Below are positions 1 through 64,000 of a stretch of DNA of 64,000 nucleotides, one piece after another (positions within the stretch are counted from its first letter, which is position 1; each line of letters opens with the position of its first letter). A model generated the notes under the pieces. That model ran no database searches, was not told where the DNA came from, and saw only the letters and a list, made by a program, of their open reading frames with translations. The translations under genes and the position numbers were made by a program. Where the stretch lies: contig OZ253564.1 of the NCBI GenBank assembly GCA_965262915.1, forward strand, positions 2,272,001 through 2,336,000. The letters run 5' to 3'. The stretch comes from Candidatus Spongiisociaceae bacterium. Lineage in GTDB: Bacteria; Actinomycetota; Acidimicrobiia; Spongiisociales; Spongiisociaceae.

Positions 1-224
1 TCCACCTCAGGGAGCATCCCGAGTTGGAGACCGCGATATTCCTGAGGGTACGGGCCGATCTGCTCAAGGCCGAGCGGGCTGGTCTGCTCGACGCGGTACG
101 GCGCGGGCTGGTGAGTACCGAGGTGGCGGAGGAGGTAGCGGCGGATCTGAATACAAGTCTGGCTGCCCTCGCCTTCATCCGTTCCCGGCTGATCCGGCCA
201 TCCGGCCAACTGGATGAGGGCTGA
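1..224 (+). CDS. C-terminal end of probable Na+/H+ antiporter (CPA1), partial
   Basis: Frame open from the window edge. The tail 'LLKAERAGLLDAVRRGLVSTEVAEEV' resembles CPA1 C-termini, and the stop overlaps the usp start. Confidence 0.5.
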   Translation, partial: HLREHPELETAIFLRVRADLLKAERAGLLDAVRRGLVSTEVAEEVAADLNTSLAALAFIRSRLIRPSGQLDEG

Positions 225-655
225 TGGGTCTGGTGATGCTGGCCACCAGCGCTCGGGGTGATACACGCTTGCTCCACCACACCGCCCGCCGGAGAGCGGA
301 GGAGAAGGGAAGCGGCCTGCTCGTCGTCTACGTTCTCAGCGGAGCCGACTACCAGCGCCAGCCCCCGCAACTGCGGCAAGCCATCCGTGATGAGATGACA
401 TGGCTGCTCCACGCCTTGGTGATGCCGACCGAGGCCGGCTCCGGATTCTCGCTGGGCCGGATAGTCGTGGACATCAGGGAGGGTGACATCGTCGAGCAGT
501 TGATCGAAGCGGCCGAGTCGAGCCGACCCGGACTCGTCGTGTTGGGAGAACCCCGACCTGACAGCGAGCACGCGCTGAGGGAGGACGGTTACGCCCGGCT
601 ACTCGCGTACTTCGATACCAACTCGATACCTGTCGAATGCGTAGGGACCGGATAG
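224..655 (+). CDS. universal stress protein family
   Basis: Usp pattern: LLVVYV ... REGDIVEQLIEAA ... LVVLG. Confidence 0.7.
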   Translation: MGLVMLATSARGDTRLLHHTARRRAEEKGSGLLVVYVLSGADYQRQPPQLRQAIRDEMTWLLHALVMPTEAGSGFSLGRIVVDIREGDIVEQLIEAAESSRPGLVVLGEPRPDSEHALREDGYARLLAYFDTNSIPVECVGTG

Positions 656-1040
656 GCGTGGTCGGTGGTCAGGTGGATTAGAGGGTGCGCGGATCGGTGC
701 TCACCCGGGGAAACACCGAGTACGACCGTTGATGAGTACACAGCGACGACCAGGGGTTCTTCGAGTTGGAGCCGGATAGGTCTATCGACAGGGGCGGTTA
801 CGGTCCACCTATCCGCGGACCCTATTTAGTCGTCCTGGCGGCTGATCGGCGTCGCTGCCATCCAACCGCGCCCCCCCGTTCGCTATTAATGTGGCCTGTA
901 TCAACGTCTTTGGGTCTTGGATGACCGCGACCACAGCGTAGGGGACGACCCGTACGAGACTTCATCTCGTGCCGGGGCCGCACACCTCCACGGTGTCGCA
1001 TGAGACAAGCATGAGACACGAAGAACAGGGAGGTATTCCA

Positions 1041-2438
1041 GTGTCACGATGGTTCAAGAAATGGCCGACGGTCGCCGTATTGCTCGCTTTTGCCCTAGTG
1101 GTGGTGGCCTGCGGTGATGACGACGCTGACACCACGACGACGCAGGCACCGGCAACGACGCAGGCGTCGGCAACAACCCAAGCGGCTGCCCCCATGTCCG
1201 CCGACGAGTTGCTTGCGATGTGCGATGTCGCGATTCCACAGGTCAGTGTCAATTTCGGCATGGCGCCGTTCGGAGACCACACCATCTACTCGCACGCCAT
1301 GGCGGAGGGTTGGTTCGAGCAAGTCGGTGTCATCCTCAACGAAAAGTTTGTGACCATCCCCTACGAGCAGATCGTTCCCCTGCTGGTGAACGAGGACTAT
1401 GACTTCACGACCCAATACGGGCCGAACGAGATTCAGAGCATGCTCCGCGCACCGGATGTGCAGCAGGTCACCTTCAGCGATACGTACGTCGGTCTGTACT
1501 TCCTGGCGCCGCCGGACAGCGGCTTGGATACGGTTCCCGATCTCGTTGCGTCGGGTATGAGCTATGAGGATGCCTTCAAGCAAGCTGTCGGCCAGATGGT
1601 AGGGAAGCGTGTTGCGATCGACGACACGGGCTCTGCACGGGCGTTCGTCGATGCGGTCTTCGAGGCCGGTGGTGTTACTCCGGACGACTTCGCAGAGCTG
1701 TTGACCGTTGATGATGCTCGGATGCTGCTCCTGGCGCGGGGAGGTCAAATCGACTTCGGTAAACCGTTGGGGGGAGCGCAGAACGCCGAGTTGATCCAGG
1801 ACGGCTGGTATCCCATTCTCGGTGCCGCCGACCTGATTGAGTTGTTGCCGCCCGGTGACTCCCGCGGTGCAACCGGCATCGGTCACACGGGTCTCGGGGC
1901 CCGGGCCAGCCACTATGCGGAGGATCCGGATACTTTCCTGCGGGTTGCCGGCGTCATGTTCCGTGTCGTCGACGCGATCAAAAAGGACGTTGCAGAGGGC
2001 ACCGATGTTGCCCTCGCCAATATCCTCCCCGTGCTGGAGTCGGCCGCCGCGGTGGAGATCGGGATCGACGGACTTCGGATCATCTACGGCCAGATCGACC
2101 CGATGAAGTCGTTCGAGGAGCAGGAGGAGTACTGGGGCAGCGAGAGCAACCCCTTCCACTACAAGAACGTCTACCGCCCCCAGATCGAAGCTGCCCAGGC
2201 GGGCGGTATCTTGCCGGCCGACCAGGACATCGACCCGGCCTTGGGGTTCGGTCTAGCCGAGGAGATCTACGACACCCTCGTGGAACTGCGCGATCAGTAC
2301 GACTCGATGGTGTCTCAGGTGGCGGGACTCGAAGGTGGATATGCGGAGTTGGCCGCTCTAGCCGCTAACCACTACGAGAACCGCAACTACCTCGACGCCG
2401 CGCGGATGCTCGAAGCGGCCGCGGGAGGTAGTTGCTGA
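1041..2438 (+). CDS. ABC transporter substrate-binding lipoprotein (NMT1/SsuA-like)
   Basis: RBS GGAGG before GTG, lipobox VVVA-C-G, Thr/Ala linker, and a PBP2-like body (A..EGWF..VGV; GKRVAI; GQIDF). Confidence 0.75.
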   Translation: MSRWFKKWPTVAVLLAFALVVVACGDDDADTTTTQAPATTQASATTQAAAPMSADELLAMCDVAIPQVSVNFGMAPFGDHTIYSHAMAEGWFEQVGVILNEKFVTIPYEQIVPLLVNEDYDFTTQYGPNEIQSMLRAPDVQQVTFSDTYVGLYFLAPPDSGLDTVPDLVASGMSYEDAFKQAVGQMVGKRVAIDDTGSARAFVDAVFEAGGVTPDDFAELLTVDDARMLLLARGGQIDFGKPLGGAQNAELIQDGWYPILGAADLIELLPPGDSRGATGIGHTGLGARASHYAEDPDTFLRVAGVMFRVVDAIKKDVAEGTDVALANILPVLESAAAVEIGIDGLRIIYGQIDPMKSFEEQEEYWGSESNPFHYKNVYRPQIEAAQAGGILPADQDIDPALGFGLAEEIYDTLVELRDQYDSMVSQVAGLEGGYAELAALAANHYENRNYLDAARMLEAAAGGSC

Positions 2439-2449
2439 TAGAACGCTAG

Positions 2450-2726
2450 GAGGGTGCTGAACAAGGACGAGGGCTGGTGGCCCGTTGCTCACCGACACGG
2501 TGTTTGTCAACGATCGACGGGCCGCCGGTTGATTGCTCAGCACCCTCCTGGGAACAAACCAAAGAAGCGGGAGATGGAATCCCGTTAGAACAAGGCATAC
2601 TCGACGGCCGTCGGCTAGGAGGATCCTGGAAAAACTAATCTCGGGGGTTCGCTGGTTGGCAAACTACCTGGTCTAAGCGTTGGGGCTAGCGGGCGGAACC
2701 CCCTTTGCACGGTTTTCAGCACCCTC
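2450..2726. mobile_element. two tandem IS5/IS1182-type MITEs (about 2450-2547 and 2619-2726)
   Basis: CTAG-GAGGGTGCTGAA ... TCAGCACCCTC-CTGG and CTAG-GAGGATCCTGGAAAA ... TTTTCAGCACCCTC-CTAG: terminal inverted repeats with CTAG-type flanks and no ORF. Confidence 0.65.
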
Positions 2727-2815
2727 CTAGAGGCCACCAGAATCGTATCCTGAGCCCTGCAGGGTTCAAGGGTATTGTTGGGCCTCTCAGCACCTGGAGC
2801 GACGGGAGACAGCAG

Positions 2816-3886
2816 GTGTCATCAACTGGACTCTACTCCGGACAGCCGCAACAAACCGTCATGACAGTGACGGGCCCACTCGCCCGTGAGGATACCGGCA
2901 TAGTGCTCACCCACGAGCATATCTTTATCGATATGCGTCAATCCTATGCCGAGGAACATCCCGACGCCCAGCACGGCCCACCCGAGATGAGTATGCTCGG
3001 CGAATGGCGCCGTGACTTCTCCAGATTCCCGGACTTCATGGTTCTGGACAACGTAGGCATGGCCATCTCCGAGATAGCTAGATTTGCCGAATCCGGTGGG
3101 AAGACCATTGTGGATGCAACTCCGATCGGCATTCGCCCCCACTCGCGACACCTTTACCCCACTGCGCTCCGGACGGTCTCTTCAGAGGCTGGCGTGAATG
3201 TCATCGCAGGATGCGGGTTCTACATCCAAGCATCCCATCCGGAGTATGTGATGGAGTTGAGCGCCGGGCTTCTCACGGAGAAGATGCTCTCCGAGATAGA
3301 GAGCGGTATCGAGGGAACTGGTATCAGACCTGGTGTGATTGGCGAGATTGGGATTAGCCAGCCGGTCGAAGAGGACGAATGGAAGGTTCTCGACGCCGCA
3401 TGTGAAGCACAGAAACAAACGGGCCTCCCGCTCTACATCCATCCCTATTTCGGCGCCCGAAGCAGAGTTGCCCCTGAGGTTGCCAAGTACGCTCTACGCA
3501 AGGGTGTCGACCCACAGAAGATCAATATGTGTCACATGGACGGGAACATGACTCTCGATTATCAGAGGCGTGTGGCGGATCTAGAGGTATTCATTTCATT
3601 CGATAACTTTGGACTAGAGATCTACTATGACTCCCTTGAGTTCAACTACAACAGCCATGATTCTCAGCGTCACGACCACTTGCTGAAGCTGCTGGACCTC
3701 GGGTACGGCGACCAGATTCTGGTGTCCCAGGATGTCTGCTATAAAGCTCAGTTGACACTGTACGGAGGTTTTGGGTACGCACATATCCTGCGAAATATCG
3801 TACCCGCTCTACGGTATGCCGGGGTTGACGACGATACGTTGGATCTCATTCTGGTCAGGAACCCGTTTCGACTGCTTAGCTACTAG
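2816..3886 (+). CDS. phosphotriesterase-related amidohydrolase
   Basis: TVTGP...LTHEHI, TIVDATP, GVIGEIG, IH, CH and SQD motifs. Confidence 0.9.
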   Translation: MSSTGLYSGQPQQTVMTVTGPLAREDTGIVLTHEHIFIDMRQSYAEEHPDAQHGPPEMSMLGEWRRDFSRFPDFMVLDNVGMAISEIARFAESGGKTIVDATPIGIRPHSRHLYPTALRTVSSEAGVNVIAGCGFYIQASHPEYVMELSAGLLTEKMLSEIESGIEGTGIRPGVIGEIGISQPVEEDEWKVLDAACEAQKQTGLPLYIHPYFGARSRVAPEVAKYALRKGVDPQKINMCHMDGNMTLDYQRRVADLEVFISFDNFGLEIYYDSLEFNYNSHDSQRHDHLLKLLDLGYGDQILVSQDVCYKAQLTLYGGFGYAHILRNIVPALRYAGVDDDTLDLILVRNPFRLLSY

Positions 3887-4001
3887 CTAGCGATTCCTTG
3901 GCGGCCGGCGGTTGATCACCGTAGGAAATGCGTCAATAACCGGCCGCACCCGTGACTTCGGGTTGCGAGGTCTGAGTCTGTGGCGGGTTAGGGTTCATCT
4001 G

Positions 4002-4586
4002 ATGCAACTGGTCCTCGCCTCCGGTTCCCCGCGCCGTCGTGACCTTCTCGCCTCGCTGGGTCTCGACTTCGAGATCCGTATCCCCGAAGTCGACGAGCGC
4101 CCGCTCCGAGCCGAACGCCCGCAATCGTACGTCTGCCGTCTGGCCCGCATGAAGGCCCTGACGGTGACAGAGCCGGGGAGGGTGGTGCTCGGCGCCGATA
4201 CGACCGTTGTACACGGCGGGGAGATAATCGGGAAGCCGGACGGTCCCGGCGACGCCCAACGGATTCTTAGGCGCCTCCAAGGGGACACCCACATTGTGTG
4301 CACCGGGGTTGTAGTTGTACGGCAAGATGAGAACCTACGTGAAGTTAACGTGGAAGTTGAAGATTCTCGAGTTCGCCTGGTTCCGATGAGCGATGCCGAG
4401 ATCGCCTCCTATGTGAGCACGGGCGAGCCGCTTGACAAGGCGGGGGCTTACGCCCTGCAAGGTATCGGCGCCATGTTCGTGGACTCCGTGCACGGCAGCC
4501 CTACCAACGTGGTCGGATTGCCGCTTCACATGGCGGTACGATTGCTGCGTGCGGCGGGCGTGAAGGTGCTGGGGCAGGCCGGATGA
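4002..4586 (+). CDS. maf: Maf family nucleoside triphosphate pyrophosphatase
   Basis: LVLASGSPRRRDLL, GADT, GKP, DKAGAY, NVVGLP. Confidence 0.95.
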   Translation: MQLVLASGSPRRRDLLASLGLDFEIRIPEVDERPLRAERPQSYVCRLARMKALTVTEPGRVVLGADTTVVHGGEIIGKPDGPGDAQRILRRLQGDTHIVCTGVVVVRQDENLREVNVEVEDSRVRLVPMSDAEIASYVSTGEPLDKAGAYALQGIGAMFVDSVHGSPTNVVGLPLHMAVRLLRAAGVKVLGQAG

Positions 4587-6103
4587 AGCTGCTCGAAGCG
4601 GTCGCAACCTCAAGGAAGATCTCTTCGACTCGGTCCCGGCGTGCGAAGGTGGCGGGGCTGGCGGAACTGCTCGCCGAGGCCGAACCCGAAGAGATCGAAA
4701 TCGTGGTCGGTTTCCTCTCAGGGGCACCCCGCCAGGGACGGGTAGGGGTCGGCGGCGCCTCTCTGTGGGCCGTGAAGACCCCGCCGGCAGCCGAGCCCGA
4801 ACTCGATGTGCGGGAGGTCGATGAGGCCATCGGGCGCATTCCCGCCATCACCGGTCCGGGTTCCCAGGCACGGCGACGGCAGTTGCTCGGAGAGCTGCTC
4901 GGGCGGGCCACCGCCGATGAGCAGGAGTTCCTGCGCCGGCTCCTCGTCGGCGAGTTGAGGCAGGGCGCCCTGGAGGGACTCATGATGGACGCGATCGCCG
5001 CCGCGTCGGGGATCGCGGCTCCCCTCGTGCGGCGGGCGGCCATGCTGGGAGGGGAACTGGGTTCGGTAGCCGTATCGGCCCTGACAGTCGGGGAAGCGGC
5101 GCTGCGCGATATGAGGATCCGCCTCCTGCGGCCCGTGCGTCCCATGCTGGCCGTTACCTCCGGCTCGATAGGAGAAGCGTTGGCGTCGGTGGGTACCGGC
5201 TCGGTCGAGTGGAAGCTGGACGGCGCCCGGATCCAGGTTCACCGGGCGGGAGACAGATCGGCTGTCTTCACCCGCAGCCTCAACGACGTCACGGGCCGCA
5301 TGCCGCTGGTACGGGAGGTGGTGCTCGCGATGCCTGTCTCGGCGGTCGTGCTCGACGGGGAGGCCCTTACCCACGACGACCGAGGACTACCCCGGCGGTT
5401 CGAGCAGACGATGAGCCGGTTCGGTTCCCACGAGGCGGCGGACGACGTTCCGCTCATCCCGTTCTTCTTCGACATCCTCCACCTGGACGGGCGCGACCTG
5501 ATCGACGAGCCGCTCGACGTGCGGATCGAACTGCTGGAGCGGGTCGTGCCCGCCGGGTACCGGGTCCCCAGGGTGGTAACCGGCAGTGCGCCGGTGGCCG
5601 AGGAGACCTTCGCGGAAGCCCGGCGCAACCGCCACGAAGGCGTGATGGTCAAGGCCATCGACTCCACCTACGAGGCGGGCAGGCGGGGGGCGGCCTGGTT
5701 GAAGGTCAAGCCCGCTCACCACCTCGACCTGGTGGTGCTGGCGGCGGAGTGGGGTCACGGGCGCCGCACCGGGTGGCTCTCCAACCTGCATCTGGGGGCC
5801 CGTGACCGCGACACAGGAGAGTTCGTCATGGTCGGCAAGACCTTCAAAGGCCTGACCGACCAGATGCTGGCCTGGCAGACCGAGCGGTTCCTGGGGCTGG
5901 AGTCGGGCCGCCAACGCCATGTCGTGTTCCTCCGAACCGAGGTGGTGGTCGAGGTGGCATTCGACGGGGTCCTCCCCAGCCCTGTCTACCCGGGAGGGGT
6001 GGCCCTGCGTTTCGCTCGAGTCAAACGGTACCGGACCGACAAGGCGCCGGCAGAGGCCGACACGATCCAGATGATCTACCGGGTATTGGAGGGTCGCGCG
6101 TAG
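4583..6103 (+). CDS. ligB: ATP-dependent DNA ligase
   Basis: EWKLDGARIQ adenylation motif, EGVMVK, WLKVK, LRFAR. Confidence 0.92.
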   Translation: MKLLEAVATSRKISSTRSRRAKVAGLAELLAEAEPEEIEIVVGFLSGAPRQGRVGVGGASLWAVKTPPAAEPELDVREVDEAIGRIPAITGPGSQARRRQLLGELLGRATADEQEFLRRLLVGELRQGALEGLMMDAIAAASGIAAPLVRRAAMLGGELGSVAVSALTVGEAALRDMRIRLLRPVRPMLAVTSGSIGEALASVGTGSVEWKLDGARIQVHRAGDRSAVFTRSLNDVTGRMPLVREVVLAMPVSAVVLDGEALTHDDRGLPRRFEQTMSRFGSHEAADDVPLIPFFFDILHLDGRDLIDEPLDVRIELLERVVPAGYRVPRVVTGSAPVAEETFAEARRNRHEGVMVKAIDSTYEAGRRGAAWLKVKPAHHLDLVVLAAEWGHGRRTGWLSNLHLGARDRDTGEFVMVGKTFKGLTDQMLAWQTERFLGLESGRQRHVVFLRTEVVVEVAFDGVLPSPVYPGGVALRFARVKRYRTDKAPAEADTIQMIYRVLEGRA

Positions 6104-6104
6104 T

Positions 6105-6265
6105 TCAGGTGTTGGGTGTCAGGTGTTGGGTGTCGGGTGTCAGTGGTGACTGGCGGGACTGAAGGATGCCCGGTGCCGCTTATCTGTGTCGGTCACTCGC
6201 CCGTTCCGTAGCTGGCCACAGAACCCATCATCGAGGACTGACACCTGGCACCTGGCACCTGGGTG
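6105..6265. repeat. heptameric short tandem repeats in inverted arrangement between convergent genes
   Basis: TCAGGTG/TTGGGTG units at 6105-6145 and CACCTGG units at 6241-6262. Confidence 0.5.
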
Positions 6266-6311
6266 TCGGCTATTCAATGGGTGTGGGCTACGGGTTACCG
6301 GCTCCGGGACA

Positions 6312-7711
6312 TCAGAACCGGTCCGGAAGGTCGGAGGACGAACCCTGGCCGGTCAACCTGGGGTCGGCATGCTCCGGCGTCGGTACGGTGGGCGCCTGGT
6401 CGGGAGGATCAGCCATGGAGACCAGCAGGGCGCTGACCACGATCACCTGTGCCACCAGAGCCGTGCAGCCGGCCAGCACCAGTCCGAGGGTCACCGGGAT
6501 GGGCAGCAGGACCGGAATCACCGCGCCCAGGACCCAGGCCAGCTGGAACAGGGTCTCCGAGTGAGTGAAGGTCCGGCCTCGCTCGGCCGGTAGCACGCTG
6601 GCGTGCAGCAGGCCGTCGTAGCCGAACTTGGCCGTACCCCAGGCCAGTCCCGCGACCCCAGGCCAGTGCCAGCGCCGCGGCCGCCCAGACCCCGAACACG
6701 TGGGCACTTATGAAGGCCGCGGCCGCCTCCAGGGCCAGGGCCGCCACCACCATCGGTTCCTCGTGGATCCGGCGGGCGAGGAACTGGGCCAGGTAGGAGG
6801 CCAACCCGAAACCCAGGCCGGCGGCCAACAGGAGCGCTCCGAAGCTGGCCATGCTCTCCTCGGAGCCACGGAACACGAAGGCCACCAGCAGCAGGAGGTA
6901 ACCGTTGAGGAGACGGACGATGGCGGTGGCGATCCGGGCATGACGGACGGCCCGCCGGGAGGCGGGGGAGCGGGGAGGGGCGGCATGCTCGGGGTCGGAA
7001 GGCGTTTCCGTGGCACGCACATCCAGCCGCAGTCCCAGAGCCGCGCTAGCCGACCAGGTGAACACCGCGGCGGCCAGTCCCAGCGCGTAGGTGGTGCCGA
7101 GCAGGCCGATCAGTCCCGCCCCCGCGGGGATGGCCAATCCGCCGGCGATGATCCCCAGCCGCGCCGGGGATGGCCAATCCGCCGGCGATGATCCCCAGCC
7201 GCGCCAGCCGGGCATTGGCCGATACCAGGGCGGCCGACTGGGGCAACGCCGCGGGGAGTATGGAGCTGCGGCTGATCCCGTAGATGCGGGAGAGCACCAG
7301 CATCCCGAAGACGAGCGACAGCAGGACGAACCCGCTGTCCGAGCGGATCATCGCCACCACCAGGACGACCCGCCCCAGCGAGCCGAAGCCCAGGCCCGCC
7401 CGGTGGCTACGCGGGACCCGGTGGAACATGGAGCCGAGAAGGGGTCCGATCAGGGCGAAGGGCGCAAGAGTGAGGAGCAGGAACGCCACCACGTTGCCCC
7501 TTGCCTCGGCCGCCGGCACGGAGAAGAAGAGGGTGTCGGCCAGCGCGAGGGCCACCAGCGTGTCACCGGCCACATTGGTGGCGTGGGAGATGGCCAGGCG
7601 GCGAAAAGCCCAGCCGTGAACCGAGAAGGCGTCCTCTATGCGCCTGCCCACCGCCCGGGTAGCGCGGAAGATCGGCGAATCGTGGCGAGGCGGAGGGGAT
7701 GGCGCGCTCAT
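6312..7711 (-). pseudogene. MFS transporter with two frameshifts
   Basis: Transmembrane MFS sequence continues across three frames. Breaks are a 40-bp tandem duplication (7126-7165/7166-7205) and a short duplication near 6636-6670. Confidence 0.75.
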
Positions 7712-7790
7712 CCCGTTAACGTAGCGCTTGGCGCCGGTCTGATAAACGACCCTCTCGGCGCTGTAAGGCAGGCGATCCCGGAATGGTGAC

Positions 7791-8678
7791 ATGAAGGTTC
7801 AACAATTCCAGAAGGTCAAGGATGGTCGAGGGTTCATAGCAGCGCTGGACCAGAGCGGCGGTAGCACCCCCAAAGCACTCGGGGGGTACGGGGTGTCCGA
7901 CGACGCGTACTCGACCAGCGACGAGATGTTCGACCTCATCCACGAGATGAGAACCCGGATAATCACCAGCCCGAGCTTCGGGGGCGACCGGTTGGTCGGA
8001 GCGATCCTGTTCGAGAACACCATGGACCGTCGGATCGACGATCGGAACTCGGCTGCCTACCTCTGGGAGGTGAAGGGGGTCGTGCCGTTCCTCAAGGTCG
8101 ACAAGGGCCTCGAGCCGGAGGCGAAGGGGGTTCAGGTCATGAGGCCGATACCGGGCCTGGAGGCCTTGGTGGCCAAGGGACGCGAGCAAGGGGTGTTCGG
8201 CACCAAGATGCGGTCGGTCATCAAACTGGCCGATCCCGATGGCATCGCAGACATCGTCGAGCAGCAATTCGAAGTGGGAGAACGCATCCTGGCGGTGGGT
8301 CTGATGCCGATCCTGGAACCCGAGATCGACATCAACAGTCCCCAGAAATCCGAGGCGGAGGAATTGCTGAACGAGGCGATTCTCGAGCGACTCGAGTACC
8401 TCGACCATGACACCGGCCTCATGTTCAAACTCACCATCCCCACGCGGGACAATCTCTACCTCGACCTCGTGGAGCACCCGAAGGTGGTGCGGGTGGCGGC
8501 CCTGTCCGGGGGCTATTCGCATGACGAGGCCTGCGAGGGCCTGGCCCGCCAGCGCGGCATGGTGGCAAGCTTCAGCCGGGCACTCGTGGAGGGTCTGAGC
8601 GTCAGCCAGAGCGACGGCGAGTTCGACCGTACCTTGGACCGGTCGGTAGCCAACATATTCGCGGCGTCTTCGACCTGA
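7791..8678 (+). CDS. fda: fructose-bisphosphate aldolase class I
   Basis: GFIAALDQSGGSTPKAL, PFLKVDKGL, ALSGGY, ASFSRAL. Confidence 0.93.
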   Translation: MKVQQFQKVKDGRGFIAALDQSGGSTPKALGGYGVSDDAYSTSDEMFDLIHEMRTRIITSPSFGGDRLVGAILFENTMDRRIDDRNSAAYLWEVKGVVPFLKVDKGLEPEAKGVQVMRPIPGLEALVAKGREQGVFGTKMRSVIKLADPDGIADIVEQQFEVGERILAVGLMPILEPEIDINSPQKSEAEELLNEAILERLEYLDHDTGLMFKLTIPTRDNLYLDLVEHPKVVRVAALSGGYSHDEACEGLARQRGMVASFSRALVEGLSVSQSDGEFDRTLDRSVANIFAASST

Positions 8679-8810
8679 TCCGCCGATAGGGGAGCGGACT
8701 CCAACATCCCCCGCGTATTCTCGATACCCGCACCGGCGCCCGGGGATAGGCCGGTTCGAGAGGGGACCCCGTCCGCGCGAACTACTACGCCGGATATGGC
8801 AGTCCGTGGT

Positions 8811-9223
8811 CTAGGGGTCAAGTGACATCTTGGAGGGCACCACTAGTCCGGTGGCCAACCTCTCCGTGCCGGAGCCTATCTGTGCGCATGCCCCGGCGGT
8901 GTACGGCCACGTGGTGGTGCTACCAGCAGAGGGTGGTGAGGTTCTCGGGGTTGTGGTCCCCGCCCTTGGATTGTTCGAGGGATGTGGTGGACATCGAGCC
9001 GGTAGTTGGAGTTGCAGCCGTCGATGGTGCATCCGTCGTCGCGGGCCAATACAGCGCGGCGCAACGCCGGTCGTGCCCCCGACGTTGAGCCATGGAGGGT
9101 GATGTCCTGTCCGGTCACCACCATGGTTTCGGTACGGTCCGAGCAGCGGATCAGGTCGCCGGTGTCGGGTTCTACCCGCGCTGCGGCCACCACCGCGGCG
9201 CCTTGCTTGAAGTCCACCCTCAA
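8811..9223 (-). pseudogene. HNH endonuclease (DUF222-type) C-terminal remnant
   Basis: LRRAVLARDDGCTIDGC...LDVHHI, then a frameshift into G.TT.ENL.TLCW.HH.AVH. Confidence 0.7.
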
Positions 9224-9290
9224 TGGACCTGCGGGCCCGTCACATCACTCACCATCCCTTCTTATTCGATGAGTGTGATACAGTCGAACC

Positions 9291-10409
9291 GTGGCGGGAC
9301 ACAGCGGTTCCGGCGACGCAGGCGGGCTCAGGCAACTCGCCCTGCGTGAGCGTCACGAGACGCTCGGTTCACGCTTTTCACCCTTTGCCGGCTGGGAGAT
9401 GCCGCTCCAGTACCGGGGCATCATCGCGGAGCACTGTGCCGTTCGCGATAGCGTGGGAGTCTTCGATGTCTCGCACCTCGGGCGTACCTGGGTCGAGAGG
9501 CCGCATGCAGCGCCGCTCCTGCGCTCGGTGACCACCTACGATGTCACCGCGCTGCCGGTGGGCAAGGCTCACTACTCGCTCTACTGCAACGAGAACGGAG
9601 GCATCGAGGACGATGTCTTCATCTATCACCTGCCCGGTGACCGGTGGCTGGTGGTCCACAACGCCTCCAATGCGGAGCAGGACTTCGAACGCCTGCGCGC
9701 CGTCGTCGGCAGGGACGCGTCCGAGATAACGCAGGAAACGGTGATGCTGGCCGTACAAGGCCCGGACGCGATTGCCCTGCTCGGCAGCGTGCTCGGTGAC
9801 GGTCTGGCGGCCTTCGGGCCGCGCGAATGCGGGGAATTGCACTGGCGCGGTACGTCTGTGCTCTTCGCTCGCACCGGTTACACCGGCGAGGACGGAGGCG
9901 AGTGCATCGTCGGGGCCGACCACGCCGCGGCGCTGTGGGACGCTCTCATCGAGGGCGGTGCGACACCCGCCGGCCTCGGCGCGCGAGATACGCTTCGCAT
10001 GGAGGCGGCGCTCCCGCTGTACGGCAACGACATCGACGAGACCACAAATCCCTACGAGGCCGGCCTCGGCTTCGCCGTCAGCCTCGACGACGGGGTGCCC
10101 TTCACGGGACGGGAGGCGCTCGCCGAGGCGAAGGCGCGCTCCCGTACGCGGCGGCTCGCCCACCTCGCGGCTCGCGATCGGGGCGTGCTGAGGGCTGGCT
10201 ATGCGGTGTACGCGTCAGATGGTGGGGAACCCGTTGCACGACTCACCAGCGGGGCCTTCAGTCCCAGCTTGCGCCTTGGCATCGGTATGGCCTACCTTCC
10301 CGTCCGGCTTGCGAACGCCGGCGTCATGCTCGAGGTCGATGTACGCGGCCGCGCGCTGCCGGTCGAGGTCGTGCGGCGCCCGTTCTACCGAAAGCCGAGG
10401 CAATCATGA
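9291..10409 (+). CDS. gcvT: glycine cleavage system T protein
   Basis: FAGWEMPLQY, FDVSH, RTGYTGEDG, GLGARDTLR. Confidence 0.95.
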   Translation: MAGHSGSGDAGGLRQLALRERHETLGSRFSPFAGWEMPLQYRGIIAEHCAVRDSVGVFDVSHLGRTWVERPHAAPLLRSVTTYDVTALPVGKAHYSLYCNENGGIEDDVFIYHLPGDRWLVVHNASNAEQDFERLRAVVGRDASEITQETVMLAVQGPDAIALLGSVLGDGLAAFGPRECGELHWRGTSVLFARTGYTGEDGGECIVGADHAAALWDALIEGGATPAGLGARDTLRMEAALPLYGNDIDETTNPYEAGLGFAVSLDDGVPFTGREALAEAKARSRTRRLAHLAARDRGVLRAGYAVYASDGGEPVARLTSGAFSPSLRLGIGMAYLPVRLANAGVMLEVDVRGRALPVEVVRRPFYRKPRQS

Positions 10410-10810
10410 AGATGGACTACGAGATCCCCGCAGATCTCCTGTACACGAGCACCCACGAGTGGTTGCGCCATGACGGGGAGAACCCGGACGAGGTCACGAT
10501 CGGCATCACGGACTTCGCCCAGGACGAGGTAGGGGACGTGGTCTACCTCGATCTTCCCGCCGAGGGAGCAGAGATAACCGCCGGCGAGCCTTGCGCCGAG
10601 ATCGAATCGACCAAGACCGTCGGCGAACTTTACGCCCCGGTCAGCGGCGTGGTGATCGCGGCCAACGGGGATCTTGAAGACCAGCCGGAACTGGTCAATG
10701 CCTCACCCTACGATCGGGGCTGGATGATCCGTGTGCGCGTCGCCGGCGAGGCAGAGCTCGAGGGCCTGCTCGACGCGGCCGCGTATCGAGCAATGCTCCA
10801 GGGGAGTTGA
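10406..10810 (+). CDS. gcvH: glycine cleavage system H protein
   Basis: HEW, GITDFAQ, lipoyl motif EIESTKTV, PVSG; ATGA overlap with gcvT. Confidence 0.95.
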   Translation: MKMDYEIPADLLYTSTHEWLRHDGENPDEVTIGITDFAQDEVGDVVYLDLPAEGAEITAGEPCAEIESTKTVGELYAPVSGVVIAANGDLEDQPELVNASPYDRGWMIRVRVAGEAELEGLLDAAAYRAMLQGS

Positions 10811-10813
10811 GGT

Positions 10814-12184
10814 TTGGCATCCTCGTCGCCCACCAGGTCGTCCCATCCGTACATCCCGGCTACCGAGGCTGATCGCGCCCGGATGCTCGAGAGGGTGGGC
10901 GTCGCTGACATCGACGCGCTGTTCTCCGACCTTCCTGAGGCCCTGCGCGATCCGGCAATCGACCTGCCGCATGCACTCACCGAGCCGGAGCTGATCGCGC
11001 TGCTGGAGGAACGCGCCGGCGTGAACGTGTCTCCCTCGCGGCCTAACTTCCTCGGCGCGGGCGCCTACCGCCGCTTCATCCCTGCGATCGCCGGTCACCT
11101 GGCAGGGCGGTCCGAGTTCGTCACCTCCTACACGCCTTACCAGCCCGAGATCAGCCAGGGCACGCTGCAATCCGCGTTCGAGTACCAGTCGGTCGTCTGC
11201 GAGCTGACCGGGATGGACGTGTCGAACACCGGCCACTACGACGTGGCCAGCGCCACTGCCGAGGCATGCCTCCTGGCGACGCGCGTGACGAGGCGCAAAG
11301 CGGTCGCGCTCCTCGAACCGATCCACCCCGGAACCGCCGACGTGGTCCGTACCTACGCCCGTGGCGCCGGGCTACGCGTCGATACCGTGTTCTCGGCGGA
11401 TGCGACGAGCACGGAGCACGCATGCCTCGTCGTCCAGCAGCCGGACTTCCTGGGCGTTATCGCCGACCTCGAACCGCCCGCCGCGGCTGCGCATTGTGCC
11501 GGGGCGCTGTTGGTGACGGTGGCCGATCCGTTCGCGCTGGGGCTATTGCGCGCACCGGGCGACGCGGGCGCCGACATCGTCACCGGTGAGGGCCGCGATC
11601 TGGCGGGCTCGCCCAGCTTCGGTGGGCCGTCCCTCGGGCTGTTCGCGGCGCGCAACAAGCACCTACGGCAGATGCCGGGCCGCATCGTCGGCCGCACCAA
11701 GGAGCGCCACGCCCCACCGGATGGCGACGGCCGACCACGCACCGGATACGTGCTCACCCTGCAGGCCCGCGAGCAGTTCATCCGGCGGGAGCGGGCGACC
11801 TCGAACGTCTCGACGGCACAGTCGCTGATCGCCCTCGCTTTCACCATCACCATGCAGGCTCTCGGGCCCCTCGGTCTGCGCGAGGCCACCGAGCTCTGCT
11901 ACCAGCGCGCCCACGACGCCGCGGCGCGCATCGCCGCGCTCCCCGGCTACGAGACGCCGGAGCGCGGGCCGTGGTTCCAGGAGTTCCTCGTGCGCGGCCC
12001 GGTCCCTGCTGCGCATCTCGCCGCTCAACTCGCGGAGCGGGGCATCGTAGCCGGCCTCGACGTCTCGGGACGGCCGGAGCCCGAGGCACGCGATGCGCTG
12101 CTGTTCGCGGTAACCGAGGCAACACCCGACGCGCACGTCGACGCGCTGGTCGGGGCGTTGGGGGAGATAGGGGGCGACGCGTGA
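10814..12184 (+). CDS. gcvPA: glycine dehydrogenase subunit 1
   Basis: FLGAG, YTPYQPEISQG, REQFIRRERATSN. Confidence 0.95.
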   Translation: MASSSPTRSSHPYIPATEADRARMLERVGVADIDALFSDLPEALRDPAIDLPHALTEPELIALLEERAGVNVSPSRPNFLGAGAYRRFIPAIAGHLAGRSEFVTSYTPYQPEISQGTLQSAFEYQSVVCELTGMDVSNTGHYDVASATAEACLLATRVTRRKAVALLEPIHPGTADVVRTYARGAGLRVDTVFSADATSTEHACLVVQQPDFLGVIADLEPPAAAAHCAGALLVTVADPFALGLLRAPGDAGADIVTGEGRDLAGSPSFGGPSLGLFAARNKHLRQMPGRIVGRTKERHAPPDGDGRPRTGYVLTLQAREQFIRRERATSNVSTAQSLIALAFTITMQALGPLGLREATELCYQRAHDAAARIAALPGYETPERGPWFQEFLVRGPVPAAHLAAQLAERGIVAGLDVSGRPEPEARDALLFAVTEATPDAHVDALVGALGEIGGDA

Positions 12185-13656
12185 GCGGGCCGGGACCGAG
12201 CGCCGGGGATTTCGGTGCACGCCTCAGCTTCGACCGCGGCGCACCTGGCCGCCGGGCCGTCGACGTGCCCTCTTGGACCGGGGGAGAGACGCCGCTGCCG
12301 GATGCCCACCTGCTGCGGGACTCGGTGCGGCTGCCGGAGCTGAGCCAGAGTGAACTCGTGCGCTACTACACGGAACTCTCCGCGCGGAACTACGGCATCG
12401 ACTCCGGCACCTACCCGCTCGGCTCCTGCACCATGAAGTACAACCCGAAGGTTAACGATCTGGTGGCGTCGCTGCCGGGGTTGGCGAAAGCGCATCCGCA
12501 GGCCCCGGCGGAGGAGGTGCAAGGCACGCTGCGCACCCTGCTGGAGTTGCGCCGCGGCCTGGCCGAACTCACCGGCCTGCCGGCGGTCAGCCTCGCTCCC
12601 GCGGCCGGTGCGCAGGGCGAGCTGGCCGGCGTGCTCATGATCACGCGGGCCCTCGAGGATCGCGGAGAGATCCAGAAGCGCCGCCGTATCCTCGTTCCGG
12701 ACTCGGCGCACGGCACCAACCCGGCCACCGCTGCCATGGCCGGCTACAAGGTCACGCAGATCCCGACCGCCGCCGACGGCTCCCTCGATCGGGCCACCAT
12801 CGAGCGTGAGCTGGACCACACAGTCGCAGGGGTCATGGTCACCGTGCCGAATACCCTCGGTCTTTGGGAGAGCGGCATCGAGGAGGTCGCGCACCTGATC
12901 CACGAAGCCGGCGCCTACCTGTACGGCGACGGTGCCAACTTCAACGCCATCATGGGCCGGGTGCGTTTCGGCGACCTCGGTTTCGATGTCGTGCACCTAA
13001 ACCTCCACAAGAGCTTCAGCACGCCGCACGGAGGGGGCGGCCCGGGCGCAGGGCCTGTATGCTGCAGCGAGGAACTGGCCCCGTACCTGCCGACGCCGGT
13101 GGTGGAGGAGTGCGAGGATGGCTTGGTGCGCTTCGCCGTTCCCGAGCGCAGCATCGGCCGGACCCAGCAGTTCCACGGCAACGCCGGCGTCCTGATCCGT
13201 GCCTACGCGTACATGCGGGCGCTCGGCCTCGACGGCTTGCGCGCCGCCTCCGGCCAAGCCGTACTCAACGCCAACTACGTGCGCGCCCTGCTGCACGGCT
13301 ACTTCGACCTGCCCTACGACCGTCCGGTGTTGCACGAGGTCGTCTTCTCGGGCTCGCGCCAGCGCCGCCTCCACGGCGTACCCACCTACGACATGGCGAA
13401 GCGGCTCATCGACCACGGCTTCCACCCGCCGACGGTCTACTTCCCGCTGATCGTCGAAGAGGCGCTGATGATCGAGCCAACCGAGACGGAGCCACCCGAG
13501 GCGATCGAGGCTCTCGCCGAGGCGATGATCGCGGTTGTGGAGGAGGCCGAACGCGATCCCGACATGCTGCACGGCGCCCCCTGGACCGCCCCCATCGGAC
13601 GTCTCGACGAGGCGACCGCCGCCCGCCGGCCGGTGCTGCGCTGGAAGGACGGGTGA
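12181..13656 (+). CDS. gcvPB: glycine dehydrogenase subunit 2
   Basis: YPLGSCTMKYNP, DSAHGTNPA, HLNLHKSFSTPHGGGGPG; GTGA overlap with gcvPA. Confidence 0.95.
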   Translation: MSGPGPSAGDFGARLSFDRGAPGRRAVDVPSWTGGETPLPDAHLLRDSVRLPELSQSELVRYYTELSARNYGIDSGTYPLGSCTMKYNPKVNDLVASLPGLAKAHPQAPAEEVQGTLRTLLELRRGLAELTGLPAVSLAPAAGAQGELAGVLMITRALEDRGEIQKRRRILVPDSAHGTNPATAAMAGYKVTQIPTAADGSLDRATIERELDHTVAGVMVTVPNTLGLWESGIEEVAHLIHEAGAYLYGDGANFNAIMGRVRFGDLGFDVVHLNLHKSFSTPHGGGGPGAGPVCCSEELAPYLPTPVVEECEDGLVRFAVPERSIGRTQQFHGNAGVLIRAYAYMRALGLDGLRAASGQAVLNANYVRALLHGYFDLPYDRPVLHEVVFSGSRQRRLHGVPTYDMAKRLIDHGFHPPTVYFPLIVEEALMIEPTETEPPEAIEALAEAMIAVVEEAERDPDMLHGAPWTAPIGRLDEATAARRPVLRWKDG

Positions 13657-13944
13657 AGGGGAGAGGTGGACGCTTGCTGTGCCCGAGCGCGTGGGCGAGG
13701 GGCGGGCAAGGAAGTGGAGGGATAGGGGAGTAGCACGCTGGTGGCCTCTCCCAAGAAGCTCGTGGACCTTCAGAGCCAGGGCAAGATGCGAAGACCACCA
13801 CCGGCTACTGGGGGATCTCGATCATTTCGAGAGGGTGTTGCATGTCACGGCGTGGGGGTGCGGAGTCACAGGGGAAGCTCGATCCGCCTGCCAAAGATGG
13901 CATCAGGACTAGACTAAGTCTTACAGACTAAGTTCGGAGTCGCT

Positions 13945-14190
13945 ATGCGTGTCGTCAATATGCATGAAGCCAAGACCCACCTTTCGCGTCTCGTGGCGGC
14001 TGCTGCCGATGGCGAACCGTTCATCATCGGACGTGCCGGCAAGCCGCTGGTCAAGGTCATTGCGGTCGAAGCCCCGGAACCCGGCGGAAAGCGCCGGCTC
14101 GGGTTCATGGCGGGCCGTATGTCGGTTCCCGACGACTTTGAGCGTATGGGTTCCGAGGAGATCGCGACCATGTTCGACGGTGAGACGTGA
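13945..14190 (+). CDS. Phd/YefM family antitoxin
   Basis: VNMHEAKTHLSRLV...GKPLVKV. Confidence 0.9.
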   Translation: MRVVNMHEAKTHLSRLVAAAADGEPFIIGRAGKPLVKVIAVEAPEPGGKRRLGFMAGRMSVPDDFERMGSEEIATMFDGET

Positions 14191-14573
14191 GCATTCTCCT
14201 CGATACGCATGTCCTGCTCCGGGCTGCCGGCGCGCCGGACCGGTTACCCGAGGAGACGCGTGCTCTGATCGAGGACCCGGCAACGGAAGTGGTCTTCAGC
14301 GTCGCGTCGCTCTGGGAGATCGCGATCAAGAGCGGATTGGGACGCCATGACTTCGATGTCGACCCGCGCGTGCTGCGGAGGGGTTTGCTGGAGAATGATT
14401 ATACGGAGTTGCCTGTAAGCGGAGTTCACGCGGTCGCGGTGGACTTGCTCCCACCGATCCACAAGGATCCCTTCGACCGCATGCTGATCGCTCAGGCCCA
14501 GATCGAGGGAATCATGCTCTTGACAGCGGACAAGACCGTCGGCCGCTACCAAGGTCCGATTCAGGTCCTGTAG
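14187..14573 (+). CDS. vapC: VapC PIN-domain toxin
   Basis: LLDTH, SLWEIAIK, HKDPFDRMLIAQA. Confidence 0.92.
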   Translation: MSILLDTHVLLRAAGAPDRLPEETRALIEDPATEVVFSVASLWEIAIKSGLGRHDFDVDPRVLRRGLLENDYTELPVSGVHAVAVDLLPPIHKDPFDRMLIAQAQIEGIMLLTADKTVGRYQGPIQVL

Positions 14574-14696
14574 CCAGGCAGTCCGCCCGTTTCGGGGTGC
14601 GCCTCCCTAGATCGGTTGGGCACCGTTGTCGGTAGTAGGCAGATGTCAATGCCCCACGACAGCGTTCGTATATCACATTCACTATGGCGAGGCGGC

Positions 14697-15335
14697 TCAT
14701 CGACCGTCCGGCCGGCGGGTGCGCTCGGCTGTGGCTGGTTGGTGGTCGGCGCAGTCGACTTGTAGCTCGGTGTCGTGCAGTGTCTTGTTGAGCAGGAGGC
14801 AGTGGGCGGGCGACCTGTTCCGGGTGGGTTGGTAGTGGTGGCAGGTGAGGCAGCTGCGGTTGATGCTGATGACGCCCGCAGCTTGGAGCCGAGCGATCTC
14901 TGCGAGCAACAGCCGTAGCGTCGGGCCGCGGGCTTCGGCGGACTCGACGCCGGTGGTGAGCAGGGGCGAGAGCCGAGTGGTGATGTCGGCGGCTATGTCG
15001 GCTCCGGCAGGGCTGAGGGAGACGAGCGTGCTGCGGCGGTCGCTGGGGTCGCGTCGGCGGATAACTAGACCGTGCTGGTCGAGTGTGGCTAGGGCGTCGC
15101 TCGCTGTGGGCTGGGAGATGTGGAGTTCCGCTGCGAGGTCGCCGACCCGACGCTTCCGGTTGTCGGCGAGGGTTTCGAGGATGCTGACGCCGAGTGTGGA
15201 GAGGTGGTAGCGGGTGGCGAGATACTGGCGGGCGGCGCGTAGGGCACGGCCGAGCCGTTCGACCGCGGCGAACAGCTTGCGGTCGAGGTCGCAGGTGCCG
15301 GCTAGGGATTGGATTTCGGGGTTGGGACGGGACAT
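14697..15335 (-). CDS. MarR family regulator with C-terminal Cys cluster
   Basis: winged HTH plus DPSDRRS; CLTCHH..HC..C tail. Confidence 0.85.
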   Translation of the reverse strand: MSRPNPEIQSLAGTCDLDRKLFAAVERLGRALRAARQYLATRYHLSTLGVSILETLADNRKRRVGDLAAELHISQPTASDALATLDQHGLVIRRRDPSDRRSTLVSLSPAGADIAADITTRLSPLLTTGVESAEARGPTLRLLLAEIARLQAAGVISINRSCLTCHHYQPTRNRSPAHCLLLNKTLHDTELQVDCADHQPATAERTRRPDGR

Positions 15336-15841
15336 CCGATGTGGGGATCGCAGTCGGCCGCTGGCTGGGGGTGGGGTTCGTCAATGAGGCGGGCGAGGGT
15401 GGCACCGACGATGAGGTCGTCGATCTGGCCGAACCGGTTAAGACGGATACGTCCCGCCCGGTCGATGACAACCAGGCTCGGGGTGCCCCGCAACTGGAAC
15501 CGGCCCATGGTGATCGGCAGCGCGACCCCGGCGTCGTGGGAGTCGACACCGACCGGGAAGGTGATGCTGTACTCGTACAGGAACGCTTCGAGTGAGACTG
15601 GGGGCATCGCGTCGTGGTGTTCAAACACGCTGTGGAGCCCGAGCAGGGCGATGGCGTCGCCGAAGACGTGTTGGATACGCTTAGCCTGTGGCAGTCCGTG
15701 GGAGACGCAACCCGGACAGAGCATCTGGAACGCCTCGATCACCACAACCTCGCCCCTGAGATCGGCCAAAGTCGGATTGTCGGCAGTATTGAACCAACGG
15801 GTGATCGCCAGTTCAGGAGCAGCAGGGTACGCCGACTGCAT
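15302..15841 (-). CDS. redoxin/peroxiredoxin-like thioredoxin-fold protein
   Basis: AFQMLCPGC, HSVFEHH, GTPS, DRAG. Confidence 0.85.
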   Translation of the reverse strand: MQSAYPAAPELAITRWFNTADNPTLADLRGEVVVIEAFQMLCPGCVSHGLPQAKRIQHVFGDAIALLGLHSVFEHHDAMPPVSLEAFLYEYSITFPVGVDSHDAGVALPITMGRFQLRGTPSLVVIDRAGRIRLNRFGQIDDLIVGATLARLIDEPHPQPAADCDPHIGCPVPTPKSNP

Positions 15842-15927
15842 GCTCACCGGCGGTTGCGCTCCCGCCAAGGGCCACAAGGTGGGGGAAGGTGCCGGATAGG
15901 CGGGGTGATAACAGTTCGAGCGTCCAT

Positions 15928-15950
15928 GGGTTCCTATTATATAGGAACCC
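15928..15950. promoter_or_regulatory. putative MarR operator
   Basis: Perfect inverted repeat GGGTTCCTAT-tat-ATAGGAACCC upstream of the redoxin-marR operon. Confidence 0.6.
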
Positions 15951-16416
15951 TATATATCTGGTCAACACAATGCGCCCACGAAACGATGAGTGGGAGACTG
16001 CGATGCTAAGGCACAGGCGCAGGATCGAAATGACCTTCCTGTGAGTATCTACGTGGCGGGGCCTTGGGGATGGTGGAAGATGGGACTCGGGCAGCTACGT
16101 CGACACACGAACCTTCCCCAACTGCTTCCGGTCGACGGCTGCACTGCCCGGCAGACTGCAACGAGATTCCGCTCGGCGTACTAGTCGAAGGTCGATCCCG
16201 TTGTCCACCATCTCATCCAACCCATTGCGCGCGCTGTTGGCTGACTCAGCCGGCGGCCGATTGGACTGTCCCTGTTTCTCGGAGACTCTGGGACATCACC
16301 GCAACGTCCACCAAAGGTGGGCCAACGTCAAGGGCGGATGATCCCCGCGGCCGCGAGGGCGATTAGGGTTGCCCGGTCCCTTCCGCCCGATGACAGAACA
16401 GTCGAGGAGGCTCCCA

Positions 16417-16977
16417 GTGGCCGACATACCCTGCCCCGCGGCGGACGGATCAAGTCCCGTCCGCCGCAAGTTCCCTAAGCCGCCCCCGATGTGCATCGAC
16501 GCGGCCAAGGGCTACACCGCGGTGATGGACACGTCTATGGGGTCGATGACCATCGCGCTCGATGCCGCCGCCGCTCCCCTCACCGTGAACAGTTTTGTAA
16601 TGCTGGCCCGCTACCACTACTACGACGGCGTGATCTTCCACCGCATCATTGAGGGCTTCGTCTGCCAGGGCGGCGATCCCACCGGTACGGGGCGGGGCGG
16701 CCCCGGCTACCGCTTCACCGACGAGTTGCCCAAGCCGGGCCGCTACGAACTCGGCTCGCTGGCCATGGCCAACTCGGGGCCCAACACGAACGGCAGCCAG
16801 TTCTTCATCATAAGCGGCTCCAACGGCACCCGGCTCCCGGCGCATTACTCGCTGTTCGGCAAGGTGGTGAACGGCTTGGACGTGGTGGACGCGATACAGA
16901 AAGTCGCGACCGACCGTAACGACCGCCCGCTGACCGATGTGACGATCAACTCAGTAAAGATCACGGAGTCGGACTGA
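16417..16977 (+). CDS. cyclophilin-type peptidyl-prolyl isomerase
   Basis: FHRII, QGGDPTGTGRGGPGY, AMAN, NGSQFFI; RBS GAGGAGG. Confidence 0.93.
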   Translation: MADIPCPAADGSSPVRRKFPKPPPMCIDAAKGYTAVMDTSMGSMTIALDAAAAPLTVNSFVMLARYHYYDGVIFHRIIEGFVCQGGDPTGTGRGGPGYRFTDELPKPGRYELGSLAMANSGPNTNGSQFFIISGSNGTRLPAHYSLFGKVVNGLDVVDAIQKVATDRNDRPLTDVTINSVKITESD

Positions 16978-17144
16978 CCTAGGCGACCCGGCTTTGTGAC
17001 GAGTCACCGAGCCGAACTGACCCAGGGTCTGGTCAAGCCGAGGCGGGTTCGAGCCAACCGGCAATCGCCTCCAGCGCGGCAGTGCACTCTTGAGGTTGAC
17101 CCGCTCCAGTGGACGCTCTACGACTTGGGATTGTTCGTAGAAGG

Positions 17145-17170
17145 TGGAGTTGCCCCGCTTTCGTGGACAG
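17145..17170 (+). mobile_element. orphan IS3-family terminal inverted repeat
   Basis: TGGAGTTGCCCCGCTTTCGTGGACAG, matching the reverse complement of 48991-49016 at 23/26 positions. Confidence 0.5.
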
Positions 17171-17189
17171 TTTGATGGTGACCGGGATG

Positions 17190-17560
17190 CTCCTACGTTC
17201 TCCAAGTCGGTTTCGTGTGGTGGCGGTGAGCCATTGTTCATATCGGTCGTGGGTGACGCCATCGAGTGGACTCTGGGCGGCAGCGACGCCGCGCATTTCA
17301 GCATCGACAGCCCGTCGGGCGCGCTCAGATTCGACCTTGACCCGGTGGTGCCGGTGATCGTTGCGAAGGCGCCGGATTTCGAGGCACCTGCCAACAGCGG
17401 CACCGACAAGGCCTACGTGGTGACGCTTCTGCCCTCGTCAGGATCGACCATGGCTGTTTCTGCGTTGAGTGTGACGGTGACGGTGTCTGATGTGGACGAG
17501 GACGGCAAGGTGCCGCTGTCGACGAAGCGGCCCCGCAAGGGTGTGGCGGTCACCGCGACC
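17190..17560 (+). pseudogene. cadherin-like domain fragment of a surface protein
   Basis: WTLGGSDAAHFSID..GALRF..PDFEAP..VTVSDVDE, similar to the cadherin repeat of the 52-57 kb protein. Confidence 0.65.
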
Positions 17561-17688
17561 GCCGGCCCGCCAACCGCTTCCGAACCGGCGGGGGCTGGTC
17601 GCTTCCCGAAAAGGGCAGAAGAACTTCACCTGTCCTACCGTCCGGGGAGTTAGCCGAGGTCTGTGCACAGCCATCCCCACTGCCTCGT

Positions 17689-18440
17689 TCAGGGCAAGGA
17701 GGCGAGGTGGTAGCTGGTGCTGCGGCCCCCGGCTGGACTATGGGCCAGGATCGCGTGGTTGACGAGGCCGGTGATGTCGCGAAGGGCTGTGTCCTGGGAG
17801 CATTTGGCGATCTTGGCCCACTTGGAAGTGGTCCATTCGCCGTCGAAGCCGTCTAGGAGACGGTTCAGCACGCGCCGCTGCCGGTCGTTGAGGGGAACAG
17901 TCCCGACGTGCTGCCAGAAGCGGGCTTTGGTGAGCACCGCCGCCAGGGTGGCCTCTGCTCTGTCGATCGCCCGACCCAAACAGGCCAGGAACCAGCCCAT
18001 CCATTCCGACACGTCTATGGTCTCCTTCTGGGTTCGTTCCAGAACCTGGTAGTAGCCGCTGCGCTCCGCCCGGATCTGCGACGACATGCTGTAGAAACGC
18101 TGCGAAGTGCTCTCCGAACGGGCTAGGGCCATGTCAGTGATCGCCCGCGCTACGCGTCCGTTGCCGTCGTCGAAGGGATGGATGGTTACGAACCACAGAT
18201 GCGCCAGGGCGGCTTTGAGTACCCCATCGATGTCCGACCCTGTGTTGAACCAGTCCAGGAACTCTTCGATCTCTTGGTGGATACGCCCGGCCGCCGGTGC
18301 CTCGTAATTGACCCGTTCCCGACCGATAGGACCCGAGATGACCTGCATGGGTCCGGTGCTGTCGTCCCGCCAGCCGCCCACGATGATCCGTCTCAGGCGA
18401 CTACGGCCCGTGGGGAACAGAGCAGCCTGCCAACCCCGCT
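17689..18440 (-). pseudogene. Fic family protein, 5'-truncated paralog
   Basis: HPFDDGNGRVAR motif; colinear with the last two-thirds of 24287-25399. Confidence 0.85.
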
Positions 18441-18554
18441 ATTCACCGCAACAACACGGCAGCGGGTGCCCGATGCCGGACGGTGTCGTCGCTTCTGTTG
18501 TAGAGGTCGTCCTGAGAGTGTCTGCTGAGATCGCAACAGCGATCTTTGGTCGGG

Positions 18555-19055
18555 CTATTGGAGCCGTGGCGGGTTTGGGCCGTTCGGTGAGGCCCCAATA
18601 CGGGCTGATGTGTTTGGGTTGAAACCCACTGCGTCGCGTACACGGTATTCAGTGTCTTTGGCTAGCCTGGCCAGCGTTGTGGGTGATGTGCTGTAGTTGG
18701 ATGCAACCCTGCAGCGCACTTCACGGTCGGGATGGTCTGCTAGGCGGTCTAAGGTCTCCGGCGGTGTTTGCAGATGCTTCGCGACAGCGGTCACAATACG
18801 CCAGTCACCGTCGCTGGCCAAGGTGTCTAACGCGTAGTCCGGTGTCTTGGGGTTCTGAACTGTTAGGAGACGGACAAGCGGTCTGTTGTCGTTGGCTAAG
18901 CGGTTCAACGTGTCCTGACTTGAGTTCTGATGGGACGCGACACGGCACCGCACCTCCCAGTTGGAATCTCGACTCAGTTCGTCAAGTGTGTCCGCTGCGG
19001 TGTCAGGACTCTGCGAGAGCCACAGCCGCTCAGCGATGTGTGCTGTCCGGGACAT
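18555..19055 (-). CDS. leucine-rich repeat variant (LRV/HEAT-like) protein
   Basis: About five 24-aa repeats T...L..LA.D....VR..VA.N. Confidence 0.75.
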   Translation of the reverse strand: MSRTAHIAERLWLSQSPDTAADTLDELSRDSNWEVRCRVASHQNSSQDTLNRLANDNRPLVRLLTVQNPKTPDYALDTLASDGDWRIVTAVAKHLQTPPETLDRLADHPDREVRCRVASNYSTSPTTLARLAKDTEYRVRDAVGFNPNTSARIGASPNGPNPPRLQ

Positions 19056-19209
19056 GGTCCGCCGTCCTGCCCGGTTCCAGTCACTGCAGCCATGCAGGGG
19101 ATAGTAGCCCAGCTAGCCAACCTATTGAGATCCACCTGCCGTGGTCTTCGCAACGGCCCGCCCTTCCGCTACGAGGTTCTTTACACAATGGGTTCGGCGA
19201 ACGGTGCGG

Positions 19210-19554
19210 CTACTCGGTTGCCCTTGGGTGGTCCACTTGTGCGTCAGTGATCCATACCGTCTTGGTCTTGTTGTCGATGCAGTGCCAGATTCGCCTGCCC
19301 GCGGTGATCTCGTACTGCCACTGCTCCACCTCGGTTCCGTCCCCCGGTCGTCGACCCAACGAGCCCCTCAGCGGATGCTGGCGGTGGTCTCGCCGACGCG
19401 GGTCGTGGGTGATCCTCTCCCAGGCTGTCCGCGTGTTCGTCGGGGCCGCCGCGCAGATCTGTTCCCATCCCTTGACCGCGCCGCTGTTCGCGTAGCGCAA
19501 GTCCCAACCGTGAGCCGACGGCGGTGGGGCAACTCGTTCTCGCCGTTTCGGCAT
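19210..19554 (-). CDS. putative RelE-like toxin; only a C-terminal relic of the antitoxin lies upstream
   Basis: Small basic protein with RQHPLRG..EQWQYEITAGRRIWHCID..HPRATE; upstream relic RLSKPLEASGDTVPAP. Confidence 0.55.
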   Translation of the reverse strand: MPKRRERVAPPPSAHGWDLRYANSGAVKGWEQICAAAPTNTRTAWERITHDPRRRDHRQHPLRGSLGRRPGDGTEVEQWQYEITAGRRIWHCIDNKTKTVWITDAQVDHPRATE

Positions 19555-19754
19555 CGTCCTCAGCCGGGTGGGGGCTGGGACGGTGTCCCCGCTCGCCTCC
19601 AGCGGCTTGCTGAGTCGATGGCGACAGGCATGGGAAGAGGATGCCGGTGCCCTGGCGGATCATCCGGGAGCACATGTTCTCAGGGAAGGCAGGGTCGGGT
19701 TCAGACGATGGGCTCCTGTTAGGGTCCTTTTGGCCTTGGGTAGGAGGAGGGGGC

Positions 19755-20198
19755 TTGCAGTTTCTGACCGACACGCTCCAGGATGCACACCCTATAGCCG
19801 CCCACTTCCCGATAGCGCTCCTGGTGGTGAGTGCCGGGGTGAGTCTTGTAGTACGCATCAAACCCAGTCAACACTTGCAGCATTCGTCGTGGTTGTTGCT
19901 GTGGGTGGGCACGATAGGGGCGCTCCTCGCCGATGTAACGGGTGTCATCTCTCATTTCGATTATGAAGACACGGACCTTCACGGCGTGATAGAGGTACAT
20001 CAGATGTGGAGCTTTGCCGTGACGCTGCTCTTCATCGTGTTGACGGTCTGGCGATGGAGTTCCCGCCGCAAGGGATCGGATGCCGGGACAACCTCGCTCT
20101 ATCTGATAGTCGTCTTGGTTGGTGTGGTGGGATTGGTGCTGTCGGGAATGACCGGCGGCGATCTGGTCTTTGAATACGGAGTGAACGTACGGGACTGA
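19755..20198 (+). CDS. DUF2231-type membrane protein
   Basis: HPIAAHFPIALL, four TM helices, GGDLVFEYG; RBS AGGAGG. Confidence 0.75.
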   Translation: MQFLTDTLQDAHPIAAHFPIALLVVSAGVSLVVRIKPSQHLQHSSWLLLWVGTIGALLADVTGVISHFDYEDTDLHGVIEVHQMWSFAVTLLFIVLTVWRWSSRRKGSDAGTTSLYLIVVLVGVVGLVLSGMTGGDLVFEYGVNVRD

Positions 20199-20933
20199 AG
20201 GAGCATGCTCCGGATTGGTATGTCCCCGCGGATGGGCGGACAGTAACTGATCAACCAACCACTACTGGGTTCCCGATCGGGGTGTTGAAGGGGTCTCGAC
20301 CCTGGCAGCAGTGCCACCACGGCGCTGGCCGAAAACGTGTGTGCTATCCGACCAGTCGCGTTCCTCTGCCACGGCCTACTGGGGGGACCGGTTACCTGGC
20401 TGTTCACCGCTGTGGGCAGCGGAGGACCCTTCCGCTGGGGGCTGGGGTCGGTGGTGTGGTCTCGACGACGGGCGACCTAATGGTGGTCACCCAATATCGG
20501 CTCTTGCTCGTGTCGCTGCGGGTGCTGGTGGACAAAGACGCGCCGGCGGCGGATCGGGAGTGGTGGTCGATGGTGTCCCGCATCCGGCGAGCCCGCGGGT
20601 AGAGCGGCGTTGTGGGCCCGGGAGCCTCGGGCCGTTTCTCCCCACATAACGGCCCCTCCTACCTACTGGCGTGCTCCCGACCTCTGAAAGGACTCGGGGG
20701 GCTTGACCGGCCGCCGACAGCGGTTACCCGCCCGATGGTCTCACCAGCCTCGGCGGTTCCGTTTGGGTGGGTGTCGGAGGGGGGAGTGGAGGTGGCAGTG
20801 GTCGGTCGGGTTGTAGATGGATAGGCGCGCCGTGCAGCTGTCGGTGGCGCAGTGGCGGCCGGGGGGATATGTGGGTGGTGGGCGCCCTGGGGGGCGGACT
20901 CTGCTCATAGGGGGTTCACGGTACTCGTTTTGT

Positions 20934-21443
20934 TTAGCTGTGACCGAGGGCTATCGGTTCGACGTTGCATAGCTGGTTGGAGCGGTCCCGATCGGTGACA
21001 ACACGGGCCGTCTCCGGCAGGTCACCAGATGCGGCCGATGCCCGCAAACGCGGGAGCTCGTCTACTAGCCTGGTCTCGCTGACGGGTGGCGGCAGCGGAC
21101 GACCCTTCCGATGGCAGGGAATTACCACCGGCTCCGATCACCTATAAGCGCAGCGTAGAACCGTTCCTCGGCTGCCCATTGTGCGGCGAGCATCACGTCA
21201 CGGCGGGACCCGTCCATTCCAGACAGCCTGATCTCCGCGACCTTTTCCTGGGTCGTGCTCGCGGCTCGTCCTCGCACGTTCCGGAAAAAACGGGGTCTTG
21301 GCCCGTACCTTGGAGGGATCCACGAAGAACGAGTGCTCGAAAGCGGCTTGGAGAATAGTGGTACCACCGGATTGCAGATAACCCTCCAAGGCTTCTCCGG
21401 GTGAGGATGATGGCACACCGGTGTGCTTGTCGACCGAGACCAT
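20934..21443 (-). pseudogene. frameshifted hypothetical gene
   Basis: Protein-like segments continue across three consecutive frames. Confidence 0.3.
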
Positions 21444-21767
21444 CAGAAGAACCCTCCGTCCCTGTAGTGACTCGTCCCCGCTTCTCGGAGAGTAGACGGC
21501 CACCGAAGCCGGCCAACCCGCCACCTCCCGCGAACGCTGCCAAGGCTCGCTATCGGTCTTGTCGGAGTGGCCCGCAAACGCGCCGCCCTAGACACAACCG
21601 CGGCGTGCGCTGTCCGCCCGTGTTCGGGGTGAGCAGCCATGTCCAGGACCCACCCCTTTGGCCCCATCAGGGACAAGGCTTTGGGGGGAGTAACCGCGAT
21701 TCAGGTGGCGAGTTGGACGAATCGGAGGCTGTGATGGGTGCAGTAGGAAACAAGCCGCAGAACAACG

Positions 21768-21992
21768 GGGGTTCGTCGGGAAAGGCGAGTGTAGATACTC
21801 GACCTGGCCCTGCCGTGCCTCCCCCGTCTGAGTTTCTTTGGCAAACTGGTGTCCGTAGGGTGTTCAGATCGTGAGCGGGATCTCCCGGCCCTCAAAACGG
21901 CTTCTAGGCCTTTGGGTGGTGTTGGTTAACGTTCTGGACACGGTTTCTGGGGTGCTACCGCCCGAAACTGGCGGTTCGAACTAGAAGTCGAG
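21768..21992 (+). repeat. dispersed ~230-260 bp non-coding repeat, copy 1
   Basis: Colinear with the reverse complement of 61263-61521, sharing AAAGGCGAGTGTAGATACTCGACCTGGCCCTGCCG and CTAGAAGTCGAG. Confidence 0.85.
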
Positions 21993-22342
21993 GCCTAGGC
22001 CGGCCGACCCCTGATTAACCGCCCTTCTGTAGACGGTTACCGTGTTATGGCTCACGGTGTTGTGATGGCAAGGGGGACTGCCGCGGTCCGGTTGTGGGCT
22101 CAGCCCGGCCGGGAGCGCGGCGTCCGCGGAGTCCGGTGCAACGCCGGTTGCTGCGATGCACAGACAACGAGCATCAGATGGCGCGCTCATGAACCCATCT
22201 GTCGTTCGTGGCCTTGATCACGCCGCAACGAGCTTCAGAGGTGCTGCGACAGGAGTCGGCGAACCCGCGGCGGGCGCTGAATCACTCGCCGCCGTCTATC
22301 GAGGGCGGCTCGGCTCCCAATCACCGCGCGAGCCGCTGCGAT

Positions 22343-22690
22343 TCAGCTCGGTATGTCCAGGATCAATCCGAGAAGATCACGGATCTGCGACACGGCGACG
22401 CTACCGACATTCCCGCGTATGTGGTTGGCCCGGCTGGCGGCGACTGCACGAATGTGCTGGCACTGAGCGGCGGACCGGCGGTCGAGGCCGTTGGTCGAGT
22501 CGACATCTATCACCACCTCCGACGCGAACCCTCGAACAGCCGATGTGAGCGGCACTACCTGAACGACTGTCGGCGTGGCATCCAGCACGCGCTGCGCGGT
22601 CACCACGACTGCCGGACGACGGAAGCCCGCGTCGCTCCCAGTCGGATGGCCGAGGTCCATATCGACCACATCACCCGAGGTCAGCATCAA
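22343..22690 (-). CDS. mazF: PemK/MazF family toxin
   Basis: GDVVDMDLG.P.G..AGFRRPAVVV, VVPLTS, AQCQHIRAV. Confidence 0.85.
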   Translation of the reverse strand: MMLTSGDVVDMDLGHPTGSDAGFRRPAVVVTAQRVLDATPTVVQVVPLTSAVRGFASEVVIDVDSTNGLDRRSAAQCQHIRAVAASRANHIRGNVGSVAVSQIRDLLGLILDIPS

Positions 22691-22865
22691 GCCACTTCGT
22701 CTCGTCGGCCGTCAACGCGCCGCGGAGATCCCTGCCGATCAACTCCTGGCGCAATCCCCGAACCGCCAGAGCAACCGTGGCGCCAACCGTCGCTCCAAGA
22801 GTCGACGCCAGCTTCTTGATCTCTTGATGGGTTGCGCCGTCAATCCGGACACTCGTACTCTGCAT
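22671..22865 (-). CDS. antitoxin (ribbon-helix-helix-like)
   Basis: 64-aa gene overlapping the mazF start; STSVRID, WLDADL. Confidence 0.7.
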   Translation of the reverse strand: MQSTSVRIDGATHQEIKKLASTLGATVGATVALAVRGLRQELIGRDLRGALTADETKWLDADLG

Positions 22866-23229
22866 GCAATTATGCTAACAGAAGTGCCTGCCGATTCTGT
22901 TGCCGCCGAACCCAGCTTGTCGGTGCTTGCCTGCGCCTCGGCTGGAGTGATCCCCGCCACAGCTCGAGGCCGGTGCGAGGCGTGGCGGGTTCTCGTCCTG
23001 CACATCCAGACTGCTTCGTGTCGTGGACGCCCGACGCGTCGCCGCGGAGAGTGCCCCAGTTGTTCTCGGCCGTCGGGATGGTGGTCGTGCTTCCAGTAGA
23101 TGTGCCGCCTGACGAAGACGAATCGTGCCGGGGGCGGGGCCGTGGTTCTCGTCGGGGTACGACCTTTGCGGCAGACTGACGCCGAAAGCAACAGGCACGA
23201 ACAGTCCACGGAACCCGGCAATTCCGCGC

Positions 23230-23661
23230 AGGGCCGAGTTGTTTCTCCAGCGCGGGTGTGACCTTGTCGGGTGGAACGAAGCGGACCACGGCGTCGGCTG
23301 AGCGTTCTCTGTTTGCTGTGACCGGAATGAAGAAGATTCTGAGGCAGTACTCGGGGCTGGTGAGAACATCGTCGTCGACACCTGTACGGTGGCCCGCAAG
23401 GAAGTTCGATACGTCCGCGGGGAGCTGCGCTTGTGCCTTCCGCAGAGATCTCAGCGACCCGTCGTTTCGGAACCCGCTCAGCTGGAGCGGTACGGCTAGG
23501 CGGTCACCCAAGGCGGCGTCCTCCCCGAACTGGGCGACCAATAGGTTCTCGAAGTTCAGGAGCATCGCCTGTGCTTCACCCGCCACCGCAACGTCCAACG
23601 CGGGCAGATCCCTGGCTTCAGTGGGCGATATACCATTCGCCCACAACAGCGCCTCCAAGTG
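23230..23661 (-). pseudogene. DUF3644-like protein fragment
   Basis: GEAQAMLLNFENLL..FG..L..PLQLS..YCLRIFFIP..AN...ADAVVRFV. Confidence 0.55.
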
Positions 23662-23829
23662 ATCGTCAACATACCCACCGCTGCACGCTGGGGGAGTGTT
23701 ACCAGGGCCGTCGGATGGTTATTCGTGTGCTGGTCACTTCTTCGGACGCGGTGAAGAGGGGGGAGGCGTAGGTGTTCAGCTAGGACTAGAGCCGACCACG
23801 AGTCCAGGCTGTCGAGAGCGCACAGCCCG

Positions 23830-23954
23830 GCACGGGCGAGGGTATCGGCGTAGCTGCGTCGGGCGTTCGCCGATAGTGGCTTGGCCGCTAGGAAGCCGTC
23901 GACGGCGTGGCCGAGGGAGGGAACCTGGGGGTCGAAGGCTGCAACTTGGACCAT
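23830..23954 (-). pseudogene. tyrosine recombinase N-terminal fragment
   Basis: LGHAVDGFLAAKPLSANARRSYADTL (SAM-like N-domain); upstream inverted repeat ACCGGAGATA..TATCTCCGGT at about 24048-24076. Confidence 0.5.
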
Positions 23955-24286
23955 CCTTTCTCCTCTCTTACCGGAGATATTCAGCAGGGTTCATACCGGC
24001 TGGGCGTTGCTATAACCCCTGTATATCGGGGGTTTGCGATCTGCGGTACCGGAGATATCCTGTCGGTATCTCCGGTTCGGGTCCGCGTGGATTTCCGAAG
24101 ATTCGAAGGCTCCCATGTTGTCTCGGTTGGTGAGTCATCGGGGGGTCTGCGGGGAGTTGTCGAGGACTCTCCAATCAAGTGGTCGACACACCAAGATCGA
24201 CTGACAGAGACGCCACCGACCGTGTCTATGTTGCTCAGGCTTGGGGAGTTCTGGCTGAGGGTGGGTCGCCGTGATGGGAGCGAGGC

Positions 24287-25399
24287 CTATGACGAGGTCG
24301 TGAGGGAGTAGTTGGTACTGCGACCACGTGCGGAACTTCGGACGAGAATTCCGTCGTTTACCAGGGCTGCTATGTCGCGTAGGGCGGTGTCTTGGGAGCA
24401 TTTGGCCAGTTTTGCCCACTTCGAGGTGGTCAGCTTGCCCTCGAAACCGTCCAGGAGTCGGTTGAGAACCCTGCGCTGCCGCACGTTGAGCGGGACGCCC
24501 TCGTTCTGTTGCCAGAAGCGAGCTTTGGTGAGCACAGATGCCAGGGTGGTCTCGGCTCCGTCGATGGCTCGGCCGAGGCACGCTAGGAACCATCCCATCC
24601 ACTCCGAGATGTCCGGTGTTGCCTTCTGGGTTCGTTCCAGGATGTGGTAGTAGGCGCGGCGTTCCACCCGGATCTGCGACGACATGCTGTAGAAACGCTG
24701 TGAACTGTCCTCCGAGCGGGCTAGGGCCATGTCAGTGATCGCCCGGGCGATGCGCCCGTTGCCGTCGTCGAAGGGATGGATGGTCACGAACCACAGATGC
24801 GCCAGCGCCGCCCGAAGCACGCCGTCAGTATCCGACGGCTCGTTGAACCACCTAAGGAACGCTTCCATTTCGTTGTCGATCCGCTCGGCCGCGGGTGCTT
24901 CGAAATGCACCCGCTCCTTGCCGATGGGTCCGGAGATCACTTGCATGGGTCCGGTACGGTCGACGCGCCAGCCGCCCACGGTGATCGGTCGCATCCGGCT
25001 ACGCCCGGTTGGGAAAAGAGCCGCCTGCCAACCCCACAGCCGGTCTCTTGTCAGGGACAGGTCATAGTTGCCGGTTGCGTCCAGCATCATCTCCACCACG
25101 CCCTCAACCTCGTCCTCAGCATGGCGAAGACCACCGATGTCCATACCGAGGCGACGTCCGACAGAGGAACGGACCTGTTCCAGGTCCAGCCGTTCCCCCT
25201 CGATGTCGCTGGACTTGTGAACATCCTGGGTCAGAGTCTCGAGAATCGCCTCCTGCCGAAGATCGAACCCCAGCGACTGCATCTGGCCCACCAAACGTCC
25301 CTGTTTGTAGCGGACAGCAGCGAGGCGGTCCGCCAGACTGTCTGTCTGCCAGCGGAGTTGGGGCCATCCCGGCTGTTCATGAATATATAACCGCCGCAT
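24287..25399 (-). CDS. Fic family protein (DUF4172-Fic-HTH)
   Basis: YIHEQPGWP N-terminus, HPFDDGNGRIAR, C-terminal wHTH SQDTALRDI..GRSTNY. Confidence 0.92.
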   Translation of the reverse strand: MRRLYIHEQPGWPQLRWQTDSLADRLAAVRYKQGRLVGQMQSLGFDLRQEAILETLTQDVHKSSDIEGERLDLEQVRSSVGRRLGMDIGGLRHAEDEVEGVVEMMLDATGNYDLSLTRDRLWGWQAALFPTGRSRMRPITVGGWRVDRTGPMQVISGPIGKERVHFEAPAAERIDNEMEAFLRWFNEPSDTDGVLRAALAHLWFVTIHPFDDGNGRIARAITDMALARSEDSSQRFYSMSSQIRVERRAYYHILERTQKATPDISEWMGWFLACLGRAIDGAETTLASVLTKARFWQQNEGVPLNVRQRRVLNRLLDGFEGKLTTSKWAKLAKCSQDTALRDIAALVNDGILVRSSARGRSTNYSLTTSS

Positions 25400-25403
25400 A
25401 AGA

Positions 25404-25432
25404 TGCGGTGATTATAGCAGGTAATCACCGCA
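25404..25432. promoter_or_regulatory. inverted repeat upstream of fic (putative operator)
   Basis: TGCGGTGATTA-N7-TAATCACCGCA. Confidence 0.5.
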
Positions 25433-25641
25433 CCAAGACCCCGGGGATCGCGGTAGCAGCACTCATCGCTGACACCACCAAGTCCGACGGCGAGTGTGAG
25501 TTGCGCATCTGGGAGGGTGCTGGACAAGCGCATTCAGCTGCCGCCTGCGTAATTCCCGATGTCGCAGAGACTATCGGGCTTCTGAGGCTGCTGGCAGGGT
25601 CGGGGACCGCCGGAGCATCGGCCAGCGCGGGAGTCACGGGA

Positions 25642-25715
25642 TTCGCGACTTCGCTACGGTTTTGGGACATTTCGCCAGGGTTTTGGGAATTCGCCAACTT
25701 AGATGGGATCGGACA
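25642..25715. mobile_element. Tn7-like right end of an older upstream element
   Basis: Three tandem sites TTCGCY-N-GGGA starting at 25650, 25671 and 25690, ending GGGATCGGACA. Confidence 0.75.
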
Positions 25716-26246
25716 ACAGCTGTCCGATCCCGCTGTAGTTGGCGAGGAAATGCCCGATTCGCCAGGGTTTTGGGACATAATCGGTCGGTGACGTCCCATC
25801 GAAGTTGGCGAATTCGGAAGACCGGCATCTTGAGGTCAGTCGATAGATAGTTGTCGTATGTTTTAGTAGGTGGACAGTTATCGGTATATGTATACTGCAT
25901 GTTAGTGCGGTGAGAGAGGAGTACGTTTCCTACCTGCTGATACCCGAGGAGGGATCGGTGGATGTATGAATCCGGCCGTTCTTGTAGCCACGTGCGCGCT
26001 GGTCAGGCTCGGCACCATCCGGTAGTTGTACGCGGTTGGGTAGATTGGTCCCTCGGGGATTATTGGTCTCCGCGGGCAGGTGCAGATGTGGAGAGCTGCA
26101 TCCTCTATGGATGTCCGGAGCCCCGGCGCTGTCAAAACGCCGGACACGGGTGAGACCTCAATCCCGGACCCGGCACATGTGGCAATGCCCTATCTGATTT
26201 CTCACTATCATGCTGGCCTGAGAGTGGATCTTGTAGCGGGGGGACC

Positions 26247-27354
26247 TTGCCTGACAGCTACTTCGAGCGTAATGCGGACTACACGCTGAGGTGGCCGAGA
26301 GAGCTATTCGCCGCAGAGGCTGAACTGCTCGTCCGACGCGGGATCCAGATGGGTACAGGACCCGACTGGACGAGCGAGGTGACATTGCTTCTGAAGGAAG
26401 CGTTCATGTCGGATGTGCCCGCCGCGGACTTCGAGGAGGTCGCTCGGAGGAATCGGGAATTGGATGAGGCGCCTTTCTGATTCACCCTTGACTTGGCTCA
26501 GCACTCTCGCGGATGCTGCACCTGCGCTTGCCCCGCAACGCCGGCCGTTGCCGTACTACTCCCAGCGCGAGCCAGGCATTCAGAGCCGTGAGTCGTCACT
26601 GATAGCGGTCGTCAGGCGTGTTCGTGCGCTGGTCGGAGAGCTGGAGGGAAAGCACTACTTCGCTGAGTTTCTAGGTTTCGACTGTGTTGACTATGACGCT
26701 CGCCTGTCTACACCTGAGCTCGAACTCGATCGTCGTATCGGCAAACAGCGTCTGTGGTCGGCTGAACCCGACGATTGGACAGAACCGGACCTTTGCGACT
26801 TCATCGAAGTGTTCCACGACTTGGCTTCGCGACCCACTCAGCTTTCGTGGCATAGTTATAACTATTGCGGTTGGCACCCCGAGGCCTTCTCTCACAGAAC
26901 CGGTCAAGCCCTCTACCGGTGGGAGATGAACCAACTACTCGACTCATCCACTTTCGGGCTCAGGCTTGCTGAGCACGGTCAGGATCTCGGCCGTATGGTG
27001 CGAGCAACCGGTGGCGAGCTAGGACAGATGATCGACGAGGCACTCGCTGCCGAGTCGGCTGCTCATGATTCCATAAGCCATGCGGTCTCCCTCTACCGTA
27101 GACGCGGCGCAACTAGAGAGGACTGCCGGTCAGCAATTCGGGAGTTGGCCGCCATCCTCGAGGAACGTAGGGAGTCGCTAAGACGTCAGCTTCTCAAGAG
27201 GGATGAACAGGCATTGTTCGAGATCGCTAACCAGTTTGATATACGACATCGTAACGCTTCACAATATCAGGAGTATGGCTCTGAGTTCCTAGACTGGATA
27301 TTCTACTGGTACCTGGCGACAGTTCAACTTACCGACCGGCGCCTTGATCGATAG
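26247..27354 (+). pseudogene. AbiJ-like abortive infection protein, probably one gene split by a frameshift near 26480
   Basis: A 77-aa ORF leads directly into a ~290-aa ORF; C-terminus LFEIANQFDIRH..FLDWIFYWYLAT. Confidence 0.5.
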
Positions 27355-27789
27355 CCGTCATGGCCTACTGCATCGGGCTTTCCACCCCCAATCCGACCAT
27401 GGACCCCCCGTGTGGTGGGGGCGAGACAAATGGTCAGCGTGTCGGAGTCGTGAGCGCCAACCGAGGGTTGGGGAAGCGAACTTCGCACTCCCGCTTACCT
27501 CCGACATATACGGGGGGTCTCACGACTGATCATGTATTTACGAGCGGTTTGGGGGCGGGAGGCGTTCCCGCCATTGCCAGCTTCCGGGTAGTGCCGTGAC
27601 CGTGATGTTATCGACGCTCTCGACGCCGGACCGTAGGCCGCTCGAAGTCGAACTGGCCGAGGTGCGGCGCTTTGGCATAACCATGCGGTATGCGACGACC
27701 GAATACCAGGTGTTGCACCCATATCCGCTGGTCGCGAAAGGCCCTGCCACGAACTACCTAGACGACGTGAAAGAAGAGTACGAGTGACC

Positions 27790-28050
27790 TAAGGCTTGCT
27801 AACGGGCGGGTGGCTACGGATCGCTTTTCAAGTCGGCAGCGGCCCGCATCGGGCACTGTCTCGATCACGTCGGTTGGCCATACCAGCCAGGGGCGCGCGC
27901 TGACCGGTACCCGCGGTACGTGGCCCGCGAACATTCGTAAAGCGCATCGGCGTGATCTGCGGCGGTTATGCGGGCACCCGTTGTGGTGCTGGCGGATGTG
28001 GTGGGCTGCTCCGGTGAGGGTCGCGTCGAGGGTTTGTGACAGTGCTTCTA
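27790..28050 (-). pseudogene. degraded ISL3-like transposase N-terminal relic
   Basis: CPH...VPVSARPWLVW resembles the ISL3 zinc-finger region. Confidence 0.3.
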
Positions 28051-28058
28051 CTAGATCC

Positions 28059-28074
28059 TGAGTAATGTTACTCA
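28059..28074. promoter_or_regulatory. inverted repeat upstream of the AAA ATPase gene
   Basis: TGAGTAA-TG-TTACTCA. Confidence 0.5.
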
Positions 28075-28105
28075 ATAGGCGTGTTGATCCGGTACGCTCT
28101 TTGTT

Positions 28106-29365
28106 ATGAGGGGTTTCCAGCGTGCTCAGGTTGCGACTCTGGTTGAGCGGTTGTCGGAGCCGCCCGAGCGTCTTATCGCGATATTCGGCCCGCGACAGAT
28201 CGGCAAGACCGTGGCGGCTCGGCAGGCGTTTTCCTCGATTGGGTGTCCAGGCTCGTACGTGGCAGTTGATGAGCCCGACTCACAGGTGGCGACAGCTTGG
28301 CCGTCAACGGACGCCGCCGACGATTCTGTGTTGGCACCTGGTGTGCGCGACACTCGCTGGCTGACGGATGTTTGGGAGAGGTGCCGTCGCCAGGCGCTGC
28401 GCTCGGAGCGGGGGTACGTTCTGATCCTGGATGAGATCCAGAAGATAGATGGCTGGTCGGATGCGGTGAAGGGGCTCTGGGACGCGGACCGAGCCAGCGG
28501 CTGCCCTATGCATGTTGTTGTTCTGGGTTCGGCACCGTTGCTGATGCAGGCCGGTTTGAACGAGAGCCTTGCGGGACGTTTCGAGCCGATCCGGTTCGCG
28601 CACTGGTCCTATCCCGAGATGTCCGAGGCGTTTGGTCTCAGCCTGGCCCGGTACGTCTATTTCGGTGGCTATCCGGGTGCGGCTTCCCGAGTCCACGACC
28701 AACCGAGATGGAGCGCCTATATCAGGGACGCTCTGGTCGAGCCCATCATTGAGAGGGACGTGCTGTCGATGACGAGAGTCGACAAGCCGTCACTGTTGAA
28801 GCGTCTCTTCGATGTGGGTGCGCTGTATTCGGGGCAGGTGGTGTCGTACAACAAGATGCTGGGTCAGCTCCACGACGCTGGGAATACCACGACCCTCACC
28901 CGGTATCTCAAGCTTCTGTCGGATGCGGGTCTGTTGACGGGGCTGTCGAAGTACACGAAGCGTCCGATTTCCGCGAAGGCCTCCATCCCGAAGCTGAACG
29001 TGCTCAACACGGCTCTGATGGCTGTCGTTTCAGGGTATGACTTTGAGGATGCACGTGCGGATCGCAGCTTCTGGGGTCGTCTGGTCGAGAGCGCGGTGGG
29101 TGCCCATCTTCTTAACACTGCATCGTCTGGCACCGAGGTCAAGTATTGGAGGGACAGGAACTACGAAGTGGGCTTCGTTCTCCAAAGAGGCCCGCGAGTA
29201 GTCGGAATCGAGGTCAAGACGGGAACGGAGCCGGGGAGCCTCTGGGGCTTGGCCGAGTTCGAACGGCGTTTCCAGCCCCTGCGGACCCTGGTCGTGGGGA
29301 CAGGGGGCGAGCCGCTGCACGAGTTCCTGTCGTTGCCTGCGGATTGGTGGTTCGAGCCCGCATGA
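28106..29365 (+). CDS. AAA_14 ATPase with DUF4143 (PD-D/ExK-like) C-terminal domain
   Basis: GPRQIGKT, LILDEIQ, ESLAGR, GGYP, GRLVESAV, YWR..EV.FV..IEVK. Confidence 0.88.
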   Translation: MRGFQRAQVATLVERLSEPPERLIAIFGPRQIGKTVAARQAFSSIGCPGSYVAVDEPDSQVATAWPSTDAADDSVLAPGVRDTRWLTDVWERCRRQALRSERGYVLILDEIQKIDGWSDAVKGLWDADRASGCPMHVVVLGSAPLLMQAGLNESLAGRFEPIRFAHWSYPEMSEAFGLSLARYVYFGGYPGAASRVHDQPRWSAYIRDALVEPIIERDVLSMTRVDKPSLLKRLFDVGALYSGQVVSYNKMLGQLHDAGNTTTLTRYLKLLSDAGLLTGLSKYTKRPISAKASIPKLNVLNTALMAVVSGYDFEDARADRSFWGRLVESAVGAHLLNTASSGTEVKYWRDRNYEVGFVLQRGPRVVGIEVKTGTEPGSLWGLAEFERRFQPLRTLVVGTGGEPLHEFLSLPADWWFEPA

Positions 29366-32300
29366 GCCTCATCGTCGACCGAACCTGCACCGAGATCGAG
29401 ATGGATAGCGACGGCTTGGTCCGTCTTGGTGACAGCAAACCTTTGGGTGGGTTCCGATCGACGCCGGCCTATGTGCTGCTTGGCGATCCCGGCGCCGGCA
29501 AGACGACCGAGTTCGGAAGGGAAGCCGAAATGATGGCAGCGTCAGGCGAAAGGGCCGAGTACGTGAAGGCCCGGGACTTCGTCACGCTGCATATCGACTC
29601 GCATCCGGAGTGGCATGGCAGCGTTCTGTTCATCGACGGCCTCGACGAGATACGATCAGGGTTGGTGGACTCGCGACCTCCGCTGGATGAGATCCGCAGC
29701 CGCTTGGAGCAGCTCCGGCCGCTGGGTTTCCGTGTCTCCTGTCGCGAGGCGGACTGGTTAGGCCACAACGACCGGCAGAACTTGGCGGTCGTCTCTCGGG
29801 ATTCGCGCATAACCGTTGTCCGGTTGGACCCGCTAGACCACAAGGCGGTCGGGCAGATGCTGGCTCAAGAGATCCCCGATTCAGAGATACAGGATTTCAT
29901 CGAAAACGCTCTGTCGTGGGATATCTGGGACCTGTTGGAGAACCCTCTCACACTGCAACTGCTGGTGGCAGCGATCAGCCAAGAGGGCGGTTGGCCACAG
30001 AGTCGACGCGAGACGTTCGAGATGGCCTGCGAGAAGTCGGCAACCGAACAGAACCAAGAGCATCTAATACCGGCCACTTCGGAGTCGTCGACGGCCCTCA
30101 TGAATGCTGCCGGGTATCTCTGTGCTCTGCAACTGCTCTCAGGCCTTGAGGGATACTCACTCCAACCCGGGCTACACGACCCTTCATTCTGGGCTTTGGG
30201 CGACCTCGATGAAACGGTACTTCCTATCCCAAAGCCCAGACTAAGGCGGGCGTTGGCTACGAGGCTGTTTACCGCCGATGACGAAACAGGATTCCTACCT
30301 CGTCATCGCCAGCTGGCGGAGTTCCTCGGGGGCCGCTACCTGGCGAAGCTCGTTAAGGACGGGCTACCCGCCCGAAGGGTGACGGCTCTCATGACAGCTC
30401 CCAGCGATGGACGGGTAGCAACAGCACTCCGAGGCCTGTCGGCTTGGCTAGCGGCACACTCCGCCGAGGCGCGCAGCCTGCTGATCGACTCAGATCCAGT
30501 AGGTGTAGGCCTCTACGGTGACATCAGCGGTTTCAGCACCCGCCACAAGAAACATCTGCTCACGTCGCTGGCTACCTTCGCAACGCAGGGAGCCCTGCTG
30601 GGTTACGGATGGCGTAGGCTCCCGAACGGCGGGTACGGGGACGAAACCGCGTGGGCCTTTCGATCCCTTGTATCCGAAGAAATGGTTCCTGCTTTAGAAG
30701 ATCTGCTCAAACGAAGCGGTGACGAACCAACCACCGACCGGGTCCTCGAGTTCGTGCTACAAGTGCTATCAAACGCCGAGAACACGGATTTGGGACGTCT
30801 GGAGACCCTGGTCCCGGAGGTGGAAGCGATCCTGTGGGATCCGGGCCGACCATCCCGGATACGCCAAGCTGCCCTCGAAGCATACATTCGGGTAGCTCCG
30901 CCGGGTGACACCAAGACACTCAGGCTGAGAGTCGTCTTGGATGCAGTCCACAACCGCACGATCCCTGACCCTGACGACCAACTCGCTGGAACCCTACTGC
31001 GTCACCTCTACCCCAACGACCTCCCACCGGCCGAGGTTTGGCAGTACGCCGGACCTCGGAACAGCCATAGGGACATGCGTAGTTTCTGGGGGTTTTGGGA
31101 CCGTGTTCTCCTCAGGAAGTCATCGCACGAGCAGATCGCGGGCCTGCTGGATGCTCTCTACGAGAATTCCTCCGACATAGTCCCGGTGCTGCAGGACTCC
31201 GGGTTCGAAGACCTACCGGTTCGGCTTCTGGCACAAGGCTTGCGGGCGATCGGTGACGACATCCACCTGTCCCGTCTCTACCAGTGGCTGACCGCTACTG
31301 TCCCTCCGCTCAGATGGCGACGCACTGCCGACGAAGATGTCGACTACGTGCGAACCTGGCTCGAGGATCGACCCCAGATTCAAAAGGCGATGGTTCTGGG
31401 GCGGCTAAAGCCGAATGACAATCCCTACCGCTTCGCTTCGTACCGCGGCTATGCCGGTGATGTCCTACACAACAGCAGACTCCCGGCCGACTTCGGGATC
31501 TGGTGCCTTGATCAGGCGATACAGGTCGCTGCGACGGATCCGGACCTCTCACAGACGCTACTGAAAGAGTCGTTCTACTCGTTGAGGGATCCCAAAATCA
31601 GCAGGGGGTTGACACTCGAGTTGATGCAGGAACGGGTGAGTGGGCTTGCGGCACTGGAGAGACAACTTCAGGAGCTAGACGCATCCCAATCGTCGGCAAC
31701 TTCCGCCAATCGTGATGCACCTTGGCGGAAGGAGATGGAAGAACTCAGAGAACAGCAACTTAAGGAAACCAAGAAACGCCGCGACGACTGGGCACACCAT
31801 CTGCGCACGCAGGAAACCGAACTAAGAGCAAACACCTTCCCCCCTCACAACCTCCACTATCTGGCCCTGGTATGCCTTGCGGAGGGGAGTGGCGTCTACC
31901 CGTCACCCCCCGATCGTATAGAAGACTTGGTCGGCGACGACCGCCGCCTCGTCGAGGCTGTCATGGCCGCGCTGCGCGGTGGCCTGTGGCGCGACGACGT
32001 TCCCGACCTAGACGAGACGATCTCCCTGCGCTCTCAAGCGAAGATGCCATACCTGGCCCATCCGGTACTGGCGAGCATGGACCTGCTGTTCCACGAACCA
32101 GATCACGAGCGGAGCATTGATAGAGCCCAGATGCGGCGAGCCCTCGGTATCTACTACCACTGGGGTCAGCTCGCTCGCGACGCACAGGCTTGTCATGACG
32201 CGTGGTTGCAGCAAGACCCAGACCTGGTATTCGATGTCCTGTACCGTTGCGCGGTAGCAGCACTCCGCAACGGTGACGAAACCCTTCCCGGTGTCTACGA

Positions 32301-33516
32301 CCTAGATCGTGTCACAGGAAACGACGACCTCGTATCCAACATCAGACTCAGATTGCTTGAAGCCTTTCCGACACGACTCCCGAACAAACAAATGCAACTC
32401 CTCGACGATCTACTGGAAAAGACCCTCCGGTACGTCGACAACACCAGGGTCACACCGATAGCCAAAAAGAAGCTGACCATGAGAAGCCTGAGCGTCGCTC
32501 AGCGGGTCAGGTGGATGACAGTAGATGCATTACTATCGGGCGGACAACATACACAACAGTTCCGAGCCTACGTCGGAGCAAACGAGAGGCGGATCCGGCA
32601 CCTAGCAGAGTTCCTCCACCACACTTCGGTACACACCGCCCGTGAAACGATCCTCCGGGACAGCCGCGACTCGGAACTACTTGTCAACCTAGTCGAGATG
32701 CTAGGACGCTCCTACGGCCCGCAGGACCTAGACGGGCAAGTCACCGTAGAGAAAAGCACATCCGACCTTATTGGCGGCCTGATCAGCCAGCTAAGCGCAG
32801 CTGCGGACTCCGAAGCTCGCCACGGGCTGGCCAGACTGGTCGCCGACCCACAGCTCCGACGGTGGAACAACCAGCTGACCTGGGCTCAGGAAAAGCAATG
32901 GATCGTTTACCGCGACGTCTCCTACAGCCACCCCAACATCAGGCAGACACAGCGAGCTCTCGGCAACCGGGCACCGGCGAACGCAGCCGACCTCGCCGCA
33001 CTTCTCCGCGATCGGCTCAAGGACATCGCCGACCACATACGCGGTGACAACACCAACCCGTGGCGGCAATTCTGGAACGAAGACCCCCATGGCCGCCTGA
33101 TCGAAGGTAAGCCGGAAAACTCTTGCCGCGACGTACTGCTCGAATCCCTCAAGGAGCGCTTACCCCAAGGCGTCGATGCAGCACCCGAAGGCAGCTACGC
33201 AGCCGACAAACGAGCCGACATCCGCACGACCTTCGACCGGTTCAACGTCCCAACCGAGATCAAGAAAAACGCTCACCGCGACCTCTGGAGTGCCATACGC
33301 AGCCAGCTCATCGACCAGTACACAACCGATCCGGAGACATCCGGGTACGGGATATACCTTGTCCTCTGGTTCGGAGCCAACCAGACACAAAGACCACCGA
33401 ACGGGACGCGACCGAACACCCCCGACGAATTAGCCCAACAACTCGAGAACGAGCTAACAACCGACGAAACACGCAAGATCACAGTAATCGTGATAGATGT
33501 CACCAAGCCCAGTTGA
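29362..33516 (+). CDS. NACHT/STAND NTPase with C-terminal restriction-fold nuclease (Avs-like candidate)
   Basis: LLGDPGAGKTT, LFIDGLDE, SCR, NPL; C-terminal E..KRADI..EIKK..GIYLVLWFG; ATGA overlap with the upstream gene. Confidence 0.8.
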   Translation: MSLIVDRTCTEIEMDSDGLVRLGDSKPLGGFRSTPAYVLLGDPGAGKTTEFGREAEMMAASGERAEYVKARDFVTLHIDSHPEWHGSVLFIDGLDEIRSGLVDSRPPLDEIRSRLEQLRPLGFRVSCREADWLGHNDRQNLAVVSRDSRITVVRLDPLDHKAVGQMLAQEIPDSEIQDFIENALSWDIWDLLENPLTLQLLVAAISQEGGWPQSRRETFEMACEKSATEQNQEHLIPATSESSTALMNAAGYLCALQLLSGLEGYSLQPGLHDPSFWALGDLDETVLPIPKPRLRRALATRLFTADDETGFLPRHRQLAEFLGGRYLAKLVKDGLPARRVTALMTAPSDGRVATALRGLSAWLAAHSAEARSLLIDSDPVGVGLYGDISGFSTRHKKHLLTSLATFATQGALLGYGWRRLPNGGYGDETAWAFRSLVSEEMVPALEDLLKRSGDEPTTDRVLEFVLQVLSNAENTDLGRLETLVPEVEAILWDPGRPSRIRQAALEAYIRVAPPGDTKTLRLRVVLDAVHNRTIPDPDDQLAGTLLRHLYPNDLPPAEVWQYAGPRNSHRDMRSFWGFWDRVLLRKSSHEQIAGLLDALYENSSDIVPVLQDSGFEDLPVRLLAQGLRAIGDDIHLSRLYQWLTATVPPLRWRRTADEDVDYVRTWLEDRPQIQKAMVLGRLKPNDNPYRFASYRGYAGDVLHNSRLPADFGIWCLDQAIQVAATDPDLSQTLLKESFYSLRDPKISRGLTLELMQERVSGLAALERQLQELDASQSSATSANRDAPWRKEMEELREQQLKETKKRRDDWAHHLRTQETELRANTFPPHNLHYLALVCLAEGSGVYPSPPDRIEDLVGDDRRLVEAVMAALRGGLWRDDVPDLDETISLRSQAKMPYLAHPVLASMDLLFHEPDHERSIDRAQMRRALGIYYHWGQLARDAQACHDAWLQQDPDLVFDVLYRCAVAALRNGDETLPGVYDLDRVTGNDDLVSNIRLRLLEAFPTRLPNKQMQLLDDLLEKTLRYVDNTRVTPIAKKKLTMRSLSVAQRVRWMTVDALLSGGQHTQQFRAYVGANERRIRHLAEFLHHTSVHTARETILRDSRDSELLVNLVEMLGRSYGPQDLDGQVTVEKSTSDLIGGLISQLSAAADSEARHGLARLVADPQLRRWNNQLTWAQEKQWIVYRDVSYSHPNIRQTQRALGNRAPANAADLAALLRDRLKDIADHIRGDNTNPWRQFWNEDPHGRLIEGKPENSCRDVLLESLKERLPQGVDAAPEGSYAADKRADIRTTFDRFNVPTEIKKNAHRDLWSAIRSQLIDQYTTDPETSGYGIYLVLWFGANQTQRPPNGTRPNTPDELAQQLENELTTDETRKITVIVIDVTKPS

Positions 33517-33559
33517 GTGTCCTAGCTAGGAAGGCAATCCGTTCACGCGGATAGCCGAT

Positions 33560-33651
33560 TGTCAGTTCGCGTTGTAGTTGGCGAGGAAACACCCCATTCG
33601 CCAGGGTTTTGGGACAGAAGTGGCGACTGACGTCCCATTGAAGTTGGCGAA
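33560..33651. mobile_element. second (nested) Tn7-like left end
   Basis: TGTCAGTTCGCGTTGTAGTTGGCGAGGAAA with internal sites at +37 and +72, the same spacing as the end at 25721. Confidence 0.75.
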
Positions 33652-33839
33652 AACGGAGAACTCCCTACATGAGTCTGACGGATCGATAGGTTATAGATGT
33701 GTCACTTGTAGTATACGGGATAGTAGATGTTAACAGATAGAAAAGATAGGGTAGAGCCGACCGTCGTATGATCTCATCCGGGGAATCCGCTATCTCGAGG
33801 TTAAGGGTCGACAAGTAGGCGGAGCGCGCTACGGCCGCG

Positions 33840-34552
33840 GTCAGCCTGAGAGCTTGGTAGGGGTGACCAAGCCCGGTGTTTCGGCGTTGAGTATTCCGGA
33901 ACGTCTCCTGAGACGCTTTCTGTCCTCCGGGGTCAACTGCTCACGGATTACGGTGGGTTGTTCGAGAAGGCTCAGGAGTAGTGCCAGATCGCTTCGCTGC
34001 GCGTGGGGTAGGTCGTCGGCGTCGACCGCGGCGGCTTTAATGATGATCGCGCCCAGCAGCGATGGTCGAGGGACCAGACCCCTCGGAATCGCCAGCGACG
34101 ATGGGTAACAACTCGGTCCGAGCTAGGGCCTGGGTGCCTCCCGGAACCTGCAGAGTACGCCCCGGCGGGGTAGTGGTGATGTCTGTTCTAGGTCCAAGAC
34201 CCTCGGGTGCCAACACATCGAGGCTGACTCGGCCACTGTGATAACGGTGGGCCAGCCCTTCGGGCGACGCGCCAGCGAGCACGAATCCTCGACCTTGGAT
34301 GGCTCGGACGAATTCGCGGACGCCGCCCGTGACGACCCGTGCGTTCACTAGCACATCCAGATCAGAGGACACTCGCACTGGTTCGACGTCGCTTTTGATG
34401 GCGTGGACGAACACCATTTGGCCCCCGATGAGGGTCCACCCCTGAGGCCGCAGGTCAGCGAGTTCAAGGAGGGATCCCTAAAGGCTGTGCTTATAACCCG
34501 CCAGGATCGGCAACTGGACAGGCTCCCGGTCGAGTACCGGCCAGCGGATCAC
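33840..34552 (-). pseudogene. nucleotidyltransferase toxin (AbiEii/MenT-like), disrupted
   Basis: WTLIGGQMV..SSDLDV motif; in-frame TAG at 34478-34480 and a frameshift near 34075. Confidence 0.7.
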
Positions 34553-35214
34553 AGCAGTTGCAGGAGTTGGGTGGCGGCCCGCCGGGACCGGTCATCATCG
34601 GCTTCGAGCAAGTCGACAGCCACGATTGCCGGTGGCGCAACCTCGTCACTGGGATCGAAAGGCCAGAGCCGGTCCGCCACGACCCGCAGAGCAACGTTTG
34701 GTCGCTCGGGGTCTTCGTCTAGAGCGTACCGACTGGCAAGGGCAGGCAACGCGGCGGCTGGGGCATAACCCTCGAACTGGTCCGTTGCCACTATGTCGAG
34801 CCGGTAGTAGGCCGCCGCACTGATACCCGAGGGGACGACATCCGATTGCGCCCCAAGGAGTGGAAGGATGGAAGGGTGAGCGTAGAAGGAGCGCAACGTG
34901 GCACGTACCGCCAACTGTACGAGAAGATGTTCCAGTCCCGCGTCGAGACGACGGCGAGCTCGGGAACGCTGGGAGGGAGACAGGGCGGTATCCCGGCCGC
35001 AAGCAACAGCCAACAGCGCCCACGCCGACTCCGGCTGCCATGGCCTACCCGCAGTGGCGCGATACTGTCTCAGGGGCTCGAGGGCGCTGGGATCAATGAC
35101 CCATGTCCTCCCAACTCGCTGACCCCTGATGGTTCCGCGAGCGAGCATCTGCCGAACCCGGCGACGACTGACGCCCAGTTCGGTTGCCGCATCGGCTACC
35201 CCTAACAAATCCAT
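34549..35214 (-). CDS. HTH antitoxin of a type IV (AbiEi/MenA-like) TA system
   Basis: N-terminal HTH_17 (AATELGVSRRRVRQM); C-terminal VAVDLLEADDDRSRRAA; overlaps the toxin start. Confidence 0.7.
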   Translation of the reverse strand: MDLLGVADAATELGVSRRRVRQMLARGTIRGQRVGRTWVIDPSALEPLRQYRATAGRPWQPESAWALLAVACGRDTALSPSQRSRARRRLDAGLEHLLVQLAVRATLRSFYAHPSILPLLGAQSDVVPSGISAAAYYRLDIVATDQFEGYAPAAALPALASRYALDEDPERPNVALRVVADRLWPFDPSDEVAPPAIVAVDLLEADDDRSRRAATQLLQLL

Positions 35215-35523
35215 AACGATATAGTACTACTACCGGAAGTATTATGTCATCCATGGTCGCTTTGGCCACATGTAACGCTGTTATGAAAGATCTTCACTAG
35301 GCGACCGGCCCTCGACAGCCTGAAAAACGTATCGGACGAATCAACAGTAACGGTCCTGTAACAGCCGGTCGACGTTCCTACCCAACCACGAATCCAGATC
35401 GTGGTGGTGTGGAATGAATGATCTCCGGTGTGTCAGTTCCACATGCGATAGTTGGGTTCGTGGAAGAAGTCGCCGTGTGTGGTGGCTGCGACATCGGTGG
35501 CAAACGTCGGATGGAGTTTTGAG

Positions 35524-35790
35524 ATGGGAGGCCACGACCAGGAGCAATTGACGGATGAGAAACATGTCCGGCTTGCCAGAGAGATGCACGAGCGTTGGCA
35601 GCGGGGTGAGCCGAAGTCTCGTCTTGAGATCGAGTACTGGGGCAAGGGCACCGCTCACGGGAAGGCATTCTCCGGGTATGTCAGGCGGTGGCTAGGGATC
35701 GAGACCGAACGGCAGCCAAGCCAGAGCGCAAGAATTGCCAACTTGGAGGCCCTGTTGCGAGCAAATGGGATCTCACCCACGGAAGCGGGT
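35524..35790 (+). pseudogene. N-terminal fragment of a DUF3644-associated protein
   Basis: Ends in LEALLRANGISPTEA, nearly identical to the start of the 23661 fragment. Confidence 0.5.
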
Positions 35791-35795
35791 CAACC

Positions 35796-35875
35796 TCAGT
35801 CAACGGTGTCGACTCGCACCCCCCTCACGCGAACACCCGACAAGTGCAGACGAACAGACATAACATCAGACATCG
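35796..35875 (-). pseudogene. ISL3-like transposase N-terminal relic
   Basis: RBS AGGAGG followed by MSDVMSVRLHLSGVRVRGVRVDTVD; truncates the opposite gene. Confidence 0.35.
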
Positions 35876-36071
35876 AGGCCTCCTGGGACCGGCGAATTTG
35901 GTAACTCACCGATTCCAGCGAGGCCTCACCCCTACGGTTATCGCGACTTCGCCAGGGTTTTGGGACGTCTCGCCAGGGTTTTGGGGTTCTTCGCCAAAGT
36001 TTACGGATTTCGCCAACTTGAACGGGATCGGACAACAACTTGAGGTTGTGATCGGTTCCCTCGAAGCTACA

Positions 36072-36099
36072 ACTTTACATAACGTGCATTATGGGACAT
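36072..36099 (-). other. dif-like XerC/XerD recombination site
   Basis: ATGTCCCATAA-TGCACG-TTATGTAAAGT: 11-6-11 layout with CATAA/TTATG inner palindrome and a XerD-like arm. Confidence 0.8.
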
Positions 36100-36141
36100 C
36101 CCAGGAGGCCGGGATAGCTGCCCGTGAGTGCCCGGTTTGGC

Positions 36142-36444
36142 TTATGGGAGGATGCTGTGGTCGCCGCAGCGGTGCCACACGACGTGTCGTGTCCCGATTC
36201 TGAGGGGTTGGTCCCATGAGAATGTTGCGCGTCCGTCGGGTGCCCAGGTCATCTCGTAGAGGCCCGTTACCCCGCGTACTCGTTTGACGCGTAGCCCGGG
36301 TCGGAACCATGTCTGTTTGCCTGCTTCGATTGAGCGTAGATCGGCGATGAATTGGGAAAGAGCGGCTTCGAGCCGCTTCTCCTGCGTGTTTGTGAGCCGT
36401 CCGTAGTCGCGCAGGAACGTAGGCGTTTCTTCATGTGTCGGCAT
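36142..36444 (-). CDS. RelE-like toxin
   Basis: FLRDY..L..PGLRVKRVRGVTGLYEMTWAPDGRATF..WHRCGDHSIL. Confidence 0.7.
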   Translation of the reverse strand: MPTHEETPTFLRDYGRLTNTQEKRLEAALSQFIADLRSIEAGKQTWFRPGLRVKRVRGVTGLYEMTWAPDGRATFSWDQPLRIGTRHVVWHRCGDHSILP

Positions 36445-36456
36445 CCGGGGAGTCGG

Positions 36457-36645
36457 CTAGTCGCCAGCCCCAGGAGTTCTCCGCGATTGGAGACACGCGA
36501 GGAACTCCTCGTCCGATGCGTGCAGGTGGCGTTGGCCCGCCTCGGAGTTGTCGGTCGGGTCGTGGTATTTGCCTGTGTCTGCGTCTATATTAGCGAGGGT
36601 CATCGTGGGTTCTTGGTCGATGCCGATCACAGGTGTAGGACTCAT
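36457..36645 (-). CDS. putative antitoxin, possibly degenerate
   Basis: Small gene upstream of the toxin with RBS GGGAGG; HASDEEFLACL tail. Confidence 0.45.
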   Translation of the reverse strand: MSPTPVIGIDQEPTMTLANIDADTGKYHDPTDNSEAGQRHLHASDEEFLACLQSRRTPGAGD

Positions 36646-37068
36646 GAATCGACCCTCCCCTTTCGCGGTTGCTTCCTAGAGTCTACTTCCGCAACGGCGA
36701 AGGTGGACCAGGGAGAGACACATCTACGGGCCAGGAACCATCCTCGGGCTTGTCAGTGCCGGTCGCTCCGTCAATCAACCCAACCCGGTTCCTGTTCGGA
36801 AACGCCGGGTCATCGCGGTCGGCTAAGTAACCGTCGCACCCGTTGTTACCCCAGGTGAGCACCTATCCGCGCACCCTCTAAGCCTGAATCCACCGATTCA
36901 TGTTCCGAAAACCAATCCTGACCAGGGCGATCTCCGGGATCCACCACTCACAGGAAGTTGTTCCTCTTCCCAGGACCGAACCATCCTTACCAATAGCTAT
37001 CGCCGCAGATCAGGAGGCATTTCCACCATATCCCCATGTCCGCTGCGCCCTCCCATCGGTGGATTCGG

Positions 37069-39429
<2,361 letters not shown>

Positions 39430-39987
39430 GCTAACTCCTCGAGGCCCCTCCATCACAACCCCGACTGCGTCCACCGCGTCACCACCACACGGCGGGCGGG
39501 TCATGCACGGCACAATCGCGTTGCCCCATGCCTCTGAAGATGACCGTGTGCTCCATCAGCCTATGTATTGCGCCCACGCGTTCACAAACACGCGGCGCCG
39601 TGCAAGTCTGGTTGAACATGTGGGGCAATCGGTTCTGAAGTTCGATCATCATGTGCTGGAGGCGCCTAGCCGTGTGGGGCATGTTGAGCGGCGTGGCGGT
39701 ACCGGGATCGAAAGTGATCAGTTCGAGGGTCGTGTTACCGGCCACGTGTGTTCCTGGCAGTCACATCTGTACTTCCCACCCGAGATCGGTAGCCCGGACA
39801 TCTCTTCGACAAGCCCGACTCCAAAGGGGGTGTGGTCGGTACGAATGCGGGTACACCATGCCTTACCTAGCCTGATCATCTCCTCGTTCTCAAGGCCGAT
39901 CGATAGGGCATCCTCGTACCCATCCCTCATCGACGAACCCCTCTAACCGTTGTGTCCGTCCAAGGCAACATGGTTCTGTTGGAGCGG

Positions 39988-41100
39988 TCACATCTGTTCG
40001 ACGTAGCTGGCGGCGATGTGTTCGGGCGGGTTGGTGTAGCGGGCGATGTAGCGTTGCGAGCGGTGGCCGAGGCGTCGTTCGAGTTCGTAGGGGTCGGCGT
40101 TGGTGGCTTGGGCGAGTTGGAACGCGAACGTGTGGCGGAGGTCGTGGGGTCGGAGTGGGCTTATCTGACGTTCAGGGTCCGTGTGTTCAGCGTCGTGGAG
40201 ACGGCCGATGCGTTCGAGGATCGTGTTGACACTGCGTCCGGAGAACCGCCCGTCGGGCGGCGGCTGCTCACTGATACGGCGGACAGGAACAATGCGGTGG
40301 AATCGGCGTCGGCCGGTCGTTCCACCTCCAGGTAGTCGGCTAGGGCACGGCGTGCGTCGATGGACAGGAACACTGTGCGCTGGGTTTTCCCCTTGCCCCG
40401 AACACCCACGATCCGGGCACGGCGGGCGGAACGCAGCAGTGCTGGTTGGGACGGTTGACCTGGTCGACGTCAAGCAGCACAAGTTCTTGGCGTCGGAGTC
40501 CGGTGGACAGCAGTAGGAACACGATGGCACGATCGCGGATAGGGCGGCTGTGGCCATGACGCTTCGGTGGAGCCCCTCTCCCCCGCCGCCGGCCCCTACG
40601 TTGGCTGTATCTTTCGAGCCGGTCGCATAGGTTCTTGAGTGATCTCACCTGCGCCTCGGTGAGGCTTCGCGGTTCCAACGGTGGCAGGGGCAACACGCCG
40701 ACATCCGTGGAAGGGTTCCCGGTCGCAAACAGATCAGACGCTTGCGCGCTCACCCAGGTTGTGAATCCCACCAGCGACGCCACATGGTTGTTGACAGTGG
40801 CCGGAGCTAACTTCTCAGCGAGGCCACGCTGCCAGTCGACCACGTCAAGGCGGCCAACTGTGGAGATCCGCTCATGGCCGTACACGTCGACGAAGAAAGC
40901 CCGGAAACGGTCGAGCGAGGTGCAGATCGATCTTGGCCGCGACCTGTGGAGAACGCACACCCTCTACCACGAGGGGTTCGTAGCGATCCACCCACACTGG
41001 GAGGCTGTCGGGAGTCGAATCCAAACCGTTCGCGCCACGATCGAGTCGGGTGGCATTATCTTCACGGCGAGACAAGGGTGGAGGAGCAACCGAAGCGGTT
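39988..41100 (-). pseudogene. tyrosine recombinase with three frameshifts
   Basis: RDRAIVFLLLSTGLRRQEL, RGKG, PHDLRHTFA and LGH..RY spread over four frames. Confidence 0.85.
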
Positions 41101-41124
41101 CGCATCCGGTAGTGGCAGCAGCGA

Positions 41125-41616
41125 TCAGGAGGCCGATGCCTCCAGTTCCGCCAACAGTTCCTCGATCCGGCTGGTGCTGAACAGGGTCGGACCGTCACCC
41201 ACCCTGTTGCCTAGCTCGTCGAGCAGCCAGAACTGGGACCAGTGCCTGATTCTGTAGTGCCTTGTTACCCAAGGGGAACGATCCCGCAGGATGGTGAAGG
41301 TGAACCCGAAGTGTGCCACGAAGGCATTGACGTCGGAGGAAGTGCCCTGGCCGTTGATGCCTATTACCGTGACCCGGTGGCTGTTTTGTCGAGCGAACTG
41401 CTCGACAGTCGGCGCATCCGCCTGGCAGGTCGGTCAGTAAGGCGACCAGAACCACAGGAGGAGGGCTTTGTCGCCGGTCACGAACGAGCGGAGGTTGACC
41501 GATTCGGTGGTTGACAGGTCGATCAGGTCCATGTTGGGTACATCGTCGCTGATCACGATCGCTTCGGCCGCCTGCTCCTTCAGCCCGAGCAGGGCTCGGT
41601 GGAGGAAGGTGGCCAG
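41125..41616 (-). CDS. TlpA/redoxin-like candidate selenoprotein (UxxC) preceded by the tail of an SLH domain; 5' truncated
   Basis: Reads LATFLHRAL...LLLWFWSPY-TGA-PTCQADAP...VIGIN...F..L.D...FWLLDELG. The TGA at 41434-41436 sits at the first Cys position of the CxxC motif. Confidence 0.7.
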
Positions 41617-41628
41617 GCTTCCGGTAGC

Positions 41629-41647
41629 GTTTGCCTAGTAGGCAAAC
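41629..41647. promoter_or_regulatory. palindromic operator upstream of the ABC permeases
   Basis: GTTTGCCTA-G-TAGGCAAAC. Confidence 0.55.
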
Positions 41648-42656
41648 AGAAGGGTGGCGAGCGCACTCGTCGCGTGGGCGAATCCAAAACCACGAGGACG
41701 ACGAAGAGGTACAGCCCAGGTTCGATGTTCTCGAGGTAAGAGCGGCGGCGCGCCGAGAAAGGCGGCGCTGCCAGGTCTCCTACGTCATCTATCTGGTTCT
41801 GGGGATAATTCTCTTTCTGCTGTTCTGGCAGTTGTTAGCCGCGCCCTTCTCGCCCCTTTTCTCTTTCATCCCGACGCCGATTAACACCGTCACCCATTTC
41901 GGAAACAACTTGTTATTCAGCGAGCCGATGATGCGGCGGTTTGTTCACGCCTGTCCGGAGCTGGTGGAGCAGTTGGAGTTCAAAAGGGGTAGGATGTCCG
42001 AACTCCCTGATCACTGTCTTGGGTACACTCTCCATCTGTTGTGGACCACCCGCAATATCCTGATTGCAGTTGCGCTGGGGACGGTCATCGGCTTGGGGGT
42101 TGGACTGAGCAGTCTGCTCTTACCGTGGATTGCCGATATGGTCACTCCAGTAGCCGGTTTTTTCGGGACTATCCCTATCTTTATGGTGGCACCCTTCTTC
42201 GTGATCTGGTTCGGGATCGAGCATCCCTTGTTGGCCACCATCGGGCTTGTCGCCTTCTATACCACCCTTCTCATGTATTTCTTCAGCCGCCGGGCGGCCC
42301 AAAATATACCGGTGGAGATCATTGAAGCGGCCCTCACTAGGGGAGGAGACCGCCGCACTATGTTCCAATGGGTTTATTTGCGGGGAACGATTCCAGAGAT
42401 CGCGGGAGGTCTTCGTATCACTTTGGGAGGAGCTTGGGGTTTGGGGACGCTGATGGAGGTGCTGGGATCACAGATGGGAGGAGGATTCCTGATCCGCATG
42501 TGGAGTCACGCGGCGGGCCTTTCGGAGGGGCCGACCGGGATGGTCTCCCTGATCCTGTTCTTCGGCGTGCTGGCTGTGGTAGTCGACGGGATCCTGGTAC
42601 TGGTAATACGTTCATTCACCGGATGGTCCGAGGCAGGTCGCCGGCTGGGTTTGTAG
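41631..42656 (+). CDS. ABC permease (SsuC/TauC-like); start uncertain
   Basis: TM helices, P..IWFG, EAALTRGG loop, PEIAGGLR. Confidence 0.8.
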   Translation: MPSRQTEGWRAHSSRGRIQNHEDDEEVQPRFDVLEVRAAARRERRRCQVSYVIYLVLGIILFLLFWQLLAAPFSPLFSFIPTPINTVTHFGNNLLFSEPMMRRFVHACPELVEQLEFKRGRMSELPDHCLGYTLHLLWTTRNILIAVALGTVIGLGVGLSSLLLPWIADMVTPVAGFFGTIPIFMVAPFFVIWFGIEHPLLATIGLVAFYTTLLMYFFSRRAAQNIPVEIIEAALTRGGDRRTMFQWVYLRGTIPEIAGGLRITLGGAWGLGTLMEVLGSQMGGGFLIRMWSHAAGLSEGPTGMVSLILFFGVLAVVVDGILVLVIRSFTGWSEAGRRLGL

Positions 42657-42775
42657 GCAAGGAGGAACTATGTCAACTGTTGTGAGCTTTGAGAACCCGT
42701 GGTGTGTGGCTGAGCGCCGATCGGGGACGTTGGCCTGGCCTATTCGCGTGTGACCGAGGAGGAGGTGACGACGGT

Positions 42776-43966
42776 TTGAATCAGCCTGCCCGCTTCCGAA
42801 GCCTTTATTGGATTGGATGGTTGATCTGGGCTGTCCTGGGTACGTGGTTGCTTGTTCGGCTGCCTGAAAGCCTTCCCTTCGTTACCTGGACACATCGTGA
42901 GGGCGTGATCAACGTCACGTGGTCATTGATCGTTTCCGGGTTGGTGCTGTTCTGGGCCTGGCCGGTTGTGTTCCGTACGACCTGTGTCAAGGACTGTGTG
43001 GTCAGGGCGGGACGGGGGATAGCGGCCGGGCCGTCGATGCTCTGGGCTGGTATGCGCCGTAGCCCGCTCTTCTTCGTCTCGTGGCTGGTGTTACTGGTGG
43101 CGTGGCAGGTGGCGTCCTATGTCGTGCCTGCGGGAACTCTCGAGCATCCCCTGGTTCCAGGTTGGGAATACGTGTTCGGTGACACCTTCTTTGGAATGTC
43201 CAGGTACTGGGCCGTCCGCGTGTTGAACCTTGGGTTCGCGACCTTCAATCTCGAAGGACTGGCGCCTCTTCCCACTTATGGTGGGGAGGCGACCTGGCCG
43301 GCCGTGTTCCTCGCAATCGCTTATCACTCCGGCGCGACCCTTCTCAGGCTGCTGTGTGGCCTGGTGATCGGCATCACGCTCGGTCTCCTGACCGGGCTGG
43401 CCCTTCCCTACTGGCCGGCGGTGCGCCAGACCGCGTGGGCGCCCATGAACTTCCTGAGGATGATCCCCCTCTTGGTGGCGGCTCCGTTCTTGCAGGTTGT
43501 TGCGGGCAACACCTTCTCTGGTATCACCATCTACATAGCCTTCGGAGTGTGGGCGGTCCTGGTGGTGGCCACCATGAATGCGGTAGCCAACGTGCCCGAC
43601 CGGTACATCGAAAGGGCCCGTACCCTGGGCGCCTCCCGGCGGCACACCTATTACAGAGTGATAGTGCCGGGGTCGATTCCAGAATTGCGCTCCGCCTTGC
43701 TGCTCTCCATGGGAGGGGGTTGGTCACTGGCGATAGCCGCCGAGTTCCTGGGTTACTCCTCCGGGCTGGGGTACCTGGCCGACGGGGCGGTACAGGAAAC
43801 CAACACCGCCCAGCTATTGATAGTCGCGTTTATCGTGGCTTTCTATTCTCTCACGACGTTCTTCTTGCTCAACGAGGGATTCAAGAAGGTGGTTAGTTGG
43901 ATGCCACAACGCGACACCGGCAAGACGGATATCGAAGAGGTGGCCGGGGCGGTAAAAGGGGCTTGA
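42776..43966 (+). CDS. ABC permease (SsuC/TauC-like)
   Basis: LRMIP, ERARTLGAS, AAEFLG..SGLGY; RBS GGAGG. Confidence 0.85.
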   Translation: MNQPARFRSLYWIGWLIWAVLGTWLLVRLPESLPFVTWTHREGVINVTWSLIVSGLVLFWAWPVVFRTTCVKDCVVRAGRGIAAGPSMLWAGMRRSPLFFVSWLVLLVAWQVASYVVPAGTLEHPLVPGWEYVFGDTFFGMSRYWAVRVLNLGFATFNLEGLAPLPTYGGEATWPAVFLAIAYHSGATLLRLLCGLVIGITLGLLTGLALPYWPAVRQTAWAPMNFLRMIPLLVAAPFLQVVAGNTFSGITIYIAFGVWAVLVVATMNAVANVPDRYIERARTLGASRRHTYYRVIVPGSIPELRSALLLSMGGGWSLAIAAEFLGYSSGLGYLADGAVQETNTAQLLIVAFIVAFYSLTTFFLLNEGFKKVVSWMPQRDTGKTDIEEVAGAVKGA

Positions 43967-44045
43967 TCACCGAGTTCGCCGGTTGCGGAAGTCCTTGCCC
44001 TCCAAGATCTTGGGAGTGTCCCTCTTCACTTGTGCCGCGAGGGTC

Positions 44046-44096
44046 TGAATCGCCCCGGGTTCTCCGGAGAGTGAGGTGAGAACACGGGGCGATTCA
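44046..44096. mobile_element. 51-bp IS3/IS6110-type miniature element
   Basis: TGAATCGCCCCGGGTTCTC...GAGAACACGGGGCGATTCA. Confidence 0.55.
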
Positions 44097-44315
44097 CGGC
44101 GCGTGCTGGACACACCGCCCATCAACTACCAAGCCGTTCGTTAGCCTACGTTGCCCGCTCCCTGGACCTGCCGAGATCGGGGCGGCTGATCCGGCCCGGG
44201 CTCTCGGGCTATGAATTACTCGCGGGAAGCGCAGGATACGCACTAGACCGTGCCTCCCCGGCGGGTCGCGATGATGTGGGCGCGTTCCTTGGGGTCGGTA
44301 ATGGCGAGGGTGTTC

Positions 44316-45416
44316 TCAGCTAATTGCAGAGTTGAGCCCGAATGCCGACTTGACCGTCTTGATTGTGTGCTCGTCGCGCAGCTTGCAAACGGTGACCTGT
44401 GAAGCGAAGAGCCCCTTCTCCCAGACCGCCTCATCGACGGGCCGTGTGGCGAACCACTCGACCGGGACGACCATCTCGGTCAGTTCCGGGTCGTCTGAGG
44501 CAGCCCGCTCCCTCCACTGTGCGCTTATCCCTGGTTGATCGAGGAGCGATTGCGACTGCCCGCCGATCTCGACTTCGGCATCGCGAGCGAGGGTCATCTC
44601 GCCGGTGACCCGGCCTATACCGACGTAACCGGCTCCGGCCACATATGCGAACACGCGCTTTCCCCGTGTGAGGTTCCGTAGTGGCTTCCAGTACCACGAT
44701 CCACCGCCTGCGTTGAGAAGCCCGTACTTGCTCGCTATCGACCAGCGGCCGGGGTCATCGGTTCGACCGAGCACGCTGTAGAAGTCCCGGCCGTTCCACG
44801 GCCGGGACTTGCGCCGCGATGGTCGTTGGGCGGTGGCCTCGGTCGGCTGAGGATCGAGCAGCCACGTCCGAGCGAGGTAGTCACGGTCGTCGTCGCTGAA
44901 GTGGCGGAAGAAGACGGCGTTGATGGGCACGCCGTAAGACTCTGCGAGGAACTCGACGATGCGATCAGATGTCGGGTCGAGTTCAGACGCGATGATCGTG
45001 AACTGCTGTTCGGCATTGACGACGTCCGGCAGTGGGCTGCCGAATCGCTCAGCGAAGGCCGCACCGAGGTCGGTTTCGCCGTCGTGGTGGTCAAAGTAGA
45101 TCTTCTCGAGGTCCTCAAGGCCTAGAACCCGCACCCAGGACCCGTAGTCGAGCGCTTGGGCAACTACGTCTCGAGGGGTCCGATCGCGCTTTAGCTCGAG
45201 AACATGGACGCGACCGTCGGCATCGAGCGCCAGAAGGTCTATGTATCCGCCATACCCCGTCCGTACCTGCCTTCCGATGATGAGTAGGTCGATACCACTC
45301 ATGCCGGGGTCCTCGGCGAGCATGTCCTCAAGGCGCTCCTCCAGATCGAGCGGGAGCAGCGGCAACTGACGCGGTCCGGCTTCGGTCATCCGCCAGATTG
45401 CCATCTCTACAGCCAT
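44316..45416 (-). CDS. NucS/DUF91-like endonuclease domain protein
   Basis: LEERLED, GRQV, IDLLALD, VLELKRDRTPRDVVAQALDY. Confidence 0.82.
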   Translation of the reverse strand: MAVEMAIWRMTEAGPRQLPLLPLDLEERLEDMLAEDPGMSGIDLLIIGRQVRTGYGGYIDLLALDADGRVHVLELKRDRTPRDVVAQALDYGSWVRVLGLEDLEKIYFDHHDGETDLGAAFAERFGSPLPDVVNAEQQFTIIASELDPTSDRIVEFLAESYGVPINAVFFRHFSDDDRDYLARTWLLDPQPTEATAQRPSRRKSRPWNGRDFYSVLGRTDDPGRWSIASKYGLLNAGGGSWYWKPLRNLTRGKRVFAYVAGAGYVGIGRVTGEMTLARDAEVEIGGQSQSLLDQPGISAQWRERAASDDPELTEMVVPVEWFATRPVDEAVWEKGLFASQVTVCKLRDEHTIKTVKSAFGLNSAIS

Positions 45417-45967
45417 TTGAGTCCTCTCGCCGCTGGAGATTCCATGATGCCACCGGGTTGTGACACTCACCCAGGGCGGACACCAGCCGAGGCAGTATTT
45501 TAGGCTTTGTAGCGGATGATGGTTCCACCGGACGGTCACCACGAACGGGTGTGGCTAACCCGTCTGGTGGACCGTTCCGGCGTGCTGGTCTGCTCGGGGG
45601 TCACCAAGGCGGACCCCGACTGGCTGACTAGAGGCCGGCCTACGCCGAACCGATTTCCTTCCGGGGTGGCCCGGGCCAAATGGCCAACGAAGGTGGCCCT
45701 AGTCGTGCTTCTGGCCGCGACCGTCTTCGATCGGTACTGGGTATGGGGTCTGGTCTTCCTCTATTGGGCGGCTATCAGCGTCAAGCGGGCCCACGGTTAA
45801 CGACCAATGGTCCAGAGGCGTCAGCTCCCGGAGTCCACAGACTGCCGGAGTGCGTGGTTGGAGGTGGGAAGGCGAGTCGGACCGGCCGCTGTAGGTCACA
45901 GAGGGACGGGTCTCATCGTGTGAAGATAACTGGAATGAACCTGGCGGACGGCCAACGTCACCAACTC

Positions 45968-46230
45968 ATCACCGAGAATGAAGTTTTAATTCCGCTGCCT
46001 TGTCGAGGTCGTTGAGAGTATTGCGCGCCGCCTGCAGCGCAATCTCTAGTTCTCGGTCCGCATCGGACGACCGGCGTAACTCGCCGCGTTCAAAGCGTTC
46101 GAGAATCTCGCGCTCTTCGTCAGTCAGTTCGTAGTTCACGGGTCTACCTCCCCCAATAGTATCTCATCGCCTTGCGACTGGGAATAACCGTCTTAAGGAA
46201 ACGGGTGCCGTCGGCCTCGGTGACGAACGG
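45968..46230 (-). pseudogene. BrnT/BrnA-like TA relic (toxin C-terminus plus antitoxin N-terminus)
   Basis: PFVTEADGTRFLKTVIPSRKA followed by VNYELTDEEREILERFERGE. Confidence 0.55.
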
Positions 46231-46482
46231 CGGCTGCGACAGGTCAAGAGCCGACTACGATGATCTGGGGTTTGGTGACCGGCAGTCGCGTCGGAGTGAC
46301 TACGCGGGCGAGCGCGCTCCGCCTATCCGCTAGTCTTCATAGGTGTTATAGCCAACTGCGAAGGTGGGCGGCGCTGTGCGAGACTAGCCCTCCATGTTTG
46401 GCCCGACGCTTCGTCGAGTTGAATCCGCAAGCGACGGAGCCGTAGCAACCCCACCCGCATACCACCCCTTGGACGTGACCCA

Positions 46483-48348
46483 ATGGCTGAATCCCTACAT
46501 CTGGTCGCGCGTGCAGACTTGCGCAACGTGGCGATCATCGCTCATGTCGACCACGGCAAGACCACCCTCGTCGATGCCATGCTCTGGCAGTCCGGCGCCT
46601 TTCGGGCCAATGAGACGGTCGCCGAGCGCGTTATGGACTCGATGGACCTAGAGAGGGAAAAGGGCATCACGATCCTCGCCAAGAACACCGCGGTCCGCTA
46701 CGTCCGCGACAGCGGCGAGGAGATCAAGATCAACATCGTCGACACACCCGGGCACTCTGATTTCGGTGGTGAGGTAGAGCGGGCTCTGACGATGGTCGAC
46801 GGGGTACTCCTCCTGGTGGACTCGAGCGAGGGTCCGCTACCACAGACACGGTTCGTGCTCCGCAAGGCGCTGGCACTCGACCTGCCTGTCGTGTTGGTGA
46901 TCAACAAGATCGATCGGCCTGATTCCCGTATCTCCGAAGTCGTCGACGAGGTCTACGAGTTGTTCTTCGACCTCGACGCCAAAGAACATCAGATCGACTT
47001 CCCGATCGTTTACACGAACGCTCGCCGTGGCACTGCAACGCTGGATCCCCTGCAGCCGGGCAGCGACCTGCGGCCCATGTTCGAAACGCTACTCGAGACC
47101 GTTCAGCCACCTCGCCACGATCCGGAGCATCCACTCCAAGCCTGGATCACCGACCTCGACTCCAACCCGTACGTCGGCCGCATCGCGATTTGTCGTATCA
47201 TGCACGGAACCATCAAAAAGGGTCAATACGTGGCGTGGTGCCGCAGCGACGGAACAACCACCACAGCCAAGATCACCGACCTATATGTCACCGAGAGCCT
47301 CAACCGAGTAGATTCCGACGCCGCCGGCGCCGGCGAGATCATCGCCATTTCCGGCATCCCCGACATCACCATCGGCGAAACACTCGCCGATCTCGCCAGG
47401 CCCGTTCCTCTTCCTGTGATCGCGGTGGAGGAGCCGAGCCTCTCGATGACGATCGGTACCAATACGTCTCCAATGGCTGGACTCGACGGTGAAAAGGTGA
47501 CCGCCCGCCTCATCAAGAATCGTCTCGATGCCGAACTGGTCGGCAACGTGTCGATTCGAGTGTCGGACACCGACCGTCCCGACACCTGGGAAGTTCAGGG
47601 ACGGGGCGAGCTTCAGCTCGCCGTGTTAGTGGAAATCATGCGTCGTGAGGGCTTCGAGATGACCGTCGGCAAGCCCGAAGTCGTCACACGAACCGTCGGA
47701 GGACGCCTCCACGAGCCGACCGAGCGCATCACCATTGATGTCCCCGAGGAATTCGTTGGTGCGACAACCCGGCTCTTCGGCGAGCGTAAGGCCCGCATGG
47801 TGAACATGTCGAACCATGGCACCGGATGGGTTCGTCTCGACTACATCGTGGCGGCCCGTGGACTCATCGGCTTCCGCACCGAGTTCCTCACGGAGACTCG
47901 TGGCACCGGTCTCATGGGCAGCGTGTTCGAAGGCTACACCCCGTGGTTGGGGGAGCTTCGCTCTCGCCGCTCAGGCTCGATCGTCGCCGATCGCAGGGGC
48001 GCGGTCACCGCTTACGCCGTTGCCGCCCTGCAGGACCGGACTTCGCTGTTCGTCACTCCCGGCGACGAGGTCTACGAGGGCATGGTTATCGGCGAGAACC
48101 CGCGGCTCGACGATATGAACGTCAACATCGGCCGTGAGAAGAAACAGACCAACGTGCGCGCTGCCGCTTCCGACGACACCGTCCGTCTGACCCCACCCCG
48201 CATCCTGTCGCTCGAGCAATCTCTCGAATTCATCGCCGATGACGAGTGCGTTGAGGTCACCCCGCACTTCCTTCGCCTCCGTAAGGTGGTTCTCGAGGCC
48301 GGGGTACGCGGCCGCAACAAGAAACGCCTCCAGCGCAGCCCGTGTTGA
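46483..48348 (+). CDS. typA: translational GTPase TypA/BipA
   Basis: [25 protein letters not shown] and C-terminal EVTP..RLRK. Confidence 0.96.
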
Positions 48349-48396
48349 AGGATCCACACTCCCGTACGCCAACATCCCTGGACCTGATGCACCAGG

Positions 48397-48600
48397 TGGA
48401 GTTCCCCCCGTGTGCTGGACACTTGGTTTATGCGGCCGTGTGATGGTGGTAGTTGTCCTCCCATTCGTTCGGTGGCTGATGTCCGATCGTGGAATGAAGC
48501 CGGCGGGATCGACTCCACAATCGTCAAGGTCCATCCCGACGGTACCGGCGCCCACAAGAAGGGGGTCCACAGTCCATCGGGAAGTCCTGGGGTGGGCAGC
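48397..48600 (+). mobile_element. IS3-type end followed by an IS5-family transposase fragment
   Basis: TGGAGTTCCCCCCGTGTGCTGGACAC; IDSTIVKVHPDGTGAHKKG. Confidence 0.6.
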
Positions 48601-48728
48601 CGGAGCGAGGCACAGTTCCGTCCCGGGGCATAGTCCCATTCCTAAAGCGGTGGGGTTGGGGGCACACAGCTAGTTCGGTGACGGGGCACCTCCAGCCAGG
48701 CGAACCCCGACCAGGTGGGAACGTAGGT

Positions 48729-48830
48729 GTAGGGTCGGACCGGGGCGCCCTTCCTGCTTTTGAGCTGGCGGGTTTCCCCGGCCCGCCCTCCGAACCGGAC
48801 GTGCAACTTCGGGTGCATCCGGCTCTCCAT
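48729..48830 (-). ncRNA. group II intron 3' relic (domains V-VI)
   Basis: GAGCCGGATGCA..TGCACGTCCGGTTC (DV), DVI hairpin, end CGACCCTAC; the following exon reads TYVPTWSGFA. Confidence 0.85.
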
Positions 48831-48990
48831 GTGTTCATGCCACTACTGGCTCAGCCTGTGTCTGCATCACACGTTCCCGCCGCTCGGCCTCAACCAGCCT
48901 CACCTACTCCCCTGATCTTCGGTCCCTTCCGGAGAAGAGTCTCTACAGCCTCTCTGTAGAGACTCACCCTGTTGATCCCCTAACCGAAAA

Positions 48991-49016
48991 CTGTCCACGA
49001 AAGTGGGGTACCTCCA
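48991..49016 (-). mobile_element. orphan IS3-family terminal inverted repeat
   Basis: Reverse complement TGGAGGTACCCCACTTTCGTGGACAG. Confidence 0.5.
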
Positions 49017-49050
49017 GTGTGACAAACTATCATCGTCAACGGGCTTATCA

Positions 49051-51702
49051 ATGGAGGTGTTCATTTCGTTTCTCGGTAGGCGGCTATGTGGGCTGAGGAC
49101 GGCGTGCGTGCTGGGCGTGCTGCTGACCCTGTCCTGGCCCGCCTTGGCCCACGACACGACGTCTACCGCTCCGCCCGCCGCGCCCGGCCAACTCACCGGG
49201 ACGGTGATTCACGCTGGGATGGTGGAATTGGACTGGAGCGACGTGGCCGAAGCGACCGCCTACCGGATTCAGGCGTGGGACGGCAGCGACTTTTTCGACG
49301 TACCGAGCCGGAACCTGGTGACGGGCAACAAGGTTGAGGTGCTGTTCTACGGTTCCTTGGCGATACTGACCGGGCTGCCACACGAGGGGGTCTACTACTT
49401 CCGGGTACAGGCCGTCAACGCTGCGGGCGCGTCGGAGTGGTCGGAAATCCTCTTCCTGTCCAATATCTCGCCGGACCTGGTTGATGAGCCTCTGCCCACC
49501 TTTGCGCCCACGCCGACTCCCGAACCCACACCGGCGACGCAGCCGGCAGCGGAAGCGCCGTCGGTCCCGCGGAACCTGGCCGGCCACGCCTCCTGCGGTT
49601 CCATCACCCTGAACTGGAACGTCCCGGCGGATGGTGCGGTCACCGGCTACCGGATATTGCGCCGCCGCCCGTCTGAAGGCGAAAGGACCCTGCTGGTGTA
49701 CGTGGCCGACACGGGCAGTTCCGCCACCACCTACACCGACATCGACGTGGAACCGGGCGTGGAGTACGTCTATCGGGTCAAGGCGGTCAACCGGGGCGAG
49801 GTTGGGCCGCAGTCCAACTACCACAATGTCAAGATGCCTCCATCCGCTCTGACGCCGGCGGGGACGCCGGGGAACCTGTGCGCGACAGTAGTCGGCGATG
49901 TCATCCGACTGGCCTGGGACGCGCCGGCCGACATTGCAGTAACCGGCTATCAGGTGTTGCGGCGTCGCCCGCCGGCGGGTGAGAAGAGGCTGCGGGTGTA
50001 TGAGGAGAACACGGGCAGCGCGGCCACCACTTACATGGACCGGAACGTGGAATCGGGGATACGGTACGTGTACCGGGTGAAGGCCGTCAGCGCCGAGGGG
50101 GTTGGCTCGCAGTCCAACTACGTCAACATCAATGTGCCGCGCCAACCCGCCACGCCGGAACCGGCGCCCGCGCTGACGGCGGACTTCCACGCGACGCCGG
50201 AGTCCCACGACGGACAGACTCCCTTCACCTTCGAGCTTCGGTTCAGCGAGGAGATTGAGAGTCTGCAGTACCGGACGGTGCGGTACCTTGCCCTCCAGTT
50301 GTCCGGCGGCTTGGTGGTGGAGGCGCGGCGGCCGGCCCCGCCCAGCCGCGTCCGCTGGGAGATCACCATTGACCCCGACGGCTCCGGCGACGTGACGGTC
50401 GTGCTGCCCGTCACCGGGGCCTGCGACGACCTTGAGGCCATCTGCACCGGGGACGGAAGGGAGCTGTCCAACCGGACCGAGCTGACCGTCGCCGGTCCCG
50501 CAGTGCAGGACGCAACGGCACCTGCGCAGCAGCAGCGACCCAACTTCCGGGCCACCGGCGCGCCCACCATCAGCGGCACAGCGCAGGTCGGACACGCTCT
50601 GACGGCTGACGTATCGGCCATCTCCGATACGGATGGTCTGACCGGGGTGAGCTTCACCTACCAGTGGCTGACTGATAACACGCCAATCGACGGTGCGGCC
50701 GGTACGTCCTACACGCTCACCGAAGCCGAGGAAGGCAAGATCGTCAGAGTGAAAGCGAGCTTCGCCGACGACGCCGGCAACGCCGAGGCGATGGAGAGCG
50801 CCCCCACGGCTGCCGTGGCGCCCGTGGAGGCGCTGACAGCAGCGTTCCAGGACGCACCGGCCCATCACGACGGCGCAGAGCCATTCACGGTTCGGATCGC
50901 CTTCAGCGAGCCAGTCGCCACCAGCCACCAGCCCTCGATGTTCTCCTCCCTGGAATTAACGGGCGGCCAATTCATCAGCGCGGGGCGCGTTGACGGTCGC
51001 CATGACCTTTGGGAGATCATCGTGCGTCCGGCGCATAACCATCCCGGAGAGATTCACATCATGCTGCCCACAGGCCTCCCGTGCGACCTCCCGGGATCCA
51101 TCTGTACCGAAGACGGCAAGCGGCTCTCCATCTGGATAGAACTCACCGTCCCCTCCCTTCCCGTGTACCTCACGTTCGATGACGGCCCCCACAGCACGCA
51201 TACCCCCCAAATACTGGACATACTGGCCCGTTACGGCGCCCGGTCCACGTTCTTCGTGATAGGGGTGCACGCTGCGCAACATCCCGACCTCATTGAACGC
51301 ATGGTCGCAGAGGGCCACACCGTCGGCAACCACACCTACCGCCATGAACGGCTCAACGACCTGTCGCTGGAATCGTTCAACGATACCGTGGGACGTACTC
51401 AGGAACTGCTTGGAGACCATGGCGCGGCTTGTCTGCGGGCCCCCTTCGGCGCCGCCAATGCTCTCACCGAGGAACGGGCCCGGGCATTGGGGCTGGAACT
51501 GATACCCTGGACGGTGAACACTTATGACTGGAGCAATTCCGGGGTGGACAGCATCGTCGATCATATATTGACGGGAGTCTCTCCCGAGGCGATCATCCTG
51601 ATGCACGATGGCGTGGGTAACGGTCAGATTGTTCAGGCTTTGGACACCGCGCTGCGCCGCCTGTCGGCACTGGGTGTGCGATTCGAACCTGTCTGCCGCT
51701 GA
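49051..51702 (+). CDS. secreted 3xFN3/Ig-like protein with C-terminal polysaccharide deacetylase (NodB)
   Basis: Signal peptide (ALA-H), FN3 motifs W..P..Y..YRVKA, LTFDDGP, GNHTYRH, RAPFG, LMHD. Confidence 0.88.
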   Translation: MEVFISFLGRRLCGLRTACVLGVLLTLSWPALAHDTTSTAPPAAPGQLTGTVIHAGMVELDWSDVAEATAYRIQAWDGSDFFDVPSRNLVTGNKVEVLFYGSLAILTGLPHEGVYYFRVQAVNAAGASEWSEILFLSNISPDLVDEPLPTFAPTPTPEPTPATQPAAEAPSVPRNLAGHASCGSITLNWNVPADGAVTGYRILRRRPSEGERTLLVYVADTGSSATTYTDIDVEPGVEYVYRVKAVNRGEVGPQSNYHNVKMPPSALTPAGTPGNLCATVVGDVIRLAWDAPADIAVTGYQVLRRRPPAGEKRLRVYEENTGSAATTYMDRNVESGIRYVYRVKAVSAEGVGSQSNYVNINVPRQPATPEPAPALTADFHATPESHDGQTPFTFELRFSEEIESLQYRTVRYLALQLSGGLVVEARRPAPPSRVRWEITIDPDGSGDVTVVLPVTGACDDLEAICTGDGRELSNRTELTVAGPAVQDATAPAQQQRPNFRATGAPTISGTAQVGHALTADVSAISDTDGLTGVSFTYQWLTDNTPIDGAAGTSYTLTEAEEGKIVRVKASFADDAGNAEAMESAPTAAVAPVEALTAAFQDAPAHHDGAEPFTVRIAFSEPVATSHQPSMFSSLELTGGQFISAGRVDGRHDLWEIIVRPAHNHPGEIHIMLPTGLPCDLPGSICTEDGKRLSIWIELTVPSLPVYLTFDDGPHSTHTPQILDILARYGARSTFFVIGVHAAQHPDLIERMVAEGHTVGNHTYRHERLNDLSLESFNDTVGRTQELLGDHGAACLRAPFGAANALTEERARALGLELIPWTVNTYDWSNSGVDSIVDHILTGVSPEAIILMHDGVGNGQIVQALDTALRRLSALGVRFEPVCR

Positions 51703-52062
51703 GCGGTTCCCCCGGGGAGAGGCCCGATCGCGGACTCTAGGATATTCACATACGTCGCACCGCATCCGGCAACGGGTCTGGCCTCGCTGAGGGGTCGTAT
51801 TCACTCGGTGTGTACCTGCTGGTATCTACCAACGCTCTAGCTACGGTGGGATAGCCGATAGCGAACAACAACGTTCCAGCGAGGAGGCCATCTGAGACCG
51901 ACTTCTGAGCTATTTCCGGCATTGCCGTACCCCACCCGTAGCAAAGCTGCATTTAACAACCCGCTCACCCGATGGCGGTGCGGCCCTTCGATCATCGTTC
52001 TAACACGGTCCGGATACTATTCGGAGGTTTCGGACGGGTTTTCCTCCACACATGGGGGCGGT

Positions 52063-55000
52063 TTAGTTTGGGGTGGAGGTGCCGGCGGCGGTGATTAGGT
52101 GGCGGGCCCGGTACAGGAATGCAGCCATCTGCGCTCGCGTGATGGGTCTGTTGGGGCAGTACTGAAGCGGTTCCTGGGTGCAGCCCGCGGTTATCTGTGC
52201 CCGGTGGAGCGTCTCGATGTTGGCGGCATGCACGCTGGCGGGATCCACGTCAACAAACCCTGCCTGCTGTTGGGGGGCTTGCAGGTCGAGAGCGCGGGTG
52301 AGGAAGCTCGCCATTTGTGCTCGGGTGATGGGTTTGTTGGGGCAGTACTGAAGCGGTTCCTGGGTGCAGCCTGTGGTTATCTGTGCCTGGTGGAGCGTCT
52401 CGATGTTGGTGGCATGCACATTGGTGGGATCCACGTCAACAAACCCTGCCTGCTGTTGGGGGGCTTGCAGGTCGAGAGCGCGGGTGAGGAAGCTCGCCAT
52501 TTGTGCTCGGGTGACTGGGTTGTTGGGACAATAGGTGTAGGCGGCGCAGCCTCCGGTGATTCCTTGTTCGGCTAGCCATATGATCTCGTTGACGAACTGG
52601 TGATCGGTGATATCGCCCTACACGGTGAGAGTGGCGCTGCCGGTGAGGGTCCGCCGGGCGATGTCGCCGACGGTCACGCTCACCGTGTAGGTGCCGTCCG
52701 CGGGTGCCACGAACGCGAAACGCTGCGCGTCGCTTGTCGCGGTGAACCCGTGGGGGCCGGTGACTGTCCATCTCAGAGCGCGGATCCTGGTGCCGTCGCT
52801 GATAGCCGCGGTGAACACGGTCTCCGTATCGGCGGCGGTGTAGGAGGCGCCGCCGATCTCGACCACAGCAGCCGGACCGCCGCCACCACCACCGGTGCCA
52901 CCGCCCCCGCCTCCGCCGCCACCAGGGCGCGGGGCTGGTTCGGTGATGGTGACGGCCACGACACCGATGCTGTACGCGCCGTGAAATATCGAGACCTCGA
53001 TGGTCTCGTCGGGGTCTTCTTCGGTGTCGGTCGCCGCTCTCAGCGTGAAACTCGCGGATCTGGCGCCAGCCGCGAGGATCAAGCGCTGTGACGATGTCAG
53101 GTCCTGGCTGCGGCTGTTGGTGATCGTGAAGTCGTCTACGGGGGTGGCTGTGCCGCTGAGAGCCAACTCGAGGGTCTGCGGATCGGCGAAGGTGACGCCG
53201 ACGGTCTCCACGACGACGCGAACTGATCTGCCTTCCGCGACTTCGCTGGAGCCTGGAGAGACGCTGAAGTCCGCCACGTAGTCGTCGTTGTAGACGGTCA
53301 CGGCCGCCGCGTTGGCGGTGCCGGTGAGGTAAACGGGCGGGCTGCTGGTGCTGCCAAGCACCAGCACCGTCACGGCCGCGTCGTCCTCGATGACGGTGTC
53401 GTCGAGCGTTGCCACATCAAGGACCGCGGTGGCGCTGTTCTGCTCGAAGGTGGCGGTGGTGGGCGTGGAGCCGCTCAGTGTCGACCCGGTCGCCGTCACC
53501 TGGACCCGGACCGTCAGCGCAGTGGTGAGCGGCAGGCTGTGGGCATCGGTTCGCGTGAGCGCGAAGGTGGCGTTCTCACCCTCGGTGATCGTCCCGCCCG
53601 CCGCGATCGTGACCAGCGGCGTGCCCTCCACGTCGCTCGGGGGGATCGTTACCGTGCGCGTACCGAGCGAAGCGTTGGTGAGGTCGAGTCTGGCACTGAC
53701 GGTGACGGTCTCCCCCGTCGTCTCGATGACGGTGTCGTCGACCGCGCGGATGGTGGCCTTGACCGCGTCCGCCCCGGCCGGGAGGGTGATGGCGTAGGGC
53801 GGGGACAGGATGCGGTTGCCGGCGTCCACGAGGACGAAGTCGTCCCCCGGCGTGGCCGTGCCGCCAACGGTGAGGTTGATGGTCTGGTCGTGCTCGAAGG
53901 TGACGCCGTTGGTGATAGCGAAGACGAGGCTGGTCTCGGCGCCCTCGGCGACCTGGTGCACCGCCGCGGTGAAGCTGATCTGTGCCCGGTCGGCGTCGCT
54001 GATCGTCACGGTCGGGGCGGCGGTCGAGTCCGCGGTCACGCCGTATGGCAGCGCGCCGAACTCGAGCGTGGCGGTCTCCGGTCCCTCGACCAGATAGTCG
54101 TGCACGGCTTCGACCGTCAGCGTCTTGCGGGTCTCCCCGGCGTCGAAGGTGACGCTGCCGGCCACCGTCAGGTCGTCGGACGACCCGCTGCTCCCCGCGC
54201 CGGCCAGGACGGGGAAGGTCACCCCGCGGACGCCATGGTGGGCGGCGCTGAGGCGCACCGTGACGGCCAGCGTCGCGCCTTCAGCGATCGTGTAGGTGGC
54301 CTGCTCGAAAGAAACGGTGACGGGAGGTCCGATCACCAGCGCCGGGGGCGCCTCAGACAGCGTCGTGCCGTCGGCCGTGCAGATGCCGCTGTCCGCGCAG
54401 GCCTGATCGGCGACAAGGCGGAACGTGATCGCGCCGTCGCCTTCTGGGGTAAGGGTGACCAGGTAGGCGTTGGCCGGCTCGCCCGCCGCCACATGGGGGC
54501 TGACGCCGGCGACCGTCGCACCCTCGACGCTGACCGACGGCGTGTCCGCGGCGAAGTCCACCACCGGCCGGCTGAACGCGACCACCACCTGCGGAGCACC
54601 GAGGTTGAACACCGACGTGTGGCTGCTGGCCGGAAGATCCGCGGTCAGCGCACCGGGCTGCGGCGCCAGCGCGTGGGGAGCCAGCGGAATGGCGTGCACG
54701 GAGAGTTGTCCGCCGTCGTAGGGCATCCGAAGGGAGAACTTCTCTTCGCCGGTGTCCGGGTCAACCTGAGTCACCGATTCATCGGGCGGGTAGGGCGGCC
54801 CCGCGCCGTAGGAGAAGCCTCGGGTGCCGCCCCAGCTGATCAGCCAGTCTCCGTTGTTCAGCGCCTCGACGTGGCCACGGACGTTCCCGTAGAACTCCTT
54901 GCGGCCGTAAAGCGAGTGATCGCGCAGGAAAACCGCCTCGCCGTTGGCCTCGTCGATCGCGTACTCCACCGCGCGGCTGTACACGCTGCTCTGCCGTCCC

Positions 55001-57588
55001 AGTTCCGCGTCTTCCCATGGGTCCTTCAGGCACACGGCGCCGTTGTCGAACATGATGAGATTGCCGTTGGGCAGGATCTCCGCGGCGTGCTGCCCGCAGA
55101 ACTCCCCTTCGGGATCGTTGACGACGGCCAACGGCGGCGGGCCGATGTCGCGGGCCTCCCACTCCGCATCGCTCAGGTTGCTGCGGCCCACACGCCACAC
55201 GACCTTGTGCTCAGCCGGGTGGTCCGGATCGATCCGCAACACCGTGGAGCAGCCCCGGAACGAGGCGATGATGTGCCCGTGCACCATCTGCAGCGAGTTG
55301 ATGTGGGCGTAGCCGTCCGGGAAGCGGTGCTGGGCGCAGTCCTCGAGGGGGATGTTGCCCCATGAGTTCCAGGTGAACACCGCCCGCGGAAAGAGGCCCG
55401 GCGTGACGATCTGGATGGCAGAGTCCTTGATTTGCTGCGGTTGGACGCTGTCGACGCTTGGGTGTTCGAACGTCAGGCCGCTGAGGTCGCGCATGGCCGG
55501 CTCGTAGGCCATGAGCAGGTAGTTCCCGTTCTCCAGAACCCGGAAGTCATGGAGGTCGGTGGTCGCCAACGGATCCACGGTAGCTGCGAAGACCCCGCTG
55601 CCATGCAGGATCTTCAGGTTCTCGTCTAGGACGACCCATCCCCGACGGTGTCTGATCCATGCGGACGGTCCCGTGTAGGAGTATCGATACTCAAGGTCGT
55701 TGCCGGCCCGGTGGACCCGGAAGTGACCGCCCGCTTGGCCATCGATCTTCCGATGGAATCTCGGGACGGCGTTGTTGTCCACAATGGCCAGGTAGGAACC
55801 CCGAGTGAACATGATGAGATCCTCGATGACGCCGGTGGCGCCCGCTGCTCTTGTCGCCGTCGTGTTCCCCAGGTCGCCCGCGAGGCAGTGAACGACATAG
55901 GTCGTGCTCGCCCCGTCGCCGCCCGTGACGGCGATCTCGACGTCGCTCTCCGCATGCACCAGCACGTCGATGGGGTTCCCGCTCTCGACGACGCTGTCCA
56001 CATGCACCGGCACGTCGATGGGGCTCCCGCTCTCGACCTGGACGCCGTTGACCGCCAACCGGGCGCCGGGCGCCGCCCAAGCGGTCAGTGTCATCGTGTC
56101 GTCGGCCGGCGTATACAGATCGCCGTCGTCGGTGCAGCCGACGGCGTAGTGGAGAGTCTCCGCGTCGAATGCGGGCTTCATCACGCGCGGAAACGCGTCG
56201 CCTACGGAGTTCGCCGAGTCGCTGGTGGTGGCCGTCAGTCCGCTGAGCAACTGTGCTGTCACTACGTTCGGCGTCACCGCCTGGGCGGTCTGGCCGGCGC
56301 CGTGACCGTCGGTGTAGGTCGCGCTCACCCGCAGGTATTGCCCCGCGTCGGCAGCGGCCGGCGTGTGACTGGCCGATGTCGCCGCGCCGATCTCGGTCCA
56401 GGCGTTGCGGCCCGCCGATCGCTCCCAGGTCCAGGTGATGTCGACAACGTCGCCGTCGGGGTCGCTGACGCCGGCGGTCAGCGCCTCGCCCAGCCTGGGC
56501 CGCAGCGAGCCCAGATTCAACGTCCCGGCCTCGTTCTGATCGGCAACGGTGACGGTTGCGGCCAGGCTGACCGAGCCGGTTCCGTCCGAAGCTGTCACCG
56601 TCAGCGCGTACGCGCCGTTCGTGTCCGCGTCCGCCGGCGACTCATAGTCGGGCAGCGCGAGGAATCTGAGGACGCCGCCCTCGATGGAGAACGCGCCGCG
56701 GTCGGCGCCCGACGACGACCAGGCAACACCCCCTGCGTCCTCGGGCGAGGAGGCGGTGTAGGTGGCCACGCGCGTCGCGTCGTTCTCGGCGAAGGTCACC
56801 TCCGTCGGCCCGGTCACCGCCGACAGCAGTTCGGTGACGTTGATGACATCGATGGTGACCGCGATGTCAGTTGAGCTCTCGGAGTCCGTGGCGGTGACCG
56901 TCACCTCGTAGCGGGAGTTGGTCTCGTAGTCGAGAGCGGCTCTGGTCCGGAGCTGGCCCGTCGCAGCAACGATGTCAAAGGAGCCGGAGTCTGCTCCCCC
57001 CAACGAATAGGTGACCGTGCCGCTGCTGTCCGCCACCGTGACCGGCGCGCCGATGTCATGACCCGCGGCCGTGTTCTCAGCCACGCTGCGGGCCGTGCTC
57101 GCCGACTGCAGCGCGAACGCCACGCCACGGATCGTGTCCCCCACCGTCACCGCAGTCAGGGAGTGCGGGCCCGCAACCGTCACCTCAACGCTCTCAGCGA
57201 GCGGCGCGCCGTCCTTTGAGCAGATCGCTCCCGCATCAGCGCACGGCCTCGTTGGCAGCCTCACCACCACGTCGCCGAGGTGGCCCTCATCAGGCTCCAC
57301 GGTGATCGTCCACTGCGTGTCGCTGCCCGGCGCCACACGACGCGCGCCACGCACGGAAGCGCCCTCCACCCTGAACGCATTATCGCGCAGCGTCAGATAG
57401 CTCACCGCCAGTTCAGCACCGACGAACCTCAACCCCAGCTCGAACACCGAACCATCATGAGTCGAAGGCACATCAAAGAACTCCGCGCTGAACCCCCCGG
57501 TGCCACTCGCCCGATCCGGAACAGCCACCACCAACGCCGCCAGCGCCAACACCGTCACCCAAGCACACAGCGGGTGCCAACCCCTCAT
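52063..57588 (-). CDS. giant surface protein: cadherin, arylsulfotransferase-like, Calx-beta and 3xSLH domains; in-frame TAG at 52618-52620
   Basis: Signal peptide, LDYE/PDYE cadherins, DLHD..AHINS..QH..FDN (ASST), Calx-beta repeats, Gly linker; SLH repeats (TRAQMA.FL.RA) in frame after the TAG. Confidence 0.8.
52130..52516. repeat. 186-bp tandem duplication encoding SLH repeats
   Basis: Near-identical units with period 186 (52141 versus 52327). Confidence 0.85.
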
Positions 57589-57842
57589 GCTCCACCACCC
57601 CCACATCCAATAGAAACTCCCCTCCCGAATCCTGGAGGGTTGGTTGGGCTACGTTGGCTAGTTAGTGATCTACTGGGCCGGAGCATGTTGGCTGAACATG
57701 TCGTTGGCGGAGTGGAGCCACATGACCATCATGGGCCGAACGCGAGTCGGGGGTCGTCGATTTGCCACGCAAGTGGGGATCACAGCCCCAACGACCGGGT
57801 CAGGAACGACGCCATCTAGGGCGTTAGAGCAGAAAGCAAATC

Positions 57843-57859
57843 GGGGGGGGGGGGGGGGG
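57843..57859. repeat. poly-G tract (17 nt)
   Basis: Direct observation. Confidence 0.9.
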
Positions 57860-57906
57860 TGATCTGCTTGTCGAATGGATTCTTGGGTGGTTCGGCCTCT
57901 GGGGTT

Positions 57907-58540
<634 letters not shown>

Positions 58541-58800
58541 GGTATCACCACCCATCAGTTCGTCATGCTTCCATTCTCGACGGGCTGCGCCAGGTTATAG
58601 GCTGTATTCCATTCCAGCGGAGGTCCCGTTTCCGGATCCACGTCCGGGTTCTTGTGTTCTTCAGTTCCTTCCCCTCCTCAAATCTATCGCTCCTCCAACA
58701 CCCCGACAGACAGAGAAGCCTTCGTATTCGGCGCAGGGCCAAGAGAAATCGAGGGGCGGGGACGGCGATGTGGGTTACTGAGGGATTCCTATCCAGGTAG

Positions 58801-59853
58801 TCACCAGGCTGCTGCCTGGTCGATGAGTTCGGGTGTGACAGTATCGAATCCACCGTTACAAGCGTCGGCGACGGCCACATGGACGGTACGGATGACATCT
58901 CGGAGAACACCTGGGAACTCGGTCTGGTATAGCTCGTAGAGGCGGTCAACTGCGGTGGGGCTGATGATTGCCCCGAGTGGCGGCGCTGTGGTGGGGTCGT
59001 CCGACGTGTGAGCAATGACTCGTGAGTGGATCACCTTACGGAGCGCGTTTGGCGAGGTTAGCTGTGGGATATTGACACGAAGCTCGATGCTGGCGCGAAG
59101 GTGGTCGGCAAGTTCCGTGTCTTTCAGGTAGTTCGTGTGGACGGCCACCACCATGCCGGTGGGGAGTTGCCGTAGTTCCGGCAAGATCGTGCCGAAGAAG
59201 GCGAGGGCAAGGTCTTGGTAACTGACGCTGCTGCCCACGTTGCGGAACCAGCGATCCGTATCGTCGAATACCAACACTGGCATGAGATCATCTTTTTGAA
59301 GGATGGTGAGCAGTTGGTGAACTACTTCAAGAGTCGCCTGGGTTGTCACCGCTAGCTCGGTGTTTGGCGGCACTTGGCGTTTCACGTTAGCTTGTATGCC
59401 AATGCCCATCCAGTTACCTCCGAGAGTAAGCCCGCTGGTCCGACTTGTGGACGTTACAAGGCGTCTTGTAGAGGCTGATCGAAGGGCTTCGACCCGTTCC
59501 GAGTCGTCGAGGTCGGCGTGGTTGACCAGTGTCTGGATGATGAGCCCGGCCACGGCCTGGACACTGGTCACTGTTGCGGCCGGCTCTCCGAAGACCGGAA
59601 TCGGAATGGGGGCTATTCCTGGTATGGCCGGGCCGAGAACGTGTTCGATGAGGCTTGACTTCCCAGACCCGGAACGCCCCACGATGGCTATGCGTTCACC
59701 CCTCTGAGCTGCGCCGGCCAGGCGATCTTCGGGCGATGTCCCGGGTGCCAACTGATCGAAGGGTACGTGATAGACGCCAAGGTCAAGGCGGATAGGTGAT
59801 GGGTCGAAGGCGTGGGCGGCCTGAAGTCGTCGGAGAAGGCGAAGGCTCATCAC
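58801..59853 (-). CDS. P-loop AAA-type ATPase
   Basis: GRSGSGKSS, VLVFDDTD, C-terminal lid LRDVIR. Confidence 0.75.
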   Translation of the reverse strand: MMSLRLLRRLQAAHAFDPSPIRLDLGVYHVPFDQLAPGTSPEDRLAGAAQRGERIAIVGRSGSGKSSLIEHVLGPAIPGIAPIPIPVFGEPAATVTSVQAVAGLIIQTLVNHADLDDSERVEALRSASTRRLVTSTSRTSGLTLGGNWMGIGIQANVKRQVPPNTELAVTTQATLEVVHQLLTILQKDDLMPVLVFDDTDRWFRNVGSSVSYQDLALAFFGTILPELRQLPTGMVVAVHTNYLKDTELADHLRASIELRVNIPQLTSPNALRKVIHSRVIAHTSDDPTTAPPLGAIISPTAVDRLYELYQTEFPGVLRDVIRTVHVAVADACNGGFDTVTPELIDQAAAW

Positions 59854-60893
59854 CCCTCCTCATGGCTGAGACGAGTTGCGTAGAGCTTGCGTGGACGGCC
59901 GGGGTGGTGCGTCTTCTCATTGGAGGCATGCACGAGCCCGGCGTCTTCGAGGCGACGGAGTACCTGTGTAGCCCGCGCCCGGGTGATGTCCAGGGACTCG
60001 AGCAACTTCTCGTCGGAGGCGCTGGTAGGTCCATGTCTTGTGAGGTACCGAACCGCAAGCCCTTCCGTCGCACCGAGTTCGGCGGCGGAGGTCACGAGCC
60101 GATCGGCAACCAAGGCCTCCTCCGAGCTACGGAGAACGACGTCCCGTGCCGCTGCAAGGAGTCGACGAGGGTTGCCATCGCCTTGTTCGATTATTCGGTC
60201 CCGGTTGGAGATGATCCGTACCCTCGCTTCTCCATCATCGATATCTGCTCCAGCCAACCGAGCTTGGAGGAGACCCAGGGACGCGGCCGTATCCAAGGGG
60301 CCGAGCGTTAGAACCGAATCGAAGAAAGCATCGGCCGGCGGTTCCAGGTATCGAGACCGCCGGGTCGCCTGTCCACAGACCACCCATCGAAACGGCATCT
60401 GCCATATGTCGTCGCGATAGCGCCCGAACATCTCATGGACCAGCTCCGGTTCGCGCATCTCGTCGAGGATGATGATCGGTCGCCGACCTTCCGATTCCGA
60501 CACCCGCGCGCTCAAGGCTCTCATGTCTCGGAGCGGGTCAGGATCCCCCTCCTGTACGCGAACCCGAGACAACGCCAAGTGAGCCACCAGCTGGTCACGG
60601 CTGTACTCCGGTGGGCGAGGTCCGTCCATCGCGATACGAATTTCCGTGACGAGTTCGGTCATATCTTCGGCCCAGCCGGCGTTGATGTAGTAACTTGCGC
60701 GTCCGGTATCTTCGAGCCGGCGCTGGTGTTGACGCACCAGCGAGGTTGACCCCATGCCTCGTTCCCCCAGCACGAGGACATTGAAATCGAGTTGGGCCGA
60801 CCGTTCCAGATGACCAAGTTCTGCAGTACGATCAACGAACAGTCCCCGATCGGCATCGGAGCCGGTCAGCGGACGTTGGCTCAGTAGAAGCAT
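59850..60893 (-). CDS. AAA-like ATPase (degenerate Walker A) with C-terminal winged HTH
   Basis: FVDRTAEL, GERGMGSTS, IIILDE, GNPRRLL, ITRARATQVLRRLEDAGLV..GRPRKLY. Confidence 0.75.
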   Translation of the reverse strand: MLLLSQRPLTGSDADRGLFVDRTAELGHLERSAQLDFNVLVLGERGMGSTSLVRQHQRRLEDTGRASYYINAGWAEDMTELVTEIRIAMDGPRPPEYSRDQLVAHLALSRVRVQEGDPDPLRDMRALSARVSESEGRRPIIILDEMREPELVHEMFGRYRDDIWQMPFRWVVCGQATRRSRYLEPPADAFFDSVLTLGPLDTAASLGLLQARLAGADIDDGEARVRIISNRDRIIEQGDGNPRRLLAAARDVVLRSSEEALVADRLVTSAAELGATEGLAVRYLTRHGPTSASDEKLLESLDITRARATQVLRRLEDAGLVHASNEKTHHPGRPRKLYATRLSHEEG

Positions 60894-61262
60894 TACTCAC
60901 ATATCTTACTGTAAGTTTTGTTAGAACACCAGGAGGGCCCGAGCCGCTCTCACTCTCGGCGAGTCGTCCCCTAAGTCTTTCAGTGGCGAAGGGCGTAACC
61001 GCGCTTCAGGGGGCACGCCTCCAACGGACAGCTACACGCCGAATCGGGGATCATCACCCACGCCGGCGAAGACCTGGACGGGGACGACCTGTGGCGCCGG
61101 CTGTCCTGAGACGCCCGGCCCTGCCTAACCCTCTCCTGAGCCCCTCCAGCGGAGGGTTACTCCGTTGGCCGCCGCTCGCCGGATTCGTAACCGTCCTCCT
61201 CGGGCAGCGGGCGTAAGGCGACGAGGTCGCCGTCGGCCTGGGGAGGACGGGCTAGCCCCCCG

Positions 61263-61521
61263 GTCTCGACTTCTAGACTTTTCGAGCCGCCCGTTTCGGG
61301 CGGAAACACCCCGAAACCAGCCTCCAGATCGTTAACCAATATAACCCAAACCCCTAGAAGCCGATTTAGCGGGCCGGGAGATCCCGCCGTGACCCGAACC
61401 ACCCTACGGACGCCAGTTTGCACAAAGAAACCCAGACGGGGAAGGCACGCCAAGGCGGGGGTACCCGCCCCGGCAGGGCCAGGTCGAGTATCTACACTCG
61501 CCTTTGCCGACGAATCCCCGG
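61263..61521 (-). repeat. dispersed ~230-260 bp non-coding repeat, copy 2
   Basis: Inverted relative to 21768-21992. Confidence 0.85.
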
Positions 61522-61525
61522 GTCC

Positions 61526-61777
61526 GCGAAAGCCACCAGGTATTTCAAAGAACAGGTACTCCGCAAACGGCCCTACATCGACCCGGCCTGGTGTACCCAG
61601 ATCGTGTCTGCACCACTCCACCGAGAGGAACAACCCGACGGCCCTGTACGCCTGTGGGGGAAAGTAGAACGCCCCGGCGAGACAACACGTCGGTTTCTGC
61701 GGGTTGTTACATTGGAGGACGGCGAAACCATCCAGAATGCCTTCTTTGATCGGCGGTTCCGAAAGGACGATCCATGA
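61526..61777 (+). CDS. putative toxin (DUF4258/RelE-like); start codon uncertain
   Basis: TRYFKEQVLRKRPYI...LRVVTLEDGETIQNAFFDRRF; ATGA overlap with the DUF2283 gene. Confidence 0.55.
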   Translation, partial: AKATRYFKEQVLRKRPYIDPAWCTQIVSAPLHREEQPDGPVRLWGKVERPGETTRRFLRVVTLEDGETIQNAFFDRRFRKDDP

Positions 61778-61989
61778 AGCTTCACTACTACCCGGAAACC
61801 GACAGCCTCTACATCGAGTTCAAACCGACCCCGGGAACAGAAACCCGCGAGGTAGTCGTTGGGCTGAACGTAGACCTCGACGCCGCCGGCGAGTTGGTCG
61901 GCTTCGACATAGACCACGCCTCGAAGCTGGTGGACCTCTCAACACTCGAAACCGAATCGCTATCCCTGCGTAACCCCGCTGCTATCTGA
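61774..61989 (+). CDS. DUF2283 family putative antitoxin
   Basis: YYPETDSLYIEF...DLDAAGELVGFDI. Confidence 0.85.
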   Translation: MKLHYYPETDSLYIEFKPTPGTETREVVVGLNVDLDAAGELVGFDIDHASKLVDLSTLETESLSLRNPAAI

Positions 61990-62032
61990 AACCCTGAATG
62001 AACGGGTAGCCGTCATCTCATCCGGTCAGGCC

Positions 62033-64000
62033 CTACGGGTTGACGTTGACGTAGTTGGACCGCGCGCCCGCGCCCGCCCCGTTGATGGCCTTCACCCGGT
62101 ACACGTGCTGCGTTCCCGCCGTCACGTCGGTGTCGGTGAAGGTGGTCGCCGTGCTGCCCGTGTTTCCCACGTACACCAGCAGCGTCTTCTCCCCCTCGTA
62201 GGGACGCCGCCGCAGGATCAGGTAGCCGCTGACCGAATCGTCGTCCGGCGCCTGCCAGGTCAGGGTCACCGAGCCGTCGTCGTTCACCGTGGCCGTCAGG
62301 TTCCGGGGCGCGGGCGGTGGCTCCGCCGGGTCGGACTCCGCCACCGCCTCCGCCACCGCCGCCGTGGCCGCGCTGGTCAGGGTCTCCGCGTTCCCCGCGT
62401 CGTCGGTGAAGGAGACCCTCACCCGGACGGCCTTGCCCGCAACGGAATCTCTCAGGGTGTATCTGGAGCCCGTTGCCCCCTGGATGGCCGCCCCACCGGC
62501 CAGCCACTGGTAGCTGAACGACACGTTGCTCAGGCCGTCGGCGTCGGCGATGCCCGACGTGTCCGCCGTCAGCCTCTCGCCCACCTGGGCCGTGCCCCTG
62601 ATGCTGGGCGCTCCCGCGGCCGGACTGTTCTCCGGCTGCGGTTCATCCTGCTGCTCCTCTTCCTCCGCTACCGGACCGGCGACGGTCAACTCCGTCCGGT
62701 TGGACAGCATCCCCCCGTCCTCGGCGCAGACCGCCCCCTGGTTGTCGCAGTCGTTCGTGACGGGCAGCGCGACCGTGACTTCGTTGTCGCCGTTGGGCTC
62801 AACCGTAATCTCCCAGCGGACGTTGCTGCCCTTATCCAGCCGCCGCGCCTGCGTCACCCGGCCGCCCGTGACCTCGAAGATATGGTCCCGCAGCTTCTCG
62901 TAGCCGATGGGGAACTCCTCGCTGAAGCGCAACTCGAAGGTGAAGGCGCTCTCCCCGTCGTGGGATGATGGCACCTCTAGGAACTCCGCCGTCAGCAGTT
63001 CCGGGGCCGCTTCAACCGCTGCCGTGGCCGCGCTGGTCAGCGTCTCCGCGTTCCCCGCGTTGTCGGTGAAGCTCACCCGGACCTGGATGCTCAGCCCCTG
63101 GTCGGCTTCGGTGAGGGTGTAGCTGGAACCCGTGGCGCCGTCGATGTCCAACCCGCCGGCAATCCACTGGTAAGTGAAGGTGGCGTCGTCCAGGCCGTCG
63201 GCGTCGGCTATCCCGGATGGGTCCGCCAACAAGGTTTCGCCTACCTGGGCCGTGCCCGTGATGGCCGGCGCGCCGCCGGCCGGACTGTTCTCCGCCTCCA
63301 GAGCCTGTTGCTGTTCGTCGTTCTCCTCTTCCACAACCTGCACATCCTGAGGGCCGGGGACGGTCAGCTTCGCCAGGTGAGAAAAGGGCCTGCCGTCCTC
63401 CGTGCAGTAGATGGTGCCGTAGCTGCAGACGCCGCTGGTGTTAAGGCCGACGGTTACTGCGCCGTCGGAGTTCGGCAACACCGTGATCTCCCACAGGTCG
63501 TTGCGCCCGTCCACCCGCTTGGCATACTTGCTCGGCCAGGCGCCGTTGACCCACATACCTGGGCGCAGGTCCGCGTAGCCTGTGGGGATGCCCCCGTTCC
63601 AGACGAAGTGGAACCTGTGCGGGGCGATGTCATCGCTGAAGACGATGCGGAAGGTGAAGGGGGCCGTTCCGTCGTGGTACGGCGGGGCCCCCTCGAAGTA
63701 GGCGCCTAGGCCAAAGATCGAGCCCGCCTGCGAATCTTGCTGCCCGGAGACGGGTAGTGGGTCGACTGCCGTAATGCTGTATGTCCGAACTGGCCCTTCT
63801 TCGACGTTGTCTGGAGAGTTGTAGTCGTATATCGGGAGCATGGCCGTGCCCGAGTGGCAAGCGATCATCCAGACCTTTGAGCCCATGCCAACGGTCATTG
63901 TCTCGAATGAGGCCCTCTCCTCGGAACGGCAGAATGTTTCTGGATCGGGCGGGTAACGCGGCGGGAAACCTTGCTCGATCATTTCTGCTGAGACGGAACT
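62033..64000 (-). CDS. modular Ig-like/FN3 surface protein, 5' end outside the window
   Basis: Two HDG-type domains, two GAP.I.GTAQVG domains and a terminal FN3; frame open to the window edge. Confidence 0.8.
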   Translation of the reverse strand, partial: SSVSAEMIEQGFPPRYPPDPETFCRSEERASFETMTVGMGSKVWMIACHSGTAMLPIYDYNSPDNVEEGPVRTYSITAVDPLPVSGQQDSQAGSIFGLGAYFEGAPPYHDGTAPFTFRIVFSDDIAPHRFHFVWNGGIPTGYADLRPGMWVNGAWPSKYAKRVDGRNDLWEITVLPNSDGAVTVGLNTSGVCSYGTIYCTEDGRPFSHLAKLTVPGPQDVQVVEEENDEQQQALEAENSPAGGAPAITGTAQVGETLLADPSGIADADGLDDATFTYQWIAGGLDIDGATGSSYTLTEADQGLSIQVRVSFTDNAGNAETLTSAATAAVEAAPELLTAEFLEVPSSHDGESAFTFELRFSEEFPIGYEKLRDHIFEVTGGRVTQARRLDKGSNVRWEITVEPNGDNEVTVALPVTNDCDNQGAVCAEDGGMLSNRTELTVAGPVAEEEEQQDEPQPENSPAAGAPSIRGTAQVGERLTADTSGIADADGLSNVSFSYQWLAGGAAIQGATGSRYTLRDSVAGKAVRVRVSFTDDAGNAETLTSAATAAVAEAVAESDPAEPPPAPRNLTATVNDDGSVTLTWQAPDDDSVSGYLILRRRPYEGEKTLLVYVGNTGSTATTFTDTDVTAGTQHVYRVKAINGAGAGARSNYVNVNP

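Follow-up and report, generated by a model that had tools for sequence, protein, structure and literature searches.

The chromosomal dif site, a non-coding sequence found in single copy in most bacteria with circular chromosomes, is required for chromosome dimer resolution and is permanently visited by XerCD and FtsK. The Tn7 transposon has its attachment site, attTn7, at glmS, and its TnsE pathway prefers replication termination regions. Tn5053 elements, called res-site hunters in the title of Minakhina et al., reportedly depend on the recombinase at res. TnsD/TniQ-directed homing to att sites has been described for an actinobacterial Tn7-like clade (Benler et al. 2021, PMC8649781). Tn6022, whose homing to comM depends on TnsF, contains an XerC-like/dif-like module, the dif-like site lying inside the element (PMC10293859, PMC11014353). 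ISAjo2-type IS1202 elements of Acinetobacter have been termed "dif site hunters" (Harmer, Pong & Hall 2023, PMC10132070); these are ∼1.5-kb insertion sequences with a single transposase of 441–457 aa, located 5 bp from the XerC arm. These published elements correct the preliminary description of the present locus, which knew of no dif-targeting pathway. In our searches of the literature, no Tn7-like transposon with dif as its target was found. Transposable elements that target dif are, as such, already known.

The locus lies in a window of 64,000 nt (the whole stretch of DNA analysed) from a 5.06-Mb genome, designated G000. It is probably the attachment site of an Acidimicrobiia Tn7-like family that homes beside chromosomal dif. 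The ends of the elements, their offset and orientation, their stacking, the target-site duplications (TSDs) and the gene content of an autonomous copy were observed directly. The elements measure 1.2–25 kb and are inserted ∼37–39 bp outside a dif arm. They resemble Tn7 in several respects: they terminate in TGT/ACA, their TnsB sites form asymmetric arrays, they produce a 5-bp TSD and turn the right end towards the att site, they insert a few tens of bp away from the sequence that is recognised, they stack in tandem and carry defence-rich cargo, and the gene set comprises tnsA-like, tnsB, tnsC and tniQ-family genes. Unlike in Tn7, the apparent att site is not a conserved gene or tRNA but the non-coding dif, the TniQ family has very few members, and the TnsA-like protein of the only autonomous copy found lacks two catalytic positions. 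Most copies of the family are non-autonomous, a further difference from Tn7.

With the res-site hunters Tn5053/Tn402 the family shares TniA/B/Q-type machinery aimed at a multimer-resolution site, and a cargo element of genome G403, the only one with such a gene, encodes a serine resolvase. However, Tn5053/Tn402 elements have tniR and no TnsA and are directed to res sites of plasmids, to which serine resolvases bind, whereas the target here is Xer/dif and a TnsA-like gene is present. Membership in Tn5053/Tn402 was rejected on the autonomous copy, which has this gene and lacks a serine resolvase. The ISAjo2 group is similar in having a TnsB-related DDE transposase, a 5-bp TSD, a fixed orientation beside dif/pdif and TGT/ACA ends that are supplemented by an internal site. 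It has no TnsC or TniQ, in contrast to the multi-gene, cargo-bearing elements of Actinomycetota described here, and the differences in gene number, size and distance from the arm rule out membership. Like Tn6022, the family is tied to a tyrosine-recombinase-type protein, an Xer-like recombinase in the autonomous copy, but dif is an external target here and the recombinase gene lies among the cargo.

Ends and dif-like site in the window

The window contains an upstream element (E1) and a downstream element (E2) next to a dif-like site, as follows.

25642–25715 (+): right end of the fossil E1, with three direct sites and the terminus ...GGGATCGGACA; homologous decayed ends adjoin dif in another genus
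25716–25720 (no strand): 5-bp junction ACAGC, the left target-duplication copy of E2; ACAGC is found at the equivalent place in G001
25721–25812 (+): left end of the composite E2 (terminal, inverted and third sites), from site motif matches
33560–33651 (+): degenerate left end (TGTCAGTTCGCG...) inside E2, where it marks the left border of an older element of 2.5 kb; a similar left-end remnant adjoins dif in G002
35940–36034 (+): right end of E2, with four direct sites and the terminus ...CGGGATCGGACA, from site motif matches
36035–36039 (no strand): ACAAC, the right target-duplication copy, identical to ACAGC at 4/5 positions
36040–36071 (no strand): spacer from the insertion point to dif, non-conserved, with unrelated spacers across genomes
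36072–36099 (+): dif-like site ACTTTACATAA-CGTGCA-TTATGGGACAT, 28 bp (11-6-11), conserved in single copy in relatives and situated at the GC-skew inflection

Exact copies of the 11-mer terminus TGTCCGATCCC occur three times in the window, at 25715, 25721 and 36034. The junctions read ...GGGATCGGACA(25715)-ACAGC-TGTCCGATCCCG(25721)...CGGGATCGGACA(36034)-ACAAC-32 nt-ACTTTACATAA CGTGCA TTATGGGACAT (36072–36099), just as the preliminary description had them, with the dif-like site 37 nt past the right end. Its account of the site arrays, with 3–4 tightly packed ∼19-bp sites in right ends and three spaced sites in the left end of E2, is likewise borne out. The direct sites start at 25650, 25671 and 25690 in E1 (spacing 21/19 nt) and at 35948, 35969, 35990 and 36009 in E2 (21/21/19 nt), and in the left end of E2 the terminal site is followed by one at 25758, which is inverted, and by another at 25802.

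The 11-mer with up to one mismatch is not significant alone (4 matches against 2.37 expected, with at least 4 in 20 of 100 shuffles). The 19-bp site is: six matches with up to three mismatches compare with 0.02 expected, a number reached in 0/100 shuffles. At up to two mismatches, all five copies in the 5.06-Mb genome lie within this locus, and clusters of a loose site motif are confined to 25671–25812, 33597–33651 and 35948–36019. E2 spans 10,314 bp (25721–36034) and is composite, as it encloses another left end, which is degenerate. No left end of E1 was found.

The 28-bp site behaves like dif and, judged from its sequence, is a putative XerCD substrate. It has one match per genome in 20 of 28 genomes of the same family (88–100% identity), and G404 and G405 each have one copy of the corresponding site. 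The cumulative GC skew of G000 climbs until 2.30–2.35 Mb, the position of this site.

Recurrence beside dif and an autonomous copy

An unbiased scan for nothing but the end motif returned 65 matches, three of them within the window and the other 62 distributed over 57 stretches. A dif-arm motif lies within 100 nt outside the terminus at 16 ends, 12 of them at 41–44 nt from the CATAA core, compared with 0/37 of the other unclassified end-motif matches. The deviating offsets are 22 (G001), 38 (G007), 53 (L099) and 56 (L055). Among unstacked right-type ends, 11/13 adjoin dif (L092 is included on its arm at 43 nt); near the right-type ends L047 and L083 no dif-like arm was found. G000 itself has three further dif-like sites that are free of insertions, which, like the deviating offsets, speaks against strict homing to dif. 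In every dif-adjoining case, it is the tightly packed right end that faces the dif-like site. The spacers between insertion and dif are unrelated between genomes. The ends are not scattered, and the fixed offset and fixed facing end first noted in the window recur in many genomes of other Acidimicrobiia.

Relatives show empty sites and element remnants at dif. Stacks with identical TSDs are present in G401 (TCTGT, three times), and the composite of G403 is flanked by CACAC/CACAC; no TSD was found for the mini-element of G402. The earlier proposal that two insertions in the window hit the same 5 bp is thus supported by perfect TSD stacks elsewhere (G401, the G403 composite and G405), but in the window itself the 5-mers match at four positions only.

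One autonomous copy was found, in G405 (L147:5123–19960). It is 14.8 kb long, is flanked by a perfect CTCAT/CTCAT duplication, and has genes for TnsB, TnsC and for TnsA-like and TniQ-family proteins, in agreement with the original Tn7-like assignment of the ends. TnsC matches Pfam TniB (E 3e-15) and VchTnsC in the PDB (E 2e-8). TnsB has an rve domain with HTH domains; its Pfam match is weak (E 7e-4), PDB TnsB matches reach E 1e-8, and its homologues carry PF00665 and PF09299. The TnsA-like protein aligns with a Pfam-positive TnsA (BLASTP, E 5e-14), and a PDB sequence search with it gave no match. Because two of its three catalytic (E-D-K) positions are replaced and the alignment contains a 12-residue gap, the autonomous copy may be defective or may transpose differently.

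The TniQ-family protein scores 26.8 bits against Pfam TniQ, just below the cut-off of 27, and its 365-aa form has a precomputed PF06527 assignment. The CCCH residues of a zinc finger are invariant or nearly so across this family, of which a set of 1.84 billion proteins contains only 17 representatives (E≤1e-3). Neither a PDB fold search with a confident model (pLDDT 86; best E 0.36) nor a PDB sequence search gave a match. The TnsB of the copy has no counterpart in 301 order-level genomes, nor does its TniQ in 401 genomes at the class level. Since further autonomous copies were not found, the case for a link of selector and dif comes from a single element. No cas genes were seen among the ORFs annotated in it.

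Target selection

We infer that the TniQ-like protein is the target selector and that dif is what this selector senses. In an autonomous member, TnsB would bind the multi-site ends, TnsC would act as a bridge, and the small, rare TniQ-family zinc-finger protein would select the target. The selector would be positioned by dif, through its DNA or through the Xer proteins on it. Insertion ∼37–39 bp outside one arm would then produce a 5-bp duplication with the right end towards dif, as for Tn7 at attTn7. Elements would stack because each newcomer re-uses the same 5 bp.

A possible, if tentative, variant retains the same family and geometry but has the selector sense Xer recombinase(s) bound to dif instead of dif DNA. 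The same offset is kept beside dif-like sites whose near arms (CTTTACATAA or TGCTGCATAA, depending on the host group) and far arms vary, and this fits Xer sensing since a protein-mediated cue would tolerate sequence variation; host-specific TniQ variants reading DNA would, however, give the same data. The Tn5053 res-site hunters reportedly provide a precedent (Minakhina et al.), and the ISAjo2 transposase is suggested by its authors (PMC10132070) to interact with XerC. A tyrosine recombinase of the Xer-like type, apparently intact, is encoded in the autonomous copy, but its gene is located among the cargo on the opposite strand, and a search of the element gave no dif-like site. A more elaborate version is rather doubtful: a minimal TniQ would sense Xer-bound dif and not DNA sequence, a dead TnsA would lead to replicative transposition, and an element-borne Xer-like or serine recombinase would resolve the cointegrates. 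If Xer-bound dif is sensed, one transposon family could find its target in hosts that differ in dif sequence.

It is very unlikely that dif is a bystander and that the real attachment determinant is another conserved feature nearby, for instance a small gene or an RNA on the far side of dif. The small ORF directly right of dif (36142–36444, −) has a homologue within an element of G401, and the right flank of the window site is repeated beside another dif-like site. Host groups, however, differ in both flanks of dif and have no more than the dif-like arm and core in common. Accumulation near the terminus without targeting, through harmless insertions or a TnsE-like preference for terminating forks, is highly improbable. 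The terminus region of G000 is indeed crowded with mobile DNA, and Tn7 has a termination preference of the TnsE type, but a regional preference would scatter the ends, whereas 12 ends of different genomes keep the narrow offset with the right end always facing dif and stacks re-use identical TSDs. Integration by XerCD recombination, with the elements as Xer-mobilised DNA (IMEX or dif modules), is hardly credible: they adjoin dif, and G000 has three additional variant dif-like sites, with tyrosine-recombinase genes or fragments 4–11 kb right of three of the four, but this reading is already contradicted by the anatomy of the elements, with TGT...ACA termini, transposase-site arrays and 5-bp TSDs, 37 nt outside the site and not between two dif copies.

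Homing beside dif, our preferred reading, would add a new kind of att site to those of Tn7-like elements, a protein-bound recombination site in place of a conserved gene, and would connect the targeting of Tn7-type elements with the principle followed by the Tn5053 res hunters. It would also explain the stacked islands of defence and metabolic cargo, up to 25 kb, at the terminus of these Acidimicrobiia. With a compact 365-aa selector and a defined 28-bp target, the choice between DNA and recombinase-bound DNA is directly testable. Insertions 37 bp from dif raise the question of effects on dimer resolution.

Cargo and history of the window elements

The following genes are associated with the two elements.

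24287–25399 (−): Fic/DOC gene encoding 370 aa, carried by the old element E1 (Pfam DUF4172 and Fic)
26413–27354 (+): cargo ORF, 313 aa, function not assigned; weak PADLOC match to PDC-S32 (E 7e-7), no match in a Pfam search
28106–29365 (+): cargo AAA_14/DUF4143 ATPase (Pfam; PADLOC candidate defence family PDC-S01, E 3.3e-154)
29365–33516 (+): cargo protein of ∼1400 aa; top Atlas clusters named "NACHT domain-containing", DUF8371
34549–35214 (−): HTH_17 DNA-binding protein, 221 aa (Pfam)

The ∼1400-aa protein, for which a Pfam search gave no match, may be NACHT/STAND-like, a lead that comes from language-model look-alikes alone. TnsB is absent from the window, where no transposase had been noted before, as well as from G000, in which no helper genes were found. 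Both elements are non-autonomous, E2 being a composite with defence-type cargo and E1 an old fossil. E1, comprising the Fic gene and the right end, would be common to other genera, and E2 would be a later composite mobilised in trans by a helper no longer in G000. The same Fic/DOC gene adjoins dif in G007, G026 and G027, and the segment 33810–35274 is 92% identical to dif-adjoining DNA of G025.

Transposon ends and the dif-like site

The preliminary description had placed Tn7-like transposon ends in tandem beside a dif-like site, and base-by-base reading of the sequence agrees exactly with that layout. An upstream element (E1), consisting of a Fic gene and a right end, is followed by a second element (E2), whose right end faces the dif-like site.

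Junctions and ends in the window
25715: last base of the E1 right end, terminus GGGATCGGACA, followed by the five bases ACAGC
25721: start of the E2 left end, TGTCCGATCCCG
33560-33651: additional degenerate left end inside E2
36034: last base of the E2 right end, followed by ACAAC and then a 32-nt spacer
36072-36099: dif-like site, ACTTTACATAA-CGTGCA-TTATGGGACAT (11-6-11)

Right ends carry three (spacing 21/19 nt) or four (21/21/19 nt) direct sites. In the left end, the terminal site is joined by one inverted site and by a third site. The terminal 11-mer by itself is statistically unremarkable, with four matches at up to one mismatch versus 2.37 expected (20 of 100 shuffles reach four). The 19-bp subterminal site is remarkable: six matches are found at up to three mismatches versus 0.02 expected, a number reached by none of 100 shuffles. 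At up to two mismatches, all five genome-wide copies lie within this locus, and clusters of the site are restricted to three spots in the window. The degenerate internal left end indicates that E2 (10,314 bp) is composite, combining a cargo segment that has a left end with an older element of 2.5 kb. A left end of E1 was looked for and none was found.

The 28-bp site fits a putative chromosomal dif in its conservation, copy number and position relative to GC skew. A 181-bp query comprising the right end and the dif-like site has matches in 26 of 61 related genomes, including the genome of the window (G000), and in 20 of the 28 genomes of its own family. Outside G000, the match covers the dif-like portion alone, at 88–100% identity and once per genome, except in two genomes (G007 and G001) that also match part of the right end. 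The cumulative GC skew of G000 (5.06 Mb, single contig) rises steadily until 2.30–2.35 Mb, and the dif-like site is located at 2,308,072; after that, the curve stays level for ∼0.5 Mb and declines from 2.85 Mb, the location of a second dif-like variant. The corresponding site occurs once each in G404 and G405, at 53–57% of the record length, and twice in G409. Comparison of the two arms with consensus sequences yielded no assignment to XerC or XerD.

Two dif-like sites of G000, which have the same orientation and central regions CGTGCA and CCGGTA, bracket a block of ∼543 kb with near-zero GC skew (G000:C1:2,308,072-2,850,990; window 36072-64000 and beyond). Possibly, this block is a large replicon, or an island, that became integrated at dif. 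Three extra dif-like sites in the same contig (1.447, 2.851 and 4.016 Mb) have a common right flank, which the right flank in the window resembles; the window flank proper (36105-36320) has a BLAST match to the 4.016-Mb site only. Tyrosine-recombinase genes, or fragments of them, with homology to window 39886-40869 are present at a distance of 4–11 kb on the right side of three sites (window, 1.447 Mb and 2.851 Mb); none was seen beside the 4.016-Mb site. The window regions concerned in this likeness are 36105-36320 and 39886-40960. The recombinase-bearing loci look like a second class of elements that use dif-like sites.

Recurrence of the offset and orientation

Related genomes were searched using a pattern built from the transposon terminus alone and blind to dif. 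The pattern matched 14 of 401 genomes of the order, while a reversed control pattern matched none; a dif-like core lies just outside the transposon end in G001, G007, G159, G391 and G000. Extending the search to 185,579 species genomes gave 57 stretches, with 65 terminus matches in total (3 in the window and 62 in the stretches). A dif-arm motif is present within 100 nt outside the terminus in 16 of these matches, all 16 being ends with subterminal sites, and in none of the 37 remaining unclassified matches, which come mostly from unrelated phyla. The offset from the CATAA core of the site is 41–44 nt in 12 of the 16 dif-adjacent ends, counting both of the near-duplicates L058 and L091.

Offsets of the dif-adjacent ends from the CATAA core
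41–44 nt: window, L045, L050, L058, L064, L068, L078, L079, L091, L092, L093, L096
22 nt: G001
38 nt: G007
53 nt: L099
56 nt: L055

L092 was counted by the arm read in the sequence at 43 nt, the nearer motif reported by the script being spurious. The end that faces dif is of the tightly packed right type in all dif-adjacent cases read through. Among unstacked right-type ends, 11 of 13 are dif-adjacent, the exceptions being L047 and L083; the automatic assignment behind these classes is rough, with L058 and L091 misclassed as left and a Microbacterium end called unstacked. The spacers are unrelated from genome to genome, and what is common is the site and the distance. The right end plus dif, used as a query, had no match in a plasmid collection.

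Elsewhere in G000, 11 kb rightward of the second dif-like site, there is a right-type end with three packed sites (G000:C1:2,861,983; L036:11484). This end points leftward to TATGGGACGG, a half-site-like sequence at a distance of ∼50 nt, and has a Phage_integrase fragment immediately inside.

Machinery and proposed targeting

No transposase is present in the window, as the preliminary description had stated, and searches with Pfam and tblastn indicate that the machinery is also absent from the rest of G000. Pfam searches of G000 for Mu-transpos_C and TnsA were empty, a weak result in that none of 14 control genomes gave either family, and tblastn of G000 with the proteins of the autonomous copy described below found no helper. 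Several elements in other genomes also carry cargo only. Transposase candidates beside ends in G007, G159, G000 (2.86 Mb) and G403 were rejected as housekeeping or cargo genes. A TniB family search of five genomes returned mostly Clp-type AAA proteins, and a Microbacterium tnsABC-tniQ operon obtained from it was discarded for want of matching ends there.

The only autonomous copy detected is a 14,838-bp element of G405 (L147:5123-19960), and 43 nt separate its right end from the core. Inward from the right end, it encodes TnsA-like, TnsB, TnsC and TniQ-family proteins, which by sequence is Tn7-like content. The TnsA-like protein (230 aa) matches a Pfam-positive TnsA (BLASTP E 5e-14) and, compared with eight relatives, lacks two of the three catalytic positions as well as a stretch of 12 residues. 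In the transposase (637–655 aa), HTH domains are accompanied by a weak match to rve. Against the PDB, it scores best with the TnsB proteins of Tn6677 and a type V-K CAST (E 1e-8), and annotations of its homologues list rve and the Mu-transposase C-terminal domain. The TniB/TnsC ATPase is supported by Pfam (E 3e-15) and by VchTnsC (E 2e-8). The TniQ-family protein (365 aa) scores 26.8 bits against a cut-off of 27 and has a precomputed PF06527 assignment; CCCH is invariant or nearly so in its family, of which a set of 1.84 billion proteins includes 17 representatives (E≤1e-3). A fold search of the PDB with its model (pLDDT 86) gave no meaningful match. Between the right end and tnsA lies a gene for a XerD-like tyrosine recombinase that is apparently intact (PDB 1a0p, E 5.5e-11; TnsA-like gene, L147:11888-12580; recombinase gene, L147:15122-16069).

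This autonomous copy is unique so far: its TnsB was found in 0 of 301 genomes of the order and its TniQ in 0 of 401 genomes of the class, in searches whose positive controls worked, and G403 has a TnsB fragment only. Among known proteins, the nearest to its TnsB are P0002-P0007, at 52–64% identity, and the nearest to its TniQ are P0050 and P0051, at 63–68%. The element belongs to an actinobacterial Tn7-like clade that Benler et al. describe as uncharacterised (PMC8649781).

Tn7-type homing to dif is the best reading of the locus. The observation of the preliminary description is confirmed, and its interpretation as dif-guided Tn7-like targeting is supported by the recurrent offset, the orientation, the stacking and the Tn7-like genes of the autonomous copy. 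A target selector positioned on dif would recruit TnsC and the TnsB-bound ends, resulting in insertion ∼37–39 bp outside one dif arm with the right end toward dif. The scale and polarity of such an insertion agree with those of TnsD at attTn7. Since the same family of ends is found beside dif-like sites with differing near arms, we lean slightly towards a selector that senses Xer proteins bound to dif rather than the DNA of dif. Targeting by a protein cue has reportedly been found for Tn5053, and one has been proposed for ISAjo2 (PMC10132070). The degenerate TnsA and Xer-like recombinase in G405, together with a serine resolvase gene in the G403 element, might point to replicative transposition with cointegrate resolution.

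IS elements that hunt dif have been described before, as have Tn7-like elements with a wide variety of att sites. The IS1202 family is reportedly also the subject of a bioRxiv preprint. IS1202/ISAjo2 elements are termed 'dif site hunters' (PMC10132070), and Tn6022 contains a XerC-like/dif-like module, yet homes to comM (PMC11014353, PMC10293859). The word 'dif' is absent from the main texts, supplements apart, of Benler 2021, Faure 2023, the 2024 CAST Annual Review and a 2025 archaeal Tn7 preprint. Full-text literature searches returned no Tn7-like element homing to dif, although an entry for dif could be present in the supplementary att-site tables of Benler 2021 or Faure 2023.

A metagenome scan with the single G405 TnsB found no relative, and one with a TnsB alignment yielded 80 loci whose TnsB is 32–42% identical, none being closer. 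By a crude heuristic and manual selection, the right end and flank were judged recognisable in about 19 of the 80. Two of these (L164 and L169) have a right end 39–51 nt from an actinobacterial-type dif-like site, and the remainder share other flank motifs. The low proportion (2 of ∼19) argues that dif homing is a property of particular lineages, not a general one, and may have had more than a single origin. Close relatives of the G405 TniQ or TnsA-like protein were found neither in the 80 loci nor in a k-mer protein search. TniQ has no detectable relative at all in the 80 loci, though TnsA and TnsC there are clearly related; a tiny TniQ family of this kind would be expected of a specificity module. 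In other lineages of the actinobacterial TnsB clade, conserved motifs such as CACACACCTCTTGCA lie 45–60 nt outside the right ends. Those shared by L149, L150 and L222, and by L161, L168, L176 and L193, are probably other uncharacterised att sites.

Stacking, history and cargo

Repeated insertion beside dif is seen in several genomes. G401 has a series of elements in which the 5-mer TCTGT occurs three times, flanking each unit. A composite in G403, consisting of a 0.9-kb mini-element and a 25-kb cargo element, has CACAC on either side, and the autonomous element has CTCAT on either side. The flanks of E2 are ACAGC and ACAAC, those of a mini-element in G404 have only AGAG in common, and comparison of the flanks of a G402 mini-element revealed no duplication. 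A right end, 5 bp and a left end are stacked as in the window in L076, from a contig labelled Myxococcales.

No transposon end lies beside dif in G020, G024 or G021. G007 contains E1 (Fic and right end) and lacks E2, while G026 and G027, from another genus, have the Fic gene together with a right end that is decayed and lies at 39 nt from TTTACATAA. In G002, a 55-bp remnant of left and right termini is 38 nt from TTTACATAA, with the flank ACAAT. The copies in relatives, decayed ones in another genus among them, point to E1 as an old, vertically inherited fossil, and the dif neighbourhoods of these relatives, with E1 but not E2 in G007, to E2 as a later arrival at the same 5 bp.

In micro-elements of 55–100 bp, a left end is fused to just the final 8–11 nt of a right end; such elements are left over from deletions or else are MITE-like derivatives.

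Micro-elements
L005 (G002): beside dif
L039:6153-6252 (G007)
L089

In three genomes (L040:8498-10084 in G007:C92, L047 and L089), transposon ends have an IS110-family transposase gene inside or next to them, and the G007 left end is apparently interrupted ∼30 nt in.

The cargo of E2 comprises an AAA/DUF4143 ATPase with a PADLOC match (E 3e-154) to the candidate defence family PDC-S01, an HTH_17 protein and a protein of ∼1400 aa whose language-model look-alikes, as a lead only, are NACHT/STAND proteins. The G405 element carries an OLD/AriA/GajA-like ATPase, and metabolic genes, including those for a 2-oxoacid dehydrogenase and an ABC transporter, are found in the G403 element.

Upstream of E1, genes for a MazF/PemK toxin and a DUF3644 protein are present, and the window has a second Fic copy; no transposon end was found adjacent to these three genes.

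Neighbouring genes and repeat in the window
17689-18381: truncated Fic copy, 77% DNA identity to the E1 Fic gene
22343-22690: MazF/PemK toxin gene
22870-23658: DUF3644 gene
36862-37073: MITE-like repeat of ∼200 bp, at least 15 other genomic copies at 93–98% identity
37069-39513, minus strand: UvrA-like double ABC ATPase of 814 aa with a zinc-finger insert

The UvrA-like gene is located in the 8 kb between dif and the gene that is the neighbour of dif in G024, G026 and G027.
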